In this document: positions 1-32,000 of the stretch, one piece after another | How positions within the stretch are numbered: the first letter of the stretch is position 1 | Layout of the letters: each line of letters starts with the position of its first letter | Assembly: GCA_963718915.1 (NCBI GenBank) | Contig: CAVRAI010000004.1 | Coordinates: 1 to 32,000, forward strand | From: an uncultured Chloroflexia bacterium | GTDB taxonomy: Bacteria > Chloroflexota > Ktedonobacteria > Ktedonobacterales > JADMIN01 | Length of the DNA: 32,000 nt | Direction: 5' to 3' | Program-made: the position numbers and the translations under genes | The notes under the pieces: model-generated | Databases searched by the model: none | What the model saw: only the letters and a program-made list of their open reading frames with translations | What the model was told of the DNA's origin: nothing

Positions 1-518
1 GCCAGGCGTCTATGCCGTCGGCGATCTGGTCGGGCGAACCTGGCTGGCGCACGTGGCGGAGACCGAGGGCGAGGTCGCGGGGAAGAACGCGACCGGCCAT
101 GAGGCGCAGATGGACGACGACGTCGTCCGCGCCCAATCTTCATCTTCCGGAGATGCCCTGGTCGGCCTGACGAGCAGCAGGCGCGCGAGCGAAACGCCAA
201 CATCAAGGCGGGCAAGTTCCGTGGCGGCCAATGGAAGGCGCTGGCGTCGAACGAGGCCAAGGGCTTCATCAAGGCCATCATCGGCGAGTATGGTGATATT
301 CTGGGCGCGATTATCTTCGGGCCGGATGCCACCAATCTGATAACGGAATAATCGCTGGCGATCGCGCTGAACTGACATCGATGAGATCATGGACCGTCGA
401 TCGGCACCCGACCTACAGCGAGGCGCTCCGCGAAGAAGTGCTCGGCGCAGAGGGCCGCCTGATCGACATCTACCAGCGGTCGGCTGCCGCCGCGCGCCGG
501 AAAAGACGTGGCGGCTGA
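1..518 (+). pseudogene. lpd: Dihydrolipoyl dehydrogenase-like (pyridine nucleotide-disulfide oxidoreductase) C-terminal remnant, multiply frameshifted with in-frame stops; 5' end outside the window
   Basis: From nt 3 the translation reads GVYAVGDLVG..LAHVAETEGEVAGKNATG. Similarity continues only by hopping frames: PIFIF, DEQQARERNANIKAGKF, ASNEAKGFIKAIIGEYGDILGAIIFGPDATNLITE, then TAA, SLAIALN, then TGA, IDEIMD, HPTYSEALREEVLGAEGR (HPT.SE dimerisation-domain motif). Confidence 0.7.
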
Positions 519-900
519 TGTACTTTTAGAAATTGCGACGGACACGGGCATTGCGGTGGTGTAATCAGGCCGGAGCCTGAAGGCTCCGGCGCATGGGCCT
601 GGGAAGCGGGAAATTCGCCGTAGCGTTTATTTGCTACGGTCCGGCCTGGCCTCCCGCAACGTAAGGTGTTCGGAAGAATAAGTAAAAGCACATTATGCTA
701 CGGCCTGCCTTCGCCCACGACGACGTGCGGTGCTCGGCGTAAATAGTAAAACCACATAAGCCGCGCCTAAGAGCCTGATTACCTTCCGGCTGCCAAGGCC
801 GCCTGCGCGGCCTCCCTGACTCGGAACTCTAATATGGAGCCTGCGTCGGCAGGCTTCGCGGCGGAGCGGAGCGAGGCCCGTAGTCGCACGTTCACGCGCC
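519..900. repeat. Intergenic mosaic of short hairpin modules (cluster R1)
   Basis: Contains GTACTTTTAGAAAT, TGCGACGGACACGGGCATTGCGGTGG, GCCGGAGCC-TGAA-GGCTCCGGC, GGGAAATTCGCCGTAGCG..GCTACGG and GGAGCCTGCGTCGGCAGGCTTCGCGGCGGAGCGGAGCGAGGCCC. Each of these recurs in the other clusters. Confidence 0.8.
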
Positions 901-959
901 AGGCATCTGCCAGCGTGGCGTGCTAGCAACGTCAGCCACCATCGGTCCGGGCGCGCTCC

Positions 960-1519
960 TATCTGCCACTCGTGATCGAGGATGGCGTAGTGGAGCATGT
1001 CCCACCAGCCATCTCCTGACCACTCGACCTCGCGCAGGCGGCCTTCGTACGTCATGCCCAGCCGCTCCATCACCCGCGCGGATGCGGTATTGGCGGGGTG
1101 GCACTCGGCGAAGATGCGGTGGAGGCGCAGCCGGTAAAGCCCAGCCGCAGCAGCGCCGCGCCCGCCTCGGTGGCATAGCCCTGACCCCACCAGGCGCGAT
1201 GCAGCGTGTAGCCCAGTTCCGCCTGCCAGCGTTTCTGCTCGCCTGCCCAATACAGCCCGCCAAAACCAATCAACTCGTTCCGGGTGGTATGGACGAAGGC
1301 AAATGGCCGGGCGCGTGGGGGGCGCTCCTGCTCCCAATCGCGCAGCATCTCGATCAGGTCGCGGGTCTCCTGCTCGGTCAGCGGCGCGCCAGAGATATAA
1401 CGCTGCACGTCGGCGTCGCTGGTGAAGGCATGAATCGCGGGCCAGTCCGCTGGATCCAGCGGGCGTAATGTGAGACGTGGCGTTATGAGCGGCGCCATTG
1501 ATAGAAACATGTCCCACAT
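960..1519 (-). CDS. GNAT family N-acetyltransferase (RimJ/RimL-like), frame disrupted near nt 1130; 3' end uncertain
   Basis: ORF 1070..1519 reads MAPLITPRLTLRPLDPADWPAIHAFTSD..ELGYTLHRAWWGQGYATEAGAALLRLGF. It continues in the frame of ORF 693..1556 as LRLHRIFAECHPANTASARVMERLGMTYEGRLREVEW..WWDMLHYAILDHEWQ. This is a typical GNAT A/B-motif layout. Confidence 0.75.
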
Positions 1520-1672
1520 TCCTCCCTGCCAGCCAGCAATAGTGGCTGCTTCTCAAGAGCCCCTGATAACATACCCTATCATACAGGCTGTGTTATGGCG
1601 TATAATGCTATGCCGGACTCGTCGTTGTCTCAACGAAGAGTCGGCGCGTGTATCCGTGATTCATGAACAGGT

Positions 1673-2950
1673 ATGGCCCGCATGTATGTTCGCACAACTT
1701 TGCCGAATGGCTTGCGTCTGGTAACTGCCCCCATTTCCCACGTGCGCTCGGTAAGCATCGCGTTTTTCTTTGGCGTCGGTTCGCGCTACGAGCCAGACGA
1801 AATCGCTGGCGTCTCGCACTTCATCGAGCATATGGTCTTCAAAGGGTCGAAGCGTTATCCCTCCGCCCAGCTCATCTCCGAGACCATCGAGGGTGTCGGC
1901 GGCATGCTCAACGCCTCCACTGACCGCGAGACCACCATCTACACCGCGCGGATTGCCAGCCGCTACTTCGAGCAGGCGATGGATATGCTGGCCGATATGG
2001 TGCGCCAGCCGCTCTTCGTGCGGGACGAAATCGGACGCGAGCGCCGCGTGATTTCCGAAGAGATCGGCATGTATATGGATGATCCCGGCTCGTGGGTGAG
2101 CGTGCTGGCCAACGAGCAGTTCTGGCTGAACACGCCGCTGGGACGCGAAATCGCGGGCACGCGCGAGACCGTGCAAAAGATGCCGGAGTTTGCCATTCGC
2201 GAATATCATGCGCGCCACTACCTGCCCAACAACCTCGTCATCAGCGTCGCGGGCGACGTGACGCCGGAGCGGGTCGAGCAGGTCGCGACACAACTGCTGG
2301 GTGACTGGCAGTCACAGCCCGCCCCCGTCTGGACTCCCTGCCCGCCAGCCGCGGATGCGCCGCGCGTGCGGCTGGAGCAACGCGATACCGAGCAGACGAA
2401 CTTCGATCTGCTGATGCCGGGGCTATCCTACGCCGACCCTGACCGTTACGCGCTCTCGCTGCTGAACACAATCCTTGGCGACAGCATGAGCTCGCGGCTC
2501 TTCCTGGAGGTGCGGGAGCGGCAGGGGCTGGCCTACGATGTCGGCTCTGCGCCAATTCAGTATCATGACACCGGCGCGTTCGCGATTACGGCGGGGGTTG
2601 CCCCAGAGCAGACCGAGGCGGCGCTGACGGCGATTCTCCGCGAGGTGGCGCGCATCCGTGATGAAACGGTGACGCCAGAGGAGCTGGCGCGCGCCAAGGA
2701 GTATACACGCGGACGATTCACGCTCGGCCAGGAAAATACCAGCGCCGTCTCGGGTTGGTATGGCGCGCAGGAAATGGAACTGAACGAGATTCACGAACTG
2801 GACGAGGAACTGGACTACTTTGACGCCGTCACCCGCGAGGATATCCAGCGCGTGGCGAAACGGATGTTCGTCGAGGAGTGGATGCGTCTGGCGCTTATCG
2901 GCCCGCACCAGGATGCCGAGACATTCGAGCGGCTGTTGCGCCTGCCATAG
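1673..2950 (+). CDS. M16 family (pitrilysin/insulinase-like) zinc peptidase
   Basis: Intact 425-aa ORF. It has the inverted zinc motif HFIEHMVFKGS (HxxEH) near the N-terminus, LPNGLRLV at the start, and the usual two-domain length. Confidence 0.9.
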   Translation: MARMYVRTTLPNGLRLVTAPISHVRSVSIAFFFGVGSRYEPDEIAGVSHFIEHMVFKGSKRYPSAQLISETIEGVGGMLNASTDRETTIYTARIASRYFEQAMDMLADMVRQPLFVRDEIGRERRVISEEIGMYMDDPGSWVSVLANEQFWLNTPLGREIAGTRETVQKMPEFAIREYHARHYLPNNLVISVAGDVTPERVEQVATQLLGDWQSQPAPVWTPCPPAADAPRVRLEQRDTEQTNFDLLMPGLSYADPDRYALSLLNTILGDSMSSRLFLEVRERQGLAYDVGSAPIQYHDTGAFAITAGVAPEQTEAALTAILREVARIRDETVTPEELARAKEYTRGRFTLGQENTSAVSGWYGAQEMELNEIHELDEELDYFDAVTREDIQRVAKRMFVEEWMRLALIGPHQDAETFERLLRLP

Positions 2951-2983
2951 CGGCGTTAGCGCCTAGCGCCTCTTACTGCTCGC

Positions 2984-3283
2984 CTACATTGTATCCCTCG
3001 TAGTCGCGCCGTCCGGCTCGACGGGGCGCTCGATGCTCCCCTCGACGATATGCGGCGTCGTGGGCGTGACGGGCGTTATCGGCGTGACCCGCGAAGGAAC
3101 GTTGTCATCGTCATCGTCGCTCTCTGTGCCAGATAACATCTGCGAGAGATTGAGGTCTTTGGTCGACTCGCGAAACTCGCTGAACATTTTGCCAAGCGAT
3201 GATCCCATCTCAACCATCCGCTTCGGCCCAAACACCAGCAGCGCCAGCAACAAAAGACCGATAATTTCGAGCCAGTGTGCCAT
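2984..3283 (-). CDS. tatA: Twin-arginine translocase TatA/TatE family subunit
   Basis: The 99-aa ORF starts MAHWLEIIGLLLLALLVFGPKRMVEMGSSLGKMFSEFR. That is a single N-terminal TM helix, the FGPKR hinge and an amphipathic helix, followed by an acidic, low-complexity tail. Confidence 0.85.
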   Translation of the reverse strand: MAHWLEIIGLLLLALLVFGPKRMVEMGSSLGKMFSEFRESTKDLNLSQMLSGTESDDDDDNVPSRVTPITPVTPTTPHIVEGSIERPVEPDGATTRDTM

Positions 3284-3607
3284 GACGCACCTCCGACAGC
3301 CAGTTTTGCGCAGTCCGTGCTTTCATCAATCTATTGTAGCATTACTCTTTTCCCCGCACTATGTAGACGAGTATCCGGGCGTCTGCGGCTTCACACCGGG
3401 AACAGATTCCCCCTGAATAGGCGACACGTGAAAGCTCGCCATCCACGCCTACCCGAACGGCTAGTCAAGCTGCCCGCCGAACGGCGGGTGCTGGCGACAT
3501 CACGCGCGACGTATGCTCCTGGTATCCAACGCCACCCGGTTTGAGCGCCGGGTGACGAGTCTATAGACGAGGCGAAGCCTCAGAGCTATCAGAGGAGCGA
3601 GGACGAG

Positions 3608-4540
3608 ATGGCAGATAAGACGACAACCAACACGCTGGGCGCGTTCTCCGACCAACTGGCCGATGTAGTGGCCTCCGCGGCCCGCTGGATTGTGACGGTG
3701 GCGGCGCGCCCCCGGCAGACCGCGACCGGCATCCTGTGGAAGACCGAGAACGAAGTGATTGTGATGACCGCCGACCATGTGGTCGAGCGCGAAGATGATA
3801 TCAAAGTGGTGCTGCCCGATGGCAAAGAGGTCAAGGCGCAGTTGATTGGCCGCGACCCTGGCACCGACCTGGCGGCGCTCCGGCTCCCTGCCGATGCCCT
3901 CGGCGCGGACGCTCCGACCGCCGACGCTGGCGCGACCCTGCGGCCTGGCAATCTGGTGCTGGCGATTGGCCGCCCCGGCAAGGATGGCCCTCGCGTCTCG
4001 TTCGGCGCGGTCAGCGCCATCGAGGGGCCGCGCCGCTCGTGGCATGGCGGCGAGATCGAGGGCGTCATCTTCGCCGATGTGACCCTGTATCCCGGCTTCT
4101 CTGGTGGTCCGCTGGTTGACCTTTCGGGCAAGGTCGTCGGGCTGAATAGCTCGCACCTCACCCGCCAGAATAGCAGCGCCATCCCGCTGGTGACGCTGGA
4201 TCGCGTGGCGAAGACACTGCTGACGCATGGGCGCGTGCGCCGTGGCTATCTTGGCATTGGCACCCAGCAGGTACCGCTGCCCGAGGCGCTGGCGCAGAAG
4301 GCTGGACTGACGCAGGAGGCGGCGCTGCTGGTGGTGAATGTCGAGGCGGGCAGCCCGGCGGAACAGGGCGGCCTGATGCTGGGCGATCTGGTGGTGCTGG
4401 TGGCCGATCAGCCGATCATCGACGTGGATAGCCTGCGCGCGCAACTGACCAGCGACAAGCTCGGCCAGACGCTCCCGGTGCGTATCATTCGCGGCGGCGA
4501 GGTGCAGAACCTGACCATCACCCTCGGCGAGCGACAATAG
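3608..4540 (+). CDS. S1C (HtrA/DegP-like) trypsin-like serine protease with one C-terminal PDZ-like domain
   Basis: Catalytic triad context is TADHVV (His), GTDLAALRL (Asp) and GFSGGPLV (Ser). The C-terminal part GSPAEQGGLMLGDLVV..VRIIRGGE is PDZ-like. GAGGAG lies upstream of the ATG. No N-terminal hydrophobic segment. Confidence 0.85.
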   Translation: MADKTTTNTLGAFSDQLADVVASAARWIVTVAARPRQTATGILWKTENEVIVMTADHVVEREDDIKVVLPDGKEVKAQLIGRDPGTDLAALRLPADALGADAPTADAGATLRPGNLVLAIGRPGKDGPRVSFGAVSAIEGPRRSWHGGEIEGVIFADVTLYPGFSGGPLVDLSGKVVGLNSSHLTRQNSSAIPLVTLDRVAKTLLTHGRVRRGYLGIGTQQVPLPEALAQKAGLTQEAALLVVNVEAGSPAEQGGLMLGDLVVLVADQPIIDVDSLRAQLTSDKLGQTLPVRIIRGGEVQNLTITLGERQ

Positions 4541-4545
4541 TTGAC

Positions 4546-4615
4546 CTCACCTCACCCCCTAACCCCCTCTCTCGCGAGGAGAGGGGGAACCAGAGTAGGC
4601 AAAGAGGGGGTTGCA
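4546..4615. repeat. G/C-run hairpin repeat (CCCCCTCTC..GAGAGGGGG type) downstream of the first protease gene
   Basis: CACCCCCTAACCCCCTCTCTCGCGAGGAGAGGGGGAACC..AGAGGGGGTTGC. Related copies lie at 5672-5710 and 9836-9866. Confidence 0.75.
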
Positions 4616-4646
4616 CATAAATACTTCTCGAAAGCGAGCATAGAGC

Positions 4647-5667
4647 ATGGGAACGCAATTCGTTGCATCTGAGCTTTCGGACGAGCTGGCCACTCTGGCG
4701 CGGCGCGTTCGTGAGAGCATGGTGCAGGTGCAGGCGGGGCCGCGCGGCATGGGATCCGGCGTCATCTGGAGCGTTGGCGAGCCAGACGCGACGGGCGAGG
4801 CTGAGGCGAACATCATCACCAACGCCCATGTCGTTGCCGCCGCCCGCGCACAGACGCTGACCATCCGCCTGCACGATAGCCGTGAGCTGACGGCCACCGT
4901 CGCGGCGGTTGATCCAACACATGATCTGGCGCTGCTACGCACAAAGGCATCGGGCCTGCGCGCGGCTGAACATGGCGATTCGGCGGCGCTACGTGTCGGC
5001 GAACTGGTGCTGGCGGTGGGTAATCCGTGGGGACGCGAGGGCGCGGTCACCGTCGGTGTGGTAGAGTCGCGCGCGCCCGCCGATCCCGACCTGGAACTCG
5101 AGCCTGCCGAGGATGAGAATGTCCCCGAGCAGCCGCCTGAGCGCGACCCACGCCGCGCCTGGGGAGTCTGGCGGCCACGACGTATCGAGCTGATTCAGGC
5201 CGATGTCCGACTCTATCCCGGCAACTCTGGTGGCCCACTCGCCGATGCGCGCGGGCGGGTTGTCGGCATCAACGCGATGGTGGGCGGTGGGTTGGGATTT
5301 GCCATTCCCAGCCGCACGGTGCAACAATTCGTGGCAGAGGCCGATGGCATCGAGCATCCAGTCCTGCTGGGAGTCCAGGTGCTGACGGCTCAACTGCCCG
5401 AAGCATTGCGCCAGCGTCTCGGCATCCAGCAGGAAACGGCGCCGCTGATTGCGGCGGTTGAAACGGGCAGCGCGGGCGAGCGGGCCGGGCTGCTGGTGGG
5501 TGACATCCTGCTGGCGGTGGATGATGCTGGCGGTTCGTGCCGCCGAGCATCTCGGACGCGTCCTCAACCGGACGAGCACGCGCGAGCAGCCGCGCACGCT
5601 GACTATCGTCCGTGGGGGCGAGCGTCAGACACTCACCGTCACCCCGGCGACGGCTGAGGCAGCGTAG
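4647..5667 (+). CDS. Second S1C (HtrA-like) serine protease with PDZ-like domain; frame disrupted near nt 5530
   Basis: Triad context is TNAHVV, THDLALLRT and GNSGGPLA. The PDZ-like part GSAGERAGLLVGDILLAVDD continues in the frame of ORF 5449..5667 as VRAAEHLGRVLNRTSTREQPRTLTIVRGGERQTLTVTP, ending at 5667. Confidence 0.8.
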
Positions 5668-5671
5668 GCGA

Positions 5672-5710
5672 ACCTCTCCCCCTACCCCCTCCCCTACGAG
5701 GGGAGGGGCC
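5672..5710. repeat. G/C-run hairpin repeat downstream of the second protease gene
   Basis: CTCTCCCCCTACCCCCTCCCCTACGAGGGGAGGGGCC. Confidence 0.75.
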
Positions 5711-5776
5711 GCAGTCAGAGGATCCGCCTGATCTGGATACTTATCGCTTAATGATCGGATTTGAGGTGGGAACCGC

Positions 5777-6487
5777 ATGCTGGTCTACGTCGTCGCGAGC
5801 TACCCGACGGTGCGCGCTGGACTGGCGACACTGGTCGGCGCGTTGCCGGGCTGGAGCGTCGCTGGGCAGAGCGCGCCTGAGAGCCTGACCGCGCTCCCCG
5901 GCGGCGATGCCAACCGTGGCACGGTTCTGCCGCAGCCGCCCGATGTTGTGCTGGCCGACCTCGACGACGAGACCGACGCGGCGATGGTCGATGGCTGGCT
6001 GGAGGCGTTGCGCCCCACCGCCGGGCTGGTGGCGCTTTCGGCGGAGGCCCAGGGACGGCGTGGCGAGCGCAATGCCAGTATCATGCTGCTCAACGAACTG
6101 GCGCATGTCGTGGGTGATCGTGGCCTGGCGTTTGGCGCGCTGCGGCGGGATGCGACGCCCGAAGAGATTGCCGCCGCCCTTGGCGCGGTGGCGGGTGGGC
6201 TATTGACGCTCGACCGGCGGTTCGCGCCGCTGCTGCTCCAGCCGACGATCACACTGGCGCCCGCGCCGGAACGGCTCACCGGGCCAGAAGAGCCGCTGAC
6301 CGCGCGCGAGCTGGAGGTTCTGCAACTGCTGGCGGAGGGCCTGCCCAACAAGATCATCGCGACGCGGCTGCACATCACCGAACATACCGCCAAGTTCCAC
6401 GTCTCCTCGATCCTGATGAAGCTGGGCGCGGCCAGCCGGACCGAGGCGGTGACGATGGCTGCTCGGCGCGGCCTGCTCATCCTGTAA
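5777..6487 (+). CDS. LuxR/NarL-type HTH transcriptional regulator with a degenerate receiver-like N-terminal domain
   Basis: The C-terminus LTARELEVLQLLAEGLPNKIIATRLHITEHTAKFHVSSILMKLGAASRTEAV is a LuxR-type HTH. The N-terminus MLVYVVASYPTVRAGL..PDVVLADLD resembles a receiver domain but has AS where the acidic DD pair sits. GAGGTGG RBS upstream. Confidence 0.8.
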   Translation: MLVYVVASYPTVRAGLATLVGALPGWSVAGQSAPESLTALPGGDANRGTVLPQPPDVVLADLDDETDAAMVDGWLEALRPTAGLVALSAEAQGRRGERNASIMLLNELAHVVGDRGLAFGALRRDATPEEIAAALGAVAGGLLTLDRRFAPLLLQPTITLAPAPERLTGPEEPLTARELEVLQLLAEGLPNKIIATRLHITEHTAKFHVSSILMKLGAASRTEAVTMAARRGLLIL

Positions 6488-6530
6488 GCGCGGATATCGT
6501 CCCAAAGATGACAGCAAATGACACAAGATG

Positions 6531-6692
6531 GCGGGAATGCTGTATCATAGTGTGCTGGCGGCAACATTCCCGCGATTGCGAACACCGCGCATGGCGGGCG
6601 CGGCAGCCCGTAGCGTGAACGCTACGGCGAATGGGCGTACGCTTCGATTCCGGAAATTCGCCGGGGCATTTATGCTCCGGCACGCCCACCCT
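6531..6692. repeat. Intergenic hairpin-module cluster (R2)
   Basis: GCGGGAATG..CATTCCCGC hairpin, CCCGTAGCG-TGAA-CGCTACGGCGAATGGG, and CGGAAATTCGCCGGGGCATTTATGCTCCGG. Confidence 0.75.
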
Positions 6693-6895
6693 GGCACGCT
6701 ATTTGGAGGTCATTCTTGAACTTCATCAGGCCAGGGCTCATCCTGAAATGAGCATACCCGCTCGCCCTCAATAAGGGCGCTGAGCGACGGGGATTAGCCT
6801 GCCGCTGGTACACCCAAGACACAGCGCGCCATGTGATTCAGTGTCCGCCTGTGCCGTTTGTCTGTCTCGTACAAAATAGAGGAAATCTAGACTCG

Positions 6896-8776
6896 ATGAT
6901 ATTCCCCTCGTCGCAGCGCTCCTCCTTTCACGGGCGCAGGCCATCGCCCAATGGCGAAGAAGATCGGCTGACACCGAAGAAAGTCTTCACCGCGCTCGCG
7001 AGTCTGCCGCGCGTGCTGCGGCTCGTCTGGCGCATCTCGCCCATCTTCACGGTGCTGCTGGGCGTGTTGTATATCCTGCAGGGCTTCCTGCCAGCCGCCA
7101 CCGCGTTCATCGCGGGCACACTGGTCGACGCCGTCGTCCACGCGATCCAGTTTCGCGGCGCCAATGGCACGACCACCGTTGTCGTCTGGCTCGTCGTGGC
7201 GCAGTTCAGCATCCAGGGGCTTTCGAGCCTGCTCAGCACCCTCTCGAATATCACTCAGCAACTGCTTCAGGAGCGCGTCTCGCAGCAGGTGCAGCTGCTG
7301 GTGATGGAGAAAGCCAACACGCTTGACCTCTCCTTCTTCGAGGACGCGACATTCTACGATGCGCTGCAGCGGGCGCAGAGTGAGGCGGCGTCGCGGCCCA
7401 CCAGCATGATCTCGCAGACCTTCGGCCTCGGCCAGACCATCGTGACACTGCTCTCGATGATCTTCGTGCTGACCCAGCTCGCCTGGTGGATGGCGCTGGT
7501 CGCGCTGATCGCACCGCTGCCCGCGTTCTTCGCCAGCATGCGCTATGGCTGGTGGGGCTATCAGATGATGCGGCGGCAGTCGCCGCTCCGGCGCGAGATG
7601 AGCTATTACAACAACCTGCTCACCACCGACACCTACAACAAAGAGATCAAGCTCTTCACGCTCGGCGATTTCTTCATCAGGCTCTATCGCACGCTCTCCA
7701 ACCGCTATTATATCGAGGCGCGCAGCATTATCGTCCCGCGCTACCTCGCCGCGTTCTTCTGGGGACTGGGCAGCCTGGTGGTCAACGGTTTTATCTACCT
7801 CTACATCGCACTCCAGACCGTCGCTGGGCATATCACGCTGGGCAAACTGACGTTCTACAGCCAGGCGGCGCTCTCGGTTGGCAACAGCTTCCAGTCGCTG
7901 CTCAGTGGCATCTCCTCGACCTATGAGAACAACCTCTTCATCAATACGCTCTTCGAGTTCCTGGACTACCAGCCGCGCATCGTCAGCCCGCCCAGCGGCC
8001 TCAAGCCCGAAGGCGACGACCTGACCATCGAGTTCCGCGACGTCAGCTTCACCTATCCGGGACGCGAGAGCGCGGGCGCGGCGCTGCGTCATGTGAGCTT
8101 CCGCATCGAGCCGGGCGAGGCCATCGCGCTGGTGGGCCGCAACGGCGCGGGCAAGACCACCATCGTCAAGCTGCTGACGCGGCTCTACGATCCCGACGAG
8201 GGGCAGATTCTGGTCAACGGCCACGATGTCCGCGAGTACGATCTGGCGGCGCTACGCGACCGGATCGGCGTCATTTTCCAGGATTACGTCACCTACTGGC
8301 TGACGGCGTCGCGCAATATCGGCGTCGGCAATATCGCGGAGATAGACGACCAGGAGGGCGTGCGCGTGGCGGCGGGCAAAAGCGGCGCGAGCGCGGTGAT
8401 CGATAAGCTGCCCGATGGCTACGAGACGATGCTGGGCAAGTGGTTCGACGCGGGCCAGCAGCTTTCCGGTGGCGAGTGGCAGAAGATTGCGCTGGCGCGC
8501 GCCTTTATGCGCGACGCGAGCCTGCTGATTCTGGACGAGCCGACCAGCTCGCTCGATCCTCAGGCCGAGTATGAGGTCTTCGCGCGCTTCCGCGAGTTGA
8601 CGCAGGGGAAGTCGGCCATCTTCATCTCGCACCGCTTCAGCACGGTCAGATTAGCGAACCGCATCCTGGTGCTGGAGAACGGCGGCATCCGCGAGAGCGG
8701 CACCCACGAGGAGCTGCTGGCGCTGGAGGGCCGCTACGCCCAGCTGTTCTCGCTCCAGGCCGAGGCGTACCGGTGA
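6896..8776 (+). CDS. ABC transporter, fused permease/ATP-binding exporter (MsbA/type-I exporter-like)
   Basis: About six hydrophobic segments in the N-terminal half. Walker A GRNGAGKTT, signature LSGGEWQKIALARA, Walker B LLILDEPTSSLD and H-loop ISHR are present. The start is ambiguous: ATG 6896 is preferred, and the ORF is open from GTG 6833. Confidence 0.9.
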   Translation: MIFPSSQRSSFHGRRPSPNGEEDRLTPKKVFTALASLPRVLRLVWRISPIFTVLLGVLYILQGFLPAATAFIAGTLVDAVVHAIQFRGANGTTTVVVWLVVAQFSIQGLSSLLSTLSNITQQLLQERVSQQVQLLVMEKANTLDLSFFEDATFYDALQRAQSEAASRPTSMISQTFGLGQTIVTLLSMIFVLTQLAWWMALVALIAPLPAFFASMRYGWWGYQMMRRQSPLRREMSYYNNLLTTDTYNKEIKLFTLGDFFIRLYRTLSNRYYIEARSIIVPRYLAAFFWGLGSLVVNGFIYLYIALQTVAGHITLGKLTFYSQAALSVGNSFQSLLSGISSTYENNLFINTLFEFLDYQPRIVSPPSGLKPEGDDLTIEFRDVSFTYPGRESAGAALRHVSFRIEPGEAIALVGRNGAGKTTIVKLLTRLYDPDEGQILVNGHDVREYDLAALRDRIGVIFQDYVTYWLTASRNIGVGNIAEIDDQEGVRVAAGKSGASAVIDKLPDGYETMLGKWFDAGQQLSGGEWQKIALARAFMRDASLLILDEPTSSLDPQAEYEVFARFRELTQGKSAIFISHRFSTVRLANRILVLENGGIRESGTHEELLALEGRYAQLFSLQAEAYR

Positions 8777-8825
8777 GGGGAGTGATCTGGACGGCGAGCC
8801 AATGGCGTCACCTGTGGCTGTCGGC

Positions 8826-8939
8826 GTGTGACGGGGGATGTGGCGCACAGGGATCCCCAGCGGCTCCAGTTGTGGCCAAATCGTTCAGTTGTGGCCAATA
8901 TCCCAGGGTGGCCATAACTGATGCTGTTGGCCACAACTG
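8826..8939. repeat. Composite repeat: a 38-nt module (GTGTGACGGGGGATGTGGCGCACAGGGATCCCCAGCGG) plus a 73-bp four-box nested palindrome built on CAGTTGTGGCCAA
   Basis: Boxes lie at 8867-8879 and 8886-8898 (CAGTTGTGGCCAA). Their inverted forms lie at 8909-8920 (TGGCCATAACTG) and 8927-8939 (TTGGCCACAACTG). Copies occur again at 9394-9469 and, inverted, at 9963-10035. Confidence 0.85.
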
Positions 8940-9056
8940 GCGCGACGCTCCTACAGTGGCGGTAGTTGCCATCGCCGTGGCCGTGGCCATGAGTAGTATG
9001 GGTCGGAACCGCACGAGAACGCGAATAGAACTGGAACCGGAACAGGAGCTTCTGAT

Positions 9057-9335
9057 ATGACAATGACTCTCGACCAGATGATTGCGGCGCGGCGTTGTCC
9101 GCGCTGTGGGCATGAGCATACCTTAGAAGCCCAGGACGTGGAGGAGACGCTTACAGTGGGGAGTACCGTGGTGCAGGTGTCTGTGCGCGCGGGCGTGTGT
9201 TCGTACTGTGGCGAGCGCGTCTTCGATCCAGTGGCGACGGGTACGATTGATGCCGTCATCCGCGCGGTGCGTGAGGGCGATACCTCCCATCTCGTCCCCG
9301 TGGGACAGGTCTATCGGGTGTCTGAGCCAGTCTGA
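9057..9335 (+). CDS. YgiT-type zinc-ribbon protein (MqsA N-terminal-domain-like, no HTH domain)
   Basis: 92-aa ORF with CPRCG...(35 aa)...CSYCGE spacing and the pattern ..VQVSVRAGVCSYCGERVFD typical of YgiT-type fingers. AGGAG lies 8 nt upstream. The ATG overlaps the stop of a 23-codon upstream ORF (ATGA). Confidence 0.7.
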   Translation: MTMTLDQMIAARRCPRCGHEHTLEAQDVEETLTVGSTVVQVSVRAGVCSYCGERVFDPVATGTIDAVIRAVREGDTSHLVPVGQVYRVSEPV

Positions 9336-9349
9336 GCCAGTCTGAGCCT
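9320..9349. repeat. Tandem decamer GTCTGAGCCA x3 (last copy ends in T)
   Basis: Read directly at 9320-9329, 9330-9339 and 9340-9349. The stop codon of the zinc-ribbon ORF (9333-9335) lies inside the second unit. Confidence 0.9.
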
Positions 9350-9393
9350 GTATTTTGGCTTCTTCCGGCATCTCCTGGCAAGCCGTGATGAGC

Positions 9394-9469
9394 GTGTGAC
9401 GGGGGATGTGGCGCACAGGGATCCCCAGCGGCGTCTGTTGTGGCCAATATCTCAGGTTGGCCACAACTG
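9394..9469. repeat. Second copy of the 38-nt module followed by a minimal two-box hairpin (CTGTTGTGGCCAA-9 nt-TTGGCCACAACTG)
   Basis: 9394-9431 is identical to 8826-8863. The box pair lies at 9435-9447 and 9457-9469. Confidence 0.85.
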
Positions 9470-9546
9470 GAGCATCTCCGCTGGGGTGGCTGCCTGCGGA
9501 ATGTGGACAGGTGGCGAGACCGCTGGCATCAAAGGAATCAACGGCG

Positions 9547-9953
9547 CCAAAGGCGATCACTCTCTGAGGATGATCGTCTTTGAGCGTATTGATCGCCTTT
9601 GATGGGCTGTCCTCTCCCCCGCGCTTGACCACCTCCCGCCCTGCCGCGCTCGGTGTGGTTCAATCCAGCAGCCACCATGCCCGGCCTGTGGACGAGCGCC
9701 GCCACCGCCAGCGCGCCAGCGGATACAGCGGCTACATTCGACATCGCCCTGCTCGATAGCGAGGAGGACGACGAGGGTGACGAGGAGGAAGAGGCCGGAG
9801 GCGACTAAATCCCACGCCACTAGCGCATATTCTGGTTCCCCCTCCCCAAAAAGGGAGGGGGAGAGAGCCACCACGCACGAAGACGATCATCCTCATCAAA
9901 GGCAATCATCCTCAGAGAGTGACTGCCTTCGGTAAACGTTGATCGCCTTTGGT
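9547..9953. repeat. Inverted-repeat pair (9547-9604 vs 9880-9953) enclosing ~275 bp
   Basis: TGAGGATGATCGTCTT (9565-9580) has its exact reverse complement at 9880-9895. TCACTCTCTGAGGATGAT and AAAGGCGATCA/GCCTTTGATG modules are shared in inverted orientation. Confidence 0.75.
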
Positions 9954-9962
9954 GAAGATGAG

Positions 9963-10035
9963 CAATTATGGCCAACATCATCAGTTATGGCCAACCTGGG
10001 ATATTGGCCACTACTGCGTGTGTTGGCCAAAACTG
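9963..10035. repeat. Inverted copy of the 73-bp four-box nested palindrome
   Basis: Boxes lie at 9963-9975, 9982-9994, 10004-10016 and 10023-10035. The central loop CCTGGGATA is the reverse complement of the left-copy loop TATCCCAGG. Confidence 0.85.
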
Positions 10036-10068
10036 TGACAAAACCACCGTCAAAAGCCGACAATTGCC

Positions 10069-11941
10069 CTACTCGACGGTGACGGACTTCGCCAGGTTGC
10101 GCGGCTGATCGATGTCGCAGCCGCGGCGGGTGGCGACGTGATACGCCAGCACCTGTAGCGGGATGACCGCCAGCAGCGGCTCGAACGTTTCAGGAGCGAC
10201 CGGAACCATCATGACATCGTTGGCATGACGGCTAATCTCCCGGTCGCCATCGGTGGCGACGGCGATGACCGGCGCGCCACGCGCCAGCACCTCCTCGACA
10301 TTCGAGATTACCTTCTCATACGTGCGCCCCGCCGTCGCAATCGCGATCAGCGGCGTCTGTGGATCGAGCAGCGCGATAGGCCCGTGCTTCAACTCGCCCG
10401 CCGCGTACGCCTCGGCATGCACATACGAGAGTTCTTTGAGCTTGAGCGCGCCTTCCAGCGCAACGACGCAGGCAGGCCCGCGTCCGATAAACAGGACAAC
10501 TCTGACTCGCCGCCAGCCGCGCGGCAATCGCTTCCAGCGGCCCCTCGGCGCCATCGGGCAGCACATACCGCGCGATGACATCCTCCATCTGGTCGGGAAT
10601 CGCCTGGAGCGCCGCCAGCTCCGCCCGCAGCTCAACCTCGTGCAGCGCGCCGAAGCGCTGGCCGAGCCAGAGACCCGCCATGTACAGCACGGTGGTCGTC
10701 GTCACGAACGTCTTGGTCGCCGTGACGCTGATCTCCGGCCCCGCCTGAAGGTAGAGCACCGCATCGGCGACGCGGGTAATCGCGCTGCCGACGACGTTGG
10801 TGACGGCGACGATAGGCGCGCCGTGCTCCCGCGCCAGCCGTGTTGCGGCGAGTGTATCAGCCGTCTCGCCCGACTGCGCCACCGCGATCACCAGCGTATC
10901 CGGCCCGACAATCGGGTCGGCGTAACGATACTCCGAGGCGACGCATACCTCGACCGGCAGACGCGCCCAGCGCTCGATGGCGTACTTCGCCAGCAGCGCC
11001 GCATGCACCGAGCTACCGCAGCCCAGCAGCGTGATGCGCCGGATGCCATCCAGCGCGCCCGAGGCCGCCAGATGATCCAGCGCGTCTAGCTTCAGCGAGA
11101 GCTTGCCGCCGTCATCCAGCACGCGCCCAAGCAGCGCGCGCCGCAGCGATTGCGGCTGTTCGACGATTTCCTTGACGTAGAAGAAGCGATGGCCGCCCTT
11201 CTCCGCCGACTCGGGATCCCAGTCAACGTGCATGGGTTCGCGCGTGATTGGCTCGCCCGCCAGATTGGTGATGACGACCTCATGCTGGCCGACATCGGCG
11301 ACCTCGCCTTCCTCCAGCACGATGATCTCGCGCGTGTGGCGCAGAATGGCGGGGATATCGGAGGCGATGAAGTTTTCATCCTCGCCTAGCCCGACAATCA
11401 ACGGCCCATTCAGCCGCGCGCCCGCGATATGGCCCGGAAAGCGCCGCGAGACGACCGCGATGGCGTACGAGCCGGTAATGCGCGCCAGGGTATTGCGCAC
11501 CGCCTCGCCGAGCGAGGTTGCCGCTGGCAGCAGGTCTTCGAGCAGGTGGGCCAATACCTCGGTATCAGTCTCCGAGCGGAAGACATGGCCGCGCGCGATC
11601 AGCTCGTCGCGTAGCTCGGCGTAGTTCTCGATGATGCCGTTATGCACCACCGTCACTTCGCCCGTGCAATCGCTATGGGGATGGGCGTTGTCGTCGTTGG
11701 GGCGTCCGTGGGTCGCCCAGCGGGTATGGCCGATGCCAACCGAGCCAGCTGGCTCAATGGTCGCGACGGCGCTCCGCAGATTTTCGAGCTTCCCGGCCGC
11801 TTTGCGTACGTTCAACTCGCCGGTCTCGGAGAGCACAGCGATGCCCGCCGAATCGTAGCCACGATACTCTAACCGACGAAGACCTTCTAGCAGAATAGGG
11901 GTTGCGTTCCTGGCTCCTGTGTATCCAACAATGCCGCACAT
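10069..11941 (-). CDS. glmS: Glutamine--fructose-6-phosphate aminotransferase (isomerising); frame disrupted near nt 10500
   Basis: Starts MCGIVGYTGARNATPILLEGLRRLEYRGYDSAGIAV (Cys2 nucleophile). SIS-domain sequence follows. The C-terminal part continues in ORF 10069..10635 (VVLFIGRGPACVVALEGALKLKELSYVHAEAYAAGELKHGPIALL...NLAKSVTVE). Confidence 0.95.
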
Positions 11942-11969
11942 GGAGGGCATAGTCCTTCCGCAAACCGCC

Positions 11970-12140
11970 ACTGACCGCGTCTTATCCCGGCAGTCGCCCG
12001 CCGTATTTCCCCGCGATCTTGATTAGGGTGGTGGTGTCGCCCACCCTGGAGGCTCCCCGCTGACTGATCCGAACGGCCTCCACCTCGTCAACTGGAACCC
12101 CTCCTGCGTCCCAGCCCATGCGCTATTCATCCGCGCCAAT
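11970..12140 (-). ncRNA. glmS ribozyme-like 5' leader
   Basis: The minus strand upstream of glmS reads ..AAUAGCGCAUGGGCUGGGACGCAGGAGGGGUUCCAGUUGACGAGGUGGAGGCCGUUCGGAUCAGUCAGCGGGGAGCCUCCAGGGUGGGCGACACCACCACCCUAA.. This matches the core as I recall it: AGCGC cleavage-site region, GUUGACGAGGUGGAG, and GG.GCCUCC closing the pseudoknot helix. A GAUCGCG..CGCGGUC peripheral helix follows. Boundaries are approximate. Confidence 0.65.
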
Positions 12141-12382
12141 AACACGGCAGACACATATCCGCCGCTCCCAGTGTAACATGACCGCGCCAGATTGCGCATG
12201 GTTATAGGACACACCCGCGCAAATCTGCGCTCTATCTATACCTTCGGTGTCATTTCCGACACGCCGCCGCTTCCAACATGTCTCCAATGTAATTGTGGCA
12301 AGCTCTCTCTACGTGTGTTTGTGAGAGATCAACGAACCGATTCCATAGAGATGTTTGAGATATATTCGAGGAGCGATAAACC

Positions 12383-13096
12383 ATGCGAGAAACCCTGATG
12401 CGCCCGCGCGCCATTGCTGTGGGCCTTGCCGCCATCGCGGCGGTAGTGATCGTCGTCGCCATCGTCGCGTCGATCTATATCTTTGGCGCTGGTGGCGCGA
12501 AAACGAGCACCGCCAACGGGACAGTTACCGTGCCGACACTCGCGCCGACCGACGGCGCCACCCTTTTTACCATAGATGGTTCATCGTCGAAGGCTACGTT
12601 TACCATTGACGAAGTGCTCTTTGGCAAGCCAAACACCGTCGTCGGCGCGACCAACCAGGTCGCGGGCCAGCTTCTCATCAATGCGCAGGATCCGTCGAAG
12701 AGCCAGCTTGGCGAGATCAAGATTGATGTGAGCACGCTGGTCACCGATAACGACCTGCGCAACCGCACGCTTCAGGGGCGCATCCTGGAGACCGATACGC
12801 CCGCCAACCAGTATGCCACCTTCGTCGCCAAATCGATCACCGGCCTGCCAGCGAGCATCGCGGTGGGGCAGCAGGTCTCCTTCAAGATTACCGGCGACCT
12901 GATGATCCACCAGGTGACGAAGACGGTGACCTTCGATGCGAAGGTGACGGTGGTGAGCGACAAGCAGATTACCGGCACGGCCTCGACCACCGTGAAGTAT
13001 AGCGACTTCGGCATCTCGATTCCCGATGTGCCATCCGTCAGCAGCGTTGGCGATTCCGTCAAGCTGGCGCTGGATTTCACGGCCAATGCGTCGTAA
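12383..13096 (+). CDS. YceI-like domain protein with an N-terminal membrane anchor
   Basis: N-terminal TM segment AIAVGLAAIAAVVIVVAIVASIYIF. Then SSSKATFTIDEVLFGKPNTVVGATNQVAGQLLIN..IKIDVSTLVTDNDLRNRTLQGRILETDTPANQYATF, matching the YceI pattern (S.a.F.i.....v.G.......G......v.id..sl.T.n..R). AGGAG RBS. Confidence 0.75.
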   Translation: MRETLMRPRAIAVGLAAIAAVVIVVAIVASIYIFGAGGAKTSTANGTVTVPTLAPTDGATLFTIDGSSSKATFTIDEVLFGKPNTVVGATNQVAGQLLINAQDPSKSQLGEIKIDVSTLVTDNDLRNRTLQGRILETDTPANQYATFVAKSITGLPASIAVGQQVSFKITGDLMIHQVTKTVTFDAKVTVVSDKQITGTASTTVKYSDFGISIPDVPSVSSVGDSVKLALDFTANAS

Positions 13097-13149
13097 GGAT
13101 GATGGGGTATGTGGGCGCGGTAGGAAATAATCGACCTTCGCGGCATGCT

Positions 13150-13439
13150 GTAGTTTTAGAAATAACCCCGTACAGCGTGCTGGGATGTGGCCTGCCGGAG
13201 CCTGCCAGCAAATAGGCCAGAGAGGCGGGAAATTCACCGTAGCGTTTACGCTACGGCCTGCCTCGCCCCACCATGACGCGCGGAGTTCGAGCGTTTCCGT
13301 AATCGTACGCTTGTCGGAGCCTAAAGGCCCCGGCGAATTTCCGCGCCCGACGCGTATGCTCTGCCTATTCACCGTAGCGTTTACGCTATGGCCTGCCTCG
13401 CCCCACCGCACTGCCCGTGTCCGTCGCACATGCTAAAAC
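13150..13439. repeat. Intergenic hairpin-module cluster (R3) bounded by inverted GTTTTAG motifs
   Basis: The left edge is GTAGTTTTAGAAAT (13150-13163). The right edge 13403-13439 is the reverse complement of GTTTTAGCATGTGCGACGGACACGGGCAGTGCGGTGG. Two copies of CACCGTAGCGTTTACGCTA(C/T)GGCCTGCCTCGCCCCACC lie inside. Confidence 0.8.
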
Positions 13440-13725
13440 GCCATCATGCCGCGGCGAATCCCGCTCGTCGCGTATCCTTTCGCCATGTTGTGGCTACGCT
13501 TGCTTCAGCCTGATACCAATGGTGGCCAGGTTGGTGTAATATAGCGGCATGGGACGACGCATCCGCTGGAACCACATGTGGCGGTAGACGAACGCGCGCG
13601 GCGATGCATCGGTATGGATGGTCCCCAGTCTGAACGACGTGTGTGGCGCATCCGCTCGGTTCACGACGATGGCGGGCGCTCTCTCGTTTCACGGTCCGCT
13701 TGAGTAGACGGACCGAGGGGGCAGC

Positions 13726-14733
13726 ATGAGCAGGCGACGTGGCAATTTCTACGCTACTCGAACTGGTATGGTTATCAATCCTAGCCGCGCCTATCCCAGA
13801 ATTGCCGGAGTGGGTGTCGTGTTTCCGCCGTTTAACGTGGCGGCTTATGACGATCTCAAGACTGCGCTGGCGCATGGATCGGTTGATCCAGATACGAAAC
13901 TGATGGTCTTTGAGGTGGGGCAGCAAACGCTGGCGCTCGTCCTAAAGCAGATGACCTATCATCATGTGGCGCAGGGGCAATTGAATGGACATGCCTGGGC
14001 CGCCTTCTTCTGTGTAAGCTGCAATATGGGAACTAGCGCGGCTCCGATAGTCAATGGGCAGGTTCATCGGTTTCGTGTTACAGGCATCTACAACAGCATG
14101 TCCATGATGAGCGATGATAAGACGCGGTCAGTGTGGGAGCATGTCACGGGTGAATGTATACGGGGACGGCTTCAGGGCGCGCAGTTGAACACTCGACCCG
14201 CACAGTATTTGACGGTAGCACAGCTCTTGGAATCTGCTCCAGACGCAAGAATTGCTATCTCGAAAGCGTCATGGCGCTCACGCCTTCTTGATGTTCTCCT
14301 TCTCCGACGCATGTTGGCCTCTACAGGCTACATGCCAGGCATTTTCCGACTTTCGATGACGCAAAGCGACAACCGCTTGCCAGAGTTGGAAATTGGCCTG
14401 GGGATCTGGATTGATGGGCATGCGCGCTTCTATCCAATGAACACCATAAGAGGCCAGAATAATGCGCTGACTGACACCCTCAATCAGCAGCGGATGGTTA
14501 TCTATATCGACCCGACTTCGGGTGCGCCCGCGGCGCATCGCAGTACAGCGCAGATTCAGGGCTGGGATGGTGATACGCTGGCGCTGGACTCTGGGGAGCG
14601 CATTCGCAATGGGTATGTTCTCAATGCAGCCTCTGAAAAACATCCGCTTGACCGCCCCAACCAGCAGTTTACGCGCTGGTACGGCTTCTCCTATATGTTT
14701 CCAGCGTGCGAGGTATTTTCGAGAGATATCTGA
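13726..14733 (+). CDS. DUF3179-like protein (function unknown), in a lower-GC segment
   Basis: Intact 335-aa ORF with a GAGGGGG RBS. Motifs AFFCVSCNMG, GIYNSMSMMSDDKTRSVWEHVTGECIRGRLQG, RFYPMNTI and FTRWYGFSYMFPACEVF fit my recollection of DUF3179. Sampled 60-nt lines give about 50-53% GC, against 60-68% in neighbouring genes. Confidence 0.6.
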   Translation: MSRRRGNFYATRTGMVINPSRAYPRIAGVGVVFPPFNVAAYDDLKTALAHGSVDPDTKLMVFEVGQQTLALVLKQMTYHHVAQGQLNGHAWAAFFCVSCNMGTSAAPIVNGQVHRFRVTGIYNSMSMMSDDKTRSVWEHVTGECIRGRLQGAQLNTRPAQYLTVAQLLESAPDARIAISKASWRSRLLDVLLLRRMLASTGYMPGIFRLSMTQSDNRLPELEIGLGIWIDGHARFYPMNTIRGQNNALTDTLNQQRMVIYIDPTSGAPAAHRSTAQIQGWDGDTLALDSGERIRNGYVLNAASEKHPLDRPNQQFTRWYGFSYMFPACEVFSRDI

Positions 14734-14744
14734 AGATATCTGAG

Positions 14745-14990
14745 CATGCAATTCAACTAGCAGCAGGAGACTGGCAGGCAGCAGACGTTCTGGCCAATGT
14801 GAGTTCGACTCAGAACGAGACCGGTTGACACTCCCCCGGCTAAAGCACGGGGGATGCTCGGTTCGCCCCCGCAGGTAATCCCGCGAGTCCCCGAAGGGCC
14901 TGCCCGGCCCATTGGATGTTGCGCGCCGCGTTCTCATCGCGGTCTAAGACCAGGCCGCAGGACGTGCAGACGTGGGTGCGCACGCTCAGA
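14745..14990 (-). ncRNA. Candidate TnpB guide (omega/right-end) RNA region
   Basis: Assigned by position only. In IS200/IS605 elements the omega RNA derives from the 3' end of tnpB plus the right end. The hairpin GTTCTGAGTCGAACTCACATTGGCCAGAAC (minus strand, about 14785-14815) is present. No covariance evidence is available. Confidence 0.3.
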
Positions 14991-16010
14991 CTCTTGGGCA
15001 CGCGCGCCCCACAGCCGCTACAGTCCTGGCTGGTGTACTGCGCAGGAACCGCGACCACCCGACGCCCGGCGCATGCTGCCTTGGCTTCGAGGATGGCACG
15101 GAATTGCGCCCAGCCGGCATCCCTGATGCTCTTGGCGAGGTGACGGTTCCGTACCATGTTGGCGACCCGCAAATCTTCGAGATAGATCGTGTCGTAGTCT
15201 CTGAGCAGCCTGAGCGCCGTCTTGTGGTGAAAGTCGGTGCGTTGCCGCTTGACCGTCTGATGCGCCCGCTGGAGGTGGCCCACCGCCTTGCGGCGGCGAT
15301 GGCTGCCCTTCTTGCGCTTGGAAACGCGCCGCTGCGGCCTTGGCGAGCCTCTTCTCGCCCCGGCGATAGTGGCGCGGGTTCTCGACCGCCTCGCCATCCG
15401 CCGTGATGAGGAACACTTTCAAGCCGACATCAATGCCCGTCTCGCGTCCGGTGGGTGGGAGTGGCTGGGCTGGCACGTCGGCGCACGAGATGATGGCGTA
15501 CCAGCCATCGGCTTCGTGGGAGATGGTGACGGTTTTGGGCGTGCCTTCGAGGGGGCGGCTCCAGCGGACGGCGATACGGCCAATCTTGGACAGCACAAGG
15601 CAGCCGTTCTCTGGTGATCCCTCCAGCCGCGCACCGTTGCCATACTGCTTGTAGGTGAAGGAGTGGTAGCGGTTGCGCCCTTGGAAGCGCGGGAAGCCAG
15701 GGGTCTTCCCTTCCTGCAGGCGGCGGAAGAATGCCTGATACGTCTTATCAAGCCGGGCGAGCACATCCTGCAAGACCTGGGAGTGGATGGCCGCATAGTC
15801 GGGGAATGCCGCTTTCAGGTCGGGCAACTCGCCTTGCTGCTGATAGCAGGTGAGCGTGACGCCACGCTGCGCATACACGAACTTGTGCTGCTCTAATGCC
15901 GTGTTGTAGAGCATGCGACAGCGCCATAAGGTCAGCTCCAACTGGCGCGCCTGTTCGGGCGTCGGTCGGAGTTTGTACTTGTAGGCTTTGCGAACGCTCT
16001 CATCACTCAC
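14840..16010 (-). CDS. tnpB: IS605 OrfB/TnpB family RNA-guided endonuclease; frame disrupted near nt 15335
   Basis: The N-terminal part reads KAYKYKLRPTPEQARQLELTLWRCRMLYNTALE..GIDVGLKVFLITADGEAVENPRHYR (RuvC-I D). It continues in ORF 14840..15397 with QRRVSKRKKGS..DFHHKTALRLLRDYDTIYLEDL (RuvC-II E), zinc finger CSGCG..CTSCG, and DRDENAARNI (RuvC-III D). Confidence 0.9.
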
Positions 16011-16039
16011 GGCTAGCTCTCTGGCGAACTACTGGCGAA

Positions 16040-16430
16040 CTACTGGCGGCTTTGCGCCTCAATGTAGCGTTGGATGATTTCGCTACTGACGTTTCCGGCG
16101 GTGCTGATGAAGTACGAGCGCGTCCAGAGCGAGGGCATCCGCTTCAGCGCGGGAAACTCTTCGCGGAGGAGTCGCGAGCTACGCCCTTTCATCAGACGCG
16201 GGATGTCGGTTGGCAGCGTGTAGGGGTTGGCGCGAAGGAACAGATGCACATGGTCAGGCTGAATCGCCAGCCGAATCACCTGCCAGTGACGCTCTTCAGC
16301 TACCTCATGGATAATCGTCGCCAGCCGATCATGGATCGGATCCGTTCAGGACTTTGCGCCGTCGCTTGGGACACCAAATGACGTGGTAGACCACCAAGTG
16401 GACGCTGTGATGTTCGTGTTGATAGTCCAT
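16040..16430 (-). CDS. tnpA: IS200/IS605 family Y1 (HUH) transposase; frame disrupted near nt 16340
   Basis: MDYQHEHHSVHLVVYHVIWCPKRRRKVL. After a 1-nt shift it reads IHDRLATIIHEVAEERHWQVIRLAIQPDHVHLFL (HUH motif) ...SLWTRSYFISTAGNVSSEIIQRYIE (catalytic Tyr region). Confidence 0.9.
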
Positions 16431-16579
16431 GTTGACAGTAGACCACATGGCAACATGGTTAGCTAGGCGAGAGGGCCATTCATCCCCACTTGAAAGACGG
16501 GGGGCTTTCTGGCCCGTTTCTGTAATACCAATGCCTACACCTTGAGTGCCACCGGCTCGCGTATCCCGCAATACTATCT

Positions 16580-17781
16580 TCACGGTCGTGGGCGTTTGGC
16601 GCGTTGGGCGGCGGCAACCTGTTCATCGGGCGGCACGAATGTCGCCTGGAAGCGCGCGCGATAGTCCGGGAAAGTCCCTTCGAGCAGCGCCTGGCGCGCA
16701 CCCTCCATCAGACGGATCAGGAAACGCAGGTTGTGGATGCTGGCGAGGCGGTAGTAGAGCAGCTCGCCACGGCTGTCGTCATCTTCGGCGCGGATGAGGT
16801 GGTGCAGGTAGCCCGCGCTGAACGTCCGGCAGGTGTAGCAGTCGCAGGTGGGGTCAATCGGCCCGGTCTCCTCGCGGAAGCGCGCCCCCCGCAGATTGAC
16901 GCGCCCGGTTGGCGTGTAGAGTCCGCCAGTGCGTGCGGTGCGTGTGGGCAGCACGCAGTCGAACATGTCGATGCCGCGCGCGACGCCTTCGAGCAGGTCA
17001 TCCGGCGAGCCAACCCCCAGCAGATGGCGCGGCTTGCCATCGGGTAGCTCGGGAACGGCGGCTTCGAGCATGCGCCACATCAGCGCTTTCGGCTCCCCCA
17101 CAGAGAGGCCACCAATCGAGATGCCGTCGAAGGGCAGCGAGCCGATGAACCGGGCGCTCTCGGCGCGCAAGTCGGGATCCATGCCGCCCTGGGGGATGCC
17201 GAACAGCGCCTGATCGGGGCGTACTCTGGCGGCCAGTGCGCGCTCGGCCCAGCGGTGCGTGCGCTCAGTAGCGCGGCGTGTCTCATCGGGCGCCGCGCCA
17301 TACGGCGGGCATTCATCCAGTGGCAGGATGATATCGGCGCCCAGCAGCGCCTCGATCTCCATCACGCGCTCCGGCGTCAGCGTCACCTCCGCGCCGTCCA
17401 GATGCGAGCGGAAGCGCACGCCGTCGTCGCTCACCTCGCGCAGCTTGCCCAGGCTGAAGACCTGAAAGCCACCGCTATCGGTCAGAATCGGGTGTGGCCA
17501 GCGCATGAAGCCGTGCAGCCCGCCGAAGCGCGCTACCAGTTCTGGCCCAGGGCGGAGCAGCAGGTGATAGGTATTGGAGAGGATGATGCTCGCGCCGATG
17601 GCCTCCAGATCGTCCGGCCCAACCGCCTTGACGGTGGCGTGCGTGCCGACCGGCATGAAAACCGGCGTGGGGATGTCGCCGTGCGGCGTATGGACGATGC
17701 CCGCGCGGGCGGCGGTCTTGGCGCAGCGCGCGGTAATCTCGAAGGAGAGCGCGGCGGATTCGAGTTGGAGGTCGGATGCAT
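16580..17781 (-). CDS. tgt: Queuine tRNA-ribosyltransferase; likely 1-nt indel just after the ATG (about 17778)
   Basis: FMPVGTHATVKAV, ILSNTYHL, TDSGGFQVFSLG, LDEC, GGLSVGEP and the zinc site CDCYTC..H are all present. The in-frame upstream segment SFEITARCAKTAARAGIVHTPHGDIPTPVF has no start codon. An ATG at 17781 lies in an adjacent frame. Confidence 0.95.
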
Positions 17782-17887
17782 AAACGCGTTTATCCTGACA
17801 TGAACATGATGGGCGAAAGCTGGGTCAGACCAATTCGGGCAACGTTGTTGTCGTGGGGAAGCGCACCGTGGCCTCACTTTAACTAAT

Positions 17888-17958
17888 GGAGCATGAATGC
17901 TACGGCGAATGGGCCTGGCCATTAGCCGTAGCCTTTTACGCTACGGCCTGCCCCGTAT
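17888..17958. repeat. Intergenic hairpin-module cluster (R4)
   Basis: GCATGAATGCTACGGCGAATGGG and CCGTAGCCTTTTACGCTACGGCCTGCC. Confidence 0.7.
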
Positions 17959-17985
17959 ACGACAATAACCAAAACAGATTTGGTA

Positions 17986-19170
17986 TCAGTCATGCGTATC
18001 TATCGTATCAGCAGACAACTGCTCAGGGTGGAATACGGTGATCGTCTCACCCTCGCTGGTACAATCAATGATCGCTTTGACGCATGGCTCGCCCGCGACG
18101 TTCCGCTGGTCGTCCGCCAGCAGATGCGCAAAAATACGCGGCGCTGCCCGGTATGGCACGATGTGCGAGATGACCCTGGCATAATACCCCGGATCCATCC
18201 GCAGGAGCGCCATGGACTCCTGGAGATAGCTCGCGGAGCCTCCACTATGGCCGGTGAGCCAGACCTTCTTTCCGTCTCGCGTCGTGTATTGGTTCACTTC
18301 GTGTCCGAGCCCGCAGACGTTGGCGCTCCTGATCCCGTTCAAGTCCACGCCCGGAAGCTCAGGAATCGCTGCGGGCGCATCTGATCCCGCCGTCAGGTCG
18401 ATAGCCCCTTCCGCGCGCACATAGCGCAGCGCCTGTTGGAGCACAGCGCGCGTGGCGGAACGCGGCGTGCACAGGTAGGCTGCGTCAACGCCGCGCCCGT
18501 CGGTTCGCTCCAGCAGCGCATCCGCCAGTTGGGGCGTGTTGAGCAGGGCGAATGAATCATCCACGATGCCGCGTTGCGCCGCCCAGTCCAGCCGCGCCTG
18601 CGATGTACCCACGAGGAATATGTGCGGGCATCCTTCGGCTCTGGCGAGGAGGGCATTGAGCAGCCCAATCGGCCCAGCGCCCACGATGGCCACGCTCTCA
18701 GGTCTACCCAGCTGCTGCATCAGGCGCTGCCCGTAGATGACCGTGGCGAATGGCTCGATGAGCGGGCCGCAGACCAGCGGGATTCCCGTCTCCAATGGGA
18801 CGACCATACCGCGTTCCACGGACGGCTGTGGAATGAGGAGATACTGCTGAAAGAGACCTTCGGTGCTCACTCCGAGCGTATCGTTGGGATTGGCGGGGTT
18901 ATTCGGAAAGAAGGTTACATACTGGCCGACGGTAAAATCGGTCACGCCGGGGCCAACCGCCACGACCTGCGCGACGCCCTCGTGGCCCAGGATGCGCGTG
19001 CCAATCGGTCGCGCCCCGCGCAGCATATCCAGGTCGGAGCCACAGATGCTGGCGCGTAAGGACGAGACCAGGATTTCCCCCGCCTGCGGGAGCTTCGTCG
19101 GCGCCCGCTCGACGAGCATCTGGCCGGACGCGGAAACGACTAGCGCCGCGTGAGTGGATCCCGGTTGCAT
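17986..19170 (-). CDS. Zinc-dependent medium-chain dehydrogenase/reductase (alcohol/polyol dehydrogenase-like)
   Basis: ICGSDLDMLRG, GHEGVAQVVAVGPGV and the Rossmann motif VAIVGAGPIGLLNALLA. GAGGAG lies 5 nt upstream of the ATG at 19170. Confidence 0.8.
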   Translation of the reverse strand: MQPGSTHAALVVSASGQMLVERAPTKLPQAGEILVSSLRASICGSDLDMLRGARPIGTRILGHEGVAQVVAVGPGVTDFTVGQYVTFFPNNPANPNDTLGVSTEGLFQQYLLIPQPSVERGMVVPLETGIPLVCGPLIEPFATVIYGQRLMQQLGRPESVAIVGAGPIGLLNALLARAEGCPHIFLVGTSQARLDWAAQRGIVDDSFALLNTPQLADALLERTDGRGVDAAYLCTPRSATRAVLQQALRYVRAEGAIDLTAGSDAPAAIPELPGVDLNGIRSANVCGLGHEVNQYTTRDGKKVWLTGHSGGSASYLQESMALLRMDPGYYARVISHIVPYRAAPRIFAHLLADDQRNVAGEPCVKAIIDCTSEGETITVFHPEQLSADTIDTHD

Positions 19171-19277
19171 CACGTCTCCTCATGTGTGTATGACTGACCA
19201 TCGTCAAGCCAGTCCAGCCGTAGAGCGGCCACACAGCATACTATCATACCGATAGTTGAGCGGTTCGTGTGCGACGG

Positions 19278-20177
19278 TTACTGGGCGTGCGCGGCGTGCT
19301 CGCGCAGATAGTCGAGCACCTTGCGGTCGATGCGCGCGTCGGCGGGATTATGCAGCAGTCGCTCCTCCAGATTCTCGCGGCTGCCGAACTGCTCCAGCGC
19401 GGCGTAGGTCTCGCTGCCCCAGGCGCCGGTATGCGCGCCCTCGTAGTCGCCGGTGATGGTGAGCAGCCGCTGGAGTTCCGTGGCAAGCGTGGGGTCTATC
19501 GAGAGCATGTCTTCGGGGAGCGGTTTGAGGAAGAGCAATTCGTAGATATCGAGCAGGTGGGCGAGATCGTTGATAGGGTTGGTCGAGTCGTCCACGCGCA
19601 GATCGATCATGCGGTCGTTGAAGCCACCGTAGCCGCCATTCTCGCGCACCACCAACAGCGCCGCCGCCTGTTGGCCACGGCTATCGCCACCCGCCCGTTG
19701 TCCCGCGGCCAGCCCGGCGAGCATCCGCCGCCAGAGCGAGCCTTTCTCGTGCTGAAAGGTCTCGGCCATCGCGGTAATGGTCGCTTCGCCTACCAGGATA
19801 TTGCCCTGCGCCGCGAAGTTCGGGCCAGCGATGCCGCCTGCCCACGGGTGACATTCATGACCGGTCCACGTGGCCGAATGGCCCTGAGCATCCACAATGC
19901 CCGCCTGACGATGCTCGGCCTGGCTATCTTCCTGGATCAGGGCGTCGAGCGCCTCTTTTGGCGATTTGCCAGCCGCTAGCAGATCCAGTCCGCGCGGACC
20001 GTAGCTGGTATTCGCCCAGGCTTGAGCCGCGACGGCTCCGACCCCTGCCCGCGCCCAGGGTACCACCGCGCCAACCGCCAGAAACTTTGAGGCGACGGCA
20101 ACCCCCAGGTCGCCAGTATGGGGATCGCAGGCTACCAGCGAGAACGTCGTGACCGGAAGATCGTTGCGCAGAGCCAT
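19278..20177 (-). CDS. DUF1028-like (Ntn-hydrolase fold) protein with a C-terminal peptidoglycan-binding-like repeat
   Basis: TFSLVACDPHTGDLGVAVASKFLAVGAVVPWARAGVGAVAAQAWANTSYGPRGLDLL, RQAGIVDAQGHSATWTG and AAQGNILVG fit my recollection of DUF1028. The tail LATELQRLLTITGDYEGAHTGAWGSETYAALEQF is PG-binding-like. GAGGGGAGG RBS. Confidence 0.7.
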   Translation of the reverse strand: MALRNDLPVTTFSLVACDPHTGDLGVAVASKFLAVGAVVPWARAGVGAVAAQAWANTSYGPRGLDLLAAGKSPKEALDALIQEDSQAEHRQAGIVDAQGHSATWTGHECHPWAGGIAGPNFAAQGNILVGEATITAMAETFQHEKGSLWRRMLAGLAAGQRAGGDSRGQQAAALLVVRENGGYGGFNDRMIDLRVDDSTNPINDLAHLLDIYELLFLKPLPEDMLSIDPTLATELQRLLTITGDYEGAHTGAWGSETYAALEQFGSRENLEERLLHNPADARIDRKVLDYLREHAAHAQ

Positions 20178-20234
20178 GTTGAAGCCTCCCCTCGCAATGC
20201 CACATTCGCCACCGTGGCAGACAGTCCTTTGCGA

Positions 20235-21047
20235 TCAGCACAGGTGTTCAACGTAACGCTCGGTGTAACGCATCGGTGCGCCATCGAGCGCGCCCAGGGT
20301 ATCTAGCGCAAGTGTCGTAGCCACCAGCGCGGCAGTCTCGGCGCGCAAGATGCGTGTTCCCAGCGTCACGAGCAGCGCGCCATGGCGCCTTGCCAGCGCC
20401 GCCTCACCCGCTGAGAAGCCGCCCGCTGGCCCAATAAACAGGTGTACCTCCGCGACGGATAGCAATCCCCCCGCCGCGGCAATCGCCTCCGCAAGCGTCG
20501 CTCGCAGCGGAGCCGTCTCAGCGTCTTCCCACGGAAACAACGCGATGCTCTTTGGTGGCAGCTGCGCCAGCGCGTGCATCAGCGGGCGTGGCGTACCCAG
20601 AATGGGCAGGCGGTCGCCTCCGCACTGCTCCACCGCCTCCGCCAGAATACGCTGCCAGCGCCGCTGTCGGGCCTCTCCCATCATCTCGGCCGCCGCCACC
20701 GCGCGCTCGGTGAGCAGAGGCTGGATGGCCGCGACGCCCAACTCGGTCGCCTTCTGCAAGACCCACTCGAACTGCGCCGGTTTGAGCATCCCCTGGCAGA
20801 GTACCACCCGGCAGGGAAACTCAGCCTGCTGTGTGAGCTTCGTACCCAGGCGGACCACGACGCGCCGCCGCTCCAGCGTCAACACCTCGGCGGGGTAGGC
20901 GCCTCCGCGCCCATCGAGTAGCTGAATGACGGCGCCCGGTGTCGCGCGCAGCACATCGCGCACCTGATGGGCGACATCTGGCGGCAGGTCAAGCTCGGCA
21001 TGCTCCGCGAGCGCCATATCCGGCAGCACAAAGCGCCCCGCTGGCAT
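20235..21047 (-). CDS. rsmE: 16S rRNA (uracil1498-N3)-methyltransferase
   Basis: MPAGRFVLP.., RVVLCQGMLKPAQFEWVLQKATELGVAAIQPLLTERAV, LFIGPAGGFSAGE and LGTRILRAETAAL (SPOUT knot). The start lies 10 nt downstream of the prmA stop. Confidence 0.85.
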   Translation of the reverse strand: MPAGRFVLPDMALAEHAELDLPPDVAHQVRDVLRATPGAVIQLLDGRGGAYPAEVLTLERRRVVVRLGTKLTQQAEFPCRVVLCQGMLKPAQFEWVLQKATELGVAAIQPLLTERAVAAAEMMGEARQRRWQRILAEAVEQCGGDRLPILGTPRPLMHALAQLPPKSIALFPWEDAETAPLRATLAEAIAAAGGLLSVAEVHLFIGPAGGFSAGEAALARRHGALLVTLGTRILRAETAALVATTLALDTLGALDGAPMRYTERYVEHLC

Positions 21048-21057
21048 CTCGTTACTC

Positions 21058-22047
21058 CTACTCCCCGCCTTCTCCCGCATCCGCCGGACGGGTACCGACC
21101 AACGTGACCCAGTCGCCTTCGACCATCTCGTGAATATCACGCAGGCCCGCCGCCCGTAGCGGCTCTTCAGCCTCAGTGCGGCGCTCGGCGATGATGCCGC
21201 TGGCGATCAACGTTCCACCGGGGCGAACCGCGCGCACCAGCGATGGCGCGAGCTGCGCGATCACGCGGGCAATGATGTTGGCGACTACTACATCGAAGAC
21301 GCCGATTTCCTCGCCAAGTGTGTCAAGACCCTCAGGCAATGGCATGAATGGCTCGCCGTCCGCGCCTTCCAGCGTGGCCATGCGCACCTCCATGACGTCA
21401 GAAACGCCGTTGATCGCCGCGTTTTCGCGCGCCGCCGCCACCGCGACCCCGCTGACATCCAGCGCCAGCACGCGCGTCGCGCCCAGCTTGATCGCGGCGG
21501 TCGCCAGAATGCCCGACCCCGTGCCGACATCCAGCACGGCGTTACCCGCTTGAATGCTCTCTTCGAGCGCGATCACACAGTTGCGCGTCGTGGGGTGAAG
21601 CCCCGTCCCGAAGGCCATGCCAGGATCAAGCTCGACGACGACCTCGTTCTCACGTGGCGAGTACTCGCGCCAGGACGGCTTGATGACCGTGCGGCGTCCC
21701 AGATGGAGGACATGGTAGTACTCCTTCCAGGCGTTCGCCCAGTCTTCCTCGGCAATGCGGCGCGTCTCTAATTCTCCGATGCTGCCGGAGAGCACCTGGC
21801 CCAGATGCCACACGCCTTCTTCGATGCGCCGCTTCGACTCAGCGCCATCGGCGTCGTCGGGCACGTACGCGCGGACAGTCACATGCGCGCCGGGGACCGG
21901 GACGTGCACCTGACCGTCGTCGAGCAACTGGTATGGCTGGTCAATGGCGACGCCACCGCTGACATAGCGGCTCATCAACTCACTGATCGCCTCGACGGCT
22001 TCCGGGGCTGCGCGCACACTCAATTCGAGCCAGAAGGCTGAAGACAT
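21058..22047 (-). CDS. prmA: Ribosomal protein L11 methyltransferase
   Basis: MSSAFWLELSV.., WANAWKEYYHVLHLGRRTVIKPSWREY, IELDPGMAFGTGLHPTT, VLDVGTGSGILA and DVVVANI. GAGGAA lies 7 nt upstream of the ATG at 22047 (the ORF is open to 22083). Confidence 0.9.
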   Translation of the reverse strand: MSSAFWLELSVRAAPEAVEAISELMSRYVSGGVAIDQPYQLLDDGQVHVPVPGAHVTVRAYVPDDADGAESKRRIEEGVWHLGQVLSGSIGELETRRIAEEDWANAWKEYYHVLHLGRRTVIKPSWREYSPRENEVVVELDPGMAFGTGLHPTTRNCVIALEESIQAGNAVLDVGTGSGILATAAIKLGATRVLALDVSGVAVAAARENAAINGVSDVMEVRMATLEGADGEPFMPLPEGLDTLGEEIGVFDVVVANIIARVIAQLAPSLVRAVRPGGTLIASGIIAERRTEAEEPLRAAGLRDIHEMVEGDWVTLVGTRPADAGEGGE

Positions 22048-22339
22048 GGCATAGTTCCTCATAGCGACAAACATCGGCATCAAATGACCTGGCAGCGACT
22101 CCGCGCGTGTCAGCGTTGAGACTAGCGCTCAGGCCGCTGCATTGTCGCCTACGCGGACATTCTTCGTCAACCAGTGGCGCACAAATTGCACGAGTGCGCT
22201 GGTTGGTTCGCTGCTGGCTGTGTTGCCTATAGCGAACGCATCGGGCTACAGTGTGTCAGGAAATCTCTGAGGAGCGCGGAGCGGCCCGGACGGGTTTGCG
22301 CATAGTGCGCATAGATGGCTGAGAGAGTGAGCGTCACAC

Positions 22340-24580
22340 ATGACAACATCACAGCATTCAGCGCGCGAGCAAGGCCTTGCGCAGTTGCGCACTGGCCAGA
22401 CTGCCCTGGCCGAGGGACGGCTGGAGCGCGCGGTCGATGCGCTGGTGGAGGCGGAGTCGATCTTTCGGCAGCTTGACGACCAGGAGCATCTTGCCGATAG
22501 CCGTATGGCGCTGGCCGAGGCGCAACGCCAGCACGGCGCCATCGATCAGTCGGCGAATAGCTACGCGCAGGCCATCGAACTCTACCGCGAGGCCAACCTC
22601 CCCGCGCGCGAGGCCAGCGCGTCCCTGGCGCTGGGGCATATCGACCGCCAGCGCGGGCGGCTAGAAAGCGCCTGGCAGCATTATTATCTGGCGCTGCGCC
22701 TCTTCGAGAAGACGGAGAATGCTAGCGGACAGGCCAGCGCATCGCTGGCGCTGGGGCATGTGGAACGGCTGCGCGGACGCGATGAGAAGGCGGCGGACTA
22801 CTACACCACGGCGCGGACCCTGGCGACGCAGGCCCATGATACGCTGATCGAAGCCGACGCGGCGCGCGGGCAGGGCGATATGCTCACCAGCCAGTCGCGC
22901 TATGTGGAGGCGCGCGAGGCGTTTCGGCGGGCGCGCGAATTGTATCGCCGGCTGAACGACCAGTTCGGCGAGGTAGATACATTTGTCGGAGAGGGGCGGC
23001 TGGCGCTGGAGACCGCCGATCTGGATGAGGCGGATAACGACTTTGGCGAGGCGATAGCGCTCTCGGAGCCGATAGAGTATCCGCTCGGCGTGGCCGACGG
23101 CATTCTCGGTCTGGGCGAGGTGGCGCTACATCGCAACCGGCTCGATCAGGCGCTAGCGAGCGGCCTGCGCGCCGAGGAAGACTATCGCGTCGCGGGCAGT
23201 TCGCTGGGGCAGGCGGAGGCCAATCGGCTGCTGGGCGAGGTAAATCTGTTGCGCGGCCAGCTCGCGCAGTCCATCGCCGTCTTCGACCGCGCGATCCGCG
23301 CCCTGCGTACCCTGAAGGCGCAGCTTCCCTATGCGCGCGCGACACTTAGCGTGGCAGAGGCGCACCGCCGCAAAGGGACACCGCGCAAGGCCGAAGACCT
23401 CTTTACTGAGGCGCGTGACCTTGCCCGCGAGACGGGCCATGTTGTCCTTGAGGCGCGCGCATCCCTGGGGCTGGGCCAGATCGCACGCCATCGTGGCCTC
23501 TCAGCCACCGCCGCGCCCCTGCTGATGGAATCGGCCCGCCGTCTGGAAGAGGCTCATCGCGCCACTCTGGCGTCCCTGGCGCTCGGTGAACGCGCGCAGC
23601 TGGCGTTGACACAGGGAAAGCTCGACGAGGCGCAGCAGGTGGCGGAGCAGGCGATTTCGCTCGCCCACCAGTCCGATGCGTCCGCGCGCGAGGTTGGCCC
23701 AGAGTCGGCGGCGTTGTGTGCCGCGTGCATGGTAGCGCTCGCACGCGGCCAACTGGCTGAGGCGCGCGCCTTCGCCGAGCAAGCCACCGCGCACGCCCAG
23801 CGCGAATCCGACGAGATCTGGCGGGCCGAGGCGGCGCTCGCAACTGGTGAGGTGGAGCTGGCCGCCGATAATTTGCAGGCGGCGGTCACGGCATTCAATC
23901 AGGCGCTGGCGCTGGCGAAGGAGCATGAGGCGCAGGTGACCGAGGGGCTGGCGCAGGTGGGGCTGGCGCGTGTGCTGCTACGGCGCGAGCTGTATGCCGA
24001 GGCCGCCAATGGCCATCAGGAGATGCTGTTCCGCTTCCGGGTGGCTGATGAACCCGAGGCGCAGGCGCTGGTTCACCTGGGGCTGGGCGAGGCGCGTCGC
24101 CAGCTTGGCGACACCGAGGCCGCGCGGCAAGCCTTCACCGAGGCGCTACGGCTCTATCAGGAATGCGACGATCCGCTGGGACAGTCCGATGCCTTGCGCG
24201 GGCTGGCGAATGCGCTGGTCGAGCAGGGTAATGCGGAGGCGCGCGAGCGGTTTGCGCAGGCGAATGCGCTGGTCGAGCGGGTGGGCGACGCCATGGCCGA
24301 TGAGTCCGGGCGCACGGGCTTCTTCGATACACGCGCGGCGCTCTATGCCGATGCCATCGCCGACGCCGCGCAGACGCACGATGCGGAGCGTGTTGGCGCG
24401 CTCGTCGAGGACTATCGCATGCGCGCGGGCAAGAGCGGGCGACTGGCGCTGGCGCAACGCCTCCAGGAGTTCGAGCACGTCATCCCCGTGCGAAGCGCCG
24501 ACCTGACGCCAGAGGAGGCGGCGCACAACAAGACGGTGGCGCGCATCCTGGCCGACGCGCGCCGGTCGCTCAAACGCTGA
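22340..24580 (+). CDS. Tetratricopeptide-like repeat protein (746 aa, all-repeat)
   Basis: About 17 tandem units of about 40 aa, each with an (A/S)xxxLxLG(x)(I/V)xxxxGxxxxAxxxYxxAxxLxxxxxD pattern. Examples: ASASLALGHIDRQRGRLESAWQHYYLALRLF, ASLALGHVERLRGRDEKAADYYTTARTLA, ALVHLGLGEARRQLGDTEAARQAFTEALRLY. No other domain is visible. Confidence 0.8.
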   Translation: MTTSQHSAREQGLAQLRTGQTALAEGRLERAVDALVEAESIFRQLDDQEHLADSRMALAEAQRQHGAIDQSANSYAQAIELYREANLPAREASASLALGHIDRQRGRLESAWQHYYLALRLFEKTENASGQASASLALGHVERLRGRDEKAADYYTTARTLATQAHDTLIEADAARGQGDMLTSQSRYVEAREAFRRARELYRRLNDQFGEVDTFVGEGRLALETADLDEADNDFGEAIALSEPIEYPLGVADGILGLGEVALHRNRLDQALASGLRAEEDYRVAGSSLGQAEANRLLGEVNLLRGQLAQSIAVFDRAIRALRTLKAQLPYARATLSVAEAHRRKGTPRKAEDLFTEARDLARETGHVVLEARASLGLGQIARHRGLSATAAPLLMESARRLEEAHRATLASLALGERAQLALTQGKLDEAQQVAEQAISLAHQSDASAREVGPESAALCAACMVALARGQLAEARAFAEQATAHAQRESDEIWRAEAALATGEVELAADNLQAAVTAFNQALALAKEHEAQVTEGLAQVGLARVLLRRELYAEAANGHQEMLFRFRVADEPEAQALVHLGLGEARRQLGDTEAARQAFTEALRLYQECDDPLGQSDALRGLANALVEQGNAEARERFAQANALVERVGDAMADESGRTGFFDTRAALYADAIADAAQTHDAERVGALVEDYRMRAGKSGRLALAQRLQEFEHVIPVRSADLTPEEAAHNKTVARILADARRSLKR

Positions 24581-24584
24581 TTTG

Positions 24585-24875
24585 GCGAGCGCTGGCAGCG
24601 GTGATCCATAGCCATGAATGCAGCCGCGCTGGCGGTTAAAACCGCGCCTGAAGGGTCTGCGGCCACGAAACCCGCCCTTCGGGCCGCTGCCGCTCCGCGC
24701 GGCTGCCCTGCGCGGGTTTCATAGAGTCGTCCGCCTACTGTGCGCACGGTGGGCTAGCTGTCTGGAGCCTGCGCAGGCAGGCTTTGTGGCGGAGCGTTAG
24801 CGAGGCCCTTCAGGCGCGGTTTTAACCGCCAGCCACCGTGGCGTGCCCCTTGTAAATTCTAAAACTGCATTAAAG
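24585..24875. repeat. Intergenic hairpin-module cluster (R5) with a 29-bp long-range inverted repeat
   Basis: CTGGCGGTTAAAACCGCGCCTGAAGGGTC (24629-24657) versus its reverse complement at 24804-24832 (1 mismatch). Also GGAGCCTGCGCAGGCAGGCTTTGTGGCGGAGCGTTAGCGAGGCCC (24764-24808, related to 836-879) and the terminal GCAGTTTTAGAAT (reverse complement of 24856-24868). Confidence 0.8.
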
Positions 24876-24905
24876 CCGGGACTGCTCCACTAGCAACTGG
24901 GGCGG

Positions 24906-25172
24906 TCAGTCGTGGCAGCCGCAGCCGCTCCCGCCACAGGCGCAACTCCCGCCAACATCGCTCTCTGACTCGCCGTAGTCATCATCACCATAGTCGCCGA
25001 AGGCATCACCCGCGGCGACGGCGCGAGGCCGCGCAAACACCGAGAGCAGCTTGCGCACGCGCCCACCATGGCAGCGCGCGCAGACGATGTCGTCCGCCTC
25101 GGACGCATCGTAACTGACCAGCAATTCAAATTTGCTCTGACAATCTGAGCAGTAATATTCGTATAGCGGCAC
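24906..25172 (-). CDS. FmdB-family zinc-ribbon protein (CxxC_CxxC_SSSS type)
   Basis: A GTG start gives (M)PLYEYYCSDCQSKFELLVSYDASEADDIVCARCHG.RVRKLLS with a Gly/Cys-rich tail GGSCACGGSGCGCHD. GAGGGGAG RBS upstream. Confidence 0.75.
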   Translation of the reverse strand: MPLYEYYCSDCQSKFELLVSYDASEADDIVCARCHGGRVRKLLSVFARPRAVAAGDAFGDYGDDDYGESESDVGGSCACGGSGCGCHD

Positions 25173-25465
25173 CCTGATCTCCCCTCGTGTATGGCACAAA
25201 CCTGTCCTCAGATTATGAAACATCCATCGCGATAAGACAATGAGTGACTCCGGGCGTCTCTATCCGTTGACACCAGTAAACCAGGCTGCGTGGATGACCG
25301 TCTTTCCTAGCCGCTCGTGTGCTTGCCCTGATACTGGCACTCTTACAAGCGGCTGGCCCACGCATGCGGTATGCCCACGATAACATAGATACCAGGCAGC
25401 AGACACCAGGCAATAGACGACAAAGGAGTAATCGCCCCGGATAGGGTACTGTGGAGGGAACATGC

Positions 25466-25747
25466 ATGACATATAGTCACGAAGTTCAGGGGCTATTCCA
25501 GTTACTACTGGCAGACACATGGCTGAAAAAGAGCGAAGTGGCGCAGCGGCGTCTGGCGCATCTGTCATTCATACGTGACGCGCTAGAACAGGAGGTCGCT
25601 CTGGCGATCCAGCGTGGCGCCAGGCACGACGCTCGCATCTTTGCCGCGCATATCTCCCTCCTCGATGATATCCAGCGCATTGGGCTGGCAGCCGTCCAGG
25701 CGGAGATTGTACGCACAACATGCTGCCGCGACTATCCTGGTAGCTGA
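25466..25747 (+). CDS. Hypothetical small helical protein (93 aa)
   Basis: ATG preceded by GGAGGGA at 5-nt spacing. I recognise no motifs. The 3' end overlaps the convergent methyltransferase gene by 16 nt. It could be a spurious ORF. Confidence 0.3.
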   Translation: MTYSHEVQGLFQLLLADTWLKKSEVAQRRLAHLSFIRDALEQEVALAIQRGARHDARIFAAHISLLDDIQRIGLAAVQAEIVRTTCCRDYPGS

Positions 25748-26562
25748 TAGCGATGGACCACGACACGCACGGGTTTGTCCTCGGTGGGCCAGATGCGCTC
25801 GTAGTCCGTGGACTCGTCGCGCCAGCCGCGCGCAGCCGCCGCCTGGACGAACGCCCGTGAGATACGCCGTCCCGGCTCCGCCAGCCAGAACGTGCCGCCG
25901 GGAGTGATGAGCCGTGGCACGAGATCGAGCAGTGGCTCCAGATCGTCCTGCTCGTAGAGAATGTCGGCGGCCAGCAGCGCATCATACGGCGCGCGCGCCA
26001 CACATGCCGCCCTGCCCGCTGGCGTTCGCCAGTTGAGGAGCAGCGTGCGCGGCTGTCGCCCGGCGTTGCGCAGGGAGTTGTAGCGGCAGAAGAGCAGTGT
26101 TTCGGCAAAGCAGTCGGCCACCCAGAGTGAGGCGTCACCGACGAGCGCTGCAATCGCTGTCGTGCCCAGACCGCAGCCCAGTTCCAGCGTGCGTCTGCCG
26201 CGTAACGCATCGGGATGCGCCAGTAATGTCTCGGCCAGCGCCAGTCCGCTGGGCCAGACGAGCGCCCAATACGGCAGGAGGCCGCCGCTGGTGGCGGTCT
26301 GCCGCGCGATGACCGCCGCGTCCACCGCGTCCACCGCGTCCTCAGGCGTATCACCTGTCTCGGTACGCTGGCCTAGCAGGATGCCACGGGTGGCAAGCTG
26401 GAGAGCCGCCAGCTGATCGAGCGGGGCATCGGGGTCGGCGGGCATCGCCAGCATCCATCGCCGCGACTCGCCCGCCATATCGAGGGGTATCTCACAGACG
26501 GCAAACAGGCGCTCCATGCGCTGCCGCAGCCGTTGCAGGGTGATGAAGTCTGGAGTGTTCAT
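25732..26562 (-). CDS. Class I SAM-dependent methyltransferase, Methyltransf_16 (protein-lysine methyltransferase)-like
   Basis: YWALVWPSGLALAETLLAHPDALRGRRTLELGCGLGTTAIAAL (motif I), SLWVADC, LLLNWRTP and YDALLAADILYE (post-II/III). The start lies 11 nt downstream of the kinase stop. Confidence 0.75.
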   Translation of the reverse strand: MNTPDFITLQRLRQRMERLFAVCEIPLDMAGESRRWMLAMPADPDAPLDQLAALQLATRGILLGQRTETGDTPEDAVDAVDAAVIARQTATSGGLLPYWALVWPSGLALAETLLAHPDALRGRRTLELGCGLGTTAIAALVGDASLWVADCFAETLLFCRYNSLRNAGRQPRTLLLNWRTPAGRAACVARAPYDALLAADILYEQDDLEPLLDLVPRLITPGGTFWLAEPGRRISRAFVQAAAARGWRDESTDYERIWPTEDKPVRVVVHRYQLPG

Positions 26563-26573
26563 CGGTGGCGCCG

Positions 26574-29462
26574 CTACGATTGCGCGGACTGGCCGGAGAT
26601 CGCCGGGAGGGGCGCCGTGTCACCTGAGGGAATGACGCTTTCTGGCAGTGTGAACGCGAAGACGCTGCCATGCCCTGGCACACTCGCCTGAAGCCAGACA
26701 TCACCGCCCATCGCGCGAACTATCTGGCGGCAGATATAGAGTCCCAGGCCAGTGCCGCGAATCTGGCTGATCTTGGCTGATTCCAGCCGCGAGAAGCGCC
26801 CAAAGAGATGGCTGCGTTCAGTGGTGGGAATACCCATACCCTCATCGCTGACGGTAATGACATGGTAGGGCGCCTGGGTTGTGGCGGCAATGACCGCTGG
26901 CGCTGGCGCTATCGGATCGTCATCCGGGTCTTCGTAGCTGGATGCCGGGTCGTGGTTGGAGAATGGCAACACCATCGTCGGTCTTTCCTCGATGGAGCCG
27001 CTTATGGAGCCACTTATGGAGGCGCTTGGGGAACTGCTGCTTGCCGACTCGAAACGGGCTGGCGCGCAACGTACGAGGATACGTCCGCCCTGCGGGCTGT
27101 ATTTAATCGCATTGCCCACCAGGTTGTCGAGCACCTCTTTGAGCCGACCCAGATCAGCCTGGATGTAGGCATGCGGCGGGATTTCCGCCAGCAGTTCATG
27201 GCTGCCGCCCTGCGCCTGCTCTAGCTCGCGGAAGAATCGCAGCACCTCATCGACGACGGGCGCCAGCCGTACCGGGCTGGTATGTAGCTCCATCTGCCCG
27301 GTATCGAGGCGCGCCGTCTGGAGCAGCCGCTCGGCAATCGCCGCCAGTTCTTCGGCTGAGGTTGCCGCCTTGTTGAGAAAATCCAGCGCCATCGGGTCAT
27401 CGCGCGAGCCAGCATAGTCCAGCAGCAGGTCGAGGAACCCCTGCACGCCAGTGAGCGGAGTGCGTAGCTCGTGCGAGGCGGTGGCGATGAAATCGTCTTT
27501 CATGCGGTCGAGATCGCGCTGCTTGCGGAAGGCATGCTCCAGTTCCACGTAGGTGCGCGCGTTCTCGATAGTCTGCGATGCCTGCGCGGCAAAGAGATCC
27601 AGCAGCCACAGGTCATCATCGGTGAAGGAGCGGCGCTCGGCGTCGTCGAGCACATCCAGCACGCCGACAATCTGACCGTGGGCAATCAGCGGCACGGCGA
27701 TGACCGCGCGGAAATCCTCATCACCGTAGATCGAGGCGCGATAGGGATAGACGCGGTAGTCGTCCACGATGGTCCCCTGGCCCGTGCGCGCCACCTGCCC
27801 CGCGATGCCCTCGCCGACGCGGATGCGCTGACCGGTGTAGTCGCCGCGCAGCCCCTGGTGGACGATCACTTCGAGTTCGTTGCGCCGCACGTCGCGGACA
27901 TAGACCGTGCCCGCGCGGCCATTGAGCAATAGCACCGACCGCCGCAAGATATCGGCAAGTAGCTCGCGTGGGTCGGCGCCGAGCTGCCCGGAGACCGCCA
28001 GCGAGGTGGCATGTAGCGTCATCATCTGGCCGATGCGCACCTGGGCTTCTTCCGCTGAGTCCAGCGCGCGCTGGCGGGCGATCACCTGGCGGGTGACATC
28101 AACTGCCGCCAGCAAGACACCGCCTGACCGCGCCGAGACGCCGGGCAGCGGCGAGGTGGTGACATTCCAGTAGGTGATATCGCCGCCGAGCGCAATCGGC
28201 AGTTCAATCATCGCCTGCGACTCGCCACTGGCATAGACAGCATCTAGCCCCAGCCCAGCCGACAATGTTTCGGCGCTGTCTGGGACGAGGTCACGGAGCC
28301 GGGAACTGGTGAGCCTCATCCCCGCGTCCAGCCCAAGCAGCACGGCGAAGGTGGGGTTCGCCAGCGCCACCCGATGCTCGCGTCCAGTCAGCACTGCCAT
28401 GGCGACAGGCGCATAGCGCACCACCGTCTGCGAGAGCGCCTCCTGGCTGCGCGAGTAGGTGAGCAGGCGGTCACGGTCGGCGGACTGCGCGATCAGGTCG
28501 GCGAGTTCTTCGAGGGCGGCGAGTTGGCGCGCCACCAAATGCGTACCGGTCGCCAGCGCCAGCACGCCAAGGAACTGCCCGCGCGCCTTGAGTGGATAGG
28601 CTGCCAGGGTACCCAGCGGCACAGGCAATAGGGTCGCGCCTGGGATGGAGCAGAAGGCGCTCGGCATCAGCGCCCGCCAGGCGATGGCGTGTTCATGCTC
28701 CAGCGCGTTGTAGTGGACGATGGGCAGGCGTGAGGCGGCGACGGCATCCAGCAGGGGATCGGGGTGGCCCGGCCAGCGTGGCATGCTGCTACTGCTCCCA
28801 ACGCTGATATCCGGGGCCGGAAGCTCACCTGGCGCGTTCGATTCCACCTGAAGCGCCGCGACGCCGCTCTCGGTAACTCCACGCACGGCTGCTCGCGTCG
28901 CCGCCCGCAGCCGGAGTGATGGCTCCAGTTCAAGGCCTCCGACGCGCTCGTGGCCCGGCGACCAGGGCGCGGCCTCGGCGATCCAGATTTGCACGACGGC
29001 GGGCGCTAATGTCGAGGCAAGCTCCTCCACGACTGCATGGGTTGCGTCGTCTAGGGCAGCGTTGAAGAGGGCGTTGCGTGCTGCGGGAAGCAGCGCCGCC
29101 AGCGGATCAGCCAGCAGATGGACGCCGCCATGTTCGGCGATCAGTCGGGCACGCTCGGCCAGCCGCAGTACTCCCGGCTCGCGCCCACGACTGCGAAGGC
29201 CACCACGGCGCCCGCGCGTAACGGCGGGCCGATGGGTCGGTGCTCGCGTGGCCGAGGAGATAGGCGTGGCCGGCGAAGGTGTTGCTGGCGCCTCCGCCTG
29301 AGTAGCGGCGATGGGCGCAGCCTTGCCGCGTGGAGATTGGCCTCGCGTCGCGTTCTCGTTTGCCTTGCGGGGGCGTCCCTTGCGGCCTGAGCCTGGGGGA
29401 GCGGGTTGCGTATCCGGGGTGGCGTCCATCGCTGTATTGTCGTTGCCCATCGCCACTCCCAT
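26574..29462 (-). CDS. Soluble multidomain sensor histidine kinase (GAF/PAS-like sensor modules, HisKA, HATPase_c)
   Basis: H-box SHELRTPLTGVQGF, N-box LDNLVGNAIKYSP, G1 VSDEGMGIP and G2 GTGLGLYICRQIV. Upstream are a PAS-like module, a GAF-like module (GIAGQVARTGQ..) and another GAF-like region. No hydrophobic TM segment. The N-terminus is basic and disordered. Confidence 0.9.
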   Translation of the reverse strand: MGVAMGNDNTAMDATPDTQPAPPGSGRKGRPRKANENATRGQSPRGKAAPIAATQAEAPATPSPATPISSATRAPTHRPAVTRGRRGGLRSRGREPGVLRLAERARLIAEHGGVHLLADPLAALLPAARNALFNAALDDATHAVVEELASTLAPAVVQIWIAEAAPWSPGHERVGGLELEPSLRLRAATRAAVRGVTESGVAALQVESNAPGELPAPDISVGSSSSMPRWPGHPDPLLDAVAASRLPIVHYNALEHEHAIAWRALMPSAFCSIPGATLLPVPLGTLAAYPLKARGQFLGVLALATGTHLVARQLAALEELADLIAQSADRDRLLTYSRSQEALSQTVVRYAPVAMAVLTGREHRVALANPTFAVLLGLDAGMRLTSSRLRDLVPDSAETLSAGLGLDAVYASGESQAMIELPIALGGDITYWNVTTSPLPGVSARSGGVLLAAVDVTRQVIARQRALDSAEEAQVRIGQMMTLHATSLAVSGQLGADPRELLADILRRSVLLLNGRAGTVYVRDVRRNELEVIVHQGLRGDYTGQRIRVGEGIAGQVARTGQGTIVDDYRVYPYRASIYGDEDFRAVIAVPLIAHGQIVGVLDVLDDAERRSFTDDDLWLLDLFAAQASQTIENARTYVELEHAFRKQRDLDRMKDDFIATASHELRTPLTGVQGFLDLLLDYAGSRDDPMALDFLNKAATSAEELAAIAERLLQTARLDTGQMELHTSPVRLAPVVDEVLRFFRELEQAQGGSHELLAEIPPHAYIQADLGRLKEVLDNLVGNAIKYSPQGGRILVRCAPARFESASSSSPSASISGSISGSIEERPTMVLPFSNHDPASSYEDPDDDPIAPAPAVIAATTQAPYHVITVSDEGMGIPTTERSHLFGRFSRLESAKISQIRGTGLGLYICRQIVRAMGGDVWLQASVPGHGSVFAFTLPESVIPSGDTAPLPAISGQSAQS

Positions 29463-29581
29463 CTCTTCATCGCTCCACGTCGCGGCTCAGATTCAGAAAA
29501 TCGCCGGATTGAAGCCACTTTCTGGCAGTATAATCAGCCTTGTGCGCAAAGGTCAACGCACCTACCCGCTTGTCGCCTGCG

Positions 29582-29614
29582 TTTGCCCACCTTTTGCCCA
29601 CCTTTTGCCCATCG
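29582..29614. repeat. Tandem 11-mer TTTGCCCACCT x3 (third copy diverges) in the kinase/gcdH divergent region
   Basis: Read directly at 29582-29592, 29593-29603 and 29604-29614 (TTTGCCCATCG). Confidence 0.85.
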
Positions 29615-29780
29615 TGAGCGCCCGGCGTGTGCCCGTGCGGAGTAGCCGCGCACCATCGCTCGGTGATATCCTATCACGGGACCACCGGACTCTACAGGGC
29701 AGATATGGTCATCTGCGCACTTATTCTCTAGACGATTGGCAGAGAAGCGACGGAACGGATCAAGACAGGGGGCATGATCT

Positions 29781-31005
29781 ATGGCAGATACAGTGGCTGA
29801 TCGCGCGGCGCAGGGCAGAAAAGCGAAGAAGCATGCGCCGACGCTGCCGCCTTTTACCGATCTCTATACTATCGACGCGCTGCTCACGGAAGAGGAGCGC
29901 ATGGTGCGTGACACCGTCCGCGAGTTTGTCCGCGAGCGCGTTCTGCCGATCATCGGTGACCACTTCGAGGCAGGGACGTTCCCGCATGATCTGATCCCGG
30001 AGGTCGCGCAACTGGGTCTGCTGGGCATGCACCTGGAGGGCTACGGCTGCGCCGGGATGAGTGCTGTCAGCTATGGGCTGGCCTGCCAGGAGCTTGAGGC
30101 AGGTGATAGCGGCCTGCGCTCATTTGTCTCGGTGCAGGGGTCGCTGGTAATGTACCCGATTCATGCGTTCGGCTCGGAGGAGCAGACGTCAGAAGTATCT
30201 GCCGAAGATGGCGAAAGGCGAGCTGATTGGCTGTTTTGGCCTGACCGAGCCGGACTTTGGCAGCAATCCCTCAGGAATGCGCACCACCGCGCGCAAGGAC
30301 GGCGACTCGTATATCCTCAACGGCGCCAAGATGTGGATCACCAACGGTGGCTTCGCTGATCTGGCCGTTGTCTGGGCCAAACTGGATGGCGAGATTCGCG
30401 GTTTCATCGTCGAGAAAGGCACGCCTGGATTCACCACCAGCGATATTCATCACAAGCTGTCACTGCGTGCCAGCGTTACCTCTGAGCTGCACTTCGAGGA
30501 GTGCCGCATTCCCGCGGAGAATATGCTGCCTGGCGTCAAGGGATTGCGCGGCCCGCTCTCCTGTCTGGATGAGGCGCGCTTCGGCATCGCCTGGGGAGTG
30601 AATGGCGCGGCGCGCGCCTGCTTCGAGGCGGCGGTGGAGTACGCAAAAACACGCGAGGCGTTCGACCGCCCCATTGGCGGCTTCCAGCTTATCCAGGCGA
30701 AGCTGGCCGCGATGGCGACGGAACTCATCAAGGCGCAGTTGTTGGCACTGCAGCTGGGGCGGCTCAAGGATCAGGGACAGGTCCATCCCGTGCAGGTCTC
30801 CATCGCCAAGCGTAACAACTGCCGCGAAGCGCTCAAGACGGCGCGTGAGGCGCGCGGTGTGCTCGGCGCGAGCGGCATCACGCTGGAGTATCCGGTCAGC
30901 CGCCACATGAACAACCTCGAATCGGTCTTCACCTATGAAGGCACCGACGAAATCCACACGCTCATCATCGGCCAGGCGATCACCGGGCTGAGCGCCTTCA
31001 ACTAA
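29781..31005 (+). CDS. gcdH: Glutaryl-CoA dehydrogenase (acyl-CoA dehydrogenase family); frame disrupted near nt 30185
   Basis: LLTEEERMVRDTVREFV..LLGMHLEGYGCAGMSAVSYGLACQELE..MYPIHAFGSEEQ. After the shift: RQKYLPKMAKGELIGCFGLTEPDFGSNPSGMRTTARKDGDSYILNGAKMWITNG ... FTYEGTDEIHTLIIGQAITG. Confidence 0.9.
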
Positions 31006-31022
31006 GCGAATCGTCACACGAC

Positions 31023-31063
31023 GGCCCTCCTTCCCATAATGGAAGCGAGGGCTGTTTTGTGTG
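31023..31063 (+). terminator. Rho-independent terminator after gcdH
   Basis: GGCCCTCCTTCC-CATAAT-GGAAGCGAGGGC stem-loop followed by TGTTTTGTGTG. Confidence 0.7.
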
Positions 31064-31116
31064 TCTGTATACGTGATGTTCGGCTAGCTCAACATCTTAC
31101 TTATGGCATGCAATGC

Positions 31117-31146
31117 TTGACGACGACAAGCGGGCCATGATATACT
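31117..31146 (+). promoter_or_regulatory. Sigma-70-like promoter candidate for the DUF4258-like gene
   Basis: TTGACG (31117-31122), an 18-nt spacer, then TATACT (31141-31146). It lies about 80-100 nt upstream of the ORF. Confidence 0.4.
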
Positions 31147-31225
31147 GATAGCTCCGTCACTGCCAGGTGGTCGGGAGTTCCATTTACAACTGAATACCGT
31201 CTCGGCTGTGTCGGAATGAGCGCGG

Positions 31226-31573
31226 TTGTCTCATAGCAGAGAGGTGGTTATCACTATTCGCTCAAAACCCTCCCCTACGAAAGCCGCTCTTTATGACCTC
31301 TCGCAGCATGCGCAACAACGCATCGCGCGGCGCAACCTCAGTGTTGAGGATCTGGAGTATGTTCTCCAACATGGCCATAGACTGCGTGTGACAGGCGTCC
31401 GAATCTATCACCTCCGCAGGCGAGATGTCCCTTACGCTGATCAACGCATCAGCCGGGTATCTCAACTGGAGGGGACGACGATCCTGGTCAGCCACGACAA
31501 CACCGTCATCACCGCGTATCGTAATCGCGCATGCCTCCACAGAGAGCTGCAGAAAACGAAGTGGCGGCGGTAG
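31226..31573 (+). CDS. DUF4258-like protein (putative toxin component normally paired with a YgiT-type zinc-ribbon antitoxin)
   Basis: YDLSQHAQQRIARRNLSVEDLEYVLQHGHRL...LEGTTILVSHDNTVITAYRN fits the DUF4258 pattern (S.HA..R...R.i....v..vl..G ... viTvy). The start is uncertain: TTG 31226 or GTG 31244 within GAGAGGTGG. Confidence 0.6.
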   Translation: MSHSREVVITIRSKPSPTKAALYDLSQHAQQRIARRNLSVEDLEYVLQHGHRLRVTGVRIYHLRRRDVPYADQRISRVSQLEGTTILVSHDNTVITAYRNRACLHRELQKTKWRR

Positions 31574-31599
31574 TCCAAACACTGAAATGGAGCACATGT

Positions 31600-31645
31600 G
31601 GCCCTCCTTCCCAAATGTGGAAGCGAGGGCTATTTTTCTTGTTTG
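31600..31645. terminator. Rho-independent terminator, near-duplicate of the one at 31023-31063, placed between convergent genes
   Basis: GGCCCTCCTTCC-CAAATGT-GGAAGCGAGGGC followed by TATTTTTCTTGTTTG. Confidence 0.65.
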
Positions 31646-31650
31646 TCGCG

Positions 31651-32000
31651 CTAGCCCAGGCCAGCCTCGCGTCCACGGATGATGGCCTGGGCGCGGTCGG
31701 CCACCTGGAGCTTGCTAAAGATATTGGACACGTGGTTGCGCACGGTTTTGGGGCTGAGCACCAGGCGGCTGGCAATATCGCTGTTGTTGGCGCCTTGCGC
31801 GATAAGATCGAGTATCTCGCGCTCGCGGTCGCTCAACTCCGGAAATGTCTGTGCTGGGATGGCGGGCCTGGGTGTGGCGAAAAAGTTCATGAGCCGCATA
31901 GCGATTGCCGGGCTGAAGATCGCTTCGCCGCTGCCCACCGCGCGGATCGCCCGCAGCATATCGCTGGCGTTGGCTCCCTTGACAATGTAGCCTCGCGCAC
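31651..32000 (-). CDS. NarL/FixJ-type response regulator, C-terminal part (N-terminus beyond the window end)
   Basis: LSDREREILDLIAQGANNSDIASRLVLSPKTVRNHVSNIFSKLQVADRAQAII is a LuxR-type HTH. It is preceded by receiver-domain C-terminal sequence (..GANASDMLRAIRAVGSGEAIFSP). Confidence 0.8.
   Translation of the reverse strand, partial: ARGYIVKGANASDMLRAIRAVGSGEAIFSPAIAMRLMNFFATPRPAIPAQTFPELSDREREILDLIAQGANNSDIASRLVLSPKTVRNHVSNIFSKLQVADRAQAIIRGREAGLG

Follow-up and report, generated by a model that had tools for sequence, protein, structure and literature searches.

Results

Genes and features at the locus

The DNA analysed in this study, referred to below as the window, is a stretch of 32,000 nucleotides in which an intergenic segment is flanked by an ABC exporter gene and by glmS, as had originally been predicted. 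The features found in and around this segment are given in Table 1. The convergent neighbour of glmS was ancestrally an MFS transporter gene, and in the window this position is occupied by the ABC exporter together with a remnant of the MFS tail, the frame-0 translation of which matches the MFS C-termini of two related loci, L007 and L009; a similar remnant has been kept in a third locus, L142, from which the body of the MFS gene is deleted.

Table 1. Features of the glmS 3' gap and its surroundings in the window; bit scores of the modules (P1-L to P1-R) are those of the covariance model
Feature	Position	Strand	Remarks
MFS transporter C-terminal tail remnant (LDGEPMASPVAVGV*)	8790..8831	+	directly after the ABC exporter stop codon
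Module A copy 1, MFS stop codon and 3' flank	8824..8864	+	exact 41-nt repeat
P1-L, hairpin module, type 1	8867..8939	+	boxes CAGTTGTGGCCA, loop AUAUCCCAGGG; 85.9 bits on + against 57.8 on -
YgiT-type zinc-ribbon ORF, 92 aa	9057..9335	+	NCBIfam TIGR03831 YgiT_finger, 26.7 bits
Three tandem GTCTGAGCCA copies	9320..9351	+	overlap the ORF end; ancestral stop TAG changed to GAG (compared with L147 and L150)
Module A copy 2, direct duplicate of copy 1	9392..9432	+	exact 41-nt repeat
P1-M, two-box single-stem derivative of type 1	9435..9469	+	match at 9426-9483, 39.1 bits on + against 20.8 on -
P2-L, hairpin module, type 2	9530..9601	+	boxes CAAAGGCGATCA, loop CUCUCUGAGGA; fold z = -8.0; 65.4 bits on + against 43.9 on -
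Small acidic candidate ORF	9653..9808	+	51 aa from GTG or 43 aa from ATG at 9677; between the type-2 modules
Generic hairpin CCCCCTCCCC-AAAAA-GGGAGGGGG	9838..9865		dispersed terminator-like family, unrelated to the 73-nt modules
P2-R, hairpin module, type 2	9878..9951	-	67.0 bits on - against 40.6 on +
P1-R, hairpin module, type 1	9963..10035	-	same direction as glmS; 79.2 bits on - against 50.6 on +
Terminator-like hairpin, last glmS codons and 33-nt spacer	10036..10095	-	followed by GGUUUUGU
glmS, anchor gene of the locus	10069..11971	-	+1 frameshift near 10,494-10,498 in the window
glmS ribozyme	11963-12135		upstream of glmS; Rfam match above threshold
Resident IS200/IS605 element	14,840-16,583		end hairpins TCCCCCG...CGGGGGA and ATCCCCAC...CGGGGGG, unlike the module boxes

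The MFS stop codon and its 3' flank, here called module A, occur twice in direct orientation. The original prediction had described this repeat as an identical 38-nt unit (8826-8863 = 9394-9431); the duplication is real, but the exact identity actually spans 41 nt (8824-8864 = 9392-9432), with 95% identity over 56 nt. The GGGGAT/ATCCCC hairpin proposed to form inside it folds no better than chance (z = +0.14). Each time, module A has a type-1 hairpin behind it, and L007, L009 and L142 have sequence homologous to it after the MFS stop codon. The 10 nt that module A shares with an end hairpin of the IS element are within chance expectation.

The two copies of module A surround a zinc-ribbon gene, whose predicted YgiT affiliation was confirmed by TIGR03831 (cut-off 20.2) and which also gives a weak match to Pfam MqsA_antitoxin. 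The gene is a solitary remnant of the antitoxin domain of a toxin-antitoxin system and stands outside the hairpin family; its homologues are found in unrelated contexts without hairpin modules, and the segment 8979-9341 is 89% identical to locus L157. The 'SEPV' ending of its product was considered as kin of the MFS tail of L007, a candidate rejected in favour of the TAG-to-GAG change combined with slippage of a 10-mer. The small acidic ORF further downstream gave no Pfam or NCBIfam match, and nothing in the related loci corresponds to the region 9470-9960 except for the short generic CCCCTCCCC hairpin at 9831-9876, which belongs to a terminator-like family present at many intergenic sites lineage-wide and located directly after glmS in the module-free loci L133 and L156.

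The hairpin at the glmS stop codon has a U-rich tail and is separate from the modules; its RNA fold (10036-10095) has an energy of -23.4 kcal/mol (z = -3.0), the same fold is formed in L003, and the 33-nt spacer is identical to that of L003 at 30 of 33 positions. An intrinsic-terminator scan found no terminator-like site in 8600-10200, and the modules carry no U tract.

A family of 73-nt double-stem hairpin modules

In the window, the intergenic segment represents an array of homologous 73-nt double-stem hairpin modules that is specific to the lineage and restricted to a single locus. The boxes, their spacing, the two-box hairpin and the duplicated module of the original prediction were all found where it had placed them. 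In the register of the family, which is a 12-nt box, a 7-nt spacer and an 11-nt loop, all copies are members of one family of fixed geometry (12-7-12-11-12-7-12); each module consists of a 12-bp outer helix, an open 7x7 internal loop, a 12-bp inner helix and a loop of 11 nt. The window holds five module copies, and the inverted repeats described originally are two of them.

With 0-2 mismatches, the type-1 box CAGTTGTGGCCAA is found in the left copy at 8867 and 8886 (+) and at 8908 and 8927 (-), in the two-box hairpin at 9435 (+) and 9457 (-), and in the right copy at 9963 and 9982 (+) and at 10004 and 10023 (-). Outside the array, the 32 kb contain a single match with two mismatches, at 17537, the remaining matches having three, and the total of 24 matches compares with 6.8 expected and was equalled in none of 100 shuffles. 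The two type-1 arms (8867-8939 and 9963-10035, 73 nt each) are 85% complementary and 1023 nt apart; the similarity of this spacing to that of the type-4 pair of L009 (1022 nt) was set aside as coincidence, other same-type pairs being 296-614 nt apart. A second box family, type 2 (CAAAGGCGATCA), which the original prediction had not noted, forms modules of the same architecture at 9530-9601 and 9878-9951, which are nested inside the type-1 pair and whose 11-nt loops are mutual reverse complements.

Across all loci there are at least four box sequences (CAGTTGTGGCCA, CAAAGGCGATCA, CGTACTTGAGCA/CAAACTTGCTCA and CATACTTGGTCA), which have in common the pattern CA....TG..CA, the loop YUYUCYCAGGR and a C-poor 3' spacer (approximately AUGAUGU). 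The spacer common to the inner arms of P1-L and P1-R (ATGCTGT / ATGATGT) was considered as a sign of transposon ends and rejected, as it is the 3'-spacer consensus of the entire family. P1-R has an orthologue in L003 that lies equally far from glmS.

Structure conservation and strand specificity

Minimum-free-energy folding, suggested earlier as a check, showed that single strands of the modules fold far better than shuffled sequences (the z scores being -7.4 in the left copy, -4.4 in the right and -5.0 in the two-box hairpin). The proposed two stacked stems separated by an internal loop are borne out by strong covariation: 94.6% of cells are paired and compensatory double changes are found in 17 of 24 pairs, values reached by 0 of 500 shuffles, and sliding the pairing partner by 1-3 columns lowers pairing to 21-43%. 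RNAalifold, run independently, returned exactly the two-helix structure. The inner and outer box pairs covary separately, in the manner of helices; nested pairing (93.5%) and slipped pairing of box 1 with 3 and box 2 with 4 (92.6%) are indistinguishable. The spacers of the internal loop are only 30% Watson-Crick complementary, compared with approximately 94% pairing in the boxes, and the loop is thus kept open. Outer and inner boxes agree at 10.4 of 12 positions within a module and at 7.3 of 12 between modules.

The loop (YUYUCYCAGGR) and the spacers are strand-specific, the 3' spacer being skewed in composition (48 G against 9 C), and the covariance model scores each module approximately 10-30 bits better on one strand. 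In 15 of 18 modules the sense RNA folds more stably than its antisense counterpart, and on the favoured strand 19 G-U pairs are found against 9 A-C pairs. Both findings speak for reading the modules as RNA, although the G-U excess is modest (p ~0.04) and partly shared by descent, which weakens it as evidence. Stems that covary, an open internal loop and a terminal loop conserved on one strand only agree with the earlier suggestion that the site is read as a folded single strand.

The Rfam scan (E <= 1) found only the glmS ribozyme above threshold, the modules giving chance matches to microRNA families (E = 0.1-0.7), and no description of the double-stem module was found in the literature searched.

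Distribution among relatives

In total, 22 module copies were identified in six related Ktedonobacterales-like genomes, all of them between glmS and its convergent neighbour; eight of the 22 had been left out of covariance-model training, one of these (L009 P4-R) being identical to a training copy. Contigs DASUHD010000027, DATBIB010000011 and CAVPDP010000014 are part of the module-bearing MAG assemblies. The family has multiplied in a small group of soil Chloroflexota and only in the gap behind glmS. With the covariance model, no module was found elsewhere in ~170 kb (168 kb) of module-bearing and related loci, nor in 612 kb of unrelated high-GC control loci. The type-1 pattern, compared with 185,579 species genomes, gave three real matches, all adjoining glmS and one per species genome, and plasmids, phages and viral contigs contained no real module matches in BLAST searches and contig scans. 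A metagenome scan with the glmS 3' DNA pattern yielded 120 loci, which include no close relative and were therefore used as negative controls only; weak generic four-box matches in two of them (L057 and L080) were rejected as GC-rich chance palindromes.

Sister lineages whose GlmS is 88-91% identical to that of the window have just a plain terminator hairpin at the module position. Such presence/absence polymorphism is in line with the original idea of a site recognised as a folded single strand. The confinement of the family to one locus speaks against a mobile or recombination cassette. Turnover is also visible among the module-bearing strains: three strains have modules of type 2, type 3 and type 4, respectively, at one and the same orthologous position, two-box and three-box forms occur, and the P4-L and P4-R modules of L009 are identical over exactly 73 nt with unrelated flanks. 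The gene content between modules varies as well: the window has the zinc-ribbon gene there and L009 a kinase gene, and L007 and L142 have none, so that the modules do not always flank small cargo genes, a point that the original prediction had put forward for checking. P1-R with its spacer is 87% conserved between the window and L003, compared with 83% for the adjacent glmS coding sequence.

An orientation rule

All 22 modules (from the window, L003, L007, L009, L142 and L157) are in sense orientation relative to the nearer flanking gene, and the internal genes, coding for the zinc-ribbon protein and, in L009, for the kinase, point the same way as the modules next to them. The modules therefore form two opposing sets, and same-type pairs that span the meeting point are inverted as a consequence of this rule. 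The apparent inverted terminal repeats of a mobile or recombination cassette of ~1 kb, as originally proposed, are thus two of five copies of a one-locus family, produced by the arrangement in opposing sets alone.

Discussion

Since each copy faces the same way as its adjacent gene, the modules probably act as folded transcripts and not as ends of a mobile element. Our preferred reading, which we hold tentatively and at slightly less than an even chance, is that they are 3' hairpins working at the level of the transcript that have spread as local duplicates and through gene conversion of whole units, with the zinc-ribbon gene as an unrelated lodger. In its favour we count the two covarying helices with their open spacers, the strand specificity, the orientation rule, the restriction to one locus, the absence of modules from sister lineages and the turnover of whole units. 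Judging from the comparison of loci, the modules would have multiplied by local duplication, and whole 73-nt units would have been replaced or converted, as suggested by the identical copies in L009 and by the mixed types at an orthologous position; three-box and two-box forms may have arisen through deletion between direct boxes, and the zinc-ribbon and kinase genes would be incidental lodgers in a fast-changing spot. Tentatively, we infer that the modules act as folded RNA on transcripts leaving the flanking genes, where they could serve as backstop barriers, as hairpins protecting 3' ends or as RNase III-type processing hairpins, the conserved loop being a putative contact for a factor. Against this reading, a generic terminator hairpin separates glmS from the modules in L009 and L142, and the terminator-like hairpin 10036-10095 does so in the window; unless transcription also starts from promoters belonging to the modules, they would therefore be reached by read-through alone. 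The lack of a U tract in the modules likewise counts against it.

Two further observations bear on this preferred reading. The near-identity of outer and inner boxes is not needed by a simple RNA hairpin and fits repeated protein-binding sites or homogenisation at the DNA level better, and the complementarity of palindrome arms can also be maintained by DNA template switching without selection, which counts against an RNA-level role.

The strongest of the other explanations, which we nevertheless consider unlikely, is that the modules are sites of recombination or transposition at the DNA level: folded strands or cruciforms read by an unlinked recombinase or transposase (REPIN/RAYT-, attC- or FRT-like), same-type pairs being heterospecific partners that invert or excise small cassettes. 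Loops are indeed shared within types (11/11 for type 2, 73/73 over the type-4 modules of L009 and 10/11 for type 1), the box near-identity is that of repeated binding sites, three-box forms are reminiscent of FRT, and the perfect 73-nt copy with unrelated flanks suggests mobility of the unit. Module A and the type-1 hairpin form a direct repeat around the zinc-ribbon gene, with the exact 41-nt core resembling attL/attR, the genes between modules differ between strains, an IS200/IS605 tnpA lies 6 kb away, and opposing sets would survive inversions between oppositely oriented sites, which makes the pattern compatible with a DNA inversion system. Against these points stand the absence of any integrase, invertase or intact transposase from the window and the related loci (among the larger ORFs of the window and the called genes), the frameshifts in both tnpA and tnpB of the resident element, whose end hairpins differ from the modules, and the absence of a target-site duplication, of the attC R'' (RYYYAAC) and R' (GTTRRRY) boxes and of conserved extrahelical bases. 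Most of these absences also weigh against the mobile cassette of the original prediction, as do the hairpin-free homologues of the zinc-ribbon gene and the gene-free arrays of L007 and L142. The 11-nt centre exceeds the overlap of 6-8 bp typical of tyrosine recombinases, near-identical strains show no inversion or excision polymorphism, and confinement to one locus and the modules without cargo in L007 and L142 are likewise difficult to reconcile with such sites.

A bolder version of this idea, which we regard as improbable, would make the modules undescribed heterospecific recombination sites in which the loop is the crossover or recognition core and the fourfold boxes are address labels, an unlinked enzyme shuffling, inverting or capturing small genes behind glmS in the manner of an integron or shufflon without a known integrase family.

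Similarly to attC sites, the modules are conserved in structure and variable in sequence, combine two paired boxes with a central spacer that stays unpaired and a loop at the tip, appear to be read on one strand and lie near small promoter-less genes. Two paired boxes with an unpaired spacer may indicate a resemblance in possible working, by analogy, and are not evidence of membership: the modules differ in having neither the R''/R' consensus nor extrahelical bases, in arm boxes that are direct instead of inverted, in facing each other instead of one way, in lacking an integron integrase and in being present without cassettes. When the ends of 18 modules were read as attC ends, type 1 gave GTTGTGG or GTTATGG, with T instead of a purine at position 5, and types 2-4 had no GTT or AAC ends. 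The likeness to FRT and heterospecific lox/FRT sites concerns elements of 12-13 bp, two of them direct, an asymmetric spacer that sets polarity, inverted elements, spacers shared by same-type pairs and three-element forms; the module spacer measures 11 nt instead of 8 and the gap between elements 7 nt instead of 1, and neither a recombinase gene nor recombination products were seen.

A location immediately downstream of glmS and ends built from repeated boxes are also known from Tn7-like elements and attTn7, but the modules are accompanied by no tnsABCD/tniQ genes and have no 5'-TGT termini, their boxes are palindromic and not one-way arrays, and no 5-bp duplication of the Tn7 type was found (the flanks are GGCTC and TGACA). 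IS200/IS605 ends, including PATE, were rejected because their hairpins differ and all copies in the loci scanned lie in the glmS 3' gap. The heptamer CATCCTG in the antisense loop, which could recall a MOBP relaxase nick motif, was treated as chance owing to the absence of a relaxase and its wrong placement relative to the stem.

Extragenic palindromes offer another parallel. REP, BIME and REPIN elements of E. coli and Pseudomonas are imperfect palindromes clustered between convergent genes in both orientations and interspersed with other conserved linker hairpins; their proposed role is to stabilise mRNA 3' ends or to terminate transcription. They differ in forming families of tens to hundreds of dispersed copies with a RAYT transposase, compared with one locus and no RAYT in the window; the module arm repeats a 12-nt box directly instead of being a small palindrome, a strict 73-nt geometry and a conserved loop are common to several box types, and there is no GTAG or CGTC tag. 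RNase III hairpins of the phage T7 type (R1.1 class) likewise have two helices of about one turn, an internal loop and a capping loop, lie between or after cistrons, and are alike in geometry and not in sequence. In T7, the cut falls within the internal loop, and the 3' hairpin that remains is protective; the likeness of the modules would be an anatomical one, their internal loop being symmetric (7x7) and larger, their helices having the same sequence and their terminal loop being conserved. A CsrA-type GGA loop was considered and dropped, type-1 loops having GGG or GGU and being 11-nt loops on long stems. In summary, assignment of the modules to attC sites, Tn7, IS200/IS605 ends, a dispersed REP family or an operator array is not supported.

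Two remaining explanations appear quite improbable, to a similar degree. According to one, the modules are polar or structural duplex or cruciform DNA elements of a convergent zone, either gyrase or nucleoid-protein clusters such as the BIMEs of E. coli or Ter-like barriers. Clustering at convergent genes, mixed orientations and linker hairpins are BIME-like, gene orientation converges at the locus, and two opposed polar groups correspond to the layout of a replication fork trap. There is, however, no GC-skew switch at the locus, for which reason a replication terminus or fork trap was dropped; stem covariation and an obligatorily open loop are not expected of duplex-binding sites, several box types would require several proteins, and BIMEs occur in hundreds of dispersed copies as opposed to the one locus here.

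According to the other, the array has no function and is a self-perpetuating cluster of palindromes that slippage during replication, together with template switching, would have produced in an intergenic gap that is dispensable, complementarity being maintained mechanically. Sister lineages without modules show no visible cost, turnover of copy number and type is fast, the two-box and three-box forms look like decay, and boxes are homogenised within modules. Template switching would make the spacers and the loop complementary too, whereas all of ~20 copies keep the open 7x7 loop, the 73-nt geometry, the strand-specific loop and the C-poor 3' spacer; orientation is never random, and P1-R with its spacer is better conserved between the window and L003 than the adjacent glmS coding sequence.

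Finally, an array of four operator sites bound by a dimeric regulator, for which the zinc-ribbon protein would be a candidate, as the original prediction offered on the basis of four similar, symmetric boxes and in line with the DNA-binding antitoxins of the related MqsA family, is highly improbable, given that the 92-aa protein is the zinc-ribbon half only and has no helix-turn-helix domain, that modules occur without the gene (L007, L009 and L142) and gene homologues without modules, that at least four box specificities lie in one intergenic region with different types at orthologous positions, and that inner and outer pairs covary separately as helices.

These results have a practical side, as the appearance of a cassette with inverted terminal repeats can stem from oriented hairpins between convergent genes, and opposing hairpin sets therefore call for caution in automated searches for mobile elements. 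The module family itself is a clean, well-supported structured element that is not in Rfam; its ~20 copies covary strongly and have an internal loop that is obligatorily open. Its strict orientation, single-locus confinement and fourfold box identity are unusual for extragenic palindromes. These traits make it a tractable test case for distinguishing RNA from DNA action and for studying how palindromic units are copied and converted as blocks. If the loop binds a specific factor, the modules would constitute a novel cis-element from a soil phylum that has been little studied.

Module anatomy and folding

The structured segment behind glmS is built from members of a module family that is real and well defined and has a narrow host range. 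The modules have a common geometry, 12-7-12-11-12-7-12, with occasional single-base length changes, and fall into types by their box sequences (CAGTTGTGGCCA, CAAAGGCGATCA, CGTACTTGAGCA/CAAACTTGCTCA and CATACTTGGTCA), all of which retain CA....TG..CA. The structure predicted by RNAalifold consists of exactly two 12-bp helices. Pairing holds in 94.6% of the cells of the module alignment, with changes on both sides in 17 of the 24 pairs, values reached by none of 500 shuffles; when the partner registers were slid, only 21–43% was paired. Outer and inner helices sometimes differ, each still being paired (e.g. in modules P3 of L009 and P3' of L007), and outer and inner boxes within a module agree at 10.4/12 positions, compared with 7.3/12 between different modules. 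The spacers are non-complementary (30% Watson-Crick) and asymmetric, the 5' spacer being C-rich and the 3' spacer (rough consensus ATGATGT) holding 48 G vs 9 C, and conservation of the loop is confined to one strand (YUYUCYCAGGR). On this loop-motif strand each copy scores about 10–30 bits higher with a covariance model, G-U pairs number 19 vs 9 A-C pairs, and in 15 of 18 copies the fold is better for the sense RNA than for the antisense RNA.

Within the window, the 13-mer CAGTTGTGGCCAA was found wherever the original prediction had placed it (ten matches, 0–2 mismatches), with only one comparable match elsewhere in the 32 kb (17537, 2 mismatches); at ≤3 mismatches there were 24 matches against 6.8 expected, a count attained in 0 of 100 shuffles. 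The inverted 73-nt arms also held (85% complementary), as did the flanking ABC exporter and glmS genes and the 92-aa ORF, which is a YgiT-type zinc ribbon (TIGR03831, above cut-off). The duplicated stretch preceding the type-1 hairpins, here called module A, turned out to be longer than described, with 41 nt exactly identical, and the small hairpin proposed inside it folds no better than chance (z = +0.14). Single-strand folds were far better than shuffled controls (z −4.4 to −8.0). A second box family, CAAAGGCGATCA, had been overlooked; its layout is that of the first, and the loop of one copy is the reverse complement of the loop of the other.

Distribution and orientation

Scanning the type-1 hairpin pattern over 185,579 species genomes gave 12 matches, of which three were real, all in Chloroflexota MAGs (L003, L007, L009) and all just downstream of glmS; further module-bearing loci (L142–L144, L157/L158) were obtained through GlmS homologues and their contigs. 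The comparison among relatives proposed in the original prediction found modules in some and none in L133–L141 and L156, the GlmS proteins of L133–L136, L137–L139 and L140–L141 being 88–91% identical to that of the window and that of L156 falling in one 90%-identity cluster with the window's closest match. Behind glmS in L133, L140/L141 and L156 there is only a plain terminator hairpin, and in L133, where a convergent MFS transporter gene ends within about 100 bp of glmS, the gap is effectively an empty site. A generic four-box layout scan, followed by the covariance model (built from 14 copies), detected 22 modules in six genome versions, all in the gap behind glmS. The model had no further matches in the 168 kb scanned from module-bearing and related genomes or in 612 kb of unrelated high-GC loci, and searches of plasmid, phage and viral collections returned nothing real.

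When the sense strand is defined from the loop motif alone, every glmS-side module at every locus is sense to glmS and every opposite-side module is sense to the opposing gene, be it an MFS transporter, ABC exporter or zinc-ribbon gene. When glmS is placed at the right-hand end, the patterns read + + + / - - in the window and L142, + + / - - - in L009, + + / - - in L157, + / - in L007 and - in L003; eight of the 22 modules lay outside the training set, one of them (the right-hand type-4 copy of L009, P4-R) being sequence-identical to the training copy P4-L. Internal genes, namely the zinc-ribbon gene (window, L157) and a P-loop kinase gene (L009), are co-directional with their neighbouring modules. 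Since each module is sense to the gene on its side, same-type copies across the meeting point are always inverted; this holds for the type-1 and type-2 pairs of the window, the type-4 pair of L009 and the type-1 and type-3 pairs of L142/L157. The inverted terminal repeats thought to bound a cassette are therefore a product of this rule and mark no element boundaries.

Features of the glmS region in the window and related loci
Feature	Locus	Position	Strand	Remark
MFS codons	window	8790-8831		directly after ABC exporter stop
Module A	window	8824-8864, 9392-9432
Type-1 arms	window	8867-8939, 9963-10035		inverted
Zinc-ribbon segment	window	8979-9341
Type-2 modules	window	9530-9601, 9878-9951		nested within type-1 pair
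Small ORF	window	9653-9808	+	between type-2 modules
Generic hairpin CCCCTCCCC-N4-6-GGGGAGGGG	window	4564-4586, 5686-5708, 9839-9860
Terminator-like RNA hairpin	window	10036-10095	-	last glmS codons paired with downstream 33 nt; z = -3.0
glmS, two overlapping ORFs	window	10316-11971, 10069-10635	-	apparent +1 insertion at 10,494-10,498
glmS ribozyme	window	11,963-12,135	-	upstream of glmS; Rfam RF00234, 57.4 bits, E = 9e-12
IS200/IS605-family element	window	14,840-16,583	-	both genes broken
tnpB pieces	window	15018-16010, 14840-15397	-
Y1 tnpA pieces	window	16040-16279, 16329-16583	-
AATGGCYCTC...GAGRGCCATT hairpin	L007	2880-2990
AATGGCYCTC...GAGRGCCATT hairpin	L009	3092-3150
AATGGCYCTC...GAGRGCCATT hairpin	L142	6950-7008
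AATGGCYCTC...GAGRGCCATT hairpin	L157	1342-1400
MFS tail	L142	7745-7810		gene body deleted

Neighbouring hairpins and glmS

Unlike the locus-confined modules, the generic CCCCTCCCC...GGGGAGGGG hairpin is dispersed lineage-wide, at many intergenic sites in L003, L007, L009, L140, L142 and L157, and it is also what immediately follows glmS in L133 and L156, which lack modules; it has the look of the lineage's usual terminator or REP-like hairpin. In L009 and L142 it separates glmS from the first module, where the window has its terminator-like hairpin, which is followed by the U-rich tail GGUUUUGU. The 33-nt spacer after glmS agrees with L003 at 30 of 33 positions, a conservation above that of the coding sequence. 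A further conserved hairpin (AATGGCYCTC...GAGRGCCATT, with leader CATCCAATCCAC) accompanies type-3 and type-4 modules on the glmS side and is absent from the window. The window's glmS is split at a frameshift (AGTCAGAGTTGTCCTG vs AGCCAGAGCGCCCTC in L007) and is either a pseudogene or an assembly error; a glmS ribozyme precedes it.

Evolution of the locus

Module A consists of the ancestral MFS gene's stop codon and its 3' flank, and a type-1 hairpin comes after it in every case. In the window no more than about 14 terminal MFS codons are left, and L142 keeps a similar tail; across both genomes 14–20 codons survive, with similar but not identical deletion endpoints, and the tail may belong to a retained unit. 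The zinc-ribbon segment (89% identical to L157) is flanked by two direct copies of module A plus type-1 hairpin. Homologues of its gene elsewhere stand in unrelated contexts without modules, and in L147 a 44-aa ORF with no NCBIfam family match, possibly a toxin remnant, lies directly upstream; the gene is therefore read as a toxin-antitoxin relic lodged at the locus. GAG now stands in place of its TAG stop codon, and a 10-mer has multiplied to three copies.

Behind the module A/type-1 trailer, the window has a type-2 module, L009 a type-4 module and L157 a type-3 module; the surrounding flank is shared by L009 and L157, and only in part by the window. Together with two 73-nt copies in L009 that are 100% identical with unrelated flanks, three-box and two-box forms, and the remnants at the locus, these differences point to duplication within the locus, conversion of entire units as blocks, and loss of sequence between direct boxes by deletion.

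The gene beside the glmS 3' end varies among close relatives (L133, L137, L140, L142, L156 and the window), comprising MFS transporter, PPDK-like, NYN-domain, 2-oxoglutarate dehydrogenase, AAA kinase and ABC exporter genes, and this site is a recurrent synteny breakpoint. The small ORF between the type-2 modules is very acidic (…LLDSEEDDEGDEEEEAGGD), with high third-position GC and no family match, and region 9470–9960 has no counterpart in related loci except for a short generic CCCCTCCCC hairpin (9831–9876).

Possible function

The observations speak for RNA, in the form of a single strand folded and read in the transcribed direction, because pairing is conserved, the internal loop obligatorily open, loop and spacers strand-specific, G-U pairs tolerated on the sense strand and orientation tied to the adjacent genes; the folded single strand of the original prediction is supported. 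We infer that the modules act on transcripts leaving the convergent genes, most plausibly as backstop barriers, 3'-end-protecting hairpins or RNase III-type processing hairpins, with the conserved loop perhaps contacting some putative factor. Against an RNA role, glmS is already separated from the first module by a terminator-like hairpin in the window, L009 and L142, the modules contain no U tracts, and a simple hairpin leaves the fourfold box identity unexplained.

That they are REPIN-, attC- or FRT-like sites acting as DNA is a less likely reading: common loops of same-type partners, the direct repeat around the zinc-ribbon gene and the perfect copy with unrelated flanks are all consistent with such sites, but the family is confined to one locus, has no associated enzyme, target duplication or attC consensus, is opposing rather than uniform in orientation, and yields no structural variants between near-identical strains. 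The four-site operator originally suggested is unlikely because several box types coexist and the zinc-ribbon gene and modules occur independently. An element of the IS200/IS605 family 5–6 kb away might suggest a link, but frameshifts interrupt both of its genes and the hairpins at its ends (CCCCCG...CGGGGG type) are unlike the modules; relatives have no insertion at its site between YceI and TGT. A Ter-like or BIME-like function in duplex DNA has no positive support beyond layout, and no GC-skew switch occurs at the locus, while a pure mechanical by-product is hard to square with a conserved open loop, fixed geometry and the orientation rule. Tn7 was excluded by gene content and end structure.

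Rfam holds no family matched by the modules, and no description was found in the literature searched. For the RNA hairpins proposed here, the nearest known counterparts are REP/BIME clusters, which resemble them in where they lie, in being clustered and in their presumed RNA role, and T7-type RNase III hairpins, which have a similar geometry; attC and FRT are formal look-alikes. The modules are extragenic structured palindromes that are unusual in three ways: they are restricted to one locus, their box is repeated fourfold, with several box types sharing a fixed frame, and their orientation follows a strict rule.
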